Of a stretch of DNA of 64,000 nucleotides, positions 1 to 64,000 are shown one piece after another. The notes beneath the pieces are model-generated. The model was not told where the DNA came from. It was given only the letters and a program-made list of their open reading frames with translations, and did not search any database. The first letter of the stretch is position 1; each line of letters begins with the position of its first letter. The DNA is taken from positions 143,814-207,813 of IMG/VR virus record IMGVR_UViG_3300042302_000394; one strand, given 5' to 3'. Made by a program: the position numbers and the translations under genes.

Positions 1-1267
1 GGGCAAAACGGCTTTCACGCATTTCTCGACCTGTTGTGCCCATGCCTGCTGCTGCATCACTAGCACCAAACTCGTCACCGGCCGGTGCAGGTGCATTCAT
101 ATCGTCTGGTGCCGCAATATCCATGCTTGGATCATCTGTTGGCATACCTGCGTCCATGCCTGGCTCCATTCCCATATTGCCCATGTCTGGAGTAGCTTCG
201 CCTGCCAACACTGCAACTGCGCCGCTTACTGCTTCACGCTGTTGTGTCAATACTTCTAGTGTTGCGCTCAGTGCCGGGCCTACGGATGCCTTGAATGCTT
301 CTGCTTCTTGTGCTCCAAAGTCTGCCTTGATAGCATCAGCCAATTCAATCATTGTCTTTGTCTGATATTGACCAACACGTTGCATCCAACTTGTAAAGTC
401 ATTGACCATGTCGCCTGCGGCTGTGATAGCCTTGGCCTTGCCTTCTTCGTCTTCTTGCAATAAGAACTGTAGGCTCTCATTTACAAAGTGAACGTTGTGG
501 TTAAATTGGCTTTCTTTCATAGCCTTCTTAGCTTTCTTATCGCTGTCTGGTGCTTTAGGAGCATCCTTACCACCGTAGTTCTTGCCTGCTGTGTGCTTTA
601 GACCTGTAGCAGTTTTAGTAATCTCGCCACCTGTGCTTGACTTCTTCTTCTCGCCTGCTTTCATACTGGCTGTACCAGCGGCTGCTTTCTTAGCATCGTC
701 AACAGTTGGGAAACCTTCTTTGACTTTTTTGTCTTTAACGGCTTTCTTCATCGGTTCTTTTTTATTACCGTCTTTGTCCATGTCGAGGAAGTCTGGCTTA
801 GATCCTTTACCTTCTTCAAATGGCTTGCCTGACTTGGCAGCAGCTTTAGCACGACTACCCCAGACTTCGTCCTTAGGGCTTTCTTTCTTGCCATCGCCGT
901 CGTAGTCTTTAGCAGAGGTACCCTGTGAGTGAATCTTGTACTTAGGTGCTTTGACGCCCTTTTTAGCTTCACTTAGCTCTGTCATTTTGTCACGTAGTTT
1001 TTTGATGTCTTCACCTAGCATTTCTTTAATCCTTGTGTTGAGCAAGTCCAACATGGCCTTGTCTTTTTGGTATGTTTCGTTAGTTAGCAGATCGTTAATA
1101 CCTGCACGTCCTTCTTGTTGGAACACCCTTGTGCGTAGTTTGTTACGCATATCTTCTAGCTGCTCTCTGTCATATTTGTCAAGATGAACGTTAAGGCCAA
1201 ACATTTTATTCATGTTTTCCTTTAGTTTAAAACTAGTAATTGTAGCTGAAAAATCTGTTGTCTTCAT
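1..1267 (-). CDS. Putative head/internal virion protein, truncated by the window edge (absent from the ORF track)
   Basis: ATG at 1267 opens MKTTDFSATITSFKLKENMNKMFG..., containing DYDGDGKKE and KPDFLDMDKDGNKKEPMKKA (DxDxDG-type motifs seen in large-phage head proteins). TAAATA box upstream at about 1295-1300. Translated by hand for about the first 180 codons; appears to run to the edge. Confidence 0.75.
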   Translation of the reverse strand, partial: MKTTDFSATITSFKLKENMNKMFGLNVHLDKYDREQLEDMRNKLRTRVFQQEGRAGINDLLTNETYQKDKAMLDLLNTRIKEMLGEDIKKLRDKMTELSEAKKGVKAPKYKIHSQGTSAKDYDGDGKKESPKDEVWGSRAKAAAKSGKPFEEGKGSKPDFLDMDKDGNKKEPMKKAVKDKKVKEGFPTVDDAKKAAAGTASMKAGEKKKSSTGGEITKTATGLKHTAGKNYGGKDAPKAPDSDKKAKKAMKESQFNHNVHFVNESLQFLLQEDEEGKAKAITAAGDMVNDFTSWMQRVGQYQTKTMIELADAIKADFGAQEAEAFKASVGPALSATLEVLTQQREAVSGAVAVLAGEATPDMGNMGMEPGMDAGMPTDDPSMDIAAPDDMNAPAPAGDEFGASDAAAGMGTTGREMRESRFA

Positions 1268-1297
1268 AGTGGTTCCGAAAGAATTGGTTAAATTTAT

Positions 1298-1768
1298 TTA
1301 TCTAAACCGCATTAGTTTCTCGAAGACTTTCTTAACTTCAAACATGTGCTGATTCTTTTTGTGTCTTGCAATAATTGACTTTGTGTACATCATTTCGGCT
1401 TTGTCTAGGTCTTTTTTACCTAGGCTGCGCTCAGCTAAATGAGTATGCAATTCTTCATCGAAATGTGCATGGCCATATTTTGTATCTGCCTGCATTATAT
1501 TGTCATCTATATACTTGCCCAGTGCTAACCTGTTGGCCTGTATTGCTGCGGTTTGCGGTAAGTTTATACGATTAAGTATAACTTCATTTTTAAAATCCAG
1601 TATGGAGTAAAATCCAGACCCTTCTTTTTTGATGCTGTACGAACCTATTTGAATAGATCCATCACGTTTCTTTACAGGAACAACAATGCCCTGACGTTTA
1701 AGTGTTTCCTTAACATCAGTGCTGATTTGTTGAATCTTTAAATAAATTTCATCTGAAGTTATTTTCAT
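1298..1768 (-). CDS. Hypothetical protein
   Basis: 156-aa ORF in a tightly packed minus-strand operon. Confidence 0.75.
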   Translation of the reverse strand: MKITSDEIYLKIQQISTDVKETLKRQGIVVPVKKRDGSIQIGSYSIKKEGSGFYSILDFKNEVILNRINLPQTAAIQANRLALGKYIDDNIMQADTKYGHAHFDEELHTHLAERSLGKKDLDKAEMMYTKSIIARHKKNQHMFEVKKVFEKLMRFR

Positions 1769-1958
1769 CTAATTTCTTTATAATTGATCGGCTGTCATTA
1801 CTTAGTTCATAGATGCCCTTGCGTACAAGGTTCTGAGCAATCCATTTATCTCGCTCGTCTAGTGCGTTGATAGTGGCTTCAGGGAAACGCTTTACAAATT
1901 TTTGTTCTTCATTTGTAAGTGCAATTGAAACACCGTCTAAAAGTTGTGCAATTTTCAT
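1749..1958 (-). CDS. Hypothetical protein
   Basis: 69-aa ORF coupled to its neighbours; starts MKIAQLLD. Confidence 0.7.
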   Translation of the reverse strand: MKIAQLLDGVSIALTNEEQKFVKRFPEATINALDERDKWIAQNLVRKGIYELSNDSRSIIKKLDENNFR

Positions 1959-1959
1959 A

Positions 1960-2376
1960 TTACATTGTTCCCTGTGCAGGAGTTGTTTGGCCTGGCAGGG
2001 TAGCAGGCTTTTGTCCCATTGGCTGACCTGGCTTTTGTGCAGATAATTGTTTTAGAGCAGTTGCAAATCCTTGATTCTTCATCATAGGATTAACTAGTTT
2101 ACCTAACAGCTCTTGCTGATCAGGCCTTAATTGTTTAGGATTCTGCATGGCAACTTGCAGAGCGGATGTGGCATTGTTTAGATCTTCCGGGTTTGTAATA
2201 CCCTGTGGCATCAACAACTTGGCCATCTTTTCTTGATCGGGATTTGTGGTTGCCTTATTATCAGTATTGGTCGGTGCAGATGATTGACTAACTTGAGGAA
2301 CCTGACCAGGAGTGCCTGCAGTTGAGCCCACACTGCCAATTGGTTGAATCTGCTCTAGAAGTTCGAATATACGCAT
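1960..2376 (-). CDS. Q/P-rich hypothetical protein, putative capsid-internal protein
   Basis: 138 aa, low complexity; N-terminus MRIFELLE resembles a capsid-targeting sequence. Confidence 0.7.
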   Translation of the reverse strand: MRIFELLEQIQPIGSVGSTAGTPGQVPQVSQSSAPTNTDNKATTNPDQEKMAKLLMPQGITNPEDLNNATSALQVAMQNPKQLRPDQQELLGKLVNPMMKNQGFATALKQLSAQKPGQPMGQKPATLPGQTTPAQGTM

Positions 2377-2377
2377 G

Positions 2378-2683
2378 TTATTTTATAAATTTTAAGATAG
2401 TGTCAGCATGTGCTGTTGCCCAACCTAATACTATCATTCCGCCGGCAAACGTATACATCCACCTGTCTTTTAATCTTTCCATGGCAGATATTTTTTTAGC
2501 CAGTTCCTCGTGCTGCTGGCAACTGGCCTGATACATAGTATCAAGTTTAACTCCTAGTTCATCACGAGTTTTATCTAGACAATCGTGCATTTCTTTTACA
2601 TCGACTTTAAGATTGTCTAATTTTTCATCTAAGTTAGTGACCTTGGTCTCTACTATACCAAGTCGCTCTACTGTTGTTGCCAT
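2378..2683 (-). CDS. Coiled-coil protein with C-terminal TM helix (holin/XhlA-like architecture)
   Basis: Heptad-rich N-terminus, hydrophobic WMYTFAGGMIVLGW near the C-terminus, AAGGAG RBS. Confidence 0.6.
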   Translation of the reverse strand: MATTVERLGIVETKVTNLDEKLDNLKVDVKEMHDCLDKTRDELGVKLDTMYQASCQQHEELAKKISAMERLKDRWMYTFAGGMIVLGWATAHADTILKFIK

Positions 2684-2721
2684 TGAGGCTCTCCTTAATT
2701 TTTAAAACTGAAACTTACTAC

Positions 2722-3147
2722 TTAGTTATTGCCTTGGATTGCCTTGATGATGGTATTTTTAGTGGCGGCGTTTTTTAACTCAAACATGGCCGTATCCATA
2801 TTTATAGTTTCTGTCAATTTTTGGATAACGGGGACTCCGTTGACATCGTCGAGTAGTGCGCCAACTTCGTTGTTTCCTTCTATGTAAGCCCCACTACGAT
2901 CTGGATAGAATCGGAATGTCCATACCCTGTGTTTGCCCTTGTATTGTGATCCAAATCCTAGATCCTTGATGTCGACTGTTTCCACAGTTGGACTAGCGTC
3001 ATAGCTGATAATAGATCTAATCTCAACACATTGTCTCAGTGTTGTAAAGTTTCGATATTGATCGTGTGCTAGAACAGATCCTTGATTGGGTCTAGCGACT
3101 TTAGTGTCTGTAATGTCTACAAGTGTTTGAATTTCGATGGTTTGCAT
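2722..3147 (-). CDS. Hypothetical late protein
   Basis: 141-aa ORF with a TAAATA box upstream. Confidence 0.75.
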   Translation of the reverse strand: MQTIEIQTLVDITDTKVARPNQGSVLAHDQYRNFTTLRQCVEIRSIISYDASPTVETVDIKDLGFGSQYKGKHRVWTFRFYPDRSGAYIEGNNEVGALLDDVNGVPVIQKLTETINMDTAMFELKNAATKNTIIKAIQGNN

Positions 3148-3180
3148 AAAGTACCTATTTAATTACAGATATTTATGTCA

Positions 3181-3208
3181 AAGAAAAAGGACGCTAAAAA
3201 ACGTCCTT
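3181..3208 (-). terminator. Rho-independent terminator
   Basis: On the minus strand AAGGACG-loop-CGTCCTT followed by a T-rich tail, just after the 3229-3633 gene. Confidence 0.65.
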
Positions 3209-3228
3209 CTCTTATCTAAGTAATTAGA

Positions 3229-3633
3229 TTATAGTGCGTAAGCAACTACGGTAGCATTTGCAAGGTTAACACCCTGGTGTGTACCAGCGGCAATAACTAG
3301 GTCTTCTAGGTGAACAGCGAAAGCTTCGCTGTTTGTACCGTCATATGTGTCAGCACCGTATGCACCGCCGATTGCTGCAACAGCAATACGTAGGCCATTA
3401 CCAGCACCGCCAGTTGCATCACCTGCACCGATAATTTCGATGCTAGCAACTTGTGCAATTGCTTCTAGAGCAACAGCAACTGGGCTGCGTGGAGCATTTG
3501 GGAATCCAACTGGGTCAGAATCGAACATTGCAGATACGTCTGCGCCGAAGTCAATTTGGAAGAACTGTAGTGTTACGCCGTTCTTGTAAAAAGGTGCTAC
3601 TACCTTTTCGTTTTTGTTTGTTAATGTTGCCAT
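3229..3633 (-). CDS. Probable abundant virion structural protein
   Basis: 134 aa, Ala/Gly-rich; strong AAGGAG RBS, 5' hairpin (about 3659-3678), TAAATA box and its own terminator. Confidence 0.6.
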   Translation of the reverse strand: MATLTNKNEKVVAPFYKNGVTLQFFQIDFGADVSAMFDSDPVGFPNAPRSPVAVALEAIAQVASIEIIGAGDATGGAGNGLRIAVAAIGGAYGADTYDGTNSEAFAVHLEDLVIAAGTHQGVNLANATVVAYAL

Positions 3634-3726
3634 TTTAATGGTCTCCTTAATCGTTTTTGAACTCCCCTATGGAGCTCGTTATGTTTTTATTTAGTCTCTT
3701 TGAAAAAAATTTACTCAAATGACTGA

Positions 3727-4026
3727 TTAATCGTCATCTTTTAGGTCACCCTCGATAACTTTTAACCCTTTAGCAGTTTCTTTACTATCACGTAACTTAC
3801 GTATACCCCTAGTAAATTTAGTAGGATCACCTGCTTTGATGCTGTTTAAGAGGCGCCGCTCTAACTCATACGCCTGCTCAGGTGGGAAATTTTCCTTAAT
3901 GATTGCTAAAAGATTAATTGCGCTATTAATGACATGAGCAGCTCTACTTTCTACAATAGCTTCGCCGTCTTTCTTAAGCGTAATTGAATTTAGTTCTTCT
4001 AATAGGCTTTTTGTGGCTCTTTTCAA
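3727..4026 (-). CDS. Hypothetical protein (probable TTG start at 4026)
   Basis: AAAGGA RBS 7 nt before the TTG; TAAATA at 4044-4049. Confidence 0.7.
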   Translation of the reverse strand: MKRATKSLLEELNSITLKKDGEAIVESRAAHVINSAINLLAIIKENFPPEQAYELERRLLNSIKAGDPTKFTRGIRKLRDSKETAKGLKVIEGDLKDDD

Positions 4027-4176
4027 GTTAGTATCCTTTGCAATATTTAGTTTCAAATAAAGTATAATAGATATTTTGGTAAAATACTATCTTGTTTTAA
4101 CTCAGTAGAAACACTAATATATAAATACAGAGTCAGTAGAAACCATGAGTCTACCCACACTTACAGAGGAAAAAAT

Positions 4177-4353
4177 ATGAAAATTATATCAGAATTTATG
4201 CTAGGACTAATGGAACGTTTAAGTGAGATGTTTCCGGGATCTAGTTATCAAAGCCGCTTAGACGCATATCTAAGCACCAAAGGCATTACCGATGCCGCAC
4301 AGTTGGAAACTTACGTCCGACAATTTAATTCTCAAAAGGAAAACTATCTATGA
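4177..4353 (+). CDS. DUF3563-like small protein, 58 aa (absent from the ORF track)
   Basis: GAGGA RBS; MKIISEFMLGLMERLSEMFPGSSYQSRLDAYLSTKGITDAAQLETYVRQFNSQKENYL; the AYL..x..D...LE...R pattern recalls betaproteobacterial DUF3563. Confidence 0.6.
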   Translation: MKIISEFMLGLMERLSEMFPGSSYQSRLDAYLSTKGITDAAQLETYVRQFNSQKENYL

Positions 4354-4472
4354 AAAAATTACTAAACATTCTATACGAAATTGGCCTAAGCATTGGTCAA
4401 GCTCGTGCTGCTTCTGCTATGGTTCGTGCAGGCATGCACAAAGAAGCACAGACATTACTGGCTGGCAAGTAA
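4350..4472 (+). CDS. Small hypothetical protein, 40 aa (absent from the ORF track)
   Basis: ATGA overlap with the upstream stop; MKKLLNILYEIGLSIGQARAASAMVRAGMHKEAQTLLAGK. Confidence 0.65.
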   Translation: MKKLLNILYEIGLSIGQARAASAMVRAGMHKEAQTLLAGK

Positions 4473-4493
4473 TATCGTATTTTGTCAGATCGC

Positions 4494-4527
4494 TTTACAC
4501 AGCGTAACAAGATCTATATAATAAATA
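4494..4527 (+). promoter_or_regulatory. Overlapping sigma70-type and late-type promoter
   Basis: TTTACA-17nt-TATAAT, with TAAATA overlapping the -10 box (TATAATAAATA). Confidence 0.6.
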
Positions 4528-4578
4528 CTTAGGCAGTAATGATACTGCTTATACAAACATACACACAAGGAGAAAAAT

Positions 4579-4833
4579 ATGTTTTCAGCATTTGCACCAT
4601 ACTTTACGCTCGAGGCACAGATCGATGCGTTTCAAACTACCAAGCGTGGTTTAACAGATAAGATCATCACTGATCCTACATTGAACAAAGCGGCACACCA
4701 ATACATCGATGCTCAGACTACATTTGCCAAGATGTTGTCTAAGAACTTCGCTGATCTTGCCAAGTATTCCGTGGATTCTTTTGCCAACAAGGCATTTCCA
4801 CAGACTAAAGAAAAAGCCACTACTAAGGCTTAA
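4579..4833 (+). CDS. Phasin-like amphipathic helical protein
   Basis: 84 aa, AAGGAG RBS, Ala/Thr/Lys-rich helical pattern (IDAFQTTK...YIDAQTTFAK) recalling phasins. Confidence 0.45.
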   Translation: MFSAFAPYFTLEAQIDAFQTTKRGLTDKIITDPTLNKAAHQYIDAQTTFAKMLSKNFADLAKYSVDSFANKAFPQTKEKATTKA

Positions 4834-4855
4834 TACACACATACAGGAAAAAAAT

Positions 4856-5125
4856 ATGACAGACTTTAATACACCAAAGCTACCAGAAGTTAAATTTAAT
4901 AAGAACGGCTACGAAATCCGTACAGACATTCTAGGCATGGCAAAAAGCCTAGTACAAGAAGATTTCCATGCTAAATTTCAAGGCTGGGAAATGACTGCTA
5001 CTCGTGACGAGAAGACTGGTCAGATCGTCAGTACTGTTGCAATGCCGACTTTTCCAGGACTAGACAAAGTTCTTGAAACAGCAGAAAAAATGTACGCATT
5101 TGTCAACGCTGGCGCCAAGAAATAA
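4856..5125 (+). CDS. Conserved phage hypothetical protein, called gene X here (89 aa)
   Basis: AGGA RBS, ATG at 4856: [26 protein letters not shown]...; second copy at 9225-9485. Confidence 0.8.
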   Translation: MTDFNTPKLPEVKFNKNGYEIRTDILGMAKSLVQEDFHAKFQGWEMTATRDEKTGQIVSTVAMPTFPGLDKVLETAEKMYAFVNAGAKK

Positions 5126-5173
5126 TTTATAATAATATTAGGGCATAGCCCATAAAATAATATACTAGAAAAT

Positions 5174-5200
5174 AAAAAAGGACCTTCGGGTCCTTTTTTT
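5174..5200. terminator. Bidirectional terminator with UUCG loop
   Basis: AAAAAAGGACC-TTCG-GGTCCTTTTTTT between convergent genes. Confidence 0.9.
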
Positions 5201-5603
5201 ATAGTGGCTTGCTTCTTAGATAGTTAGGATATCGTTTATTGAAGTTACGCATAATAACTCCTGCTATCTCATGTGCTTGATTTTCATGCGGACTACCTGT
5301 TTCACCACTAGTATCCGTTAGCTCACCTTGCTGATCTTGTTTGTAATGAACCAGCTCGTGTGCCACTGTTCTCAGTATGTCAACAGGGTGACGGTTCTTT
5401 AAGGCAACTAACAGCATATTCTCACTCGGCACGTATGCACCAAAGCTGGGCTGCTCGCCTGTATTTAGATCCGGGGCAAACTGCATCTTAGGCAACTGAT
5501 CTATTTCAAGGATCTCCATAGCTAGAGGTAGAAACTTTTGAAACATTTCCACAACGTTGGCATTTTCCTCTGCGCCTTCAACAATAAACTGACGTGCTCT
5601 CAT
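5199..5603 (-). CDS. Zincin-like metallopeptidase (HExxH)
   Basis: RTVAHELVH followed by E..A.E (PHENQAHE); N-terminus MRARQFIVE. Confidence 0.7.
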   Translation of the reverse strand: MRARQFIVEGAEENANVVEMFQKFLPLAMEILEIDQLPKMQFAPDLNTGEQPSFGAYVPSENMLLVALKNRHPVDILRTVAHELVHYKQDQQGELTDTSGETGSPHENQAHEIAGVIMRNFNKRYPNYLRSKPL

Positions 5604-5611
5604 AGCAGTAT

Positions 5612-8600
5612 TTAGCGCCGAACAAAATGATAATCACCGTCGGGTCCGTTGTTGCTAAAGATACCCAAACAGTCGAACCCTTGTGTGTCCATATATGCTA
5701 TTACATCATCTTTTAACGGGGCACCTTTATTGTATTCTACAACCTGTAGTTCTAGAATAACATGTTTCACTGTGGATAATGTTTCTACAGCACCCTTTAG
5801 CACATCTAACTCTGCACCTTGTACATCCATTTTAATCATATCTGGGGGAGGAAAGTTTTTAAGGCGGCGTACAGCATCTAGGGTCACTGTCTTTAGCCTA
5901 CGACGATGTGTTTCGTTAAAGTAGTTGACTGTTTCGGGATTTACTTCTTCGTTTTCTTTGTAATAACTGTTGCCACCCGGATGTACATCATTTTGATAGA
6001 AGTCAACTTCTTTGCCACTCTGGTCACTTAGCACACCCATATGATATTGCAAATTACGTTCTTTATATAGGAACTCGCTACTGTCCATTGCTTCAAATAC
6101 AACATACTTTGCTCGATCCCAAATACGTTGTGCTTCGTTAGTCCAGTGCAGAACACATGCACCGATATCGTATATAACCTTTGGTTCAAACCCTTCATTC
6201 TTGAGTTTGGCAAGATAATCTACATGGTTACGAGGAATCAGTCGTTGACTTCCTAACTCCCGTAAACGATCCTGTATGTTAAACGGTGTTACATCTGGGG
6301 CAGCAGTAATGGCATTATCTACATTAAAAGTAAAGCTGCCAGTATGGCTGCATAACACACTGGGATCTGCCCAAATTTTAAATCCTTTGTCCCGGGCCTT
6401 GCGACAGAAATCTACATCTTCTGAAACAGTGTTCCTATGATCGATAGCACTATAATACTTAAATTGTGGATAACCTATTTCACACATAACTTCTGCTTTG
6501 ACTAGAGCACAACCAAATCCACAGCCGGCAATTTCAACTAAAGGTCTACCCTTTAGCTTTTCATACGGCATATTGCTTACTCCGCCATTCTGATTGTGTT
6601 CATATATTTCTAAAATATGTAATCCAGGTTTACGTTGTATGTATAAACCGCTGACAACATCCTTATCGTGCGATAGCAACTTTGACAGTGTGTTAGGAGG
6701 GAAGCTAATATCACTATCTACACTGAATAGATAATCAAATCCTTTTACTACCCAGTCGGCAATCAAGTTGCGTACCTGATCAATATTGTATCCGTAAAAA
6801 TATTGGAACGTTGCTTCGTAGCCCTCGGGGATGATTAAGTCATAGATACTTTTAAAAGTTTCCGGTTCAATATTACGAGCTGTTGGAATTGCTATGAGAA
6901 TCTTTTTTTTAGATGGATTCATTTTTTTAATAATAGATTTAGCTGCTACGTTTTGTTCAATAGCATTTACTTTGTAATCGTTGAGTGGATTAACATCATT
7001 GTAATTATATACAATATCTTGTAGACATTTAACTTTACTAGGATCAGCATTTTCGATTAGTGCATAGAAAATACTGCCGTCACCGCCTGCCTTATACCAT
7101 GCACCTGTGTCATCTTGGAATAGGCTATCGTCTAGACCGTCAATTAACTGTTGTTTAAATGTGCGTAGGTGTGTGTAAGGTAAGATCCAATTAAAGTGAT
7201 GATTCCTGTATTCTTTGCTGTTCTTTACGTGCTCGGGATAAGGCTGACTAATCAATGGAATATTATCAACCATTGACCAGCAACTACCGTAGGTAAATTC
7301 TGTTGTGCCGTCATACACATTGTTATAGTAGCTGAACACAGTGTTGTCATTAACTAGACTGTCGTCACCGTCGAGTATCATTACAATAGCATTGGGATCT
7401 TGTAGACTTCTAAATGTATCTATTTGATTTTTTACTGCGCCTACGTTATTTTGATTTTCAATAACTTCAAACTTGGCTCGAATGTGTGCAGGATAGGCTG
7501 ACAGTGCAGTGTACAATGCTTCCAGTGTATTATCAGTACTTGCATCGTCTACCAAAATACATCGATAGTTGTCGTAGTCTTGTGTAGCAATACTGTTGAT
7601 GCAACGTGCAATATAATTTTTGCAATTGTAGAATGTGCTAACAACCACAATAGGTTGCTCTGTTCCCGGCTTGTAATCTTCTAATTCAACTGTATTATGA
7701 AACTTGCGATTGTAAATCTTGTGCAGTCTGTGGTTGATTTTGCTAACAGCACGATAGTCACTGCTGCTTAGATAATGTCCTGTCTTTTTATAAAAATGCT
7801 GCTTCCATTGCAGTGCTACACTGTCCCAACCCGCAATGTCTTTAACAATGTTGCAATAGTATTGTTTCTGTTGATGTAGATACGGATTACGATATGCTTC
7901 TACCGTGGTCTTGACAAACTGTTCAACCTGTGTTGGTACACTGATATCCGGAAACAGTCCATTGGGTTCAATAGCATAGTCAATTAAGTAACAAGCACCT
8001 GCCACTGCAATTTCTTCTAATGCACCAAAGCGGCAAGTTATGATAGGAGTGTTGTAGCATAAACTCTCCATTGATGAAATGCCGTAGGTTTCCGGAAACG
8101 CTGCCGGATACAGCATGAAGTTAGCAGTAGTTAGTATATCGGCAATTTCTTTCTGCGGTATAACACCTGTAAATTCTATACCTTGTGCTGCTAGCTGCGG
8201 ATCAGCAGCCATCTCGCGCCAATCTTTTTCTTGTTGATCAGGTTCTGCATTTGTGCTAAATCTATAGTAGCCGCCTATGACTTTTAGTTTAGCTTCAGGT
8301 ATATGTCGCTTGACATGTGGCCAGATCATTTTAACCAGCGGAATCATTCCTTTGGTCACTGATGCATTATAAACAAACAAATTCTTATCTTTGGCTTTGA
8401 TATCCACTTCGCGATTATAGATGCGTACACCGTTACGTGTGATGAACATCTTACGCTTTAGTACTTCGAAGTTTCGTCTGCGGCCATGATGACAGTTAGT
8501 AACATAGGTTAGGTGGAAATCGCTTAGTGTAAAGATGTCTGTAATTCTATCTGCAACAGCAAGCTCTTCGATCAAGTTATCGCCTAGACAGAATGTGTCG

Positions 8601-8980
8601 TGCATCCACAATACTCGCATTTTAGCTTTACTGATAATCCTGTCGTATAGATTCATAGACATGAATGGTACACTGCGATTATCGTTTAATCTCGGATAAT
8701 CTTTCGGATCAGTGAATGGAATAATTGTGCGACTGCTTATAACAATATCAAACTCGTGATTGTTAGCTAGATCTGTAAGTGGCCTATAAGTTACTGTGTC
8801 GTACTTGCCAGGTACTGCATGATCAATGTTACAGTTATTGAACACTGTAACATCAAATCCAATTTGTGCGAGTTCCCTACTCATTAGGATAACAGCACTT
8901 TCGCTGCCTCCTAGTCCTTGTTTGAATACCGTAGTTCCGTCGTATGGGATGCCGATAATATCTATAATAGCTAGCTTCAT
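5612..8980 (-). CDS. Four-domain enzyme: GT4-like (GT-B), GT2, second GT-A domain and FkbM-family methyltransferase
   Basis: GLGGSE and PETYGISSMES (GT4); VVVSTFYN...LVDDASTD...LDGDD (GT2); IAIPT...VDSD...GCGFGC (GT-A); YDIGAC and IKMDVQGAE (FkbM). Confidence 0.9.
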   Translation of the reverse strand: MKLAIIDIIGIPYDGTTVFKQGLGGSESAVILMSRELAQIGFDVTVFNNCNIDHAVPGKYDTVTYRPLTDLANNHEFDIVISSRTIIPFTDPKDYPRLNDNRSVPFMSMNLYDRIISKAKMRVLWMHDTFCLGDNLIEELAVADRITDIFTLSDFHLTYVTNCHHGRRRNFEVLKRKMFITRNGVRIYNREVDIKAKDKNLFVYNASVTKGMIPLVKMIWPHVKRHIPEAKLKVIGGYYRFSTNAEPDQQEKDWREMAADPQLAAQGIEFTGVIPQKEIADILTTANFMLYPAAFPETYGISSMESLCYNTPIITCRFGALEEIAVAGACYLIDYAIEPNGLFPDISVPTQVEQFVKTTVEAYRNPYLHQQKQYYCNIVKDIAGWDSVALQWKQHFYKKTGHYLSSSDYRAVSKINHRLHKIYNRKFHNTVELEDYKPGTEQPIVVVSTFYNCKNYIARCINSIATQDYDNYRCILVDDASTDNTLEALYTALSAYPAHIRAKFEVIENQNNVGAVKNQIDTFRSLQDPNAIVMILDGDDSLVNDNTVFSYYNNVYDGTTEFTYGSCWSMVDNIPLISQPYPEHVKNSKEYRNHHFNWILPYTHLRTFKQQLIDGLDDSLFQDDTGAWYKAGGDGSIFYALIENADPSKVKCLQDIVYNYNDVNPLNDYKVNAIEQNVAAKSIIKKMNPSKKKILIAIPTARNIEPETFKSIYDLIIPEGYEATFQYFYGYNIDQVRNLIADWVVKGFDYLFSVDSDISFPPNTLSKLLSHDKDVVSGLYIQRKPGLHILEIYEHNQNGGVSNMPYEKLKGRPLVEIAGCGFGCALVKAEVMCEIGYPQFKYYSAIDHRNTVSEDVDFCRKARDKGFKIWADPSVLCSHTGSFTFNVDNAITAAPDVTPFNIQDRLRELGSQRLIPRNHVDYLAKLKNEGFEPKVIYDIGACVLHWTNEAQRIWDRAKYVVFEAMDSSEFLYKERNLQYHMGVLSDQSGKEVDFYQNDVHPGGNSYYKENEEVNPETVNYFNETHRRRLKTVTLDAVRRLKNFPPPDMIKMDVQGAELDVLKGAVETLSTVKHVILELQVVEYNKGAPLKDDVIAYMDTQGFDCLGIFSNNGPDGDYHFVRR

Positions 8981-9102
8981 GCTATTAATTATACAGTATA
9001 TCTTAGTAGGGTCAATGATATTGATTTTTACTCATTGATCGGATAATGCTCGTGAAATTAATCTTTTAATAATCTAGGTAAGACTCTGTCAGTGCTGTAA
9101 AG

Positions 9103-9237
9103 TTAAGAAGTTTGGAAAGGACCTGCAGGTGCCGTGAAGTTAGCAGTGTAACGTGCTACACCATTGGTAATTCTGAAGTCACTAATGTATCCGTTCAAAT
9201 AATCACCAGCCTGGCCTCCAAAGTTTTGAAACCCCAA
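9103..9237 (-). pseudogene. Orphaned C-terminal remnant of a LamG tail-fibre gene
   Basis: Reads [43 protein letters not shown], paralogous to the end of 9578-14158 ([30 protein letters not shown]). In-frame stop at 9250-9252; no ATG or RBS. Confidence 0.85.
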
Positions 9238-9485
9238 AATTGCCAGAAGTTAAATTCAACAAAAACGGATACGAAATCCGTACAGATATCCTAGATATGG
9301 CAAAGGGACTAGTAAGCGAAGAATTTCATTCCAAATTTCAAGGTTGGGAAATGACTGCTACTCGTGACGAGAAGACTGGTCAGATCGTTACCAAAGTTGG
9401 TATGCCAGAGTTTCCAGGACTTGAAAAAGTTCTTGAGACAGCGGAAAAAATGTATAGTTTTGTCAATGCTGGTGCTAAGAAATAA
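9225..9485 (+). pseudogene. 5'-truncated second allele of gene X
   Basis: [27 protein letters not shown]...VNAGAKK*. Lacks the first codons and RBS, with an in-frame stop at 9183. The 3' UTR and terminator are also duplicated. Confidence 0.8.
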
Positions 9486-9537
9486 TTTTATAATAATAAT
9501 ATTAGGGCATAGCCCAAACATAATATAGTAAGTAATG

Positions 9538-9561
9538 AAAAAGGACCCGAAGGTCCTTTTT
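9538..9561. terminator. Bidirectional terminator
   Basis: AAAAAGGACC-CGAA-GGTCCTTTTT; same hairpin as 5174-5200 with the loop in the opposite orientation. Confidence 0.9.
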
Positions 9562-9577
9562 CTATAGTATTTCGCTG

Positions 9578-12500
9578 TTACTGAGTCAGGGAAACACCTG
9601 TAGGTGGTGTAAAGTTAGCAGTGTAACGGGCAATACCTAGGGTGATTCTAAAGTCACTAATATAACCATTGACACTATGAGCAGCACTAAAGCTACTGCC
9701 ACCTATATATATAAGACCGGTAGCAGATGCAAAATTAGTTGAATTAGAAGTAGTGGAGCCAACTTGTGTTCCGTTAACAAATAATCTCAGTGATGTGCCT
9801 GATCTGGTAGCTGCTATATGAGTCCAAGTATTTGCTACTACTGCTGTGGTCGTCACATTTAATATAACCGCGTTTCTTGCGTCAAGCTTCAGTTGGGTGG
9901 TGCTCCAATCGTAACCAAATGACACTACCGATCCTCCATCGTCAGGTCGTAAAAACGAAGAAAATGTACTAGTGTTTGCCATGTTTACCCAAAGTTCTAT
10001 AGTAAAGTCGCCTGTACCAAAATTTATAGAGGCACCGCCTATATAAGTCAAACTATCCCCATTACCGTCAAACTTCACGCTTTCTGTGCCGGTGAATTTA
10101 ACTACTGTGGTGTCAATTTTAGCATCACCCACAGTTTCATAATTGTTCATTCCCGAACTGTCATAGACACCAGCACCGGTTCCGTTGATCAATAATACAG
10201 TGTTTCTAACTGCTGTTAATGGTGTGTTTTGTGGTACGAAATTTGAGGTGTAGAGTGCGGTACCTTTGACATATCTAAAATCGCTGATGTAACCAGTAAC
10301 ACCTACTGGGTTAAAAGCAGTCCAATTGGTTGAATTAACGCCTAACCATAATCCGTTAGGTCCAGCTAAATCATATCGACTACTCAATGGTTGTGCTGCA
10401 CCAGGTGCGCTGACCGCTGTTCCTCCTACTCCATTTACATACACTTTAATAAAATTACTCGAACGAACTAGCGCAATGTGGTTCCAGCTATTAGTTGATA
10501 AAGTAGCCGACGACGGAAATAGCGCGGTATATTGTACAGAGCTCGTATTACTGCCGCCGCTGATAAAGATACTTGCGCTTTTGTTAGTAATCCAAATAAC
10601 CCGCTCACTGTTATATGCTTCTTTGTAAGTGCCGTAGTTTGCTATTGTGTAATCTGCCAAACCGCTAGTTGAGTAAACCCATAACTCCATAGTGAAGTCT
10701 TGACCGGAAGCAAAATTCATTACGGATGTGGTATTGGTCTGAGCAGAACCAATCCAATCATTGGTACCATCAAAGCGTGAACTACCGCCAAACACTTGTG
10801 GTGTATAACGTTGTCTAGTAGTGTAAGCGACGTTGAATGGTGCGAATTGGGATGGTATCGTGTTACCAACCGCAGTTATTGCAAAATTGTTTGTACTGTT
10901 ATCTATGAAAGTATTAGATTGGCAAGTCAATAAACTTGTACCTGCGATAGCAGTTAGTGGTTCAGTAGGTACTGTTATCGTAGTAGATGTAGCAGCGTAG
11001 GGAGCAGAACCAGTAGCACCATTATAAATCCTAACGTTACTAATATACCCCACATGGCCTCCGCCCCCAGCAATGATGCCAAAACCAATATATAAAGCAC
11101 TGGCACTGGTTTTTGCAGCAGTGTTCAATCCGTTGAAAGATGTTGCCCTAGTGCCATTGATGAACAAAGCCCAGTCTGCATTTGTTTTGACCAATGCCAA
11201 GTGATACCACTGACCTGCAACAGGAACGGTACTAGAAGGAAGAACGCCGATCCCCGAGCTGCCAGGTGCACCAGAAGCTCCCCAATTTATAGCAATTTGA
11301 CTAGATGCATTTAAATATATTGCCCAGTTTGAAAAAGAGACAGTATCTAATCCGCCGTTGTCAATGATAGTTCGGTTGGCACTAACAGTAGCAAAGTTTA
11401 CCCAAAGCTCGCAACTAAAAGAATCTGTGCTACCCGAAGTGATATTAAATGCAGCATTTGATGGTACAGTTAAATAATCCCCAGTACCATCAAAGTAGTT
11501 GCTATAATAAGGTGTAGGTAATGAGGTTTCTGTAAAAGGACTGAACTTTTGCACACTGACATCACCCGCCTTGGTGACGGCAAAGTTGTTGGGGCTGGCA
11601 TCGACGAGTCGATTGCGAGCACAGGTCAACAAACTTGTTCCAGCTATGGGTTGCAGTGGGGCGGTGCTTGGTGTAAAGTTAGCGGTATAAAGTGCGGTGC
11701 CTTTGACTAACCTTAAATTACTAATATAACCGGTAACATATTCAGATGTTCCGTCTGAATATGCTCCAACAGTCACTTGGCTTGCACCGTCGGTTAGTGC
11801 TCCTATTGTGCCGGTAGTTGCATCTAATACTCCGTTCACAAACAATCTAACAGTACTGCTGGATCGTGTAATTGCAACGTGATTCCATTGGTTGATGACT
11901 ACCGCAGTGGTAGTTCCTGTTACATTGGTAGCAGCCCCTGAAAATTGTAGTCGACCAGCAGCAACATATCTAAAGATCCATGCATTACCGGTACCCCATT
12001 GTGCCAATATATTATTATTTCCTGAAGTAATAGAAGTTGGATACACCCAGCATTCAAAAGTAAAGTCATTAGTGCCCAATGTGAACGCAGCGTTGTCCGG
12101 AATACTTAAATAATCGCCAGTACCATCAAAGTAGTTGCTCCATCCACCACCGTAGGGACTGAATGTTCCTTGTGTAGTATTACCATTTCTTGTTATCAAG
12201 AAATTGTTAGTGCTGTTGTCAATGAACACATTGTTGTTGACTGGTTGATTGGTTTGGCAAGTCAATAAACTTGTACCTGCGATAGCAGTTAGTGGTTCAG
12301 TAGGTACAGTTAATGTAGTTTGTGTCGGATCGTAAACTGCTGTACCTATAACAACTCTAAAATTACTAATATAACCAAAAAACATCTGTGAAGCTGCACC
12401 GCCTATAGTTGCTGGTCCTGCTACATAATTTGTGCTGACTGTACCATTGACATTACGAACACCGTTAAAAAATATACTTGTTTGGTTTGCACCTGTTCCA

Positions 12501-14158
12501 CTTCTTACAGCCACAATATGTAACCATCTATTTGTAACAAACGGACTTCCCGATGTTGCTATAGTATTGCCTACGCCGTATGTACCAATATTTAAATTTC
12601 CACCGCTATCTGTTTGTAATTGTATACCTCCGTTTGTAGTGGTACCAAATATAATAGCGTTTGTTGGTATTGATGTAGGATAAGCCCAAAACTCTATAGT
12701 AAAGGCACTAGTTCCGAGCGTCATTGATTGTGCCGTTAAAAAGTCCCCAGTACCATCAAAGTAAGTACTGCCGTATCCACTATAACTAGTATTGGGTACA
12801 AACGGATCAAACCCTGATATAGCCAAATTTCCATTTACTGTTAGTGCAAAATTGTTTGTACTGTTATCAATAAATCTATTGCTCTGACAAGTTAATAAAG
12901 TAGTACCTGCAATAGCAGTTAGTGGTACCGTAGGCGGTGTAAAGTTAGCTGTATAAACAGCAGAACCTTTGACTATTCTTACATTAGAAATATATCCGTT
13001 GAAGTCCCATCCACTGCCTGCATCTGGATTTCTACCAATGTAAAATGTACTTGCATTATCGGAGCCCGGGACAAGTGCGCCAGTAGCTGTTTGCGCTACA
13101 CCGTTTAAGTACAGTATATTTGTTGTTCCGTCGTAACACATGGCAACATGATTCCACTGGTTCAAAGGAGCAGTATTGTTTGATAGTTGACTACTGCCAG
13201 TATTAAATAACCAAGTCACTTGTTGAGATGTGTTTACATCAAGTCGCCATCTTGCGGCGCCTGATGAAATTAATTGAACTTGTTTTGAGCTTGTTTGATA
13301 AAACCAACATTCAACAGTCCACGACCCGGAGCTTAGGTTAAATGCTACATTTCCCGGATTAGATATAAAATCACCAGTACCATCAAAGAAATTACTGTAA
13401 TATCCAGGTGTATATGGACCGAAGTTATTTGGTCTAGTATCGCCAAATATAGATACTGGGAAGTTGTTTGTACTTGCATCGTCGACAAATACACTAGTTG
13501 CAGGGGAATTTGCACTAATCAATGTAGTGACATTTTTAAAGAAAGGGTCAGCGATCGTTATAGTAACAGTAAAGGCTCTGGGGCTTTCTTGTAATTCCAC
13601 ATCAATTGCTTCTATAGTAAAATTATAAAGTGTTTCAACACCCACTGCAACTAATCCAGTAATTAATCCACTGCTGGACAATGAAACACCGCTCGGTAAA
13701 CTACTACCGGCTTGAACCGCATATGTTAGTGGTGAATCTCCGGTTGTTTCTAGTTGTATAGAGATGGCAGTATTTGCCGGTTGATCGGGCAATGTACTAC
13801 CTGTTACCCAAGTAGGGTTTCCACTATAGGTTAACCCATTAACTCGTATTGCGACTCCACCATCGGGATTGACTACATACACTACATATGTACCCGCAAC
13901 CTGTGCAGGAACCTGTACATTTAGGGTAGTACTATTTACAAATGTAACTGATGTTGCGTTTGCACTGCCTAAAATAACTTGACATCCTGAAACAAACTTA
14001 GTTCCTGTGAGTTTTATGTAACCACCGGATAGTAATACAGCGGTATCATCAATAATAGCATAACTGGCATCTGTTATTTGTACGTTGGTTAACGTAGGGC
14101 CGCCCAACGCGGCTAATGTTGCAGGTTGTATGTTGTCTTGACTAATTTGAGTAGGCAT
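9578..14158 (-). CDS. Tail fibre/adhesin with IPT/TIG and Ig-like N-terminus and multiple LamG (ConA-like) domains
   Basis: About six repeats of YFDGTGD...FT.E.W...W.H.A..R...GYISN.R...YTANFTP. Confidence 0.85.
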   Translation of the reverse strand: MPTQISQDNIQPATLAALGGPTLTNVQITDASYAIIDDTAVLLSGGYIKLTGTKFVSGCQVILGSANATSVTFVNSTTLNVQVPAQVAGTYVVYVVNPDGGVAIRVNGLTYSGNPTWVTGSTLPDQPANTAISIQLETTGDSPLTYAVQAGSSLPSGVSLSSSGLITGLVAVGVETLYNFTIEAIDVELQESPRAFTVTITIADPFFKNVTTLISANSPATSVFVDDASTNNFPVSIFGDTRPNNFGPYTPGYYSNFFDGTGDFISNPGNVAFNLSSGSWTVECWFYQTSSKQVQLISSGAARWRLDVNTSQQVTWLFNTGSSQLSNNTAPLNQWNHVAMCYDGTTNILYLNGVAQTATGALVPGSDNASTFYIGRNPDAGSGWDFNGYISNVRIVKGSAVYTANFTPPTVPLTAIAGTTLLTCQSNRFIDNSTNNFALTVNGNLAISGFDPFVPNTSYSGYGSTYFDGTGDFLTAQSMTLGTSAFTIEFWAYPTSIPTNAIIFGTTTNGGIQLQTDSGGNLNIGTYGVGNTIATSGSPFVTNRWLHIVAVRSGTGANQTSIFFNGVRNVNGTVSTNYVAGPATIGGAASQMFFGYISNFRVVIGTAVYDPTQTTLTVPTEPLTAIAGTSLLTCQTNQPVNNNVFIDNSTNNFLITRNGNTTQGTFSPYGGGWSNYFDGTGDYLSIPDNAAFTLGTNDFTFECWVYPTSITSGNNNILAQWGTGNAWIFRYVAAGRLQFSGAATNVTGTTTAVVINQWNHVAITRSSSTVRLFVNGVLDATTGTIGALTDGASQVTVGAYSDGTSEYVTGYISNLRLVKGTALYTANFTPSTAPLQPIAGTSLLTCARNRLVDASPNNFAVTKAGDVSVQKFSPFTETSLPTPYYSNYFDGTGDYLTVPSNAAFNITSGSTDSFSCELWVNFATVSANRTIIDNGGLDTVSFSNWAIYLNASSQIAINWGASGAPGSSGIGVLPSSTVPVAGQWYHLALVKTNADWALFINGTRATSFNGLNTAAKTSASALYIGFGIIAGGGGHVGYISNVRIYNGATGSAPYAATSTTITVPTEPLTAIAGTSLLTCQSNTFIDNSTNNFAITAVGNTIPSQFAPFNVAYTTRQRYTPQVFGGSSRFDGTNDWIGSAQTNTTSVMNFASGQDFTMELWVYSTSGLADYTIANYGTYKEAYNSERVIWITNKSASIFISGGSNTSSVQYTALFPSSATLSTNSWNHIALVRSSNFIKVYVNGVGGTAVSAPGAAQPLSSRYDLAGPNGLWLGVNSTNWTAFNPVGVTGYISDFRYVKGTALYTSNFVPQNTPLTAVRNTVLLINGTGAGVYDSSGMNNYETVGDAKIDTTVVKFTGTESVKFDGNGDSLTYIGGASINFGTGDFTIELWVNMANTSTFSSFLRPDDGGSVVSFGYDWSTTQLKLDARNAVILNVTTTAVVANTWTHIAATRSGTSLRLFVNGTQVGSTTSNSTNFASATGLIYIGGSSFSAAHSVNGYISDFRITLGIARYTANFTPPTGVSLTQ

Positions 14159-14160
14159 AG

Positions 14161-14508
14161 TTATACTATTGTTATTCCATTCGGTTTTACTGCAACTTTT
14201 CCATTGTCAGTGGTTGTGACATAAACAATGTAATTTCCCACAGCTAGTGCAGGTACTTGAATATTTATTCTAACAGAGCTTACAAATGTAACTGTGCTGG
14301 CCAGTGCTGTACCTATCACAACATTGATGTTACTTGAAAAATTAGATCCGTTGATGATTGCAAACCCACCTGTTGTGCCTATTGTGGTTCCGCCTGTTGC
14401 AATATAAGAACCATTAGCAACCTGCACGCTGGTAATTTTAGGGCCAGATATATATATAATATCCAATGTACTGGGCTGAATATTGTTCGATGATATTTGA
14501 GTAGTCAT
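14161..14508 (-). CDS. IPT/TIG-domain virion protein, paralogous to the N-terminus of the LamG protein
   Basis: MTTQISSNNIQPSTL...VTFVSS...VPAL compared with MPTQISQDNIQPATL...VTFVNS...VPAQ. Confidence 0.7.
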   Translation of the reverse strand: MTTQISSNNIQPSTLDIIYISGPKITSVQVANGSYIATGGTTIGTTGGFAIINGSNFSSNINVVIGTALASTVTFVSSVRINIQVPALAVGNYIVYVTTTDNGKVAVKPNGITIV

Positions 14509-14535
14509 TTATTTAAATTTTGATCAAATAACGTT

Positions 14536-14901
14536 TCAAGACAGCGTGAGTAGAATCCAAGATTGTGTATCTTCGTCCCATGTATATGTTTCACCGTCAG
14601 TTGGATACGGTACTGGAGCAGTCCATTGGCTGGTATCTGTGTCAAGAACCCAACTTGGATAGGGACTGGGAGGTATAAATGCGTCTAATTCTAGATCATA
14701 TGTATGGCCCGTGCCCGCATAATTTTTTCTAAAATTAGCATTGTAACTGGTTTGAACCCAATTTCCACCCAATAACTGTGTACAAAATTCTTGACCCAAT
14801 TGTTCACTTTCATTACCGTTAGCATCCAATAAAACATCGTTGTTTACTACGATTACTTGAATTACTGAATTATTTTCATCTAGTTGGGCAAAATGTGCCA
14901 T
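14536..14901 (-). CDS. Tail-fibre-associated protein (MAHFA family)
   Basis: MAHFAQLD...WVQTSYN..FRKNYAG.G..YD...DAFIPP.PYPSW...W.APVPYP. Confidence 0.7.
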   Translation of the reverse strand: MAHFAQLDENNSVIQVIVVNNDVLLDANGNESEQLGQEFCTQLLGGNWVQTSYNANFRKNYAGTGHTYDLELDAFIPPSPYPSWVLDTDTSQWTAPVPYPTDGETYTWDEDTQSWILLTLS

Positions 14902-14918
14902 ATCTTTTCCTTTAATAT

Positions 14919-15857
14919 TTAAAATGTAATAGAGCCTGAGCCAATGAAGGAGTAGATTCTAAAACCGTTCAATAATGTAATAGTTGGACCACCAGTAGTA
15001 GATGTGGCCGCCGGGTACGCACTTGAGTATCTAAGTACCACAACTCCGGACGAACCGGCGGTACCTGTCGAACCTGTGCCACCACCACCACCGCCACCAC
15101 CCGTGTTTGCATCGCCAGCAACTGGTCTATTACCTGCGGCGGTTGGAGCGCCTTGGCCACCTGGTGAATAAGTTACAGCAGAGCCCCTAATACCATTAGA
15201 TAACCCTGCACCTCCGGCGGCCAGCACTATACCAGCACCGTTTGCGCCCACGCCGCCAGCTCCACCACCACCTGCGCCGCCGCCGCCGCTGGTGCCAGTT
15301 TCTGCTGTAGATCCACCGTTTCTACCGTAAACTCCGCCTGCACCAGCAGCGCCACTGGAGTTGGCGCCACCGCCTCCAGACCCATTTCCGGAACTATTTC
15401 CGGCACGAGTTGCAGCATAACTAGAGCCAGTACCACCGGCAGTTCCACCAAAACCTCCTCCATTGGCTGTGACAGAATACGCAACTGCTCCTGCTGTTGT
15501 AATACTGCTATTACCTCCGTTGGTTTGAGTTCTACTGGCCACGCCTCCAATTGTGCCGCCGCCGCCTACTGTGATGATATAGGTTTGGCCAATCTCAAAA
15601 TTCTGAGAAGACAATGTTAAGTATGCGCCGCCGCCGCCACCTCCGCCGCCACGTGCATTATTTGCTCCGGCACCGCCCGCTCCACCCCCTCCGACTATAA
15701 GTATATCATCAACAGGTATACGAAACAGCGGCGGCCAGGTATTAGTTTGTCTAGCCTGCATTTGCTGAGTAACATTAAAAACTCCATTTATCGCCGCTAC
15801 TGCGCTAATAGTTGGGGGTGTAGCCGATATTATTCCGCCAAGGTACCGTTTTACCAT
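14919..15857 (-). CDS. Glycine-rich domain tail-fibre protein
   Basis: LIVGGGGAGG...GGGGG...GSSGVVVLRY...YSFIGSGSITF. Confidence 0.8.
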   Translation of the reverse strand: MVKRYLGGIISATPPTISAVAAINGVFNVTQQMQARQTNTWPPLFRIPVDDILIVGGGGAGGAGANNARGGGGGGGGAYLTLSSQNFEIGQTYIITVGGGGTIGGVASRTQTNGGNSSITTAGAVAYSVTANGGGFGGTAGGTGSSYAATRAGNSSGNGSGGGGANSSGAAGAGGVYGRNGGSTAETGTSGGGGAGGGGAGGVGANGAGIVLAAGGAGLSNGIRGSAVTYSPGGQGAPTAAGNRPVAGDANTGGGGGGGGTGSTGTAGSSGVVVLRYSSAYPAATSTTGGPTITLLNGFRIYSFIGSGSITF

Positions 15858-15858
15858 G

Positions 15859-16230
15859 TTAACTTATATCCTCATAACTACAAGTAACTATCAATGAATT
15901 TCCTGTCGCCGCCGCAGCGCCTAGACTATTGTTTTCTTCTAAATAGTACTGACTAGTTTTGTCAATAACGTTCAATGTTGCTCCCGCCGGCACCGCTGCA
16001 TTACTTATAATTGCAAACGCAGCACCTCCTATGCTTGCAGTATTATACCAACTTACAGTTACATTGGTTGCTGTGGCTCCATAATTTGCCACGTTCAATG
16101 TGTTGACTTTCAAACATTTTCCACTATCTGATGGATTATTCAACACTGTAGTAGTTGATGTTGTGGTAAGACTAGTTCCGGTGGTCTTACCTGTAATTGT
16201 TGTTGCGCCGATTAAGTTTGGTGCTGTCAT
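15859..16230 (-). CDS. Small virion adaptor-like protein (MTAPNL)
   Basis: GGAGGA RBS before ATG 16230; paralogue of 17652-18005. Confidence 0.75.
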   Translation of the reverse strand: MTAPNLIGATTITGKTTGTSLTTTSTTTVLNNPSDSGKCLKVNTLNVANYGATATNVTVSWYNTASIGGAAFAIISNAAVPAGATLNVIDKTSQYYLEENNSLGAAAATGNSLIVTCSYEDIS

Positions 16231-16231
16231 A

Positions 16232-16693
16232 TTATCCTCCAAAGACTAAATTGTATCCTGCTATTGCTGCGTTGCTAGTTCCGCCGGATCCACCAGAGCC
16301 ACCAGAGCCACTAATGATTATTTCTCTTATCTGTATGGCCATATTTGTTGTAGGTGCTGTGACAAATATTAAGTTTGTGCCACTAACAGTATAATCAGTT
16401 GTGGGAAACTGCATAATACCGTTTTCAAATACAAACACACTGTTTACAGTCAATCCGTTCGTAATGGTAAAGGTTGTATTACTACCATTACCTGTGTAAT
16501 TTCTAGTTACAAAATTTATTGATGCGCTGCTGCCTTGACTACCTGTATATCCAATATCACCCTTTGAACCAGTATATCCCAATTCTCCCTGGGGTGGAAC
16601 AACTTCCCAGCCCTCGCCATTAAACTTCCATGTTCTAGTTCCTAGAGTATAGAGAGCGTCGAGGGCCGGTGATGATGGAAAATTTAATGACAT
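16232..16693 (-). CDS. Short fibre protein with GYTGS repeats
   Basis: MSLNFPSSP...W.FNG..W, GYTGS repeats, a beta-rich domain, C-terminus LVFGG. Confidence 0.75.
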   Translation of the reverse strand: MSLNFPSSPALDALYTLGTRTWKFNGEGWEVVPPQGELGYTGSKGDIGYTGSQGSSASINFVTRNYTGNGSNTTFTITNGLTVNSVFVFENGIMQFPTTDYTVSGTNLIFVTAPTTNMAIQIREIIISGSGGSGGSGGTSNAAIAGYNLVFGG

Positions 16694-16737
16694 AATATTG
16701 TATACTTATCTGTTGTTTGATAACTGATTGTTACTTT

Positions 16738-17652
16738 TTAGAATGTTATGCTACCGGACCCGGTGAAGGTATAGATTCTAAATCCACCAACTGTGGTAAT
16801 TGTAGGGCTTCCTGTTGTGGCTGATGCTGCATTGAATCTGTCTGGATAGCGAATGATGACAATGCCAGATCCACCACCACCGCCAGCACTGGTAGTGTTG
16901 CCGGCGCCACCGCCGCCACCACCTGTATTAGAAGTTCCCGGGGCAAACCCGCCGCTAGCTCTACCACCTTGGCCACCACCGCCAGCGCCTCCTGCAGGAA
17001 AAAAGCCAGCCGTTCCAGCAAAATGTCCGCCGCCTCCGCCGCCTGCATAGGTTACGGCATTTCCTGAAATAGCCGATGATGTTCCTGCGCCGCCAGCGCC
17101 GCCGCCAGTAGTATTGCCGGCAAATCCAGTACCACCTGCTCCACCACCACCACCAGCTGAAAACTGTGGGCTACCGGGACCTCCTTGTCCACCATTACTA
17201 CCTTGAGACGGAGTTGTAGACGGGGTATTACCGTCGCCGGCAGCTCCACTAGTATAGGAGCCACCTCCTCCTGAACCACCCGCAGCACCTGCTCCGGCAT
17301 TGCTAACACCACCTCTACCTCCACCGGTAGAAGTTATAGAAGAAAACACAGAGTTCACTCCGCTTGCAGCAGTAGTGCCGCCACTACCTCCTGCACCTAC
17401 TGTTATTGTATAACTTACTTGACTTGCAATACTTAAAGTTCCGGTTCTAAATCCTCCTGCGCCACCACCACCATAATTGCTGCCGCCGCCGCCGCCAGCA
17501 ACAACTAGATATTCAACTTCAGATACGATAAACCCCGGTGGCCATCTATTAAAGTTTTGCTGTTGTTCACTAATAGACCATATACCTGAAGATCCTAGCA
17601 GAGGATCTGGTGTATTCAACGAACCTATAAGGCCGCCATTATTCCTGCCCAT
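16738..17652 (-). CDS. Glycine-rich domain tail-fibre protein
   Basis: VEYLVVAGGGGG...GGSGIVIIRY...YTFTGSGSITF; paralogue of 14919-15857. Confidence 0.8.
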   Translation of the reverse strand: MGRNNGGLIGSLNTPDPLLGSSGIWSISEQQQNFNRWPPGFIVSEVEYLVVAGGGGGSNYGGGGAGGFRTGTLSIASQVSYTITVGAGGSGGTTAASGVNSVFSSITSTGGGRGGVSNAGAGAAGGSGGGGSYTSGAAGDGNTPSTTPSQGSNGGQGGPGSPQFSAGGGGGAGGTGFAGNTTGGGAGGAGTSSAISGNAVTYAGGGGGGHFAGTAGFFPAGGAGGGGQGGRASGGFAPGTSNTGGGGGGAGNTTSAGGGGGSGIVIIRYPDRFNAASATTGSPTITTVGGFRIYTFTGSGSITF

Positions 17653-18005
17653 TACTGAATTTCCTCATATGAGCACACTGCCTGTAGACGAGAATTGACC
17701 CCAGCAGTCAATCTCAATGTATCACCTTCTTCTAGATAAATTGATTTATTAATTACATCTAGTGTTGCATCAGCAGGTACAACTACAGTTTTGGCAATGT
17801 GATATGCAACACTGCTTCTAAACACATCTACAGTGACGGATTCATTATTTGTACCATCCACATTACTAATGTATAATGCGCTGATTTTCAACACAGTGTT
17901 GCTGGCAGTGCTGTTGGTAACAATAGCAGTTGCGGCAGTTGTTATTGATTGAACTGCGGTTTTTGGTGTAATTGTTGTTAAACTTAATAAATTTGGTGTT
18001 GCCAT
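17652..18005 (-). CDS. Small virion adaptor-like protein (MATPNL)
   Basis: GGAGGA RBS before ATG 18005; ends YLEEGD.L...CSYEEI like 15859-16230. Confidence 0.75.
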   Translation of the reverse strand: MATPNLLSLTTITPKTAVQSITTAATAIVTNSTASNTVLKISALYISNVDGTNNESVTVDVFRSSVAYHIAKTVVVPADATLDVINKSIYLEEGDTLRLTAGVNSRLQAVCSYEEIQ

Positions 18006-18006
18006 G

Positions 18007-19986
18007 TTATCCTCCAAAACTAAACACTGTGCCTAGTCCATAAACTTGTGAAGCGGTTAAGCCGCCCCCGCTGCCTGTCCCTACACTTCCAGTAAATCCA
18101 AGAGTACCTGGATTACTGAACTCTACCCACTGAGTAGAATTGCCGTCATCTATATAAAAATATTGTATGCCCGTGTCAGTATCAATCCAAACATCACCTA
18201 ATGATGGTGTGACTGGTGGCGTCGCAGATATTGTTGCTACTACTGCTCCTCGACTACCAGTGAATCCGACTCCTTGACTACCAGTGAATCCAACTCCCTG
18301 ACTACCAGTGAATCCTTGACTACCCACAAATCCATTAATACCTTGACTACCAGTGAATCCAACTCCCTGACTACCAGTGAATCCTTGACTTCCGTCATAT
18401 CCATTAATACCTTGACTACCAGTGAATCCAACTCCCTGACTACCAGTGAATCCTTGACTTCCCACAAATCCAACACTGCCAGTAAATCCCTGACTACCGG
18501 TATAGCCAATATCCCCCTGCGGCCCAACAATGCTGCCAACTGCATTCCATGTTGAACCAGTCCAAACATTAAGATATCCATTGTCTGTTGTAATGTATCC
18601 GTCGCCTATATTGCCTGAATAAGGATCAGGTAACGCAGTGTAAGTAGAAGTAGACCCAACGATAGCCACAGAAGTTCCGTCATTTCCTTGACTACCAGTA
18701 TATCCTTGACTACCAGTATATCCAATAACAGTGCTTGCCGAACCAGTGAATCCGACTCCTTGTGATCCAGTATAGCCAATATCTCCTTGACTACCTGTAT
18801 AACCTTGACTGCCAGTAAATCCTTGACTTCCGGTATAGCCAATATCTCCTTGACTACCCACAAATCCAACACTGCCAGTAAATCCTTGACTCCCGGTATA
18901 GCCAATATCTCCTTGACTACCCACAAATCCAACACTGCCAGTAAATCCTTGACTTCCGGTATAGCCAATATCTCCTTGACTACCTGTATAACCTTGACTA
19001 CCAGTAAATCCTTGACTTCCGGTATAGCCAATATCTCCTTGACTACCTGTATAACCTTGACTACCAGTGAACCCCTGACTACCAGTAAATCCCTGACTAC
19101 CAGTAAATCCCTGACTACCAGTATAGCCAATATCTCCCTGACTGCCAGTATAACCATCAGCGCCATCTGAGCCATTAGTACCGTCTGTACCCGGGTCTCC
19201 TTGGCTACCTGTATATCCCGTATCGCCTTGACTACCAGTATACCCTTGTGATCCGTCATAGCCTCTAGATCCAGTATATCCGTAGCCTACACTGATTCCA
19301 TTTCTGAATATCTCTCCGGCAATTTGTAGATCCTTACCAATGCCCGCGCCACCGGCAACTACTAACGCACCAGTTTCTGTTGATACGGAGTTAGTATCAT
19401 TGTCCACTGTGAATACATCATCAGTGACAATAGATGTTGTAGTAATTGTAGTCAGCTGTATTGTTAACTTTTCAGCAACAATCTCACCACCTACATATAG
19501 GTTTCCGCCGATGCCCACTCCGCCTGCTACTACTAATGAGCCCGTAACAGTTGATGTTGACTGTGTTGCAGTTGTCAACACTATGCTGGCAGCAGTTATA
19601 GTAGAATTGGCATTTATTCCACTAGTGAATAACGTTCCATTCTGATATAGGTCACCGCCAAAGTATATATTGCCACCGACTCCTAGGCCGCCAGAAATAA
19701 CCAATGCACCCGTTGTAGTGCTAGTAGATTCTGTGTCATTGACTATTGATAGGATACCGCTTACAGTTCCTGTAGTTATTGTAACAAAATCTAAAGTTAG
19801 ATTAGTTAATGTTTGTGACCAATATCTTAAACCATCGATACTACCTAATAATACAGAATTGTCATCGTTGGGTAGACCCAAGTCAGGTTCCGCTTGACTT
19901 ACATCTAAATATTCGTAGCGATCAACGGAGAGTTGCCCTCCGCTTAACTTTTTTATCTTACCGCTGAAGAGTCTGCTCTTACTCAT
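18007..19986 (-). CDS. Collagen-like fibre protein with G[YF]TGSQ repeats
   Basis: STTTGALV..GG.G.G repeats followed by long Gly-X-Y tracts of GYT/GFT-GSQ. Confidence 0.85.
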   Translation of the reverse strand: MSKSRLFSGKIKKLSGGQLSVDRYEYLDVSQAEPDLGLPNDDNSVLLGSIDGLRYWSQTLTNLTLDFVTITTGTVSGILSIVNDTESTSTTTGALVISGGLGVGGNIYFGGDLYQNGTLFTSGINANSTITAASIVLTTATQSTSTVTGSLVVAGGVGIGGNLYVGGEIVAEKLTIQLTTITTTSIVTDDVFTVDNDTNSVSTETGALVVAGGAGIGKDLQIAGEIFRNGISVGYGYTGSRGYDGSQGYTGSQGDTGYTGSQGDPGTDGTNGSDGADGYTGSQGDIGYTGSQGFTGSQGFTGSQGFTGSQGYTGSQGDIGYTGSQGFTGSQGYTGSQGDIGYTGSQGFTGSVGFVGSQGDIGYTGSQGFTGSVGFVGSQGDIGYTGSQGFTGSQGYTGSQGDIGYTGSQGVGFTGSASTVIGYTGSQGYTGSQGNDGTSVAIVGSTSTYTALPDPYSGNIGDGYITTDNGYLNVWTGSTWNAVGSIVGPQGDIGYTGSQGFTGSVGFVGSQGFTGSQGVGFTGSQGINGYDGSQGFTGSQGVGFTGSQGINGFVGSQGFTGSQGVGFTGSQGVGFTGSRGAVVATISATPPVTPSLGDVWIDTDTGIQYFYIDDGNSTQWVEFSNPGTLGFTGSVGTGSGGGLTASQVYGLGTVFSFGG

Positions 19987-20314
19987 TGCTTGTTTCTAGA
20001 ATACTTAGAATTAAATTTACACTGTTATTGGCACCGGCGCTGGCAGTAACAGATGAACCTGTTTCGATTACCAATTTACCTGTAGTTACTTCAGCCGCAT
20101 CATTAACAGGGATTTCAAAATCTTTTAACATGACAAAATTTGTATCATTTTTAATCAAGGTAAATCTAACAGTAACTGGGTCATTACCTATGTTGTTTGC
20201 CTGAGCGCCTAGTACGATGGTAGTAATATCAGCCGGCGTTTCATATATTGTCTGCGTCGATGTTGTTAACTCGAATGCCATAGTTTTAAACGAATTTAAG
20301 GGTAGCGTTGCCAT
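19979..20314 (-). CDS. Small virion adaptor-like protein
   Basis: 111 aa, beta-rich, same general pattern as the MATPNL proteins. Confidence 0.65.
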   Translation of the reverse strand: MATLPLNSFKTMAFELTTSTQTIYETPADITTIVLGAQANNIGNDPVTVRFTLIKNDTNFVMLKDFEIPVNDAAEVTTGKLVIETGSSVTASAGANNSVNLILSILETSNE

Positions 20315-20317
20315 TTT

Positions 20318-22561
20318 TTAGGATCCTATTGCCAGTATATATGGCGTCATTACTGCGAACAGACTCTTGGTAAATGTTCTACCAGATATTGTTCCTATGC
20401 TGTTATTTATAACCAGGTCATTACCAATACGGAAATCTCCCTGCTGGTCTGTACCGGTATAGTAGACTTTCCCCCCATCTAATGCCACTGCTTGATTATC
20501 ACTGTTGGGTTCACCGCCTAGATAGGGCAAGGCCGAATTGATGTTTATACCTGCACCAATCCATTCAAAGTTGTGTGCCGAACTCTGTATTTGACTGTAT
20601 TGATGGAATGATACCACAGTGTTGTCCGCAACAGCCGGACTAACTGACGACTGTAAGGTAACTGTGCTCGAGTAAGCGTTTTCTAATATGTTAGATACGA
20701 TTGCTACTAATGCCTGTGCTCTTGCTGATTCAGTAGATGTTCCTGCTGTGGTACTAGTATTCTGCACTACACTAGACTGCAATGGAGTAACGGCTGTTGC
20801 TAATATACAATCATCTACAATTGTACTGATAAAATCATATGCTGCAATAGTAGCAGGTTTTTCTTCTAATGGTATTCTAAACACTGCTCCGTCGTAGTAG
20901 GAATCGGCAGCATCGGCAGTCTGACTATTGCCCCCGTATAATACATCGTAACTTACTGCATCTATAATATATCCTACATCTCTCTTGCAGGTGCCTGTAT
21001 TGTAGACAAGAGAAGGATATTCATCAGCAATATAGGCTATAGTTTCTTCTGCAATGAATGCTCTATTAGACTGAAGTAAAGTAACTGCATTAACAGTAGA
21101 AGTACTTGCACCTGTTGGTGTATTATAAGCCAGTGCAGGCGCTGCCGATTCGCCATTCTCTAATATGTTTAATAATATATCAAACAGATTAGATGTGCGT
21201 GTATAGGCAGTAGTTGCCGGAGTTAATAAAGCCAGTGTCTTGGTTTTTAAGAAACTGATAGCACTTAATGTTTCAGTTAATTGATCTTCTACGACTACTA
21301 AACTTGCTGCTCTATAATAACTCGTGCCTGCTTTCACAGTTTGATAGTTAGTGTTTAACACCATGTCGTATGCCACAGCATTTAAAATGTCACCTACGTC
21401 TCTACTGCACTTGAATTGATTAAAATCAAATCCTGGAAATGTTTCAAGAACATGATTAATAGTCATCACCTGTAATTTTGGCTTTTCGTTGAGTATAACT
21501 TGTCTAGAATTTCTTAAACCTGCATCTTCTGCTGTTAATATAGGATAGACAATGTCTGTGTTGCCCGTTTTAAATGCAGTTGCACTGACAATGGTATAGT
21601 ATGTACTAGTACCGAAACTGATAGCATCTCCCACGGATGGTTTAATACTTAAATTATCAATAGTAATTGTTCTACCACTAGATGTGCTGACTACCTTGCC
21701 TGTGTATTTTGCGGGACTTACTCCTACTGCTTTTAATGCATAGTTACCGAAACTGCTGTTACTGTTGGTAATAGAACAGAATCCGCCTGTTTCACACAAA
21801 AATCCCACATCGCAGCAAATGGTAAACACTGACACTAAAGATGCATATCCACTGTTTAACATATGTATGCCGATGCCGCCCTGGTTATACTGCGTGAACG
21901 CATCAACCATCATACTCTTTGTACCCAGTGCATGATCCCCGTCAACACGCATACCAGTACCGCTGCTGGTCATACTGGTGCAGTTTTGCACATATGGACT
22001 AGTAGATATAACACCTGCACTACCGTCCGGATCAAATGCCACTGCTGCGGAGGGGCTTACATGATCCTTAAATGTCATGTGTGCTAGGTAAGATCCATTG
22101 TTTACGTAGAATAAGTCGTTAGTGGGAGTTTGTGGACGAACTGTAACAGATCTTAAATTATCACCAATTACAGATACAAAATCTGGTACTGTGATAGGAT
22201 TTGCTTCAGTGTAGTCCCCGCTCTTGACAAAAACTGTAGTACCGCGAGTAGCAATAGCTAACGCTGCTTTGATAGTTCTTTTGCTTAAATTTAGTGCAGT
22301 TCCAGAATTTGCATCGTTGCCGCTTTCACTAACATACAGAACATTATCGACTGCAATGTTGCCCACGCTACCTGCATAACCTACACTACCTGTATAGCCG
22401 CGAATCCCGCCGTAGTCTAAATCTAGCCAGTTGTCCTGGCCGTTACCTATTTTAAACAGATCAGTATCTGTTTCTATACCCATTTCGGCTACAGCTAGGG
22501 CAGGGTTAACGCTAGCCCATTCCGCTGCTGTCCCCCTTTTAAATTGAATCTGTATTGCCAT
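20318..22561 (-). CDS. Tail fibre/spike: Mtd_N-like N-terminus, beta-helix region and two C..RDVG helical repeats
   Basis: IQFKRGTAAEW..NP.LA..E.G.ETDT..FKIGNG; YVSESGNDANSG; KCSRDVG and TCKRDVG repeats. Confidence 0.75.
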   Translation of the reverse strand: MAIQIQFKRGTAAEWASVNPALAVAEMGIETDTDLFKIGNGQDNWLDLDYGGIRGYTGSVGYAGSVGNIAVDNVLYVSESGNDANSGTALNLSKRTIKAALAIATRGTTVFVKSGDYTEANPITVPDFVSVIGDNLRSVTVRPQTPTNDLFYVNNGSYLAHMTFKDHVSPSAAVAFDPDGSAGVISTSPYVQNCTSMTSSGTGMRVDGDHALGTKSMMVDAFTQYNQGGIGIHMLNSGYASLVSVFTICCDVGFLCETGGFCSITNSNSSFGNYALKAVGVSPAKYTGKVVSTSSGRTITIDNLSIKPSVGDAISFGTSTYYTIVSATAFKTGNTDIVYPILTAEDAGLRNSRQVILNEKPKLQVMTINHVLETFPGFDFNQFKCSRDVGDILNAVAYDMVLNTNYQTVKAGTSYYRAASLVVVEDQLTETLSAISFLKTKTLALLTPATTAYTRTSNLFDILLNILENGESAAPALAYNTPTGASTSTVNAVTLLQSNRAFIAEETIAYIADEYPSLVYNTGTCKRDVGYIIDAVSYDVLYGGNSQTADAADSYYDGAVFRIPLEEKPATIAAYDFISTIVDDCILATAVTPLQSSVVQNTSTTAGTSTESARAQALVAIVSNILENAYSSTVTLQSSVSPAVADNTVVSFHQYSQIQSSAHNFEWIGAGININSALPYLGGEPNSDNQAVALDGGKVYYTGTDQQGDFRIGNDLVINNSIGTISGRTFTKSLFAVMTPYILAIGS

Positions 22562-22593
22562 TTTTATATATTCCAGTTGACAGGATATTTATT

Positions 22594-25500
22594 CTAAACA
22601 ATGTAGCCTGCATCTAAGGCAGTAATGCCCACATGATTTGAGTCCGGAGTCCCGCCATCGTAATTACCGGATGCGCCGCTGCCACCCGATATAGTAACTA
22701 CGACGGCTCCTGTGCCACTTGACACAGCAGACACTCCGTCCCCTAAGAATGTGATACTTGTAACGGTGTTAGTTATAGTAGTTGTTTGATCGACAATTTT
22801 AATAGAAGATCCTGATCCGGCGCTACCAGTGTAACCAACAGCAGCATATTCACCCGGGATACCTTGGCTACCAGTGTATCCTAGATCGCCCTTACTTCCG
22901 GTAAATCCAGTTTCACCTTGACTACCGGTAAATCCAGATCCTTGACTGCCGGTGTATCCAATACTGCCAATAAATCCAACTGATCCCACAAATCCAGTTT
23001 CACCTTGACTACCTGTGAATCCGGTTCCTTGACTGCCGGTGTATCCAACTGATCCCACAAATCCAGTTTCACCTTGACTACCTGTAAATCCAGCTCCTTG
23101 GCTACCAGTAAATCCAATACTGCCAGTGTATCCAACTGATCCCACAAATCCAGATTCGCCTCGACTACCTGTAAATCCAACTCCTTGACTACCTGTGTAA
23201 CCTAAATCGCCGGCAATACCCTGACTACCAGTGAAACCTGTAATGCCTTGACTACCTGTAAATCCAATACTGCCTGTATAACCTTTACTACCCGTAAAGC
23301 CCTTGCCGCCGGCAACAGGTGTAAACACAACAATTAAATTAAACGTTGCTGATGCTGTTTGTGGAACTGTGTCTTGCACTGTCACAGTAAAAGCAGCAGA
23401 ATTCGTCAGTACAGTAGGAATACCAGTGATAAATCCTGTAGCAGTGTTGAAACTTAGACCTGCAGGAAGATTAGGACTGATAGAATAAGTAACTGCACCA
23501 AAGCCCCCGGACACGATCACTGGCTGAAATTCTGTTTCAGCGTTTAATTCTAAAGCAACATCGCTGTTTTGCGGTGCAGCAACTAACGACGGAGGAACAG
23601 CATCATTTACTACTAAGTTAAAGTTAGCCGACGCAGTTATGCCCACACTGTCCAATGCAGTTACTGTATAAGTTGCTGAGGATTCAGTAGTAGGGGTTCC
23701 TGTAATTTGTCCGCTGGCGGTGTTAAATGTCAATCCGATAGGAAGCGAAGGACTAATGCTATATGTTTTAGATCCAGTGCCGCCTGTAGCAGTGACAGGG
23801 CTGACTGCTGTAATTTGAACATACTCTGTCAATACAATAGTTGGATTATTAACTACGGCAACTAACGGTTGTGCGATTACAGATAGACTAAAAGTGTTAC
23901 TGCTGGTTTGCGATAAACTATCAGTTACTGTAACAGTAAAATTAGTAGAAGTTAATAGTGCAACAGGTGTTCCTGTTATTCTTCCTGTGCTGCTGGCAAA
24001 TTGTAAACCAGTTGGCAAACTCGGGCTGATAGAAAATACTAGTGTACCATCGCCGCCTGTGGCAGTAACTGGAATAACGGGTGTGATCGTTTGACTTATA
24101 ACTAGCTCAACTGACGCAGTACTCAACACAGTGTTAACTGGCGGAGGATCTATTACAGTTAACAAGAATGTGGAAGAATTTGAAGACCCTACACTGTCAG
24201 ACACAATAACAGTAAAAGATGTAGCTGTCAACAAAGAATTAGGTTTACCGCCAACGAGTCCAGTGTTGACATTTAATGTCATTGTTGCAGGTAATGAAGG
24301 GCTTATGCTGTAAACCAAAGGAGCAATACCTCCAGCGCCGTTCACTGGTTTAAATGCTGTTGTTTCTTTTGTTCTTGTTGCAGTAGTTGAAGCAATCACC
24401 GTTGTTGCAGTAACAGGTGGATTGTTCAACGTTAAATTAAATTGTTTACTACTGACTTGTGCAATAGAATCATTTGCCGTAATAGTATAAGTTTGGTTAA
24501 CTAATACTGTGGCAACACCGCTGATTCTACCGTTGCCACTGTTAAAACTTAATCCTGCGGGCAAACTTGGGCTAATAGCAAAACTTATTGAACCAAAGCC
24601 GCCGGATGCGCTTACCGGGACTATGCTGATTGTGTCGGTTACTCTGTTAAATGTAGCAGACGATATAACCAAAGTGGTAGTTAATGGTGGCGGCTCATTT
24701 ACTGTTATTTTAAATGTGTTGCTGGCTGTTTGACTTAAACTGTCTGTAACAGTAACTGTATAAGTTGTTTCTGTTGATACAACTGTAGGGGTTCCAGTGA
24801 TCTGTCCAGTTGAAGTGCTAAATGCTAGCCCTGCAGACAAATTTGGTGCTACGCCGTAAGAATAAATTAAAGACCCGCCTGTAGCAGTCACTGGTGTAAA
24901 TGCTGAAATTGGTACAGTTCTAATCAGTGTCGAACCTGCAACAGATTGTTGTGCTTGTAATGGAGGCGTTTCAACTGTTAAACTAAAACTCTCGCTAGCA
25001 GACTGTGTAGCCTGATCTGAGACTGTTACAGTATGATTGGTAGCAGTACGGAAAATAGTAGCGGTGCCTGATACCTGTCCAGTTGCTGCGTTAAAATTTA
25101 AACCTGTAGGGAGTGCTGGATTAATTGCAAATGTCAGTGTACCAAATCCGCCAGTTGCAGTTATTGGAATAAAAGGAGTGTCTGCTAGATTTTGAACCAG
25201 TGTCTTAGTACCAATACTGGAAATTATCAATATAGGTGCAGGGTCTACTTTAAGACTAAATGTTTTGCTGCTAGTCTGTGGGGTACTATTACTGTCAGTT
25301 ACTGTAACAGTGTTGTTGGTGTTAGCACTTACAACTGTAGAAGATCCTGTTATTTGTCCAGTCGCAGTATTAAATGACAATCCTGAGGGCAAGCTAGGAC
25401 TAATTGCAAATGTCAGTGTACCTTCGCCACCACTTGCAGTTACCGGTGTAAAGGGAGCACTAACTTGCGAATTCTGAATCAATGTTCTAGAAGAAATCGC

Positions 25501-27216
25501 CAGTGTCGTTGATAATACAGGTGGGCCAACTAGAATAGTAAACTGTTTTGATGTAGTTTGTGTTGCTTGATCCGTTATGGTAACTGTATACTGCGTCTGA
25601 GTAGAAGTAACAGTAGGACGACCAGATATTTGACCAGTTGTAGTACTGAATGTTAATCCAGCAGGTAGTGCCGGACTAATTGCATAAGATAAAGTTAAAT
25701 ACCCACCGCTAGCAGATACTGGAGTAAATGCCGTAATGGTAGTATTTTTAATGAATGTACTAGTTGCAACTAGTAGTGTTGAATTAAGAGCAGGTAATGC
25801 TTCAACTGTTAAACTAAAAGTTTTGCTGCTAACTTGTGAAGGACTACTAGAGTCAGTAACTGATACAGTGTAAGTCGAAGCTGCAATGGCTTCAGTGGCC
25901 GTGCCCGATACTACCCCAGTTGATGTGTTAAAACTTAACCCAGCAGGCAATGCTGGACTAATTGAAAATGCTAAAGGCGTTATACCACCGCTAGCAGTTA
26001 CTGGAGTAAATGCTGTGAACGCAATAGTTCTAATTAGAGTTCTACTAGAAACATTTTGTACAGTAATTAGCGCCGGAGGAAGTATTTCTAAACTAAAAGT
26101 CTTACTGCTAGTAGCACCAGAACTGTCGCTAACAGTAATAACAAAATTATTCTGTGCAAAAGATACAGATGGTGTTCCTGAAATAAATCCTGTTGCAGTA
26201 TTAAATGTTAGTCCTGCAGGTAATGCAGGATTGATAGAATATGTTAAAGTTCCAATTCCGCCTGTACCATTAACTGGTTTAAATGCGGTAATAGATAAAT
26301 TTTGTGTAAGTGTTCTACTTGCCGTGTCTAGTGTAGAACCCAATTGGGTTGCTCCTGCGGCAACAGCTAATGTAAATGTTGCACTGCCTGTTTGACCGCT
26401 AGCATCTGTAAAAGTCATTACATATGAAGTAGATGGCGATGCTACTGTAGGAGTTCCGGCGATAACAATATCAAGATAGTTGTACCAGTAATTAACTGTG
26501 TCCGCTGCTGTTATCGATTTAACAGTAGCATCAGTGATACTAACAGTTGCACCTGTATTCCACGCAACCTGTCCTATCGGTGATGTTCCTCCGCTTAGAC
26601 TAGGATTAGCATTATATCTAAGCGTGATTGTGGATACTGTAACAGCAGTACATTCCCATATTCCGTTGTAGCTGGTTTTAGTTTGTCCTCTTACTGCGTA
26701 AAAACTTCCAGCAACAGGAGTTTGTCCGTTAGAAGTATATTGATATGTTACAGACCACGAAGTTCCAGATCCTGATATAGTAGGAGCAGTGCCAGAGACA
26801 TTTAGATCAACTCTAGTTTTTTTAATAGCAAGTCCAGCAGGCAGTGCAGGATTGATACTAACATTTAAAATTTCAGTTGGTATCGCACTTCCGCCGTACA
26901 CACTTACCGGATTAAAGGTGGCCAGTGTGCCTTGTGTAAAATTCAATGTAGGAACTAAGGTCGTTGCTACAATATTAGGCGGAGTAGGAGGTGAAGCTAG
27001 ACCGGGAAATCTAGAACCTGTTACGCCCAGGTAAGGTTTTGTTAAATCGTAGTTGCCCAGTGTAATCTTACCAGCAGACAACCCAGTACCTAATACGCCC
27101 GTTCTGGCAGCGCCGTTTTGGTTGATATAAGCGTCTTGAGCACCGAAGTAATTGTCACCTGCTACAGTAGCGGGTGCAGGTTGAGCTGTTGGATAGGGAA
27201 AGTAATAAATGGTCAC
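22594..27216 (-). CDS. Large virion protein with tandem putative-Ig (He_PIG-like) repeats and a collagen-like tail
   Basis: More than 10 repeats of [YF]SISP.LP.GL.FNT.TG.I.GTPT; GFTGSQ tract; GTG start 7 nt after TAAATA. Confidence 0.85.
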   Translation of the reverse strand: MTIYYFPYPTAQPAPATVAGDNYFGAQDAYINQNGAARTGVLGTGLSAGKITLGNYDLTKPYLGVTGSRFPGLASPPTPPNIVATTLVPTLNFTQGTLATFNPVSVYGGSAIPTEILNVSINPALPAGLAIKKTRVDLNVSGTAPTISGSGTSWSVTYQYTSNGQTPVAGSFYAVRGQTKTSYNGIWECTAVTVSTITLRYNANPSLSGGTSPIGQVAWNTGATVSITDATVKSITAADTVNYWYNYLDIVIAGTPTVASPSTSYVMTFTDASGQTGSATFTLAVAAGATQLGSTLDTASRTLTQNLSITAFKPVNGTGGIGTLTYSINPALPAGLTFNTATGFISGTPSVSFAQNNFVITVSDSSGATSSKTFSLEILPPALITVQNVSSRTLIRTIAFTAFTPVTASGGITPLAFSISPALPAGLSFNTSTGVVSGTATEAIAASTYTVSVTDSSSPSQVSSKTFSLTVEALPALNSTLLVATSTFIKNTTITAFTPVSASGGYLTLSYAISPALPAGLTFSTTTGQISGRPTVTSTQTQYTVTITDQATQTTSKQFTILVGPPVLSTTLAISSRTLIQNSQVSAPFTPVTASGGEGTLTFAISPSLPSGLSFNTATGQITGSSTVVSANTNNTVTVTDSNSTPQTSSKTFSLKVDPAPILIISSIGTKTLVQNLADTPFIPITATGGFGTLTFAINPALPTGLNFNAATGQVSGTATIFRTATNHTVTVSDQATQSASESFSLTVETPPLQAQQSVAGSTLIRTVPISAFTPVTATGGSLIYSYGVAPNLSAGLAFSTSTGQITGTPTVVSTETTYTVTVTDSLSQTASNTFKITVNEPPPLTTTLVISSATFNRVTDTISIVPVSASGGFGSISFAISPSLPAGLSFNSGNGRISGVATVLVNQTYTITANDSIAQVSSKQFNLTLNNPPVTATTVIASTTATRTKETTAFKPVNGAGGIAPLVYSISPSLPATMTLNVNTGLVGGKPNSLLTATSFTVIVSDSVGSSNSSTFLLTVIDPPPVNTVLSTASVELVISQTITPVIPVTATGGDGTLVFSISPSLPTGLQFASSTGRITGTPVALLTSTNFTVTVTDSLSQTSSNTFSLSVIAQPLVAVVNNPTIVLTEYVQITAVSPVTATGGTGSKTYSISPSLPIGLTFNTASGQITGTPTTESSATYTVTALDSVGITASANFNLVVNDAVPPSLVAAPQNSDVALELNAETEFQPVIVSGGFGAVTYSISPNLPAGLSFNTATGFITGIPTVLTNSAAFTVTVQDTVPQTASATFNLIVVFTPVAGGKGFTGSKGYTGSIGFTGSQGITGFTGSQGIAGDLGYTGSQGVGFTGSRGESGFVGSVGYTGSIGFTGSQGAGFTGSQGETGFVGSVGYTGSQGTGFTGSQGETGFVGSVGFIGSIGYTGSQGSGFTGSQGETGFTGSKGDLGYTGSQGIPGEYAAVGYTGSAGSGSSIKIVDQTTTITNTVTSITFLGDGVSAVSSGTGAVVVTISGGSGASGNYDGGTPDSNHVGITALDAGYIV

Positions 27217-27239
27217 AGTATTATATTTACCCTATTTTA

Positions 27240-28931
27240 TTATGCTCTCACTGTCAAGTCTAATATGTCAAAATATCCTAATCCAGTATCGTAACAAATG
27301 AATATAGCAGCATTGACATCATCATAGTAATAGTCACCGGGTTTAAGATCGCTTAGGCTTAATCCGTTTGCAGCATCTGCATTGGTATACATTCTAGGTG
27401 CAGCTGACAGTTGTCCCGAGCCATCTGGAAATACTAGGGTGTAACCCGATTGTATAGTAATAGAACCGATACCGTCTGAAACAAGACCTTCTACGGCACT
27501 ACCTGTATAGCCAATGTCCCCTTGACTACCTGTATAACCATCACGTCCTATTACACCGTCAACACCTGCACTACCTGTGAATCCAATACTACCTGTATAA
27601 CCTAGATCACCGGCGCTGCCTACATCACCTTTTTCTCCTTGCGAACCTACATAACCTACGTTGCCTCTCGAACCTACATAGCCCACATCGCCTTGTGAAC
27701 CTACATAGCCCACATCGCCTTTTTCTCCCTGCGAACCTACATAACCTACGTTGCCTCTCGAACCTACATAGCCCACATCGCCTTGTGAACCAGTATATCC
27801 ATCTATGCCTTGGCTACCAGTAAAACCAATACTTCCAGTATACCCTAACTCTCCCTGCGGTCCTACAATATTTCCAACATCTAACCAATCATCACCGACC
27901 CAAATGTTTAAGTGGCCATTATCAGATGTAATGTATCCATCACCGATATTTCCTAGATAGGACCCGGGGAGAGTTGCGTAGGTAGAAGTACTACCTAAAA
28001 TCTGTACACTAGTACCGTCAGTACCTCGACTACCCACATAGCCCACATTTCCCTGACTACCTGTAAATCCTAATTCTCCTTGTGAACCCGAGTATCCAAT
28101 GCTTCCAGTAAAACCTAGATCACCTTGACTACCTGTAAATCCTAATTCACCTTGTGATCCGGTAAAACCTTGTGATCCAGTATATCCACGACTTCCAGTA
28201 AATCCTATATCGCCTTGACTACCAGTAAATCCAGTATCACCAACTGATCCATCAACACCGGCACTTCCAGTAAATCCTATATCGCCTTGACTACCAGTAA
28301 ATCCAGTATCACCAACTGATCCATCAACACCGGCACTTCCAGTAAATCCAGTATTGCCTTGACTACCAGTAAATCCAGTATCACCAACTGATCCATCAAC
28401 ACCGGCACTTCCAGTAAATCCAGTATTGCCTTGACTACCAGTAAATCCAGTATCACCAACTGATCCAGTATAACCTACATTCCCTTGACTACCTGTAAAA
28501 CCTTGACTGCCTGTGTAGCCCGTATATCCGAGATTTCCCTGAGATCCAGTGTACCCGGTATCTCCACGCGAGCCTGTATAGCCAATATTACCCTGCGAAC
28601 CTGTATAGCCTGTAGGGCCTTGTATTTTTCCTACATCAACCCAAACTGTCCCGTCCCATACCCATAAATTTCCAGTGGCTTCTTCAATAAATCCATCACC
28701 GGAATCGCCTGCGTAACTAGTTTCCAATTGAGTACTATTAGATACGCTGCCTGTAATAGTAACGCCACTACCCGAACCATTAAATTGCAGTAATCTGCCG
28801 CCAGGGGTAACGCCGTCACCTATGCGTAGGTCCCCTAATGTCTCATCATACCAAATTGTGCCCTTGTCCCCTACCCAGTCGTAAGAATTGACAGTTATTA
28901 TTCTACCGGCTTGTATTTTATAGATTGGCAT
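27240..28931 (-). CDS. Collagen-like fibre protein with G[YF]TGSQ repeats
   Basis: [12 protein letters not shown]-terminus and long [17 protein letters not shown] tracts with exact DNA tandem duplications. Confidence 0.85.
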
Positions 28932-28952
28932 AACGATATTTATCGTATGCTG

Positions 28953-29243
28953 TTATCTTGACATTAATGCTTTTAGTTGTTGAATAATGTCGTTCTGCTC
29001 AGGGGGCTCTTCGCCCACTGTTTCCTGACCTGTTAGTTTGTCTATAACAGGGCTGTCTTTGCCTGCTGCGGCTTTAGCAAGTTCTAGTTCTTGCTGCTGT
29101 GGGCTGATCATCACAGGATTTTGCTGCAATTCTGTATCGGCTTCCTCGGGTGGGTTTTGACCAGCAGCATTAACCACAGGATCTTCATCACCATTAATTG
29201 TAATGGTAATAGGTACATTAATGGTGAATTCTTTTGCTCTCAT
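28953..29243 (-). CDS. Acidic hypothetical protein, putative capsid-internal protein
   Basis: Starts MRAKEF; TAAATA-4nt-ATG. Confidence 0.7.
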   Translation of the reverse strand: MRAKEFTINVPITITINGDEDPVVNAAGQNPPEEADTELQQNPVMISPQQQELELAKAAAGKDSPVIDKLTGQETVGEEPPEQNDIIQQLKALMSR

Positions 29244-29381
29244 GATGTATTTAGTTGCCGGTTACTTAATCCGGCGCCGAATTTTTTATGGCTCAGCAGT
29301 GTAATTACGCCGGCAATTTACGTTTGCTAGACGGACGCCTGCCCGGTGGGCTAACCGTTACGACAACGGACCTAAGGTGGT

Positions 29382-29822
29382 TTAGTTACACCAACTTTGT
29401 TTAGCATCGCCGTAATATTCGCGTGCTAGACCGTTGGCAATTAATCCTTGACGAATGCTCTGTCCATTGACTAAGATGTCTCCTAGAATGCGACCGCCAA
29501 ACTTGTCCCAACCGTAGATGATAACTTGATGTTTAGGGTGGGATTGAATCGCATGTGTGGTAAATTTGCTGGCCACTAATGCTCTCTCGTTTTCTTGCGG
29601 GCACTGTGCTCTGTGTCCTTTTTCCGGAGTATCAACACCAAATATACGAACTGCTAGTTCTGGCTTTAGTGGAGCAGGAAGGAATGGTGCTGCAATCACA
29701 ATAGTGTCACCGTCGCTTACACGTATAATCTGTGCGTCATAAGTTGCACCTTTAGGTGTCTTTTGTGCTAGAGCAGGAACTGCCGCCACTGCTAATAATA
29801 GGGTTAATAATAGTTTTTTCAT
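29382..29822 (-). CDS. Thermonuclease (SNase-like) with signal peptide
   Basis: MKKLLLTLLLAVAAVPALA signal; DGDT, RIFGVDTPE, DKFGGRILG motifs; start moved to ATG 29822. Confidence 0.9.
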   Translation of the reverse strand: MKKLLLTLLLAVAAVPALAQKTPKGATYDAQIIRVSDGDTIVIAAPFLPAPLKPELAVRIFGVDTPEKGHRAQCPQENERALVASKFTTHAIQSHPKHQVIIYGWDKFGGRILGDILVNGQSIRQGLIANGLAREYYGDAKQSWCN

Positions 29823-29829
29823 AATGTAT

Positions 29830-31542
29830 TTAAGTAATTTCTTGCCAGCCAATTTGTGCCAGCACGTCTGCGTTGTTTGATGTTGCTGCCATAGTTAGTG
29901 TCACAATATCGCTGACTCCTGCCAATGTTCTGCCTAACTGAAACGCAAACGCATCTGCTCCTAGTTCCGATAGTTCTCTACTGCTGACATAACCAGTTTG
30001 TAGTTCTATACCGCCCGAAACTCCTGTGGCGGCCGTGTCATATTCAACAGTTCCTGAAGTACTGGTTCCTGCCCAAGTAGCACCAGTTAGGGTAGGGTTT
30101 AGCACCAATCTCCAACGATAGTAATTCACTGTGGGACTCAGCACATCCACTTGTCTGGGCAACACAATAGCATCTAATCTTGTGCTGGCCAATCTAATGC
30201 TGACCAACGGATAGTATGTTCCGGCATTGACCAATCTCAACACACTGGTGCCACGTCCTGCTGATTCGCTGTAGGTAAATGCGTTGTAGCCACCTTCGCT
30301 GATTACAGTGGAGCATATCTGTCTCATCATACTGGATGAAGCAGTGGCTCCAGTATTGGTTATTTCATAACGCACTGGCAGTACAGCCGTGGTCATATAA
30401 GTGGTGGTATTATTCACAACATTGGCATGATGGAATGTGTGGCAAAGCACATAAGCACCGTTGACAACAAATCCACAGCGAACACTTCCCACGCCCAACC
30501 ACTCAATGTCTGTCCAAAATATCTGTGTCCTGTCTACATTTAATGCGGCGAATGGATTGTCCCAAGCGTCTTGTCTTATCCTATCTTCAACCAACGCACC
30601 TGTACTATAACTTCTTATTACCAAATAGTTATATGCGCCATCATTTTCAAAATAGACTCCGTTGTTGGTGGTAAAATATCCCACACGCTGACGCAGGTTG
30701 GCCTTGGGAGTGTTCATGGCAAAAGTGGCCAACACCAGCAGACTCTTGCCTGGCTGATAAGGAAAAACTCTTTTGGTTTCTCGTATGACACTGGATCCAT
30801 TACTTGTGCTCACTGCCAGTCTAAATGTAGAACTGTCTGTTTCGTAGACCACTGTGCCGCCAGTGCTGGTGCTACTGCTAAAATCATTGTGGTCGTAATA
30901 TCTTGCTCTACTGTCAAACAGTGTATAAGGCTCACTGACTCGCAGTCTACCAAACGCATCAGTAGATCCTGTGCCCAATGTAAATGTGTTAGTGCCAGTT
31001 AGTGTGGCAGTTACCGTACCACTGACGGGTATAGGATTACCTGAATCGTTTTTAATCTCTACTTCCGGAAGGCTTGAGATAGCAACTGTGCCAGTTATAG
31101 TCCACGGTATTGTACCTTGGTATACTGTGGAGGTGGTTGGAAAGTTAGTTACAGCAAAACTGGTGTTGCTGATTGTCAGTGTATTGCTTACAAATACAGT
31201 TGAAGTAAAATTACTTACTGTGACTGTTCCTGTGATAGCAGGTAGAGAAGAAATATTTACAGTTGATGTAAAATTGCTGACTACAACTTGTCCGTTGGTT
31301 CCTATGCTAACTGTCCAGGTGCCTTCTTGACGAACACTAATGCTTTCTAATGCAGCCAGTGTTGATGTACTTAAACTTACAGTGTCAACAATAACATCAC
31401 CTTCAAGATTGATACCATCAACATGTACACGAGCCACGGGTTGCCCCTGGCTGTTGTACTGCATAGTCTTATGAATATTTAGAAGATTGCTCTCCTGTGG
31501 ATGTTCATAGGCTGTGCTGTTCTGATAGCGATCAACCGCCAT
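29830..31542 (-). CDS. Virion structural protein
   Basis: S/T-rich VSNF repeats then a DAFGRLRVSEPYTLFD...YQPGKS...EWLGVG domain typical of phage virion proteins. Confidence 0.7.
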   Translation of the reverse strand: MAVDRYQNSTAYEHPQESNLLNIHKTMQYNSQGQPVARVHVDGINLEGDVIVDTVSLSTSTLAALESISVRQEGTWTVSIGTNGQVVVSNFTSTVNISSLPAITGTVTVSNFTSTVFVSNTLTISNTSFAVTNFPTTSTVYQGTIPWTITGTVAISSLPEVEIKNDSGNPIPVSGTVTATLTGTNTFTLGTGSTDAFGRLRVSEPYTLFDSRARYYDHNDFSSSTSTGGTVVYETDSSTFRLAVSTSNGSSVIRETKRVFPYQPGKSLLVLATFAMNTPKANLRQRVGYFTTNNGVYFENDGAYNYLVIRSYSTGALVEDRIRQDAWDNPFAALNVDRTQIFWTDIEWLGVGSVRCGFVVNGAYVLCHTFHHANVVNNTTTYMTTAVLPVRYEITNTGATASSSMMRQICSTVISEGGYNAFTYSESAGRGTSVLRLVNAGTYYPLVSIRLASTRLDAIVLPRQVDVLSPTVNYYRWRLVLNPTLTGATWAGTSTSGTVEYDTAATGVSGGIELQTGYVSSRELSELGADAFAFQLGRTLAGVSDIVTLTMAATSNNADVLAQIGWQEIT

Positions 31543-31544
31543 AA

Positions 31545-31835
31545 TTAATCAGCGTCGATAAGTGTAACGTAACCTAAACCCGTTGGACTGATAAACGCAA
31601 CGTGCGTTCCTGTAGTAACATTAAAATCCATCATAGAGTTTGCAGGAACTACACAGCTGGCAGTCGTTGCAGCAACAGTTCCTGTACCGAATGACATGAA
31701 CTGGCTAGTACCGTTGGTTACTACAGTAATACGTCTTGCGGTAATTGCTGTATTAACACTGGCTGCACCTGTTTGCAGTGTGGTGAATTTTGGAGTGGCG
31801 CTATTGCTAGCATAAAGGGTGTGATATCTACTCAT
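31545..31835 (-). CDS. Small beta-rich virion protein
   Basis: 96-aa ORF in the late operon. Confidence 0.65.
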   Translation of the reverse strand: MSRYHTLYASNSATPKFTTLQTGAASVNTAITARRITVVTNGTSQFMSFGTGTVAATTASCVVPANSMMDFNVTTGTHVAFISPTGLGYVTLIDAD

Positions 31836-31837
31836 TG

Positions 31838-32140
31838 TTATTCCTTGGTTTGAAAGTTTGGATACATGCTTACGCTGTCTGATCTAATGTCACTAGGGTT
31901 TTTAGGACCGTTTAGTCCGCCTAGCCCTGCGGCTGTGGTCACGCTGTCAATGCCTTGTACATGCACGTCTGGACTGTTGTCATACATGCCAGCAGATTTA
32001 ACTTCTACAGGTTCTGCTGATAATTGTGCAAACAGTTGTGCAAAGGCACCACCGATCGGATCTTGCTGTGTAGATTGTTGGGCGCACTCAACTTGATCAA
32101 TAAGATCCAGTACGCCACGAATAATTTCAGTTGCTCTCAT
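31838..32140 (-). CDS. Hypothetical protein, putative capsid-internal protein
   Basis: Starts MRATEII; TAAATA-6nt-ATG. Confidence 0.7.
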   Translation of the reverse strand: MRATEIIRGVLDLIDQVECAQQSTQQDPIGGAFAQLFAQLSAEPVEVKSAGMYDNSPDVHVQGIDSVTTAAGLGGLNGPKNPSDIRSDSVSMYPNFQTKE

Positions 32141-32170
32141 AATGTGTATTTACTCGTAAGTTAACACTGA

Positions 32171-34870
32171 TTAGACTATGTTGATAACATTACCCATTAC
32201 GCCATGGATAGTGCATTGATAATACAGTGTAGATGGTGCATTCATTGGCACAGTAAATGTCTGTGTGCCTGCTTGACTGCCTGAAACGCCGTCAGTATAA
32301 GCTGCGCCGCCGTCACTTACTCTAATAGCAAAGGGATGACTGCCACCCGTAGTGTTGATAAAAGTATAGGTAAATCCTCTGTATAGATATAGCACAGGAT
32401 CATTAGTGTTGCCTGCAACTACACCGGGTCCGCTGAATACGTAATCACTAGTTCCAGTAGATGATACTGACCACGTAATAGAAGCACTAGGGCCAGTTGG
32501 CCCTGTATCGCCTTGTGGTCCTTGTGGTCCAGTTACTCCTTGTGGACCAGTTGGACCTACGTTTCCTTGAACGCCTTGTGAACCACTTGGCCCAGTTGGC
32601 CCTGATGGTCCAATAAATCCTATGCCGTTTGCTCCACTAGGTCCTGATGGCCCGGTTGGCCCGGTGGGTCCTGTGGCCCCGTCGACTCCTGTGGGTCCCG
32701 ATGGCCCAGTAGGACCCGAAGGTCCTGCTACTGCGCTTGCCGGTCCTGCTGGTCCAGTGGCGCCTGATGGGCCAGTAGGTCCTGTATCACCAGATGGTCC
32801 TTGTGGACCAGTTGGGCCTGCACCTGTAGGTCCTGTATCGCCTGGAATTCCTTGAGCACCTGATGGTCCAGTTGGACCAGTTGGACCTACAGCTCCTTGA
32901 ACACCCTGTGGGCCAGTTGGACCCACGTCTCCTTGAACGCCTTGTGGACCTTGCGGGCCACCGGATGGGCCAGTTGGACCCACGTCTCCTTGAACGCCTT
33001 GTGGACCAGCAGGGCCAGTTGCACCAGTAGGCCCCTGTGGACCTACGTCTCCTTGAACGCCTTGTGGACCTTGCGGGCCACCGGATGGGCCAGTTGGACC
33101 CACGTCTCCTTGAACGCCTTGTGGACCAGCAGGGCCAGTTGCACCTACCGATCCTTGACCACCGGCAGGGCCAGTTGGACCCACGTCTCCTTGAACGCCT
33201 TGTGGACCAGCAGGACCAGTTGGACCTACAGCTCCTTGACCACCAGCAGGTCCTTGTGGGCCAGTTAGTCCTTGTGATCCGGTACTTGCAACTACAATAC
33301 CATTTACACTTATATCACCTTCGAGTGTAACTTGCAAAGGAATACCGCCAAAATATACGGTGCTAGTCCCAACATACAAACTACGCCATTGTTTATCAGC
33401 ACTACCTAAATCAAATCTTATATCATCTGTTGGAATTAAACTGTTTTGCACTTGTAAGTCTGTACCTGTTGCCAGTGACCCTATCTTTGTAAACTTAAAT
33501 GTTCCTGTTGATGAAAGCTCCGATGAAACTATGCTAGTAGTAGTAGTTCCGGAGTTAGTAAAAAACATAAACTTGGCAGTGGGGAAAGTCCCTGTGTTTT
33601 CAACTCGAACGTGTATTCTTGCGGGAGCCATGAATTGTGTTGGAGTTCGAGTTGAAAACACAAGCTCTGCAATATTATCATTTTCTAACAAAGGTGTTGG
33701 TGCAGTTGCTGTTCCTCTAGTTCTAACCCATCTAAAATCTAATGCATCTGGTTGATCAAAGTGTTGTGAAAATGACCAACCTGCGGCACCTGGTATAAAA
33801 AGTTCTCTAGACCAAGCAACACTTGTACCAGTATTAGAGGTAGCACCACCAATAAAAATTACCTGACTATCGAAATTGTAAGACATTGCTAAACTAGGAG
33901 AAATTTCTGTATTATTAGTTGTTCCGTAGAGTGCAAATCTTCCAAATTGACCAGGATTTACTCTTCCTTGTCTAATACCATCTATACTAATTCCGGTTGT
34001 TGGATCTACAGATACTTGGTAATTGTCAAAGTACATGGATGTAGATGCTACATGTATCGTTCCACTGTTTAGGTATAGATTGCCTTGTCCAGTTAGTTCT
34101 AACTTTTTAACCCAGGTAGTTTCCTGTCCGGTGGTAGGGACTGTATAGGTTTCAAATGAATTGTCAGCAACACCGATACCGAATAATGTCTGTGAATCAC
34201 CCGGTCCCGTATCCCCTAGAAATAAAACTTGATTTATGTTTGCATCTTCATTTACTAAAACTGTTGATTGCTCGTATGCCGAGGCGAATCCGTATGCTCG
34301 ATATTCACCTCCGGTAAATGGAGTTGATTCTAAGTGACGTATTCTACTATAATTGTCACTATCATAACCTCCAACAACAATAGCTTGACGAATGGTAAGT
34401 GTGTTAACATAGACGGTATTCCATCTACGTAGGTCAGATCCTAAGTTAAATTGGTTACTAGCATTGGGTAATACATTACCGGAAGTTACTAAGTTTCCAA
34501 AGCTATTTAGACTAGTAACAAAAGATCCGTTAACCAGAGACGACGTGGTTGAAAATCCGCCCCCGGTACCGGCAGGGCCAGTTGGGCCAGTCTCACCTTG
34601 TGGCCCAGCAGGGCCGGTAGGACCGGCAGCTACAGTAAATTGAACAATATTTAATGCATCATTATATACAGCAGTCATGCCACTATGACTACTATGAACT
34701 AATAGCGTAGCACCAGCGTCTGCTACTGCTTCTGTAAAATCAGTACCAGTTGTTCCTAGCAGTGTGGCAATTTCTGTAAAATTTTGATTTACTTTGATAA
34801 ATGCAGATCGTATGCTGTCACCGTCGCCTGAGTTTGCATTAGAACCTGTATTGATAACTTGAATGGTCAT
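32171..34870 (-). CDS. Tail fibre: baseplate-attachment N-terminus, GPT/GPQ collagen tract, C-terminal cupredoxin-like domain
   Basis: [26 protein letters not shown] (T4 gp9/gp10-like); long G-P-T/G-P-Q/G-P-S tract; HPF...[10 protein letters not shown]. Confidence 0.85.
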
Positions 34871-34872
34871 TT

Positions 34873-35160
34873 TTATAATCCTGCTAGTTTTCTAATTGAC
34901 TCTAACTGATCCGGTTTCTCTAGAATCTTGTCATAATCTTGCATAGTGAGTACACCCTTGTTCTTAATAGCCAAAATGTTAGTGATAACAAAGTGCAGGT
35001 CTGCATCCGATTTTACGTCCTCGCGGGCTAGTTCTAAAATTCGAGTAAGTAATGGAATATCCAATGTTACTGTATCAACAGCATCTGCGGACTCCTTTAC
35101 TGTAATATTTGGTTTGGCAGGGTTTACAATGCCGGAATGTATAAAAGTTGAGTGACTCAT
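34873..35160 (-). CDS. Hypothetical head-associated protein
   Basis: C-terminal [10 protein letters not shown] motif; TAAATA-5nt-ATG. Confidence 0.65.
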
Positions 35161-35236
35161 ATGACTATTTAGTTGCTCTTTATGGTAAATGACTGTATAA
35201 TAAATACTGGGTCACAACAACCTTTGAAAGTAGTAA

Positions 35237-35749
35237 ATGAGTTCGACATTATTGTTAAATGCAGACGGAGCCCCGATTTCTTGGCTACCGTTGAGCACAA
35301 TTTCCTGGGAAGAATCTATTAAGTTCATAGTGCTTGAAAAAGCCACTGTGTTAGATGTCTACGATAATTGGGTCGTGCATAGTGCAAACTGGGAAACACA
35401 GGTTCCTGCCGTTATGATTCTTCGCGAGTACGAAAAGCGCAAGACTGCAATTCGTTATTCCAAACATAATGTGTTCCTTCGTGATGGCTATACATGCCAG
35501 TACTGTGGGGATGATGTAAGCCGTAAAACAGCCACGTTAGACCACGTGCTGCCAGTTAGTCACGGTGGTAAGACTACCTTTGAAAACACTGTCTGCGCCT
35601 GCGCGAGCTGTAATGCAAACAAGGGTAACGACAAGAAGATTGTGCCAAAGCACAAGCCAGTTAAGCCCACCTACTATCAATTAGTAGACAAGCGTAGACA
35701 GCAAAAGTGGGATATACCACACCCATCGTGGGCCAACTACTTAGGATAA
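35237..35749 (+). CDS. HNH endonuclease (McrA-like)
   Basis: RDGYTCQYCG...TLDHVLP.SHGG...EN.V.AC..CN..K; upstream TTGCTC-17-TATAAT (35173-35201). Confidence 0.92.
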   Translation: MSSTLLLNADGAPISWLPLSTISWEESIKFIVLEKATVLDVYDNWVVHSANWETQVPAVMILREYEKRKTAIRYSKHNVFLRDGYTCQYCGDDVSRKTATLDHVLPVSHGGKTTFENTVCACASCNANKGNDKKIVPKHKPVKPTYYQLVDKRRQQKWDIPHPSWANYLG

Positions 35750-35752
35750 AAG

Positions 35753-35777
35753 AAAAGCACCGTAAGGTGCTTTTTTT
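35753..35777. terminator. Bidirectional terminator
   Basis: AAAAGCACC-GTAA-GGTGCTTTTTTT between convergent genes. Confidence 0.9.
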
Positions 35778-35789
35778 ATGACCCAAATT

Positions 35790-36008
35790 TTATTTTGAAC
35801 GATATACTATACGACATTTAGTTAAGTCGTATGGGCTCATTTCTACCCTAACTCTATCCCCTAACAGTATTTGAATTCTGTTCTGTCGCATCTTGCCCGA
35901 GATGAATCCCAGAACTGCGGAACCTTGTTCCAACCTTACCCGAAACATTGCGTTGGGTAGTACTTCTTCGATCCTGCCCTCAAGGCTGATCATATCTTCT
36001 TTAGCCAC
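35790..36008 (-). CDS. infA: Translation initiation factor IF-1
   Basis: [19 protein letters not shown]...[28 protein letters not shown]; 72 aa. Confidence 0.97.
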
Positions 36009-36010
36009 GA

Positions 36011-36253
36011 TTAAACACTTTCTCCTTTAAGTCCTTTAATGACCATTTCTTTAGCTCTCCTATCTAAATCAGCTACTTCAGCTTTGTGTATATTTACTGC
36101 CATTTGAATCATAAAGTCCGTTATGGCAATCTTGCCCCGATCAGTAAAATAACAGTATTCTGGACCTACGGCACTGCGGTGGTAGAATCGATCGTCCCTG
36201 GCCAACTCGCAGAAGCCTCCGAACATTAAATTTTTAACAGCTTCTTTATCCAT
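36011..36253 (-). CDS. Hypothetical protein
   Basis: ATG 36253 ([13 protein letters not shown]) lies immediately after the ligase stop. Confidence 0.7.
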
Positions 36254-36254
36254 A

Positions 36255-37547
36255 TTATAGTTTCTCACCTGCTTTAAAACCTCGGAATCGAAGAGCCCGT
36301 GGAAATCGGAGGCTGTATACGTCTTCACTATCTTGGCTCCGAGTAATTGCATCTGCTCGCACTTCCAAGACTTGACCAATAACCTCATCGTCAACTTCGG
36401 CTCTCTGATCATCTGTCCAGCCAGAGCCAACATTAACACGGATGAACTTGCCATCCTCTTCGCCTTCGCAGATAACTGCGCCCATTTTGCCTTCATTTTT
36501 ACCTGTTCCTGGCTCGATGCCCACAATGGTTAAACTTACTTCGATAAATGGCTTTTGTTTGAGCCACGCCACATGACGCTTACAGACATAAGGTGCATCA
36601 ATGTCTTTGATCATAATGCCTTCAAACCCTGCATCAATGGCATCTTTGTTATATTGTTTAAATTGCATTTCACCAACTGCTGTGTCTAGATCCACTTCAA
36701 GTTGAGGAATAATATCAATGTTCCCAATCTTATCCAGTACAGACTGCATACTGCGTAGGAGATTACTACGACGGCGTTGTCCCAGAATGCTTTTACCTTT
36801 TCGGAATTCACTAAGTGGAAGAACATCAAAGGCCATCAGTCGTGCATCGCTGGCATCTGCATCGCTTTTACGATGTACCTGTTTCATTAGTGCTTGGAAG
36901 CTAGAGCTAACCACTTCACCGTCAATGACAATACTGCGATCAAACAGTTCGATGTTATCTTCAATGCCTTTGGTAATGTGTCCAAAGTTTTCTAAAATTT
37001 TGCCATTGCGGCTGTAGACAGTTGCAGTCTTAGCATCGGCATCAACAATCAACACAGCACGAACACCGTCCAGTTTAGGCTCAAGCAGTTTCTTACCTGC
37101 GACTTTGCTTTCGTGGTTGGCGCCGTCGTGAGCCAACATGCACTCGAACAATGGTACAGCGTCTTTCTTAATCTTATTGATAGTCTTTTCACTAACACCG
37201 CAACGGAGATCCTTGATTAGGATACGACGATACCAATCATTCCATTGCTTCTGTGTGCTTGCACTCAATGCCAATTCGATTGCATCACGTGCGGCATCGC
37301 CTGTTAGTTGTCGAGTGCGTAGAAGTTCGCACAGTTCTTTAAATGCAACCCAAGGCAGACCCTGTCCGCTACCACCTGTGCTGGTAGGTACTTTCTTTAC
37401 ACCAAATGTAATAAATGGACTTAGAGCCAGTTGAAAGCCTTCAAACAACTCTACGTTGTCGATTTCTGCTTCTAGGATTGCTTCTTTGTTTAGTCGGCTG
37501 GAGTGTTCTTCCAGACTGCGGATTACTGCATCGCAAGGAGTTGTCAT
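36255..37547 (-). CDS. ATP-dependent DNA ligase
   Basis: Motif I EPKLDGVR, IDGEV, EGIMIK, WLKQKP, SLRFPR. Confidence 0.95.
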   Translation of the reverse strand: MTTPCDAVIRSLEEHSSRLNKEAILEAEIDNVELFEGFQLALSPFITFGVKKVPTSTGGSGQGLPWVAFKELCELLRTRQLTGDAARDAIELALSASTQKQWNDWYRRILIKDLRCGVSEKTINKIKKDAVPLFECMLAHDGANHESKVAGKKLLEPKLDGVRAVLIVDADAKTATVYSRNGKILENFGHITKGIEDNIELFDRSIVIDGEVVSSSFQALMKQVHRKSDADASDARLMAFDVLPLSEFRKGKSILGQRRRSNLLRSMQSVLDKIGNIDIIPQLEVDLDTAVGEMQFKQYNKDAIDAGFEGIMIKDIDAPYVCKRHVAWLKQKPFIEVSLTIVGIEPGTGKNEGKMGAVICEGEEDGKFIRVNVGSGWTDDQRAEVDDEVIGQVLEVRADAITRSQDSEDVYSLRFPRALRFRGFKAGEKL

Positions 37548-37578
37548 GTGTGTTTCATTAGTGTGTTACGATAAGACA

Positions 37579-37607
37579 ATTATACAACATTTTTGGAACA
37601 GTGTCAA
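37579..37607 (-). promoter_or_regulatory. Consensus sigma70 promoter for the ligase-infA operon
   Basis: TTGACA-17nt-TATAAT on the minus strand. Confidence 0.85.
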
Positions 37608-37625
37608 TGGACATTTTACCAAAAT

Positions 37626-37949
37626 TTAAATGGAGAAGCTACTGCCGCAGCCGCAAGTGGATTGAGCGTTTGGATTTTTTATTGAAAAGCTAGATCCGGA
37701 AAGATCTTCTTTGTAATCAATTTCGGCACCTTGTAGATACTGCATACTCATAGCATCTACTACGACTTTAAATTCACCAATTGGAAATTGGAAATCATCT
37801 TCGTTAAATTCTTCATCAAAGGTAAATCCGTAACTAAATCCAGAACAGCCGCCACCTTGTACAAAGGTTCTTAAGGCAAGTTTTGGATTATTTTCCTCCA
37901 TTAGGAGGTCTGTAATCTTTGTCTTAGCATTTGATGTTATGTTGATCAT
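37626..37949 (-). CDS. erpA: A-type Fe-S cluster carrier (ErpA/IscA, HesB family)
   Basis: [20 protein letters not shown]...VD..S..YL.G..IDY...[12 protein letters not shown]; start moved to ATG 37949. Confidence 0.9.
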
Positions 37950-37989
37950 ACTACTATTTACACTATAAATATCCAAGCAGGAGAAAAAC

Positions 37990-38154
37990 ATGGAACAATA
38001 CATGGATGACTTTCAAAACTACAAACGATTTACAGCTAAATGCAAATGCGGATGTCCTGCACACTGCAATCATAGTTGTACTGAATGCGAATACTGCCCG
38101 GACTGCGAATGTCCAGAGTGCATAGAATTAGATAATAGCAGAGGGTACAATTAA
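37990..38154 (+). CDS. Metallothionein-like Cys-rich peptide, 54 aa (absent from the ORF track)
   Basis: TATAAATA (37964-37971), [62 protein letters not shown]; stop overlaps the next ATG. Confidence 0.8.
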
Positions 38155-38507
38155 TGGCATACTGGTCTAGAGATGATACTAAAGAATGGATCATACAGTT
38201 AGAGCATCGTATTGACGACATCGACTACTATTTGAATAAAACTTTAGAATGGTGCGAAGAATACGGTATAGAAAATCAACGTGTGATTTTTATGTGCAGT
38301 TTCTTAACCTGTATTTGGGTTAGCCAGGTTCGGGGAGAGACTATAACGTTTACAGAACTAATGGAAATGTTAGGCGTTTCGGAATGGGAAACTAATTTTA
38401 ATAACGAAGAAAAAATATATGAACTCGACAAGTGTTTCGCCGAGTTAGATCATCACGAGTTGTTAGAAACGGCCGTGCTGAAACTCAATCAGAATGACGA
38501 GTGGTAA
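38154..38507 (+). CDS. Acidic hypothetical protein
   Basis: 117 aa, TAATG coupling to the Cys-rich peptide. Confidence 0.75.
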   Translation: MAYWSRDDTKEWIIQLEHRIDDIDYYLNKTLEWCEEYGIENQRVIFMCSFLTCIWVSQVRGETITFTELMEMLGVSEWETNFNNEEKIYELDKCFAELDHHELLETAVLKLNQNDEW

Positions 38508-38759
38508 TCATTTACTGTCGTAGTCTTTAACAGGGCCGCCGTGTAATTCACTCTTAGACTTTTTGCCTTTGAGTCTTACACCGCTGCCTGCCTTGCCCTG
38601 TGTACCCGTACCGTCAGTATGATTGCTATCATGTTTAAGCATGCCGCGGCTCACGCATTGTGAATAGCGCACATTACTCAATCTAGAACGCCCAATAGAG
38701 CATTGGCTAGCAGTAGGTGCGGCTATTTTCTTTTCGGCAAGTAGTTCTGTGATTCGCAT
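38508..38759 (-). CDS. Basic hypothetical protein, putative capsid-internal protein
   Basis: Starts MRITELLAE; TAAATA-5nt-ATG. Confidence 0.7.
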   Translation of the reverse strand: MRITELLAEKKIAAPTASQCSIGRSRLSNVRYSQCVSRGMLKHDSNHTDGTGTQGKAGSGVRLKGKKSKSELHGGPVKDYDSK

Positions 38760-38767
38760 AGATTTAT

Positions 38768-39088
38768 TTATTTGAATAGGATCAAACTCATAATTACTGT
38801 CTGTGCCGCAAAGCCCAAACAGATAGTAGCAATGTACAAGAAGTTACGTTCAATAAGAGCTTTAAAAAACAGCGTGATCAATGCACTCCAAACAAATACC
38901 ATTAAATCTACAGGAGGCAGCTTATCGCTCTGCGCCATCAATACTGCTACAAGAGTAGGAATACTAGACAGATGCAGTAGGATAATTGTAACCCAACCTA
39001 ATGTATGGGCACTTACATGCCCAAGGTGATCTTTAGCAAATTTAACAAGAAATAATACTGCGTCTTTAATTTGATCAATGATAAACAT
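38768..39088 (-). CDS. Small three-TM membrane protein
   Basis: Three hydrophobic segments; directly downstream of the cell-wall hydrolase. Confidence 0.7.
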   Translation of the reverse strand: MFIIDQIKDAVLFLVKFAKDHLGHVSAHTLGWVTIILLHLSSIPTLVAVLMAQSDKLPPVDLMVFVWSALITLFFKALIERNFLYIATICLGFAAQTVIMSLILFK

Positions 39089-39096
39089 ACTTGTCC

Positions 39097-39678
39097 TTAC
39101 TTGTAAAAAATGTGATTGCCGATTTTAGTGATACGTTCTCTCTTCCAGCCTGGATTGATATAATCACCGTGGAAGTACATGGCCTCTTTTAGGCTAGGAA
39201 GGCGAAATCCTTCTAGTAGAACTTTCTTAGCGACTTCTTCGCTTTCTTTAAAAGAAGCCTTGTTCACTGCCCTAGTTGGAACAGTCCTGTCACAGACCCA
39301 ACTAAATTGGCATAGGACCTTTTCATAGACAATGTTCTTTTGATAGATTGTCTTGCAGATATCGCTTGGATACTGCCCGCTTTCAGTTCTGTTTATTGTA
39401 ACTTGTGCAACTGCAACCTTGCCCTCAAACGGCTGATTGCCTGCTTCATAATAGATGTTCTTGGCGAGACAAGCTAATTGTCTTTCGCGAACTTCTGTTG
39501 TAATTTGGGAACTATCTGTTACTTGATAATTAGATTGCTTGTTAGCAATGGCCCATTGTAATAGAGATACAGATCCATAAGCAGCTACAATCATCAACAA
39601 TAATGTGATGATCTTCAACAAAGTCGAAGAAACTTGCACCTGTGTATCTTGATCCCTATCTAGCGTTAACTCAGTCAT
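39097..39678 (-). CDS. Cell wall hydrolase, SleB/CwlJ (Hydrolase_2) family, with N-terminal TM
   Basis: CLAKNIYYEA.NQ...GK.AVAQV..NR...CQFSW.C...YFH..YI.P.W...IGNHIFY. Confidence 0.92.
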   Translation of the reverse strand: MTELTLDRDQDTQVQVSSTLLKIITLLLMIVAAYGSVSLLQWAIANKQSNYQVTDSSQITTEVRERQLACLAKNIYYEAGNQPFEGKVAVAQVTINRTESGQYPSDICKTIYQKNIVYEKVLCQFSWVCDRTVPTRAVNKASFKESEEVAKKVLLEGFRLPSLKEAMYFHGDYINPGWKRERITKIGNHIFYK

Positions 39679-39777
39679 ATAGACCTCCTTTTTCGTTAGT
39701 GGTAAAATAATTATACAACAATGACTATTATACAGTCAAAGTTGGTAAAAAGCAACCGGTTTTGGTAAAATCTAGGA

Positions 39778-40329
39778 TTACTTAATGCCAATAAGCATAA
39801 ATCTTGAGAACTTCCAAGTGGGGTACTCAAAGTCTTTTTGGCCGCGGTACAGTAGGTTACTAACTGGATAAGTCCCGATGAACTCGTCTAAACTACTGCT
39901 GTGTATGTGGTGGTCTTCGTGCGGCATATTGTTGCCTTGAAGTACTACAGTGGTTCCTTTTGGGATACTGTTCCACCAATCCAAACTTTCGAAGTGTTCG
40001 GTGCTTGTATTTATAACCAAATCTGGGCCGTGCCAGTCCAGATCAAGTAGATTACAGTCCTGGGTTTTAGCTTTAAACTTCCAGTTATCTATAACCCAAT
40101 TCTCGTTGATCATGTCCGCCACAGCTTCGCATTTTGGATCAACGTCGTAACTGCGTATCTTTCCAATCTGTATATTGCCTCGACTGTTTAATAGGAACGC
40201 TGTTACTCCATACCATCCGCCGTAGATCCAAATACTATCGACAGAATCAAAAAGTTTTTCTAATTCTTCGCAGAGCCAAATCTTACTTCCTATTTGACCG
40301 CTACTAAATGCATCCTTATTCACTATCAT
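39778..40329 (-). CDS. Class I SAM-dependent methyltransferase-like protein
   Basis: SK.WL...IYGGWYG...SYDVDP...VINTSTEH. Confidence 0.7.
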   Translation of the reverse strand: MIVNKDAFSSGQIGSKIWLCEELEKLFDSVDSIWIYGGWYGVTAFLLNSRGNIQIGKIRSYDVDPKCEAVADMINENWVIDNWKFKAKTQDCNLLDLDWHGPDLVINTSTEHFESLDWWNSIPKGTTVVLQGNNMPHEDHHIHSSSLDEFIGTYPVSNLLYRGQKDFEYPTWKFSRFMLIGIK

Positions 40330-40438
40330 ACTTTAATTTCAATATTTTTTTCAAGACTAGGAACCCTAAATATAGCATCTATTTACTGAGAGATCAAATG
40401 TTGTTAATATAACAGTATTTTATTTAATAAATACCGCT

Positions 40439-42403
40439 ATGCCTGATAGATCTATACAATTACTAACTGATGTTTTTCCAAATTCAACTACAAATCATGG
40501 TAATTTGAACAATCCCGATATAATACTAGTCCAGGCACCTGGATGGGGAGTGCAAACAGCTCCGCTTTCTTTAGCATCACTTTCAGCCTATGTTCGGCAG
40601 AAAGGATACAAGATTTTACCATTAGATTTAAATGTTGAATTTTTTGCTATTAGACCTGAGAAATTTTCCATAATGTGGGACATAGATCAATCTCAGTGGT
40701 TTTGGGAATCTAAAGACTGCGTTAATGACCTGTTAACCGAATACAAAAAAGAAATTGATGACTTTGTCGAGTTAGTGGTGTCGACTAATACACCATTAGT
40801 TGGATTTAGTTTATACAACACTTCAATGCATACTTCGATGCATCTTATCAAACTGCTCAAAGCACGTAAGCCTGAGCTAAAGATTATTGTCGGTGGTCCT
40901 CATGCCCACCGATATCTAGCTGGTAATGTTTTGGCAAAAAATCCGTTAATAGATGCAGTCGCCCAGGCTGAGGGAGAAGAAACATTAGTAGACATAATTG
41001 AGCGTGTTCGAAAAAATCAATCATTGCTCGATTGCCCTGGATTGTTAGTGTTTAAAGACGGAGCAGTACATGCTACTCCAACAAGGCCAATGATTCCAAA
41101 AATCGACACTCTTCCGATACCCCACTACAGTGATTTTTCATTAGCTCCTTACCTATCCCCAACACGATTACCAATGGCGTCTAGTCGAGGGTGTCCTAAT
41201 AAATGTATATTCTGTAATGAGCAACCTTATTGGGAATCATATCGATTTCGGTCTGCAGAAAGCATGATTGAAGAAGTTAAGTACCAATTAAAATTATATC
41301 CTGAAATTGACTTTATTGACTTTCAAGATAGTTTATGTAACGGGAAGATAAGCGCAATTGAAAAGTTTGCCGAATACCTCATTGAAAATAAAATTAAAAT
41401 ACAATGGGCCGGACAGGCAGTTATTAGAAAAGAAATGACCGAAGAACTGATGATAAAATTAAAACAGTCCGGATGTGTGGTCATGGCCTACGGATTAGAA
41501 ACTCCAAACCCTACACTTATGAGGAGTGTAGGAAAGTTATTATCAAAAGGTGCCGATATTGATAAAATTGCTGAATCTCATGCAAGGACCGGACTTAATG
41601 CAGTTTACAATGTCATGTTTGGGTTACCGGGAGAAACTGAAGAAGATTCATTAATGGTCTTAGAGTTTTTAAGACGTAATTCAAAAAATAAATTATATGT
41701 AAATCCCAGTGCAGCATTTTGCGGATTTGCTAACGGAACTCCTGGATGGGAGAACGCAGAAAAATTCGGTATTGACAAAACACTCGGCGGAACTTTTTGG
41801 AAAAGTGTAGATGGTAATAACACATTCCTAGTTCGATTAAAAAGATTTGAAGATTTTTGTCGATTAGTTTCCGACTTAGGTATAAAAACCACTTATCCGT
41901 CGACATATCTTCTCAATAGAAATCAAGTCATTGCCCAATATTATATTGCAATAGGTCAACCAGAAAAAGCAATATACTATTACACAGAATGGGTTAAAGA
42001 TCATCCCGAAGATCAAATAGCTAAAAAGTTTTTATTCGAATATTCAGGTTTCTTAAAAAGTACCCCAAGTTCAAATGTTTATGCAATTAGCCGGCATTCG
42101 GATGAGAATTGGTTAAATGGTGTTGCTAGAAATTGGGGGCCTGCAATATTATTTTCACATGTTCCTTACATTTTAGAAGAATTAACAGTTGGTAAAATTG
42201 TACAGTTTTCAGATCTTCAAACAAGAAAAATAATTAGAGTTGAAGATAATTTTGAAAATGATTGTATTGTAATACACCTCGACGGCACTCATTTAGATGG
42301 AGATCAAGTTGGTTGGCCAAAACTAATAACTGTTTTAGAGGAGCCTAGCAAAGTTATCCCTATTAAGATAGTTAATTACACAGAAATAGATTTTAAAAAA
42401 TGA
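40439..42403 (+). CDS. Cobalamin-binding radical SAM enzyme (class B methyltransferase-like) with C-terminal extension
   Basis: PLSLASL...D.N, VGGPH, EGEE, SRGCPNKCIFC, YGLET, MFGLPGET. Confidence 0.9.
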   Translation: MPDRSIQLLTDVFPNSTTNHGNLNNPDIILVQAPGWGVQTAPLSLASLSAYVRQKGYKILPLDLNVEFFAIRPEKFSIMWDIDQSQWFWESKDCVNDLLTEYKKEIDDFVELVVSTNTPLVGFSLYNTSMHTSMHLIKLLKARKPELKIIVGGPHAHRYLAGNVLAKNPLIDAVAQAEGEETLVDIIERVRKNQSLLDCPGLLVFKDGAVHATPTRPMIPKIDTLPIPHYSDFSLAPYLSPTRLPMASSRGCPNKCIFCNEQPYWESYRFRSAESMIEEVKYQLKLYPEIDFIDFQDSLCNGKISAIEKFAEYLIENKIKIQWAGQAVIRKEMTEELMIKLKQSGCVVMAYGLETPNPTLMRSVGKLLSKGADIDKIAESHARTGLNAVYNVMFGLPGETEEDSLMVLEFLRRNSKNKLYVNPSAAFCGFANGTPGWENAEKFGIDKTLGGTFWKSVDGNNTFLVRLKRFEDFCRLVSDLGIKTTYPSTYLLNRNQVIAQYYIAIGQPEKAIYYYTEWVKDHPEDQIAKKFLFEYSGFLKSTPSSNVYAISRHSDENWLNGVARNWGPAILFSHVPYILEELTVGKIVQFSDLQTRKIIRVEDNFENDCIVIHLDGTHLDGDQVGWPKLITVLEEPSKVIPIKIVNYTEIDFKK

Positions 42404-43182
42404 AAAGTTTTTTAAATCAATATAATGTTATATCTGAAGATATACCAGGGTCCTTACAATTTCCCAGTGCATTAGTATGGGACTCGTTATTAGGTTATCA
42501 AACCGAAAATAAAGTTGTGCGTAATTTTTTAGAAATAGGTGTATTACATGGAAAGTCTGCAATGCTAAGTGGGCTATATGCACAGGCCAACAACACACAG
42601 CAGGTGATTGTAGATCCCGGTGAATGGATGGACACAACTTATTCAAATTTACTATCAAAGATTGAGGGATTAAATCTAAGATTAATAAATGATTATTCTA
42701 ACAGTTTGGTGCATTTTCATTATTCTATTTTTCAAGAACATTCTCGCGATTATTCATGGTTTCATATTGATGGCGATCATAGTTATGCACAATGCTATAA
42801 AGATTTAATTTTAGCTGATCATTTTTTGTCTGACTATGGAGTTGTTATTGTTGATGATTTCTTTTCAACCATGTTTCCTCAGGTTACAGCTAGCACTTTT
42901 TCATATTTAGAAAAACATCCATTAAATTTAAAAATGTTTTTAGTTGGTCAATGTAATAAAGCATATCTATGCAGACCGCCAGCATTTGATTTTTATAAAA
43001 CGTTTTGCATAGATGTATTATCTAAAGATATGAAAGACCGAAAATATCCTGTAACTATAACTAAAACAACTTATCCTCAGGATTTTGATTGTTACGGGTA
43101 TCAACCCATAGGATGGACTGATGACAGAATGGAGTTTCGTGGTCCGGACTGGGATAGAACTAATTTTATAAAATATACCTAA
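42400..43182 (+). CDS. Class I SAM methyltransferase (Methyltransf_24-like)
   Basis: LEIGVLHGKS...HIDGDHSY...D...L...GV..VDD. Confidence 0.85.
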   Translation: MKSFLNQYNVISEDIPGSLQFPSALVWDSLLGYQTENKVVRNFLEIGVLHGKSAMLSGLYAQANNTQQVIVDPGEWMDTTYSNLLSKIEGLNLRLINDYSNSLVHFHYSIFQEHSRDYSWFHIDGDHSYAQCYKDLILADHFLSDYGVVIVDDFFSTMFPQVTASTFSYLEKHPLNLKMFLVGQCNKAYLCRPPAFDFYKTFCIDVLSKDMKDRKYPVTITKTTYPQDFDCYGYQPIGWTDDRMEFRGPDWDRTNFIKYT

Positions 43183-43185
43183 CAG

Positions 43186-44421
43186 TTAATTTTTCCACCA
43201 CGGCAAATATTTTTCTGTATTGTGATTTCGATAAGCATCCATCTTTTTTATTATCGAAACACTGTTTTTAAAATTTATATCTGACTCAGGTGTTCCGATT
43301 AAAAATGTAATCATTGCACTCAATATGTTAGCCTTTTCTTTAACTGCATCTTTTTCAAGTAGTTCTCTATTGTTTTCAAACCAGGTTGCAATTTCTTGAT
43401 ACACTGTATTTTTATAAGCTGTTGGTAAATTACTCGGGGATGCATAGCTTGGATCGTAGATATAATTTATGTGAGGAAAGTTTAAAATATTCTTTCCTTC
43501 CAACCTCACAATATAATCTAACAATTCTGTAAATTTATGTGTATTAAAAATAGAAAACACAGTGTGAAACTCGATACCAATATTTTCGTTTTCATTCGAA
43601 TATTGAACTATGCTATCAATATTATCTTTAACAATGTTCCATTTTCCAGGATATCTAATATATTCGTACATATCAGCAACAGCATCAATACTTACTTTAA
43701 TAGTCATAGTCTTAAAATGGCTCCAGATGTCAAACCATTTTGACGGTGTCACAGTTAAATTTGTATGTATAGATAAGTCAACCTGTTTAGATAAACCTGA
43801 ACTAATTAGTTCTTTACAAAATGTATAAAAATCGTTGTTGATTAATGGTTCACCACCGGTTACTAATATCTGCACTAATCCGTCAGTCTTTACTAGGTCA
43901 AGGATATGTTTAATTTGATCATAGTTCCATTGAGCTTTATAATCACTTTCTTTTTCACCCCATGGTTTAATGTTGAGGAATTTAAATTCTTTTATTAGTT
44001 GATCGCTAGCTCCCGGGGTACACATCTTGCATTGTAGATTACACTTATTCGACCAACTTAAATCTAAGTAATTTACATCAACAGATTCTAACTTGCCCGT
44101 ATGCATTTCAGTGTTTGTTATAATATCTTCAATCGGCCATCTCTTTACAAACCAATTTCTAACACTTTCACCCCCATTGTCCTCAACATTATAACAATGC
44201 TGGCACTCGGCCACCCGCTCGCCGTCTATCATTTTCTTTCTTATATTTTTTAATTGATCAATATTGTAAAATTCAATCAAACTTGTTATCTCATTTATTT
44301 TTACAAACTTGCCATCTTTCTTTAATCTTCCTGCATTAGTAGAATTACAACAAAGACGCATATTGCCATCAGTGTGTGTAGAAAAATGATTCCATGCTAA
44401 CGGGCAATATGTCTTAGTCAT
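43186..44421 (-). CDS. Radical SAM protein with N-terminal SPASM/twitch-like Cys cluster
   Basis: CPLAW...CC...CQHCY; NKCNLQCKMC; TGGEP. Confidence 0.9.
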   Translation of the reverse strand: MTKTYCPLAWNHFSTHTDGNMRLCCNSTNAGRLKKDGKFVKINEITSLIEFYNIDQLKNIRKKMIDGERVAECQHCYNVEDNGGESVRNWFVKRWPIEDIITNTEMHTGKLESVDVNYLDLSWSNKCNLQCKMCTPGASDQLIKEFKFLNIKPWGEKESDYKAQWNYDQIKHILDLVKTDGLVQILVTGGEPLINNDFYTFCKELISSGLSKQVDLSIHTNLTVTPSKWFDIWSHFKTMTIKVSIDAVADMYEYIRYPGKWNIVKDNIDSIVQYSNENENIGIEFHTVFSIFNTHKFTELLDYIVRLEGKNILNFPHINYIYDPSYASPSNLPTAYKNTVYQEIATWFENNRELLEKDAVKEKANILSAMITFLIGTPESDINFKNSVSIIKKMDAYRNHNTEKYLPWWKN

Positions 44422-45763
44422 GTTTAAAAGCATCTTTCAAGTCTGGAATATAATCGCCGATTGAAATTCCTCTATGGTCATCAAGTATTTTAATTCTATG
44501 TTTGAATACCTTAAACAGTTTCGGATTGTCAGGCTTGGTTAATTCATTTAATAACAAGTGTATCTTTCCATCTAGTCCGGGAAAATCTTTAATGACTTGA
44601 CTATTTTCTAGATATGCTGTTAATCTCTGTGTAGCTAAATCTTTCAGAGACTGTGGTAACATTGATATTTGTTGTTCCATCGGAAACATAATTAAGTTGA
44701 TGTTATATGGCCACTCTTTAAAGTATGGATGCACTTTGGCCTGTTCTTCTATAAAATATAATAGGCTATCTAAGTTAACAATGTTCAATGAGCTAACGGT
44801 GATATTATTCAATATCTTAACATTGCTGTGTTTCATATAACTCTTTGCTTCAATGTAATTCTTTGATACCTGGCGCCATTTACTAGGATATCTAGCATAA
44901 TCGTTGACTTTATCAAACCCGTCAATACTGGCAATGAGTTCAAACTTTTTAAACTTAGGCATTAACTCTAAAAAGTTTTTATTTAGGTTTGTAAAGTTAC
45001 TGGACAAAAATACAGTAATATTTTTAGCATGATCATTGTCTACAACATATTGCAGTGCCTTTAACACAAATGGCATAATTGTAGGTTCACCACCGGCAAA
45101 ACTTAATACTTCTAGTCCAGGTGCTAATTTTGTAAAACTTTCCCATATTTCTTCATTATCAGACCAATCGGGATGTTCGACATCTTTCCATGTTTTATTA
45201 TGTTCAGTGATTCCAAACACACTGGAAATTTCAATAAATCTTCCATCTAATACTTTGATGCCACCAAATTTATTATTAAGTTCACCTAACTCTTTAGCAA
45301 TCTGACTACTGTCGTAACTGTTGCACATGACACATTTAAGGTTGCACAAATTACTAGGCTTTAATTCTAAATATGTTGGTTGGTGTAACACTTCGTAACT
45401 GTTGTTTATGCTGTTGGCAACTATCTCTAATGTTTTTCGATTATTTTTATAATCTTCAATTGACCGTGTACGCATACTAACGTCGCCGTCTCGAATGCAA
45501 CGCCTGCAAGCATCAGGAGTATCTCCTGTATGTAATTTTTTTCTTAAATCAACAAGGTGTTCGCTGTTCCACGCATCACTAAAATTATCCCCGGATAAAA
45601 TGCTAATGATATCTCCGTTCGGGTGTGTCATTGTTCCTACATAATTACAACACGGTTTAAGGTGGCCAGCGGGATTAGAACTTAGTTGTGTAAAAGGATA
45701 AAAACAAAATGTCTCACTTTCAATAATTTCTGTTCTTAATTGATCAATCTTGTCCATATTCAT
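44414..45763 (-). CDS. Radical SAM protein with N-terminal SPASM/twitch-like Cys cluster
   Basis: CFYPF...PCC...CRRC; NLCNLKCVMC; AGGEP. Confidence 0.9.
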   Translation of the reverse strand: MNMDKIDQLRTEIIESETFCFYPFTQLSSNPAGHLKPCCNYVGTMTHPNGDIISILSGDNFSDAWNSEHLVDLRKKLHTGDTPDACRRCIRDGDVSMRTRSIEDYKNNRKTLEIVANSINNSYEVLHQPTYLELKPSNLCNLKCVMCNSYDSSQIAKELGELNNKFGGIKVLDGRFIEISSVFGITEHNKTWKDVEHPDWSDNEEIWESFTKLAPGLEVLSFAGGEPTIMPFVLKALQYVVDNDHAKNITVFLSSNFTNLNKNFLELMPKFKKFELIASIDGFDKVNDYARYPSKWRQVSKNYIEAKSYMKHSNVKILNNITVSSLNIVNLDSLLYFIEEQAKVHPYFKEWPYNINLIMFPMEQQISMLPQSLKDLATQRLTAYLENSQVIKDFPGLDGKIHLLLNELTKPDNPKLFKVFKHRIKILDDHRGISIGDYIPDLKDAFKHD

Positions 45764-48689
45764 TATTCCTTGTTGCTTCTAACACTAATTTCATTTCTGG
45801 TATGATTTCATAAGTATTCTCACCTCTTAACTTATCCAATTGTTCCGTCACTGTTACAAATTTCTTTGCTGATGTTAAATCAAATGGTTTTTTTAATTCA
45901 TGTATGATATGTGTTAAAAGATGATCTATGCTTGTATTATATGTTTCGTTGTGCTCTTTGACAAAAGTTTCTAATTTAATTACAGTCTCTGCACGATAAT
46001 CATCGGGTAGAATACTAACATGATAATGTGAAGGATGTTCTAACAAATTGATGAAGAAATTATTGTAATTAATAAATTTGGTTTTAGGATGTTGACGTAT
46101 AACTCCTATTGAAATCAAATGTTTAATAATTTCAGGAAATCTGCCAACATTCCAAGCACCTACAGTAATACCCGGGCGTATGATAGCATTATCTAATGTC
46201 ATCAATTCTTTTAGATTTGACTCAACCTTAGACCATACAGTGCCGGCTCGAATGAGTTCTGCACGTTCTCCAACTTCATCGATACTGGGCCATATTTCTA
46301 ATTTGCCAAAGTTCCATCGCCGCCAGTAGTCAATAACATTTTTCTTATTATAAGATAACACTGATGCATTTGTGTTATATGATAGTTTAACATCAAATCG
46401 TTGTTTTTCTACCAACATTTCTAAAATTTGCCAGTGTTCAGGCATGAGTAGAGGTTCGCCTCCAGCAAAGTAAATTCTTTCCACATGGTTAATTTGATCT
46501 TTTAGAAAATCAAAGTTATTCTTATCATCTACTGATTCGATGCTCCATATTTTTTCTTGATCAGTGAGGCCTAATTTTTTAGCATCCGGCACCCATGCTG
46601 AACTGTAACGTGGTCCGCAACTACGACATTTAAAATTGCAAAGATTACTAAAACGGAAATCCCAATACTTCAACTCCATAGTAGTGCATGTTCCGTCTGC
46701 TAGTGTAATTTCTGGAATTTTTTTTACTACCTCTGGAAAGTCTCTATTGTGATAGAAACGACCACTTTCACCAGTGACCCGTTCTCTATCAAAACATTTA
46801 CGGCATATTTCGGGCTCTTTGCCCCCTATCATATCTTTTCTTAAAGATTTCATATTGCCGCTGTTCCAAATTTCTTCAATGCTCTGATGTGTTAGATCAC
46901 CAGCAAAATAATTATGTACAGAGGTTAGGCAACACGGAATTACTTTTCCACTAGGTTCAAATGCAAGATGCATCCAGGGCACTGCACATATTGTGGTTGT
47001 ATTTGTTGCAACTGCAACTACATCTTCTTTTTTGACAATTTTAATAGGTTTGTAATCGAAGGCAGTTATTTTTTTTGAGTTGAACATTGTGAGTAACCAG
47101 GACCTGTTATTTATTTGTTGTAATGTTGGTGTATTTTTATTTGCATCAAAGAACTCTTTAGCAGAATGTACAGCAGATAATGCATAATTACCGAACGGCC
47201 TATCTACTCCCAGAGTCTCCCATGCTGCCAATCTATCAATAGCTTCAGCATTATCGGGATCTTGTGCAATGGTATTGCATAACTTAATTGTTTCCCTAAA
47301 TGCACTTCGCCATGTGGCAAACTCGTCTGTGTTAAATGTTGTAATGTTACTGACTTTATCGAAGACTTTTAATTTAGGAACAATAGTCGTCAGTAGGTCT
47401 AATGTTTTCCAAACTTTGATTTTGCCAAATGCCCGCTTAGGGAATAATTTAACGCCACCGTAACCATATTCTAAATCATTAACAGGATTCTTACTGTGCC
47501 AGACGTATGTACAGTCTCTATCAAATATCTCTGGTTGGTAGTCGAACTGCCAGTCATCGACTAAGTAAGCATCACCGTCGACTACATAGAACATGTCAGT
47601 CTTGGATAACTTAGCCGCTGCCTTATGTGCCTCAAAGATACCAGTAACACCATCCACACGTTTGGCATGTGGTGCTTTTTCTAAAACACGCTGCCAATTC
47701 TCTTCTGCATTAGATTCATGGTAACTAATAAAGATTACATCCAGTGTTTCGGCAATCAGAGGAGTAACTGTTCCTATTTCTTTAACACCCACAATCTCTG
47801 CACTGGGAGTAATTTTCAAAGCCCAAATCTTCTCCCCGTTTATTTCTTTGTCTAGATACCATATATGTTCATAGGCTAGATCGTGCCAAGGAATGTCGTA
47901 ATCTAAATCAAAACGCATTTCTGGTAGGCTAGGATTTTGTTCAATTTTAAACTCAGGACTAACTGTGCCTAACCATTCCCATTTAGAAGTTTTTTTACGT
48001 TTAGGTTCAAACTTAATCAACCAAGTACCTGGTTTTGGACTGTAGTTAGGATCCAGCTCAAGTGCAGTAACGTAATCCAGAAACCAAAATGGCGGATAAC
48101 ATTCGTTGACATCGATGAGTAGTTTAGGAAGATCAGGATTCCATGTAACTCGCATTTCAGGCATAACGTATCCCATGTCTTTCTCGCCTTTAACGTTGGC
48201 GCCAGGCACCTCACAAGTAAATGCCCATATTTTATCTTCTAAAGGATTGACTCTAGGATCAATGTACCAAACTAACGTATAGTCAGCATCGTCTTGATTA
48301 TATACATAACTTTCTATAGGATTAAATTCAAATGTAATAGAACTTGCTATTGCAGAATTCTTTTTCCAGATAGGCGTTTTTGCCCACATGTGATTCTTTG
48401 GTACTTCTATTTCATGTGTTTCATATCCAGCATATGGGTGCCACCCATCTTTAAACAGTTTGGCTACCCACTCACCTTTGTATGTCCAAACTAGACATTT
48501 TCTTGTTTTAGGCACATCATTTACAAAGTTCAAGACACTAGAATGTCTTGCATAAGGATTTATCACTAAGAATTCAGTATCGCCTTCACCTAAGTTGTAT
48601 AATTGTTGGTCATAATAAAACTCATCCCCTCCCCAGGGGATTTCTTTGATTAGGTCTGTATTGATTTTGGGGTATTGATCTAGAAGCAT
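45744..48689 (-). CDS. Fusion of aromatic-rich repeats, a glycosyltransferase-like (DxD) domain and a twitch radical SAM domain
   Basis: DVIFISY.E..AEENW...AHKAAA...YVVDGD...YGYGGVKL; then CAVPW...PCC...CRKC, NLCNFKCRSC, AGGEP. Confidence 0.85.
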   Translation of the reverse strand: MLLDQYPKINTDLIKEIPWGGDEFYYDQQLYNLGEGDTEFLVINPYARHSSVLNFVNDVPKTRKCLVWTYKGEWVAKLFKDGWHPYAGYETHEIEVPKNHMWAKTPIWKKNSAIASSITFEFNPIESYVYNQDDADYTLVWYIDPRVNPLEDKIWAFTCEVPGANVKGEKDMGYVMPEMRVTWNPDLPKLLIDVNECYPPFWFLDYVTALELDPNYSPKPGTWLIKFEPKRKKTSKWEWLGTVSPEFKIEQNPSLPEMRFDLDYDIPWHDLAYEHIWYLDKEINGEKIWALKITPSAEIVGVKEIGTVTPLIAETLDVIFISYHESNAEENWQRVLEKAPHAKRVDGVTGIFEAHKAAAKLSKTDMFYVVDGDAYLVDDWQFDYQPEIFDRDCTYVWHSKNPVNDLEYGYGGVKLFPKRAFGKIKVWKTLDLLTTIVPKLKVFDKVSNITTFNTDEFATWRSAFRETIKLCNTIAQDPDNAEAIDRLAAWETLGVDRPFGNYALSAVHSAKEFFDANKNTPTLQQINNRSWLLTMFNSKKITAFDYKPIKIVKKEDVVAVATNTTTICAVPWMHLAFEPSGKVIPCCLTSVHNYFAGDLTHQSIEEIWNSGNMKSLRKDMIGGKEPEICRKCFDRERVTGESGRFYHNRDFPEVVKKIPEITLADGTCTTMELKYWDFRFSNLCNFKCRSCGPRYSSAWVPDAKKLGLTDQEKIWSIESVDDKNNFDFLKDQINHVERIYFAGGEPLLMPEHWQILEMLVEKQRFDVKLSYNTNASVLSYNKKNVIDYWRRWNFGKLEIWPSIDEVGERAELIRAGTVWSKVESNLKELMTLDNAIIRPGITVGAWNVGRFPEIIKHLISIGVIRQHPKTKFINYNNFFINLLEHPSHYHVSILPDDYRAETVIKLETFVKEHNETYNTSIDHLLTHIIHELKKPFDLTSAKKFVTVTEQLDKLRGENTYEIIPEMKLVLEATRNNEYGQD

Positions 48690-48728
48690 TACTACTAATT
48701 ATCTTAGTAGAGAATGCTTCCGAATCTT

Positions 48729-50258
48729 TTAGAAACTCTTAGGCAGCGACACAATGCTGGTCAGTACTGTACCCGAATTGTCAAATCCTATAAATTTACG
48801 TGTCACTGTTCCATCAAGTATAGCGCCGGAGTCTAACTGGTAATACCTAGGCGGAGTATCAACATTCGAATAATAATGGAATGCTCTAGTTAGATTTTTT
48901 AGTGTTGTATCAAAATCACTGTTAAGATCCGATATGTCCCTCAACTGATTTAATGAAACATTAACGTTTCCGTTGCCGTCGTCATTGACAATGAACATAG
49001 ATCCTACAGAAGATTCTAAACCAAAAGATGTTTCGTAGTCCAATCCTGGTGTACTCTTTACCTTATACAGTGGCAGGCCGTCACTATTTGTGGCGCTACT
49101 GAGATGCTGTACAGGTCCAGTAGACGATAACGGGAATCTATATACAGTGGCCCATCCACTATACGGATAGTCTGTAGCTGTGGCAAGATAGCCCAATGTG
49201 CTGGTTGCTGTAAAGACTTGACCACCAGCACCATATAAATCTGTGCCATCTCCACCTGTACCTACACCTATGGTAAGAACTTTAACTTGATCAATCTTGT
49301 CGTAACTCATTCCTATAACACTGTTATACGGTGCAGCAGGACTTACCCAATAACCCAAGGATTCAAATCTCGAAAGGTCAATAGCTACATTAACTATGTT
49401 AGTGACTGTGACTACAGAGTTAATTCCAACACCGCCTTCAGATGCAATAGTTACATTGTTAGTATAGGTTCCGGGTGTGTTGTTTAGCTCTAGCACACGC
49501 AATCTTACAGTAAAGGTATTGTTGGCTTTATCAACGATGCTCCATCCTGGGTTGTTGTTTCCAAACGATGTAGTAAAATCTAATAGTACATCTGGCTGAT
49601 CAATTAGATCATATACGGGCATAATTTCAAAACTTTGACGTACTTGTTCTCCTAGCTGTGTTGCCGTGGTAGTTGCAGTGATGGGACTTACACGCATACT
49701 AAAGGTACGTTCTACATTTTGAAATGTAGGTATCTTATAGTTTACAGCATCAAAATCAGAAACAATATTTAAGAAATTAGAATATTGACCTACTTCAGTT
49801 CCATAATAAGAGATAATAAAGTTTTGACTGCCGCCCGGAGGGATAACAAAGGAACTGGTAGTATGAAATATTGGAAAGACTCCGTTAGGAAAAGATCGTT
49901 TAATACCATTACCATCAGTGTCTCCTACGGTCAAAGGAGTATTTCCGTCATTATGTAGGGTAAGAGTCTGTCGTGTAGCAGTACTGTACCATTTTAACAA
50001 ATCTGCCCAGTTAGTTGGATTTTGCAAAACAAGATCTGTGGTACTGGTCGAAGCTGGTGGAAATACAAAGGTAGGAACGGGATTAGGTGTTACTCGTAAT
50101 ATCTTTGTTTGAGTAACAGCCGTAGGTGCCCTCTTAACTGGTTCCCATAGATATTTCAGTGTCTCTAATGTTGGAACTGGGCCTTTAACAGCGCCACCAG
50201 ATATTCTAAATCCGAGTGAACTGGTAATTCTTAGATTAGTATCAAAATTATTTGCCAT
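48729..50258 (-). CDS. Virion protein with Ig-like domains
   Basis: T/S/N-rich beta protein; LTLHNDGNTPLTV motif. Confidence 0.6.
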   Translation of the reverse strand: MANNFDTNLRITSSLGFRISGGAVKGPVPTLETLKYLWEPVKRAPTAVTQTKILRVTPNPVPTFVFPPASTSTTDLVLQNPTNWADLLKWYSTATRQTLTLHNDGNTPLTVGDTDGNGIKRSFPNGVFPIFHTTSSFVIPPGGSQNFIISYYGTEVGQYSNFLNIVSDFDAVNYKIPTFQNVERTFSMRVSPITATTTATQLGEQVRQSFEIMPVYDLIDQPDVLLDFTTSFGNNNPGWSIVDKANNTFTVRLRVLELNNTPGTYTNNVTIASEGGVGINSVVTVTNIVNVAIDLSRFESLGYWVSPAAPYNSVIGMSYDKIDQVKVLTIGVGTGGDGTDLYGAGGQVFTATSTLGYLATATDYPYSGWATVYRFPLSSTGPVQHLSSATNSDGLPLYKVKSTPGLDYETSFGLESSVGSMFIVNDDGNGNVNVSLNQLRDISDLNSDFDTTLKNLTRAFHYYSNVDTPPRYYQLDSGAILDGTVTRKFIGFDNSGTVLTSIVSLPKSF

Positions 50259-50261
50259 GAC

Positions 50262-51086
50262 TTATTTGTTTTTCCTATATAAGGATATCCACGATTTTCT
50301 TGCATATCTTTTACTTACAACAGCACCAGTTACAGTCATTGCCGCTAACCAAACAACACTATTTGGTATAGATAATTTATTAAATCTGTTACCGCGTAAC
50401 ATATTTGTAGCATTAGTAAATGACCATTCTACATATTTAGATGTCCACCTTGTTCCGTTTTTAAACAATAAAGGAAGAATGATTTTTGATCCAATAACCT
50501 GATAACCGCGTCGAAATGTTTCACCTAACATTGTATCATGTAAAGCATTTTCGCACCACTTTACTAATTCCATTTTTTCAGATAAAGACCAAGTGCCAGC
50601 GGTAGTCAACGCTGTTGCTACTACGCAAGCACCGGCGCTGCCGCTGCCGCTGCCGCTGGCCGAGCAACTACTACTGTTGCTGTCAGCACAAGAAACACCA
50701 CCGCCACCACCGCCGTCACCTGTAGGTGTGTAAGGAACTTCTGGGTCTGGCTGCGATGTTCCAGAAATACGCACTGTTGTGGTCTCTGATGTAGTAGTTG
50801 AACTAGCGTCCGGGTACTGACCAGACACTGTTAAAACACTGAGATAGTCACCTGTGACCAGTGTGGCCGAAGTATGGAATGTGGTAAATTCAGAACTGTA
50901 TGTACGTGGGGGCAACACCAACGGACTAGCCAGGGTAATGGGCGTTGTGGTAATGTCACTGCCCTCTCCAAATACTGTGAGATTCGCGTGTTGCAGTATC
51001 TTAGTGTTGTCAATTGTAAAAGAGAATGTGGTAACAGTGATGGTGTTTGCACTGTTGTTGTATAGTTTAAAGTTTCCCGCTGCCAT
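50262..51086 (-). CDS. Virion protein with Gly/Ser linker and a C-terminal Cys-initiated helical domain
   Basis: GDGGGGGGVSCADSNSSSCSASGSGSGSAGACVVATAL...RRGY; basic hydrophobic end. Confidence 0.6.
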   Translation of the reverse strand: MAAGNFKLYNNSANTITVTTFSFTIDNTKILQHANLTVFGEGSDITTTPITLASPLVLPPRTYSSEFTTFHTSATLVTGDYLSVLTVSGQYPDASSTTTSETTTVRISGTSQPDPEVPYTPTGDGGGGGGVSCADSNSSSCSASGSGSGSAGACVVATALTTAGTWSLSEKMELVKWCENALHDTMLGETFRRGYQVIGSKIILPLLFKNGTRWTSKYVEWSFTNATNMLRGNRFNKLSIPNSVVWLAAMTVTGAVVSKRYARKSWISLYRKNK

Positions 51087-51101
51087 ATATGTTGTTCTCT
51101 T

Positions 51102-51929
51102 TTATAGTACGATGTTCTCAAAATGGGTCTTGGGCGTGATGATAAAGCCAGGAGCCGTGGTATCTGTATAGGTTATGGTAAATTCCACACCCTTGCCGGT
51201 GTTAACGTCCTTTTGTGCTACCATGCTGATCTGCAGGGTACCACTGGTCCAGTAGGTACTGGTAGTGGGCCAGGCTGTGTCGCGCCACTGTGTTCTGGTA
51301 TATTTCCAGTTCTGGGTATCCTGTATATAGAGTATAAATGCAGCCCACTCCTGATCTAGATCGTTGACCCCCGTGGTGTCATCGTAGAAACTGCTCCAAA
51401 CAAACTCACCCCCAGTGTTAAAGAAATAGTGACCTAGCAGGCTAGTAGTCCAACTGGCCGTGACCACATGGCTGATTTCCCCAACCCATGATGTAGTTGT
51501 ACTGGTACTAACACCCCCTCTATAAGGGCTTGTGGTCACAGCGCCTGTGCGATCTATAGTATTACCACCATCTGAGAAGTACTGGCTAGGATGGCAAGTG
51601 TACCGACGCACATCGTCCAAGAGCCAAAGAGCTCTGTAGTGTAGATCATTATGTGTGGCTGTGGAGACCAGGGTAGTGCCTGTTGTGGGGCCCACTGTTG
51701 ATGTAGTGACGTTTAGTACGTGAAGATGTATTTGATTAATGTCAGCAATCAAGTTATGCCAACCCTGGGCTGTGACCCTGTTGCGATTGGTCACGGGCAC
51801 ACTGTTCAGCCAGGTCAACCCATAGCCATCTATGCCCGTGCCCAGAATTTCTTCCACATTGTTGTAGATGGTGTTGTAGTCGTCGATCTGGATTAGAGTC
51901 AATGGACTGGAATATAGTGGATAGGTCAT
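51102..51929 (-). CDS. Virion (tail/baseplate-associated) structural protein
   Basis: I...DYN.I...V..ILGTG..GYG...W..L..DI.....H and YFFNTGG motifs; TAAATA upstream. Confidence 0.6.
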   Translation of the reverse strand: MTYPLYSSPLTLIQIDDYNTIYNNVEEILGTGIDGYGLTWLNSVPVTNRNRVTAQGWHNLIADINQIHLHVLNVTTSTVGPTTGTTLVSTATHNDLHYRALWLLDDVRRYTCHPSQYFSDGGNTIDRTGAVTTSPYRGGVSTSTTTSWVGEISHVVTASWTTSLLGHYFFNTGGEFVWSSFYDDTTGVNDLDQEWAAFILYIQDTQNWKYTRTQWRDTAWPTTSTYWTSGTLQISMVAQKDVNTGKGVEFTITYTDTTAPGFIITPKTHFENIVL

Positions 51930-52004
51930 AATGATGTTACAATAGTGTGATATTTATCCTTGATCTCGACATTGACAAATCAGCTTAGATTAAATACTAA
52001 CATT

Positions 52005-52763
52005 ATGAAACGATACAAACATTCAGGTACCATGGGCGACATCATATATGCTCTGCCCATAATGCGTCACTTTGGCGGTGGAGAATTTTATCTACACCTC
52101 AATCAAGTTGACTGGATAGGTCAACACTACTACGGTAGCCCCCCAAACCCATTCCATCAGGGTCGCATGACCCCAAAAGATCTAGACTTCATGCAGAGCT
52201 TTTTCCTGGCCCAGGACTACATCACACGCTGTGATGCACTGGATCCCAAAGAGGAAATCACGCACAATTTGGATCTATTCAGACCCTTGTTCGTGGGTCA
52301 CCCGGGCAACTATGTGGACTGCTACGCAGAAGCATTCAAGATCCGAGAGCCGGGTCTGCGCACAATTTTACGCAATCAACCCTGGCTCACCGTGCCCAAG
52401 CCCACGCCCATTGCGGAAATAGTGGTCAACAGGTCCGCTCGTTGGAACAGTCCCGACAGTCTAACAGGTTGGACAGCCATTCGTGATCAAGCAGAAGATC
52501 GAGCTGTGTTTGTGGGTCTACCCGAAGAGCATCAAGAGTTCTGTAAGTTTGCCAACTGGGCCATACCCTATCATCCCACAGAGACCCTACTGGAGTTGGC
52601 TGAAGTCATTGCGGGTGCGGATCAGTTCGTGGGCAATCAAAGCCTAGGTTTGAGTCTGGCCATAGGACTGGGAGCGGACTGGGCCTGTGAACTACGCAGA
52701 GATCTACCACAGGAACGCAATGAATGCTGGTTCCCGGATCATCCCCGCGGCGAATACTTTTAA
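52005..52763 (+). CDS. GT9 (heptosyltransferase-like) glycosyltransferase
   Basis: HSGTMGDIIYALP...LLELAEVIAGADQFVGNQS...LAIGLG; start moved to ATG 52005. Confidence 0.75.
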   Translation: MKRYKHSGTMGDIIYALPIMRHFGGGEFYLHLNQVDWIGQHYYGSPPNPFHQGRMTPKDLDFMQSFFLAQDYITRCDALDPKEEITHNLDLFRPLFVGHPGNYVDCYAEAFKIREPGLRTILRNQPWLTVPKPTPIAEIVVNRSARWNSPDSLTGWTAIRDQAEDRAVFVGLPEEHQEFCKFANWAIPYHPTETLLELAEVIAGADQFVGNQSLGLSLAIGLGADWACELRRDLPQERNECWFPDHPRGEYF

Positions 52764-52771
52764 TCAACAAT

Positions 52772-53503
52772 ATGACAGCAAAATCTCCACGTAGACCCAA
52801 ACTGGGCATAGTACAATCAAGAGGTCTAGGCGACATAGTGATAGCTCTGCCCATAGCTAAATTTTATCACGATCAAGGCTGGGATATTCTGTGGCCCATA
52901 TGTACAGAATTCATCTCGCACTTTGAACACACAGTACCCTGGATCAAATGGATTCCAGTGCAGACAGACCCGGGCAGTTTCTTCTACGACCAACCCATGA
53001 AGGCCCTGAAGAACTTTCATTGTGACGAGATCATCCCCCTGTATCAAGCACTGACGGGCCATAAATTCCACGAAGAACTGTACTTTCAACAGACCAAGTT
53101 TGATCAATACAAGTACATCAAAGCGGGCGTACCATTCTTAAACAAGTGGAAACTTAGCGAGTGTATTCAGCGTGATGCACAAAGAGAACAACGTCTATAT
53201 GACAAGATCATTACCAATGAAAAATACGCAGTAGTACATCTAGAAGGCAGCGATCACACGGCCAACTTCGATCCCAGTATAATACCCAGCGACTGGCAAA
53301 CAGTGTATATCAAAGCGGAAACTGACAGCATCTTCGACTGGCTAAAGATCATAGAAGGCGCAGAAAGTCTAGTAATGGTCGACAGTGTGTATAGTAATCT
53401 AGTTGATCAATTAAAGATCAAAACGGACAAATACTTTATACCAAGAAGTCATGTGGGACTAACACCTGTACACGGTATGGACTGGACATGGATTAAGTTC
53501 TAA
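52772..53503 (+). CDS. GT9-like glycosyltransferase
   Basis: RGLGDIVIALPIA...IFDWLKIIEGA...MVDS; start moved to ATG 52772. Confidence 0.7.
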   Translation: MTAKSPRRPKLGIVQSRGLGDIVIALPIAKFYHDQGWDILWPICTEFISHFEHTVPWIKWIPVQTDPGSFFYDQPMKALKNFHCDEIIPLYQALTGHKFHEELYFQQTKFDQYKYIKAGVPFLNKWKLSECIQRDAQREQRLYDKIITNEKYAVVHLEGSDHTANFDPSIIPSDWQTVYIKAETDSIFDWLKIIEGAESLVMVDSVYSNLVDQLKIKTDKYFIPRSHVGLTPVHGMDWTWIKF

Positions 53504-53523
53504 ACACACAGTATATATACACT

Positions 53524-53664
53524 ACACTGTATACACCCAAATACCCCGCTACAGCCTAATACGTTATAGCGGGATTCTTATATATACACATAGTCAAATA
53601 CCCCGCTGTAGGTCTATTGGGGATTAGTCATACAGCGTATATACACATAGTCAAATACCCCGCT
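53524..53664 (+). repeat. Three direct repeats with a 57-bp period
   Basis: CAAATACCCCGCT at 53538, 53595 and 53652; exact 27-mer TATATACACATAGTCAAATACCCCGCT at 53581-53607 and 53638-53664. Confidence 0.9.
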
Positions 53665-53924
53665 ATAAGAGGCCCCTCACACAGTAAAGAGAACTCAAAC
53701 TTCTACAATGATTGGCGGTGGGAGAACCTGAGAGAACCTGAGGAAGAACGGTGAAAACCATTTTACGATAACCTCTCTTCACCATGGCCCCACCACAGCC
53801 CGCACCCTAGAAATCACGGTGAATCCACAGCCAAACCACAGCATCTTATGCTGGAAAAGTGGCATTTTCGCCACAGAAATGCTGGAAATACACCGGTTAT
53901 TAGCAGGGTTTTTCAGCCCCACAG

Positions 53925-53953
53925 TTGCCCAAACTAGCTAATGATGTTATACT
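53925..53953 (+). promoter_or_regulatory. Sigma70-type promoter with no downstream ORF
   Basis: TTGCCC-17nt-TATACT with extended -10 TG. Confidence 0.6.
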
Positions 53954-53959
53954 ATACGC

Positions 53960-54270
53960 ATACAGTAGAGAAAACCGTAACTGTATAGGTAGTGTATGAG
54001 CTTAACCACAGTCGCTTACCGGATGGGAGTGGGGACCAAGTACATGAGCAGAAGTCCTAGACCTGTGTACTATACAGTGAAAGACCGGCCGGAATGTGGT
54101 AAGCGGCAAAGTCTAGCTCATTGAGCAGGAACAAGGTCTGCGGGCCCGTATAATGACACTTGCGTATATACGGGATATATAATGACTATACTGGTATATT
54201 GGAGTATTATCTCACTATATACAGTATAGTCTATTATGTAGATAATCAATAACTGATTATCTGGATTATC
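53960..54270 (+). ncRNA. Candidate structured non-coding RNA A
   Basis: Promoter upstream, no ORF, nested stems ATGAGCT/AGCTCAT and GTCGCTTACC/GGTAAGCGGC, plus further hairpins. Confidence 0.5.
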
Positions 54271-54272
54271 TT

Positions 54273-54524
54273 TTAAACAAACTCAATATTATCTGTACGC
54301 ATAGTTTGTTTTGCAGTAGAGATAATACGCTCTTTATCTTTTTGTATAGTTTCCCAAACAAAATCTCCGCTAACAAAATCGCATTTAGCACGAGTGGGAA
54401 ACTTCCAAGCACCTTTATCTGTTTGTTCTGTAACATTAAAAGCGCAGATAATAGTATATACTTCTTTTTCTTTATTATATACAATTTTAGCTTTTGCAGT
54501 GTTTGCAGTGTATACTTTTGACAT
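54273..54524 (-). CDS. Hypothetical early protein in inverted orientation, AT-rich
   Basis: AAGGA RBS; TATAAT at 54551-54556 on the minus strand. Confidence 0.75.
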   Translation of the reverse strand: MSKVYTANTAKAKIVYNKEKEVYTIICAFNVTEQTDKGAWKFPTRAKCDFVSGDFVWETIQKDKERIISTAKQTMRTDNIEFV

Positions 54525-54651
54525 GTGCTTCCTTTGTTGTTTAAGTATGTATTATAGCATCTTTTGGAGTGCCTGTCTTGTTGTATTTTGAACACAGATC
54601 ATTTGGAGGGTCTTTGGTTGACTGATTGGTAAAACCTTGCTATAATACACT

Positions 54652-54990
54652 ATGACGACACAAACAGTAACCCGTAAGAAGCGTGTAGACCGCAATCATA
54701 TCATCTATGAGCTTGTGGTCAACGGCAAGAACTACATTGGCGTCACAGCTAAGACAGAGAGCACTGTGAACAAGAGTGTTTTGAGTCGTGCCGCTAAACA
54801 CTTCTATCGTGCCAAGACTGAGACTAAGAACTGGCTGCTCTGTGCTGAGTTGCGCACACTGAGCGACAAGAGCGAGATTGAAGTATACGTGCATGAAGTT
54901 ATACGAGGCAAGGCAGAAGCCCACAAGCGTGAAGTAGAGATCCGCAGAATGGTTAAGCCTGTTTTAAATACAGACGTTCGTGGGGACTAA
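54652..54990 (+). CDS. GIY-YIG nuclease-superfamily protein
   Basis: HIIY...NYIGVT...R...H...E...KPVLN; ATG only 5 nt after TATAAT. Confidence 0.7.
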   Translation: MTTQTVTRKKRVDRNHIIYELVVNGKNYIGVTAKTESTVNKSVLSRAAKHFYRAKTETKNWLLCAELRTLSDKSEIEVYVHEVIRGKAEAHKREVEIRRMVKPVLNTDVRGD

Positions 54991-55061
54991 GTGTCACTTC
55001 AAGTAACACTTGACAAGTTGGTAAAACCGTGTTATAATTGACACTTACACACTAAGGAGCA

Positions 55062-55340
55062 ATGATGAGTTATACACTATACATCTACAAAGCAGATCGT
55101 CGTACAAAGACCGGAGAGCGCTTGTTCTCTACTACAGTTTGGCCCGTAGCGGATGACAATGCCATGCGCCGCACTGTAGCGGACTTGTTCCATTTGTACA
55201 GGCCAGAAGACGGCTTCCGCTTCGACTGGACTCCCAGCATGAAGACTGTTAAGAACTTGATGACTGGGGCAATGGTTGAGATCGCACACGACACTCCCCG
55301 CAGTTGCGATCCGTCAAGCGAACTCTACTGGAGCATGTGA
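55062..55340 (+). CDS. Hypothetical early protein
   Basis: AAGGAG RBS; C-terminal TP.SCDPSSELYWSM. Confidence 0.8.
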   Translation: MMSYTLYIYKADRRTKTGERLFSTTVWPVADDNAMRRTVADLFHLYRPEDGFRFDWTPSMKTVKNLMTGAMVEIAHDTPRSCDPSSELYWSM

Positions 55341-55501
55341 TGAAGAACGAAATTGAACGTTTGAACTTTGTGATCTGGGCCAAGGATCGATTCCCGGGCT
55401 TTACCACCAATCACGAACAATGGACCAAGGCCAATCGGGCATGGCGGGCTGTGGCTCGCAAAAACCCAATGGTTGACAAGGTTATCGGTTTTACCGTATA
55501 A
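55340..55501 (+). CDS. Small hypothetical early protein
   Basis: TGATG coupling, GGAG RBS; its last codons run through the next promoter. Confidence 0.55.
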   Translation: MKNEIERLNFVIWAKDRFPGFTTNHEQWTKANRAWRAVARKNPMVDKVIGFTV

Positions 55502-55528
55502 TATACACTTACACACAAAGGAGCTGAT

Positions 55529-55801
55529 ATGTCCGTTCAATCTATCAACAATGAGATTCTTGCAGGCAACTTCACTAACGATCAACTGACCAGCATCATC
55601 GACGCTGTGAAATTTGCCCGAGCACGCCTTGCAGAGAAGACCAAACGCTCTGTCACGCTGGGCAGTGCTGTGAAGTTCACTAGCACTAAAACAGGCATCA
55701 CTATGCAGGGTGTCGTAGACAAGATCGCGATCAAATACGTAACAGTTCGTACTAACCAGGGCCTGTGGAGGGTGCCTGCAAATATGTTAGAAACCGCTTG
55801 A
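55529..55801 (+). CDS. Hypothetical early protein (SH3-like C-terminus)
   Basis: AAGGAG RBS; G..VKF...G.V.KI..K...V....WRVPA.ML. Confidence 0.8.
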   Translation: MSVQSINNEILAGNFTNDQLTSIIDAVKFARARLAEKTKRSVTLGSAVKFTSTKTGITMQGVVDKIAIKYVTVRTNQGLWRVPANMLETA

Positions 55802-55852
55802 CACTTTGGTAAAACCGTGTTATAATACATACTTGTTTAACAGGAGAAGACG

Positions 55853-56209
55853 ATGACTGTAGTGTATAAAGCAGGTGAGCAGACCTTTAAGGCCGTTGAG
55901 TTGTTGTTTGGCAAGCGCGAACTGGTCAATGCCGTTGTAGAGCAAGTACTGATCAGCCAGACAGAAGCTTTCATTGAGATGATCATGGACGGGCAAGAGG
56001 ACATGTCGCGCAATGGGATCAACGAAACCCTGCGTGGCGTTAAAGACAGCGCCACTGACTTCATTGGCGATATGATGGGCGACCTCGAAAGCATGATCAG
56101 AGAGCGTCTCAAGCAGGTCAACTACGGCGCGGCTGTGACGGGTATTAAGTACGATCTCGCTGGCGACGTTACAGATATTGAGGTCGATGTGTCTGTGGGC
56201 GTTGAATAA
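55853..56209 (+). CDS. Acidic hypothetical early protein
   Basis: AGGAG RBS, 118 aa. Confidence 0.8.
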   Translation: MTVVYKAGEQTFKAVELLFGKRELVNAVVEQVLISQTEAFIEMIMDGQEDMSRNGINETLRGVKDSATDFIGDMMGDLESMIRERLKQVNYGAAVTGIKYDLAGDVTDIEVDVSVGVE

Positions 56210-56271
56210 CCCTTCGGTTGACAGGGTTGGTAAAACCTGTTATAATACATACATCGCAACAAGGAGCTGAT

Positions 56272-56502
56272 ATGCGCAAGTACACTACGAAGCTGTTAGA
56301 GATGATGGATGAGGGTTTGATCTCAGCAGAAGCTGTGGCAGAGATGGCATTGGCCTACATGAGCGAGGACGATGTTAAAGACATGTGCCGTGCTAACGAC
56401 ATCCTGGACGAAGAGGATGAGGACACCATTGTTGAAGAAGACGAGGAGTGGACTCCCGACAATGCAGACTTCTGCGATCCCGGCTCACGTCACCACTATT
56501 GA
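56272..56502 (+). CDS. Acidic hypothetical early protein
   Basis: AAGGAG RBS before ATG 56272. Confidence 0.8.
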   Translation: MRKYTTKLLEMMDEGLISAEAVAEMALAYMSEDDVKDMCRANDILDEEDEDTIVEEDEEWTPDNADFCDPGSRHHY

Positions 56503-56511
56503 AAGGCAACT

Positions 56512-56892
56512 ATGCGATACTACGATGAACTGGCAACTTACGAGCGCGATGGCTTTACTGTGATCGTAGACAAGAGCTACGAAGACCTGAACCCACGTGA
56601 TTGCTTTGACTTTGATAGTGAAGAAGAAGTTAGCAAGATGTGTAAAGACATCGACAATGGCAACTTGGATTGGTTCATGTTGCGAGTGCGTGTAATGGTT
56701 GACAGCCTTGAGATGGGTTCGCACTACCTGGGCGGATGTCTGTACAAGGATGCTCGCGAAGTACTGACAGACGGCACCGCAGAGGACTGCATCGGCGAAG
56801 CACTGCACGAAGCCAAACGCGAAGTCTACAAGTACAAACAAAAATTCGCTGAGTTGAGCGACATGGTTGATCGTGAAGGTGTTGATGTTTAA
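56512..56892 (+). CDS. Hypothetical early protein
   Basis: 126 aa, YLGGCLY motif. Confidence 0.8.
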   Translation: MRYYDELATYERDGFTVIVDKSYEDLNPRDCFDFDSEEEVSKMCKDIDNGNLDWFMLRVRVMVDSLEMGSHYLGGCLYKDAREVLTDGTAEDCIGEALHEAKREVYKYKQKFAELSDMVDREGVDV

Positions 56893-57115
56893 TAAGAATG
56901 AAGTACTACAGTGGGTGGGTGCCGTGGCGATCATTGCCGGGCACGTACTCAACGCAATAGGTCCCAGTGTCTATCCTTACAATATTATCGCGTTCGCTGT
57001 GGGCACTGTAGCGTTCTTGGCATGGGCTATCCGTGTGGCAAATAAGCCACAGGCTGTGGTCAACGTTGTATCATTAGCCATAGGCATTGTAGGGTTATAC
57101 AAAGCATTTGGTTGA
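56885..57115 (+). CDS. Small three-TM membrane protein
   Basis: Hydrophobic 76 aa; stop is the TGA of the next TTGACA. Confidence 0.75.
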   Translation: MFNKNEVLQWVGAVAIIAGHVLNAIGPSVYPYNIIAFAVGTVAFLAWAIRVANKPQAVVNVVSLAIGIVGLYKAFG

Positions 57116-57146
57116 CAAGTTGGTAAAACCTTGCTATAATAAGGCA

Positions 57147-57348
57147 TAGTAAGAAATAAACAGGGTTACCTAGTCCGTTAGGGCCCACAGCAAGCGAAGA
57201 GTTCCGACGGGGACAGGTTGCTGTGGGGCATGAAGGCAGTTGTAAACGAAAGTTTACACGAGTTGCTGACGGGGAACTAGGGCGTAATGTTTGGCACACC
57301 GAACGTTAGAGACGGACTAACGGGTAGTTGACAATCCCCTGTTTTCTT
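57147..57348 (+). ncRNA. Candidate structured non-coding RNA B
   Basis: Perfect TTGACA-17-TATAAT upstream, no RBS or ORF, multi-stem junction (see findings). Confidence 0.75.
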
Positions 57349-57382
57349 GCTATAATACACACTTACACACTAAGGAGCAAAG

Positions 57383-57652
57383 ATGAAAGCACTAGAGAAG
57401 TTTATCGAGCAGAAGAATCACTGGAACAGTTTCTTCAAAGGCGAGCAATACGAGATCCAGAGTGCCAAGGGTCGCCAGCGTATCGCAGACATGATCGATG
57501 CCGCATTGAGTCCGGAGAACTTGACCTGTGATGGCGAACTGAGCCGCACAGAAGTCAATCGTCGCTACAAGGAACTGATGACTGCGGCAAAGCAGTTGAA
57601 GAAGTTGGACCCGGCTGTTTCTTTTTACGAGTGGGAAGAGGAGATCATCTAA
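57383..57652 (+). CDS. Hypothetical early protein
   Basis: AAGGAG RBS; LSPENLTCDGE motif. Confidence 0.85.
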   Translation: MKALEKFIEQKNHWNSFFKGEQYEIQSAKGRQRIADMIDAALSPENLTCDGELSRTEVNRRYKELMTAAKQLKKLDPAVSFYEWEEEII

Positions 57653-57864
57653 TGAAAGCAATGGTTACAACTGTTCTCCGTCAGGAGATTGAAGTGCCCG
57701 AGGGCACGGATCGTCAAAGTGTGCTGGAGTTTCTGGCAGAGAACCAAAGCTTCACAGATGCGTTCTGTGGTGTTAGCGATATGACACAACGGTTCCGCAT
57801 TGTTGATATCAGTGTGGTGGAAGAAGAGATTACTGAACTTGGCGAGGAGAGCTACGATGCCTAA
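57652..57864 (+). CDS. Hypothetical early protein
   Basis: TAATG coupling, GAGGAG RBS. Confidence 0.7.
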   Translation: MKAMVTTVLRQEIEVPEGTDRQSVLEFLAENQSFTDAFCGVSDMTQRFRIVDISVVEEEITELGEESYDA

Positions 57865-58405
57865 TTGGTGTTCAAACGGTATTACACTGCGTCACGCAGA
57901 CCCCCAAATGATCCAGCGGGCCGCCAAGGCTCTGCAAGAGGGCAAGTTCCTGCAGGAGTTCATTCCTTGCCCTGCCGAACTGCTGGACACTGTGGCTCAG
58001 ATGGGCACCAACGATGCTGAAAAAGCTAACCGAGAGAAGTACGGATACAGTTCCTGGTATGACTTCAATGTGGCCAACTGGGGCACCAAGTGGGATGTAG
58101 AGTCTAGCAATGTAGAGATCGAGGATGCTAACACTGTCACAGCTGGCTTCGACAGTGCCTGGGCACCACCCATCCGTGCATATGAGCAGTTGATGGACTT
58201 GGGCTTTGATCTAGTGGCCTTCTACTACGAGCCTGGCATGCAGTTTGTGGGCAAGTGGGACAACGGTAGTGACGACTGCTGTGAGTACGGTGGCGCAACT
58301 GCTGACACGGTGCGTGACATGATCGGCGAGGAGTTAGACGACTACTTCTGCATCAGCGAGAGTATGGCTGACTGGGAAGAAGAGAACCAAGAGGATCAAG
58401 AATAA
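57857..58405 (+). CDS. DUF1281/YubB-like ferredoxin-fold protein
   Basis: MPNWCSN...WY.....NWGTKWD...FDSAWAPP...YYEPGM.F.G. Confidence 0.8.
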   Translation: MPNWCSNGITLRHADPQMIQRAAKALQEGKFLQEFIPCPAELLDTVAQMGTNDAEKANREKYGYSSWYDFNVANWGTKWDVESSNVEIEDANTVTAGFDSAWAPPIRAYEQLMDLGFDLVAFYYEPGMQFVGKWDNGSDDCCEYGGATADTVRDMIGEELDDYFCISESMADWEEENQEDQE

Positions 58406-58488
58406 CCCTACAGCCCCCAGGGGCTTTGGTTGCTCGTTTTACAAAACAGTGTTATAATACACACATGTTAAAACAAACAGGAACCAAA

Positions 58489-58665
58489 ATGTTAAAAATG
58501 TATACACTGCAACGCAATAACACTTATCTAATTGCAGGAAAATTTGTGCCGCTAGCAGTAGCACAAAAAAATAAAGCAAGCATGTACAAATATAAAACTA
58601 TGCTCGCACATGCAACACAAAGCATTAAGCAAGCAGGAGACACTGTAGCAGTGTTTACTTTATAA
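58489..58665 (+). CDS. Small basic hypothetical protein, AT-rich
   Basis: AGGA RBS after promoter 58430. Confidence 0.6.
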   Translation: MLKMYTLQRNNTYLIAGKFVPLAVAQKNKASMYKYKTMLAHATQSIKQAGDTVAVFTL

Positions 58666-58748
58666 CCCTACAGCACATAGGGTCTTTGGTTGCCCTGTGT
58701 ACCTTTTTGCGTTATAATACACACATGTTAAACGAAAAGGAAATTAAA

Positions 58749-59135
58749 ATGCAAACATACACTACACTGCACACAAACGGACTCGGCTACTGGAGCCGCA
58801 CAGCTAAAGCTGTAGACGTTACGAAACTAGACTTGCAGTTCATTAACGACGAGAGAGACTTCGGCGAGCTGTGTGTGTACTTTACAGCAGACAGCTGGGA
58901 CGTTAACACAATGGGACTAATTTACACAGACAAGCAGTTTAAAGCAGAACTGCGTGAGTACTTGGTTACGTTGGGCTTTACGCAAGCAGAAGCAAACGAC
59001 GTGGAGTACAGCGAGCAGGGTATGCAGGGCGACAATTACGTGTCGTGCGATGTAGGAGATAAGTTTATTGCGGGCTTAATGCGTTTGGACCCCCAGCATG
59101 TTAACGCTGTGATTGCGGAGTGCGAGGGCATTTAA
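58749..59135 (+). CDS. Hypothetical early protein
   Basis: AAGGA RBS; G.GYWS...GLIYTD...YSEQGMQG..YVS.D. Confidence 0.8.
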   Translation: MQTYTTLHTNGLGYWSRTAKAVDVTKLDLQFINDERDFGELCVYFTADSWDVNTMGLIYTDKQFKAELREYLVTLGFTQAEANDVEYSEQGMQGDNYVSCDVGDKFIAGLMRLDPQHVNAVIAECEGI

Positions 59136-59217
59136 TAGTACAGTAAAGTGGAAGGGCATTGTTGACAGCAGTGCCCTTTTGCGTTATAATACACACATAC
59201 ACTAAACAGGAGCAGAC

Positions 59218-59373
59218 ATGAAGCGTACAGATGTTGAAGAGCTGTTGGGAAAGATGGAACAGTTTGCGGACTTCCTGTTTGCACAGGGCAAGAACTGTGC
59301 AGGCAATGAGCTGTTGGGCTTTATTGAGACCGCAGATGCTGTGTTAGAGGACTGCGAGTTGGAGGCGGAATGA
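59218..59373 (+). CDS. Small acidic protein, 51 aa (absent from the ORF track)
   Basis: AGGAG RBS; MKRTDVEELLGKMEQFADFLFAQGKNCAGNELLGFIETADAVLEDCELEAE; ATGA overlap with the next gene. Confidence 0.75.
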   Translation: MKRTDVEELLGKMEQFADFLFAQGKNCAGNELLGFIETADAVLEDCELEAE

Positions 59374-59594
59374 TTACAGCGGACAAACTCAAACTCCTCA
59401 CCAACATGCCAGCAGTTATGCTAGAGCAGGCACTGCCCGTCAAAGGCCGACCCAAACTCAAGACAGCCCGCTTCCTGGGCATCACCAACGGGCACGAGTT
59501 CTGCTACCTTGTGACAGACACTGATGACGGTGCGGGCAAACTGTTCCTCAAGTATGACCCTACAGCGGATAAGGTTTCTGCTACGCTGGCTTGA
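59370..59594 (+). CDS. Hypothetical early protein
   Basis: GGAGG RBS; stop lies inside the next TTGACA. Confidence 0.75.
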   Translation: MITADKLKLLTNMPAVMLEQALPVKGRPKLKTARFLGITNGHEFCYLVTDTDDGAGKLFLKYDPTADKVSATLA

Positions 59595-59644
59595 CAAGTT
59601 GGCAAAATCTTGTTATAATACATACATCGCAACAAGGAGTAGAC

Positions 59645-59908
59645 ATGCTTACAGTCAATCAAACTACCCGCTCTTACACTGGCAAGCCCGGCTGCATGTG
59701 CGGATGCAATGGCACTTACAACGAGGGCGAACGTGCTCGTAAGATGGCTATAACTGCTCTGCTTAAAAACCCTGCTGTGCGCTACGACAGCTGGAACGAT
59801 GGGCAAGAGGGCGCTGTGTTTGTTGTTACAGCTACCCGCAATCGTGTACTTTATCTTACAGCAGAGGGCGTGAAAGCTGTTGAAGCTATGGGCGTAAAGC
59901 CCGAGTAA
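59645..59908 (+). CDS. Hypothetical early protein with GCMCGC motif
   Basis: AAGGAG RBS; YTGKPGCMCGCNGTY. Confidence 0.8.
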   Translation: MLTVNQTTRSYTGKPGCMCGCNGTYNEGERARKMAITALLKNPAVRYDSWNDGQEGAVFVVTATRNRVLYLTAEGVKAVEAMGVKPE

Positions 59909-59980
59909 GCTGTAGGGTCTTTGGTTGACAGGGTAGCCAAACAGTGTTATAATACACACATACACAACAAAGGAGCTGAT

Positions 59981-60223
59981 ATGAATATGTCTTACTGCAT
60001 GTTTGAGAACACAATGAATGATCTGCGTCACTGCGTGGAAGCAATGGACAATGCGGACTCTATGAGCGAGCTGGACTTGAGCCGCACTGAGAAAGCAGCT
60101 TATGAGTATATGCGCGAGCTGTGCCAAAACTTCCTGGACTGTGCAGAGCGCCTGGAGCAAGAGGAAGCTGACGGACAGCCCGACGAAGCGCAAGAGTGGG
60201 CAGACTTTGATCCCGATTGCTGA
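59981..60223 (+). CDS. Acidic hypothetical early protein
   Basis: AAGGAG RBS; NMSYCMFENT..DL..C motif. Confidence 0.8.
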   Translation: MNMSYCMFENTMNDLRHCVEAMDNADSMSELDLSRTEKAAYEYMRELCQNFLDCAERLEQEEADGQPDEAQEWADFDPDC

Positions 60224-60336
60224 AATGTCAACCCCTGCCATTAGACCCTGCAACACGCCTGGGTACTTCGCAGGGGTTGACAGTTTGGTAAAACCTTGCT
60301 ATAATTAACACTTACACAAACACACTGGAGCACACA

Positions 60337-60750
60337 ATGGGTACACGAAGCACTATCGCACTTGAGTTTGCAGATGGCACAGTACAGCAAGTCTACTGTC
60401 ACTGGGACGGCTACCTGGCACACAACGGCCAGCTCTTGCTCAAGCACTACAGCGATCCGTTCAAACTGCGTGACTTGATTGACTTGGGCGGTTTCTCAAG
60501 CCTGTGCGACTCTGTTGAGGAAACTAAACAGGGTGCCTACACACAACGCGGTGAAGAGTTGTCGATTGAGAAATACAAAGACATTGAGGACTATTACAAA
60601 AATGTCAGCGGCGAGGAGTACGACTACATCCTCAGCATGAACTGGAAAGGCAAGGCTCAGTGGTATGTTCGTCACTACGGCACACAAGAGAATTGGATTC
60701 CGTTAGAACTGGCATTTGAACAAGAGAAGCAAGAGGAGGAAATGGAATGA
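60337..60750 (+). CDS. Hypothetical early protein (YCHWDGY family)
   Basis: MGTRS.I...VYCHWDGY...G..L..HY...EEYDY. Confidence 0.85.
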   Translation: MGTRSTIALEFADGTVQQVYCHWDGYLAHNGQLLLKHYSDPFKLRDLIDLGGFSSLCDSVEETKQGAYTQRGEELSIEKYKDIEDYYKNVSGEEYDYILSMNWKGKAQWYVRHYGTQENWIPLELAFEQEKQEEEME

Positions 60751-60926
60751 GCAAGATCGCTGAACTGGCATACGACATTGAGCAACTGTACATCGATGGC
60801 ATGAGTGCCAGAATGATTGCACTGACATTGGATTGCCCCGTGGAGATGGTCTACGGTTGGATTGAAGGCAACAGTGTTGCTGATACGCCACAAGAGGAGG
60901 AAGTCTATTCGCCATATTTTGGTTGA
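60747..60926 (+). CDS. Small helix-turn-helix protein, 59 aa (absent from the ORF track)
   Basis: GAGGAGG RBS, ATGA overlap; LYIDGMSARMIALTLDCPVEMVYGWI fits an HTH pattern. Confidence 0.7.
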   Translation: MSKIAELAYDIEQLYIDGMSARMIALTLDCPVEMVYGWIEGNSVADTPQEEEVYSPYFG

Positions 60927-61008
60927 CAGTTCCTCCAAAAGAGGTTATAATTAATACATGGACAGCGCGGTGCTGTTCGTACACACAGACAAACACAAAG
61001 GAAATTTT

Positions 61009-61428
61009 ATGTCTAAATCTTTTACCCATGCTGGCGTTTCTAAACAAGATGGCCAATTCAAAGTTCGTTTTGCCAATGACGCACTGCGTACCAAGGTGCT
61101 GATCAAGAACGGTCATACCGATATTGATATCATCGAGCTGAAACACGCTATGACCAAAGAGGACGCTGTTGCTTATCTCATGGAGATCGACTTTGCCACT
61201 ACCAACGGCAAGACCAATGCTGATGTGTTGGCTGCACTGGCTGCTGAGATCGACAAGCGTAGCGAAGTGCCTGCTAAAGAGGCTAAGGTTGCCAAAGCTG
61301 CAAAGGCCAAGCCTACTATGAAGGCTATCGAAGCCAAGGTGGCTGCTAAGAAGGCAGAAGCCAAACCCACTCCTACTAAAGCCCAAGTGATTGCCCAGCT
61401 GGCTGACATGGAAGACGCCCCTTACTAA
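61009..61428 (+). CDS. Hypothetical protein with Lys/Ala-rich tail
   Basis: AAGGA RBS; KVRFAND...KVL.KNGHTDI; AKEAKVAKAAKAKP tail. Confidence 0.8.
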   Translation: MSKSFTHAGVSKQDGQFKVRFANDALRTKVLIKNGHTDIDIIELKHAMTKEDAVAYLMEIDFATTNGKTNADVLAALAAEIDKRSEVPAKEAKVAKAAKAKPTMKAIEAKVAAKKAEAKPTPTKAQVIAQLADMEDAPY

Positions 61429-61512
61429 GAATAACCCCTGCAGTGTGCGTAGAGGCAATGTCAATAAGTCCTCTTCGATAACATGTATAACGGGGTATTC
61501 AGAGAGAACACT

Positions 61513-61731
61513 ATGAGTAGATTAGATTATATTGGTCGTCCTTGGACGGCATTCGATCCGGAGAACAAGCAACACCGCAAATGGTTTGCAGAGTTCCAAA
61601 GGTCCGGTACTTGGGGTCGTTGCCCTGTTCGATTCATTGTTTCGGATCAGCACGGGGATTTGATTACCCTTATCCAGCGTAAACTGATCGGACATTATGT
61701 CGATCGTGAATTTGGCAAAATTAGTGCTTGA
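61513..61731 (+). CDS. Hypothetical early protein
   Basis: RP...FDP.NK.HR.W...F.....WG.CPVRF. Confidence 0.75.
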   Translation: MSRLDYIGRPWTAFDPENKQHRKWFAEFQRSGTWGRCPVRFIVSDQHGDLITLIQRKLIGHYVDREFGKISA

Positions 61732-61796
61732 TTTACCAGTCAGTCTTCTCTATAATAGATAATAACTGCACAGCAGTATCTAACAAGGAAGACAAA

Positions 61797-62066
61797 ATGA
61801 AAACGATTAATCCAGAAACCAAAGCCGGGAAACTATTCACAGCATTGAAAGCAGGCGAGGCATTGACTCCTGCACAGGCTGCAAAGCGTTTCGGTATCAA
61901 GAATGTCACAGCTGAAGTCAGCCGTATTCGTCAAAGCGGTTTCGCAGTGTATGCAAACAACCGCAAAGCCGGTAACGGTGTTGAAGTGACCGAGTATGTT
62001 ATGGGTCAACCAAGCCGCAAGATCATTGCCGCAGGTTACAAGGCTATGGCTCTCGGCCTTGCGTAA
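61797..62066 (+). CDS. Winged helix-turn-helix DNA-binding protein
   Basis: L..GE.LT..QA..RFGI.N..A.VS.IR..GF.VY.N; AAGGA RBS. Confidence 0.75.
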   Translation: MKTINPETKAGKLFTALKAGEALTPAQAAKRFGIKNVTAEVSRIRQSGFAVYANNRKAGNGVEVTEYVMGQPSRKIIAAGYKAMALGLA

Positions 62067-62116
62067 GTAGAGAGTTCGCTCCGAAGTCCTGGGGGTAGTG
62101 TCCCAGGCAAACCCCC

Positions 62117-62158
62117 GAGCCCTGCCACGCTGTGAAGCTGTTGCGGGGCTCACCTTTT
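62117..62158 (+). terminator. Probable terminator hairpin
   Basis: GAGCCCTGC...GCGGGGCTC followed by ACCTTTT. Confidence 0.5.
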
Positions 62159-62220
62159 GTGGCAAAAATACAACACCAAAAGAGGTTGACAGAGTGGTAA
62201 AACCTTGCTATAATACATAC

Positions 62221-62493
62221 ATGAACTTAAACAATGTCGACGAAGAATGGTTCCGCAGAGATCGAAGCTTTCGTATCATAGGCAATGATCAAGTAGGCTA
62301 TCATGTCCGAGCCTGTGGAAACCATCGTGTTCTCAGCGATAGAGAAGAGCCCTTAAAGACCCTACAAGACGCAAGGAATTGGTTGACAGAATACTATCCC
62401 GGTGTTATAATACATACATCGCAACAAGGAGCAGTCAATGAGCTACATTGTTTTCAAACACAACAAGGAATACGGTCCACGCAAAGGACTTGA
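62221..62493 (+). CDS. Possible leaderless ORF that reads through the next promoter cassette
   Basis: ATG 6 nt after TATAAT; the C-terminal third overlaps promoter 62383 and the next gene. Confidence 0.35.
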   Translation: MNLNNVDEEWFRRDRSFRIIGNDQVGYHVRACGNHRVLSDREEPLKTLQDARNWLTEYYPGVIIHTSQQGAVNELHCFQTQQGIRSTQRT

Positions 62494-62641
62494 AGGACCC
62501 TTCCACTATCCCAATGGCCGTGTTGCCTACTACGATCCTAAGGAAGGCCGCTACTGGGATCCACGGACTGACTTCTACCTCGAGACTGAGGAAGCCGCTG
62601 AACTCCAGAACTCGATCTTCGGAGTGCTGAAACGTGCTTAA
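62438..62641 (+). CDS. Hypothetical early protein
   Basis: AAGGAG RBS; GLEGPF...G.V.YYDPKEG.Y.D...D.Y. Confidence 0.8.
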   Translation: MSYIVFKHNKEYGPRKGLEGPFHYPNGRVAYYDPKEGRYWDPRTDFYLETEEAAELQNSIFGVLKRA

Positions 62642-62819
62642 GATACATCCAGACCTTAACCCACTAGAGGTCATCCTAGTCGAAGAGGACATGGCCCGCA
62701 AGGGAATCACACACTACACAATGACTCCGGGCAATGACTGCATCTGGGTCTACTACGGTTCTATGAACCTTTACTACATCTTCAACGAGGGTAAGATACA
62801 TGACATCCAAATCGATTAA
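62634..62819 (+). CDS. Hypothetical early protein
   Basis: GTG start with GGAG RBS, overlaps both neighbours. Confidence 0.6.
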   Translation: MLKIHPDLNPLEVILVEEDMARKGITHYTMTPGNDCIWVYYGSMNLYYIFNEGKIHDIQID

Positions 62820-63009
62820 AGTCTATCAGGAAACCACACAGTGGACAGACAGCAACGCCGGTAACCATGTCTACATCTTCAACGAGCGGGTTACAGGTCG
62901 AAGTGCCACAGCTATTGCCTACATACCTGCGGGCACAGATCAGGTAAAGAAGTTCCGTACACCGCTCAAGCTGGATCTCAAAGGGCGAACATTTAAAGAG
63001 TTGACTTGA
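62800..63009 (+). CDS. Hypothetical early protein
   Basis: 69 aa; ETT.W...NH.Y...R.F pattern. Confidence 0.7.
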   Translation: MTSKSIKVYQETTQWTDSNAGNHVYIFNERVTGRSATAIAYIPAGTDQVKKFRTPLKLDLKGRTFKELT

Positions 63010-63035
63010 TAAATAATTGACTGTATAATAGAACT

Positions 63036-63323
63036 ATGAAACGAATCCTTACTTCAATCGCACTGATCGCATCCTTGGGCACTGCACAGGCAGCTGGTCC
63101 AGAGGATGTCTTGCTGGGTATCATCCTAGGCGGATTCATAGGCAATTCAATGGCTAAACAACAGCCCGTTCAGCCTCCTGTAATCGTTCAACAACCTCCT
63201 GTGATCTACCAACCACAACCGCAGATCATCTACCAACCCTTGCCCCCACAGCCGGTATGCTACCATACTCCGGTCTATAACGGCTATGGTCAGTTCTTTG
63301 GCTGGCGCACTCACTGTAGATAA
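63036..63323 (+). CDS. Exported or membrane Pro/Gln-rich protein
   Basis: Signal peptide, glycine-zipper-like LLGIILGGFIG, QPPVIYQP repeats; ATG 6 nt after TATAAT. Confidence 0.75.
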   Translation: MKRILTSIALIASLGTAQAAGPEDVLLGIILGGFIGNSMAKQQPVQPPVIVQQPPVIYQPQPQIIYQPLPPQPVCYHTPVYNGYGQFFGWRTHCR

Positions 63324-63329
63324 AGATTC

Positions 63330-63404
63330 CTGGCCATAGTTCAATGGACAGAACATCTGCCTTCTAAGCAGTCAATCCAGGTTCGATTCCTGGTGGCCGG
63401 ACCA
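63330..63404 (+). tRNA. tRNA-Arg (anticodon TCT)
   Basis: Acceptor CTGGCCA/TGGCCGG, D arm GTTC/GAAC, anticodon loop CTTCTAA, T loop TTCGATT, encoded CCA. Confidence 0.95.
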
Positions 63405-63472
63405 AATAACCCTGCACTTGACAGGGTTTCTTTTTGATGTTATAATACATACATCGCAACAAGGAGCACACA

Positions 63473-63790
63473 ATGGCTAAACTGTTAATCACTACACAAT
63501 ACTACGAGAACTACGGTGCCCATGATTGGGACGGCAAGAACGAGTGCCCACAGTACTGGAAAGCCAAGGGCGGTTCGGACTACGTGGTCAAGAAGTTCAA
63601 AGGTGGCTCTGCCGATGCTACCATGGCGGTCATGTGCCTGCGAGCACAGATTGAGTCAGACAACGATCACTTCCGTGAAACAGTGATCGACTTCCGCATT
63701 GTCAAGGACGACTACCTCACAGAGTTTGAGCAGAGCCAGTTGGACTACGAAGGTTCCATCCGTTACCCAGCAAAAGAGTTGGTTTGGTAA
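63473..63790 (+). CDS. Hypothetical early protein
   Basis: AAGGAG RBS; TQY.ENYGAHDWDG..ECPQYWK.KGG. Confidence 0.85.
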   Translation: MAKLLITTQYYENYGAHDWDGKNECPQYWKAKGGSDYVVKKFKGGSADATMAVMCLRAQIESDNDHFRETVIDFRIVKDDYLTEFEQSQLDYEGSIRYPAKELVW

Positions 63791-63857
63791 AGACCTTAGT
63801 GGTTGACAGGGCTTTGAATTCCTGTTACAATACACACATAGACACTAAGGAGCAAAG

Positions 63858-64000
63858 ATGATTAGAGAACACATCGAGATGGACACACGACACGGTGGTC
63901 CTTATGATCGCGGCATGGCAGACAGCTATTACCGCAGGGACTACAATCCCCACTACTACCTAGGTGACACCAAAGCCTCAGGGCGTGTCACTCTCAAGGA
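63858..64000 (+). CDS. Hypothetical early protein, truncated by the window edge
   Basis: AAGGAG RBS; RHGGPYDRG.ADSYY.R...PHYY. Confidence 0.75.
   Translation, partial: MIREHIEMDTRHGGPYDRGMADSYYRRDYNPHYYLGDTKASGRVTLK

What the first reader, a model, noticed from the sequence alone, without database searches (positions are those of the whole stretch)
57112..57348. Candidate ncRNA B: a multi-stem RNA occupying a gene slot in the early cassette array
Seen: a perfect TTGACA-17-TATAAT promoter with the operator motif is followed not by an RBS and ORF but by about 190 nt of near-continuous pairing. The closing stem is TAGTCCGTT(57171)/GACGGACTA(57311), extended by AAACAGGG(57158)/CCCTGTTT(57337). 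Arm 1 is CCCACAGCAA(57184)/TTGCTGTGGG(57218). Arm 2 is TGTAAAC-GAAA-GTTTACA (GNRA loop) on GGCAGT/GTTGCT. Arm 3 is TAATGTTTGG-CACA-CCGAACGTTA. AGTTCC(57200) in the arm 1 loop complements GGAACT(57273), a possible pseudoknot or switch, and GACGGGGA occurs twice. Several G-U pairs fit the plus strand. Inference: an early-expressed functional RNA (decoy, antitoxin or anti-defence RNA, or ribozyme) of a class I do not recognise.
Basis: partly seen in the sequence, partly recalled or inferred. Interest (0 to 1): 0.85.

Follow-up and report, generated by a model that had tools for sequence, protein, structure and literature searches.

The report
New structured RNA of uncultivated phages
The 200-base gap behind a strong early promoter encodes a conserved, intricately folded RNA found in many uncultivated freshwater-type phages, often sitting exactly where a tRNA gene would sit, that matches no described RNA family and whose job is still unknown.

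Summary
Window 57146-57353 (+) follows a perfect TTGACA-17-TATAAT promoter. It has no credible ORF and folds far better than shuffles (z = -6.1 on +, -2.5 on -).

It belongs to a family with at least 84 distinct loci in IMG/VR phage contigs. None was found in 185,579 bacterial and archaeal genomes, in cultured phages, or in Rfam 15.

Comparative analysis gives a long closing helix P1 and a three-way junction. One arm is a P2 domain carrying P3 and P4. The other is a 3' domain with hairpin P6. 88-92% of cells pair, against 41-49% when partners are slid, with hundreds of compensatory changes.

- Confirmed: the outer stem, arm 1 and arm 2.
- Not supported: the inner closing stem TAGTCCGTT/GACGGACTA, the outer part of arm 3, and the pseudoknot.

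In other phages the RNA lies inside tRNA arrays, always co-oriented. P1 often ends 0-4 nt before the next tRNA, usually tRNA-Asp.

Best reading: a discrete, stable, trans-acting phage RNA that acts as a protein-binding scaffold or decoy. That function is inferred, not shown. It appears to be a new RNA class.

The parts
57112..57140 (+). Sigma-70-type promoter of the RNA: -35 TTGACA 57112-57117, 17-nt spacer with GTTGGTAAAACC, TG-extended -10 TATAAT 57135-57140. Predicted start is about 57146-57148.
   Evidence: 12 of 12 consensus positions. It is one of about 17 such promoters on the + strand of the early array. The transcription start is inferred.
57146..57353 (+). Whole RNA gene, measured between the outermost P1 pairs, about 208 nt. 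The covariance model matches 57152-57350.
   Evidence: 103 bits, E = 7e-30, single copy in the window. (z = -6.1). (more conserved than the flanking genes).
57146..57165 (+). P1 5' strand: ATAGTAAGAAA, then a TAA bulge, then ACAGGG.
   Evidence: P1 covaries in the family: every one of 7 outer pairs shows changes on both sides. P1 is 19-32 bp in relatives.
57337..57353 (+). P1 3' strand: CCCTGT plus TTTCTTGCTAT. It runs into the spacer and -10 of the next promoter.
57166..57182 (+). Junction TTA, then the P2a 5' strand CCTAGT (57169-57174), the P2b 5' strand CCGTT (57175-57179), then junction AGG. Together these form the near-invariant family signature GGTTACCTAnnCCnnTAGG.
   Evidence: P2 96-100% paired, with compensatory changes.
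57183..57228 (+). The apical hairpin is GTTCC-GACG-GGGAC at 57201-57214.
   Evidence: CAC/GTG becomes TGT/ACA in L021; helices 5-7; the apical tetraloop is GACG in 39 and GCCG in 26 of 78 members.
57229..57234 (+). Conserved junction CATGAA between P3 and P4.
   Evidence: YAYGAA or CAAGAA in all 78 members.
57235..57267 (+). The base is GGCAG/TTGCT. The hairpin is TGTAAAC-GAAA-GTTTACA at 57241-57258.
   Evidence: Length and loop vary across the family (GNRA, UUCG and other loops) and the stem covaries.
57268..57281 (+). P2 3' strand: GACGG (P2b), a GGA bulge, then ACTAGG (P2a).
57282..57289 (+). Junction GCGTAATG, carrying the family-invariant GTAATG.
57289..57304 (+). Hairpin specific to this clade, GTTTGG-CACA-CCGAAC. 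It stands where most family members have helix P5.
   Evidence: the 5-bp core is kept in L019, L021 and L053. P5 in the majority type is shown.
57305..57321 (+). P6 hairpin GTTAG-AGACGGA-CTAAC with the conserved AGACG loop.
   Evidence: four pairs changed on both sides among five close relatives. AGA[CU]G in 71 of 78 members.
57328..57356 (+). Promoter of the next gene, embedded in the 3' part of the RNA: -35 TTGACA 57328-57333 and -10 TATAAT 57351-57356. Its spacer is the P1 3' strand.
   Evidence: In relatives such as L027, L031, L040 and L197 the TTGAC is the 3' strand of P5.
57383..57652 (+). Downstream 89-aa gene with its own RBS. It is a neighbour, not part of the RNA.
   Evidence: More than 580 relatives exist in IMG/VR, most of them without the RNA directly upstream.

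Best explanation
Window 57146-57353 (+) is a gene for a discrete, roughly 200-nt structured non-coding RNA, called RNA-B here. It belongs to a previously undescribed family restricted to uncultivated, mostly large phages.

Shown:
- The fold is a long closing helix P1 of about 20-30 bp.
- P1 closes a three-way junction with near-invariant joining strands: UUA, NNGUAAUGA and UU.
- One arm, P2, carries a second junction with hairpins P3 and P4.
- The other arm carries hairpin P6.
- P3 and P6 both display a G(A/C)CG loop motif.

Inferred:
- In this phage the RNA is made from its own consensus sigma-70 early promoter.
- In many other phages it is co-transcribed inside tRNA arrays. There the enzymes that mature the flanking tRNAs would release it, because P1 begins or ends within 0-4 nt of the neighbouring tRNAs.
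- In the window, which has no flanking tRNA and no terminator, release from the read-through transcript most likely needs cleavage in or next to the long P1 duplex. RNase III is the obvious candidate.
- The mature RNA would then act in trans during infection. The most likely role is a protein-binding scaffold or decoy that uses the conserved junction and the two GACG loops, aimed at host or phage RNA or translation machinery.
For: Real and non-coding:
- z = -6.1 on the + strand only.
- No ORF or RBS.
- Hairpin lengths vary by non-multiples of 3.
- Invariant G-U pairs fit the + strand only.

Conserved beyond its neighbours:
- 97.6% identity against 72.8% and 87.8% in L054.
- 100% against 96.8% and 93.6% in L007.

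Family:
- 101 covariance-model hits between 46 and 201 bits.
- 84 distinct loci.

Structure:
- 92.5% of cells paired against 41-49% when slid, and 492 double-change cells against 37-132.
- The full 61-pair consensus gives 88% against 41-45%, and 764 against 154-208.

Phage-only and undescribed:
- 0 hits in GTDB genomes.
- 0 in cultured phages.
- No Rfam match.
- No literature match.

Discrete trans-acting product:
- All 580 tRNAs in the 84 loci are co-oriented with the RNA, and the nearest tRNA is within 100 nt in 32 of them.
- P1 ends 0-4 nt before the next tRNA in about 20 loci. An upstream tRNA ends 2 nt before P1 in L142, L162 and L191.
- The genomic position relative to protein genes varies.

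Loop motifs.
Against: - No expression data were available, so the transcript ends, stability and early timing are all inferred.
- No conserved protein partner was found next to the RNA. The scaffold or decoy role therefore rests only on analogy and on the pattern of conserved unpaired nucleotides.
- No terminator follows the RNA in the window. It could remain the 5' leader of the 89-aa gene's mRNA.
- The window's clade has lost helix P5 and replaced it with a local hairpin. Its version may work somewhat differently from the majority type.
Confidence: 0.55

Rival explanations
1. RNA-only assembly. Like ROOL and GOLLD, the RNA self-associates into a defined multimer and works without a dedicated protein partner.
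For: - It has the same genomic habitat as ROOL and GOLLD: phages, near tRNA islands, function unknown (quoting bioRxiv 10.1101/2024.12.08.627333).
- Many conserved unpaired nucleotides point to tertiary contacts.
- No partner gene was found.
Against: - It is three to four times smaller than ROOL or GOLLD.
- No self-complementary conserved loop is present. The ACGU in the P6 loop is replaced by ACGG in about half of the members.
- No homology to those families was found.
Confidence: 0.1
2. Ligand-binding aptamer acting in trans. One possibility is a sponge for a nucleotide second messenger of host immunity. Another is a sensor of a metabolite.
For: - Nested three-way junctions with about 50 highly conserved unpaired nucleotides resemble riboswitch aptamers.
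- A strong early promoter fits a counter-defence role.
Against: - No riboswitch family matched, even weakly.
- There is no expression platform and no constant downstream gene.
- There is nothing that points to any particular ligand.
Confidence: 0.08
3. Cis-acting element. On this reading it is a 5' leader that stabilises or regulates the downstream 89-aa gene's mRNA, or a DNA/RNA element whose main job is to carry the next promoter.
For: - No terminator lies between the RNA and the 89-aa gene.
- The next promoter is embedded in the RNA's 3' part.
- The RNA and the 89-aa gene are adjacent in about 24 fetched loci.
Against: - Most of the more than 580 homologues of the 89-aa gene lack the RNA directly upstream. 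Diverged RNA copies sit elsewhere in the same loci.
- In 32 of 84 loci the RNA is flanked by tRNAs rather than by a coding gene.
- The downstream gene has its own perfect promoter.
Confidence: 0.1
4. Ribozyme or tRNA-linked factor. The RNA would self-cleave, or it would bind or process tRNA-Asp. For example it might present GAC/GAU Asp codons in its loops to the GUC anticodon.
For: - The next gene downstream is tRNA-Asp(GTC) in 24 of 38 loci that have a close downstream tRNA.
- The P6 loop is AGACG, or AGAUG in a few members, and the P3 loop is GACG in half of the members. All contain Asp codons.
Against: - The P3 loop is GCCG in a third of the members.
- The array order may simply be inherited.
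- The window's lineage has no adjacent tRNA-Asp.
- No T-box, RNase P or self-cleaving ribozyme model matches.
- The UGGU that could pair with a tRNA 3' end is paired inside P5, with covariation.
Confidence: 0.07

Closest known systems
ROOL (RF03087) and GOLLD (RF01998) RNAs
   Same: They are phage or prophage encoded, often next to tRNA islands, elaborately structured and supported by covariation. Neither has a known function or a partner gene (for RNA-B).
   Different: They are 500-800+ nt and form large homo-oligomeric cages, whereas RNA-B is about 200 nt. There is no sequence or structure homology (no Rfam hit at E <= 10). ROOL and GOLLD also occur in bacterial genomes as prophages. RNA-B was absent from 185,579 genomes.
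Phage T4 species 1 and species 2 stable RNAs (rnaC, rnaD)
   Same: They are small stable RNAs of unknown function, encoded in tandem at the end of a phage tRNA cluster, co-oriented with the tRNAs and matured from the same transcripts. That they are processed from tRNA precursor transcripts is established textbook knowledge, not tested here.
   Different: They are 139 and 119 nt. rnaC carries a tRNA-like T arm. The RNA-B covariance model finds nothing there beyond trivial hairpins. They are therefore analogous in context but not homologous.
Bacterial Y RNAs (YrlA) bound by Ro60/Rsr
   Same: They have a long stem formed by the 5' and 3' ends that closes a structured module. Some are phage encoded near tRNAs. 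That last point is recalled from Chen et al. 2014 (RNA) and was not checked here.
   Different: The YrlA module mimics a tRNA and has a GGUUCGAAUCC-type T arm. RNA-B has no such arm and no YrlA Rfam hit. No TROVE/Ro60 protein turned up among the window ORFs that were scanned.
UG27 reverse-transcriptase ncRNA arrays of phages (bioRxiv 10.64898/2026.09.22.753630)
   Same: They are recently found phage-encoded structured ncRNAs of 135-167 nt that lie outside Rfam.
   Different: They occur as multi-unit arrays next to a reverse transcriptase and two accessory genes, in gut phages. RNA-B is single copy, with two copies in one locus only. It has no reverse transcriptase nearby.

Membership tests
Any Rfam 15 family (4227 models) | Score at or above the family's gathering threshold, or at least a suggestive E-value, against its covariance model. 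| tested here: not met
   - Whole window at gathering threshold: only tRNA-Arg.
- Window 56900-57500 at E <= 10: only a chance CRISPR-DR24 hit of 14.5 bits against a threshold of 35.
- Twelve family loci at gathering threshold: only tRNAs.
- A typical member, L133:5020-5365, at E <= 10: only a chance lncRNA hit.
tRNA / tmRNA | Cloverleaf or tRNA-like domain detected by ARAGORN or by the Rfam tRNA and tmRNA models. | tested here: not met
   ARAGORN finds only tRNA-Arg at 63330-63404 in the window. Rfam gave no hit on the RNA.
Y RNA / YrlA | A tRNA-like module with T-arm and D-arm mimics, closed by a Ro-binding stem, with a Ro60 (TROVE) gene in the genome. | tested here: not met
   No YrlA or Y_RNA model hit. 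No TROVE domain among the 27 window ORFs scanned. The rest of the roughly 208-kb phage genome could not be examined.
ROOL / GOLLD | Homology to RF03087 or RF01998, and a length above 500 nt. | tested here: not met
   No hits. Family length is 168-242 nt for full copies.
T4 rnaC / rnaD | Sequence and structure homology to the T4 species 1 and 2 RNAs. | tested here: not met
   The covariance model was run with filters off on T4 68.0-74.0 kb. No hit fell on rnaC or rnaD beyond short hairpins of 12 bits or less located elsewhere.
Type III antitoxin RNA (ToxI-like) | Tandem direct repeats of about 34-36 nt, next to an endoribonuclease toxin gene. | tested here: not met
   The RNA is a single non-repetitive unit. 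No adjacent conserved toxin-like gene was found.
Reverse-transcriptase-associated ncRNAs (retron msr-msd, DRT, UG27) | An adjacent reverse-transcriptase gene. | tested here: not met
   No recurrent RT-like neighbour within +/-4 kb in 84 loci or within the tRNA-array loci. None was found in the window ORFs scanned.
Riboswitch or T-box leader | A constant position upstream of a functionally coherent gene set, an expression platform, and a match to a known aptamer model. | tested here: not met
   The downstream neighbour varies: tRNA-Asp, Glu, Leu, Ser, Ile, Met or Gln, or unrelated small ORFs. No model match.
New family 'RNA-B' as defined here | All of the following: P1 closing a three-way junction; GGUUACCUAnnCCnnUAGG; YAYGAA; GUAAUG(A); a P6 hairpin with an AGACG loop; a high score against model R1. 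| tested here: met
   The window copy scores 103 bits, E = 7e-30, full length 1-200 of 200. All listed motifs are present. It lacks the majority-type P5 and GGUUCC, as do its close relatives.

The most novel reading that the evidence does not exclude
RNA-B is a phage counter-defence or takeover RNA of a new kind. It would be an abundant early RNA that uses its two GACG-displaying loops and conserved junction to trap a host factor. That factor could be a tRNA-directed or RNA-directed defence nuclease or another RNA-binding protein, or it could be an immune signalling nucleotide. This would explain why phages place the RNA among the tRNAs they carry to survive tRNA-targeting defences.
Probability: 0.15. 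Interest if true: 0.9.

Novelty: categorically new. Interest (0 to 1): 0.74.

Why it matters
Large structured RNAs with strong covariation and no known function are rare. In the past such RNAs have led to new biology, including riboswitches, ribozymes and RNA cages.

This one is widespread in uncultivated, often jumbo phages. It is under stronger constraint than its neighbouring genes. It occupies tRNA slots in phage tRNA arrays.

That links it to two old open questions. What are the non-tRNA stable RNAs of phage tRNA clusters for, such as T4 species 1 and 2, GOLLD and ROOL? And why do phages carry tRNA arrays at all?

At about 200 nt with a clear secondary structure, the RNA is small enough for direct structural and biochemical work. 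The window copy comes with its own E. coli-type promoter, so it can be expressed in a laboratory strain as it stands.

Tried and rejected
1. Known RNA family: four Rfam searches, including permissive ones, gave nothing.
2. Protein-coding: only a 28-aa GTG ORF on + and a 79-aa GTG ORF on -, neither with an RBS. The family's indels are not multiples of three.
4. Alternative pairing of the P6 loop (ACGGU) with the P2b 5' strand (ACCGU), as a possible switch. P2b variants (CCACU, CCGCU, CCGUU) do not correlate with P6 loop variants (GACGU or GACGG).
5. Homology to T4 rnaC or rnaD: none.
6. Presence in cultured phages or in E. coli: none by blastn.
7. Presence in cellular genomes: none in 185,579 species representatives.
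8. Conserved protein partner by neighbourhood clustering. The early-cassette loci show only the same small early genes. The tRNA-array loci show nothing present in more than 8 of 41 loci.
9. Paralogues in the window: none.
10. Companion RNA-A in the window: absent by sequence.
11. Mimicry of, or complementarity to, rRNA. GGUUACC, UACACCG and GACGG resemble or complement short 16S 3'-domain strings as recalled from memory. The matches are 5-8 nt only, and blastn against E. coli genomes found nothing, so this was dropped as chance.
12. Hammerhead-like core. GUAAUGA differs from CUGAUGA at essential positions and no GAAA strand is present, so this was dropped.
13. Overlap with the 8,495 candidate structured RNAs from IMG/VR (PMC10690425). 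It could not be checked because no supplementary files are held. Those candidates are 29-151 nt, so at most a fragment could coincide.
14. A relaxed pattern scan to widen the family added only about 6 members plus one doubtful 139-nt mini-variant.

Full report
**The sequence itself.** The window is part of an uncultivated large phage. It is identical to IMG/VR contig IMGVR_UViG_3300042302_000394 (208 kb) and has no close relative among 50,697 cultured-phage records. From 54.6 to 63.8 kb the + strand carries about 17 perfect or near-perfect TTGACA-17-TATAAT promoters, each in front of a small gene. 20 matches were found against 0.83 expected. The promoter at 57112-57140 is one of them. Its spacer holds GTTGGTAAAACC, a motif shared with six other promoters.

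What follows that promoter is not a gene. The only + strand ORF is 28 aa with a GTG start and no RBS. The next perfect promoter begins at 57328, and the next real gene, with a GGAG RBS, starts at 57383. The intervening RNA folds at -79.8 kcal/mol, against -55.8 +/- 3.9 for shuffles (z = -6.1; 0 of 200 shuffles as good). Its reverse complement gives only z = -2.45.

**Homologues.** The 89-aa downstream gene has more than 580 relatives in IMG/VR. Only about 24 of the 103 loci first fetched have the RNA in the same place. There it is 89-100% identical, and always more conserved than both flanking genes. In L054 the figures are 97.6% for the RNA against 72.8% and 87.8% for the genes.

A profile search found diverged copies elsewhere in other loci. 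These share a 5' signature, GGTTACCTAnnCCnnTAGG, and a central GTAATG. A covariance model built from 55 non-redundant copies (R1) gave these results:
- One copy in the window, at 57152-57350 (103 bits, E = 7e-30).
- 101 copies in 100 pattern loci, scoring 46-201 bits, one per locus except a tandem pair in L199.

In all there are at least 84 distinct loci. The same pattern has no match in one genome from each of 185,579 bacterial and archaeal species. Typical members have no blastn match in cultured phages or in E. coli genomes.

**Structure.** Single-sequence folds of diverse members agree with each other. On the model-guided alignment of 73 distinct sequences, 92.5% of cells form standard pairs, against 41-49% when the 3' partners are slid by 1-3 columns. 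There are 492 cells with changes on both sides, against 37-132 for the slid controls. No column shuffle out of 500 reached the observed value. An RNAalifold consensus on the same alignment has 61 pairs. It shows 88% pairing against 41-45% slid, and 764 double-change cells against 154-208. Every helix carries compensatory changes. A mutual-information scan recovers the same helices, including P5, and finds no pseudoknot.

In window coordinates the fold is:
- P1: 57146-57156 plus 57160-57165, pairing with 57337-57342 plus 57343-57353.
- Junction UUA: 57166-57168.
- P2a: 57169-57174 with 57276-57281.
- P2b: 57175-57179 with 57268-57272.
- Junction AGG.
- P3: 57184-57193 with 57218-57227, and an apical GTTCC-GACG-GGGAC.
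- Junction CATGAA: 57229-57234.
- P4: 57235-57239 with 57263-57267, and hairpin 57241-57258.
- Junction GCGTAATG.
- A clade-specific hairpin: 57289-57304.
- P6: 57305-57309 with 57317-57321, loop AGACGGA.
- Then GGGTAG-TTGACA-AT and the P1 3' strand.

Most family members have a helix P5 (ACC-GUNNA with UNNAC-AAU-GGU) that encloses P6, followed by GGUAGANAUAGAU. The window's clade has replaced P5 with the local hairpin.

- Right: the promoter, the absence of an ORF, the outer stem, arm 1 (P3), arm 2 (P4 with its base), the repeated GACGGGGA, and G-U pairs favouring the + strand. One U-G pair is invariant in all 73 sequences.
- Wrong: the inner closing stem. TAGTCCGTT pairs with GACGG/ACTAG at 57268-57280, not with GACGGACTA at 57311. 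In close relatives GACGGACTA becomes GACGGACCG or GACGGATCG, together with matching changes in GTTAG. This shows it is the loop and 3' strand of P6.
- Wrong: the outer part of arm 3 conflicts with P6.
- Wrong: the proposed pseudoknot does not covary.

**Genomic habit of the family.** In the 84 distinct loci, all 580 predicted tRNAs lie on the same strand as the RNA. In 32 loci the nearest tRNA is within 100 nt. Where a tRNA follows closely, P1's last pair is 0-4 nt from the tRNA's first base in about 20 loci. In L142, L162 and L191 an upstream tRNA ends 2 nt before P1 begins. The following tRNA is tRNA-Asp(GTC) in 24 of 38 cases.

The RNA thus occupies a tRNA slot. Maturation of its neighbours would release it with the long P1 as its termini. 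That step follows from established knowledge of tRNA processing and was not tested. In the window's lineage the RNA and the single tRNA (tRNA-Arg, 63330-63404) instead sit in separate promoter-driven cassettes.

In this sigma-70 lineage the 3' 30 nt of the RNA double as the next gene's promoter. In relatives such as L027, L031, L040 and L197 the -35 TTGACA is the 3' strand of P5, and TATAAT follows the P1 3' strand at the correct spacing. No terminator follows the RNA in the window. Its 3' end must therefore come from processing, most plausibly in or beside the 17-bp-plus P1 duplex. That point is an inference.

**Clues to function.** About 50 unpaired nucleotides in the junctions are nearly invariant. 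The P3 apical tetraloop is GACG in 39 and GCCG in 26 of 78 members, and the 7-nt P6 loop contains AGA[CU]G in 71 of 78. Two hairpins thus present the same short motif.

P4's loop is free to vary (GNRA, UUCG and 6-nt loops). P1 covaries freely but is kept at 19-32 bp.

No protein family is consistently adjacent. The window ORFs that were scanned encode tail fibres, radical-SAM enzymes, glycosyltransferases, a ligase and small early proteins, but no obvious RNA-binding partner.

I therefore favour a discrete, stable, trans-acting RNA that works as a scaffold or decoy for a protein encoded elsewhere in the phage or the host. The rivals are listed separately:
- an RNA-only assembly;
- a ligand sponge;
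- a cis leader;
- a ribozyme or tRNA-Asp-linked factor.

That the RNA is real, structured and belongs to a family is close to certain. The mechanism is a reasoned guess.

**Comparison with what is known.** By context the nearest things are ROOL and GOLLD. Both are phage RNAs near tRNA islands with no known function. The T4 species 1 and 2 RNAs are also close. By sequence and structure RNA-B is related to none of them. It fails the defining features of Y RNAs, tmRNA, type III antitoxins, RT-associated ncRNAs and riboswitch leaders, as set out in the membership table.

Full-text searches by topic and by sequence strings found no description. One caveat remains. On present evidence this is a new RNA class.

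Noticed in passing
L114:8640-8800(-), L133:5040-5155, L107, L121, L152, L105, L159, L122 (alignment A6): A second conserved non-coding element of about 115 nt lies directly upstream of RNA-B, behind a TTGACA-17-TATAAT promoter with no promoter in between. Its sequence runs AAGGCGATCCTCAAATG...GGGTTGTAACC...CGAGTTTGGAGACTCGGCCTAAGC. Compensatory changes are visible: GAACCC/GGGTT against GGACCC/GGGTC, and GCGAGT/ACTCGG against GAGAGT/ACTCTG. It has no Rfam hit and is absent from the window by sequence. It is probably another new phage RNA, co-transcribed with RNA-B.
   Followed up: partly
L110, L200, L209 (about 96 nt); L141, L170 (about 145 nt); L119, L145 (130-186 nt); all between RNA-B and the next tRNA: The spacers between RNA-B and the following tRNA in several tRNA arrays are themselves conserved between unrelated contigs and rich in hairpins. 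This suggests further unannotated small RNAs in these arrays.
   Followed up: no
window 57328-57356, and L027, L031, L040, L197: The promoter of the next gene is built from the RNA's own 3' part. The -35 is the P5 3' strand (or the equivalent position in the window), the spacer is the P1 3' strand, and the -10 follows immediately. This promoter lacks the GTTGGTAAAACC spacer motif of its neighbours.
   Followed up: partly
window 54618, 55010, 55798, 56218, 57112, 60277, 62186 (promoter spacers): Seven of the roughly 17 early promoters share the spacer motif (G)TTGGTAAAACC between -35 and -10, and two more carry diverged versions. It could be an operator for a common regulator.
   Followed up: no
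L199:65-532(-): Two diverged copies of RNA-B lie in direct tandem, scoring 175 and 151 bits. This is the only locus with more than one copy.
   Followed up: no
L254:515-653(-), L257:12192-12330(+): A 139-nt element has the same junction core but a much reduced P2 domain: P1, UUA, CCUACC...CUGUAGG, then UGGUAAUGA. The covariance-model hit is weak (16.7 bits, E = 0.009). It may be a distant mini-variant of the family or a chance match.
   Followed up: no
window 56867-57115 (+): The small membrane protein just upstream of the RNA gives a weak DUF6552 match below the Pfam cut-off. It is the most frequent upstream neighbour of RNA-B in the early-cassette lineage, in 35 of 84 loci at a median of -307 nt. 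This is probably shared ancestry rather than a functional link.
   Followed up: partly
window 40439-48689: A cluster of four radical-SAM proteins (one with a B12-binding domain, two with SPASM domains), plus a methyltransferase, lies next to tail-fibre genes. This is unusual cargo for a phage and suggests a modification pathway.
   Followed up: no
window 63036-63404 (+): tRNA-Arg(TCT) sits 7 nt after the stop codon of a 95-aa proline- and glutamine-rich ORF, with no promoter of its own detected between them. It is apparently co-transcribed from the promoter at 63001.
   Followed up: no
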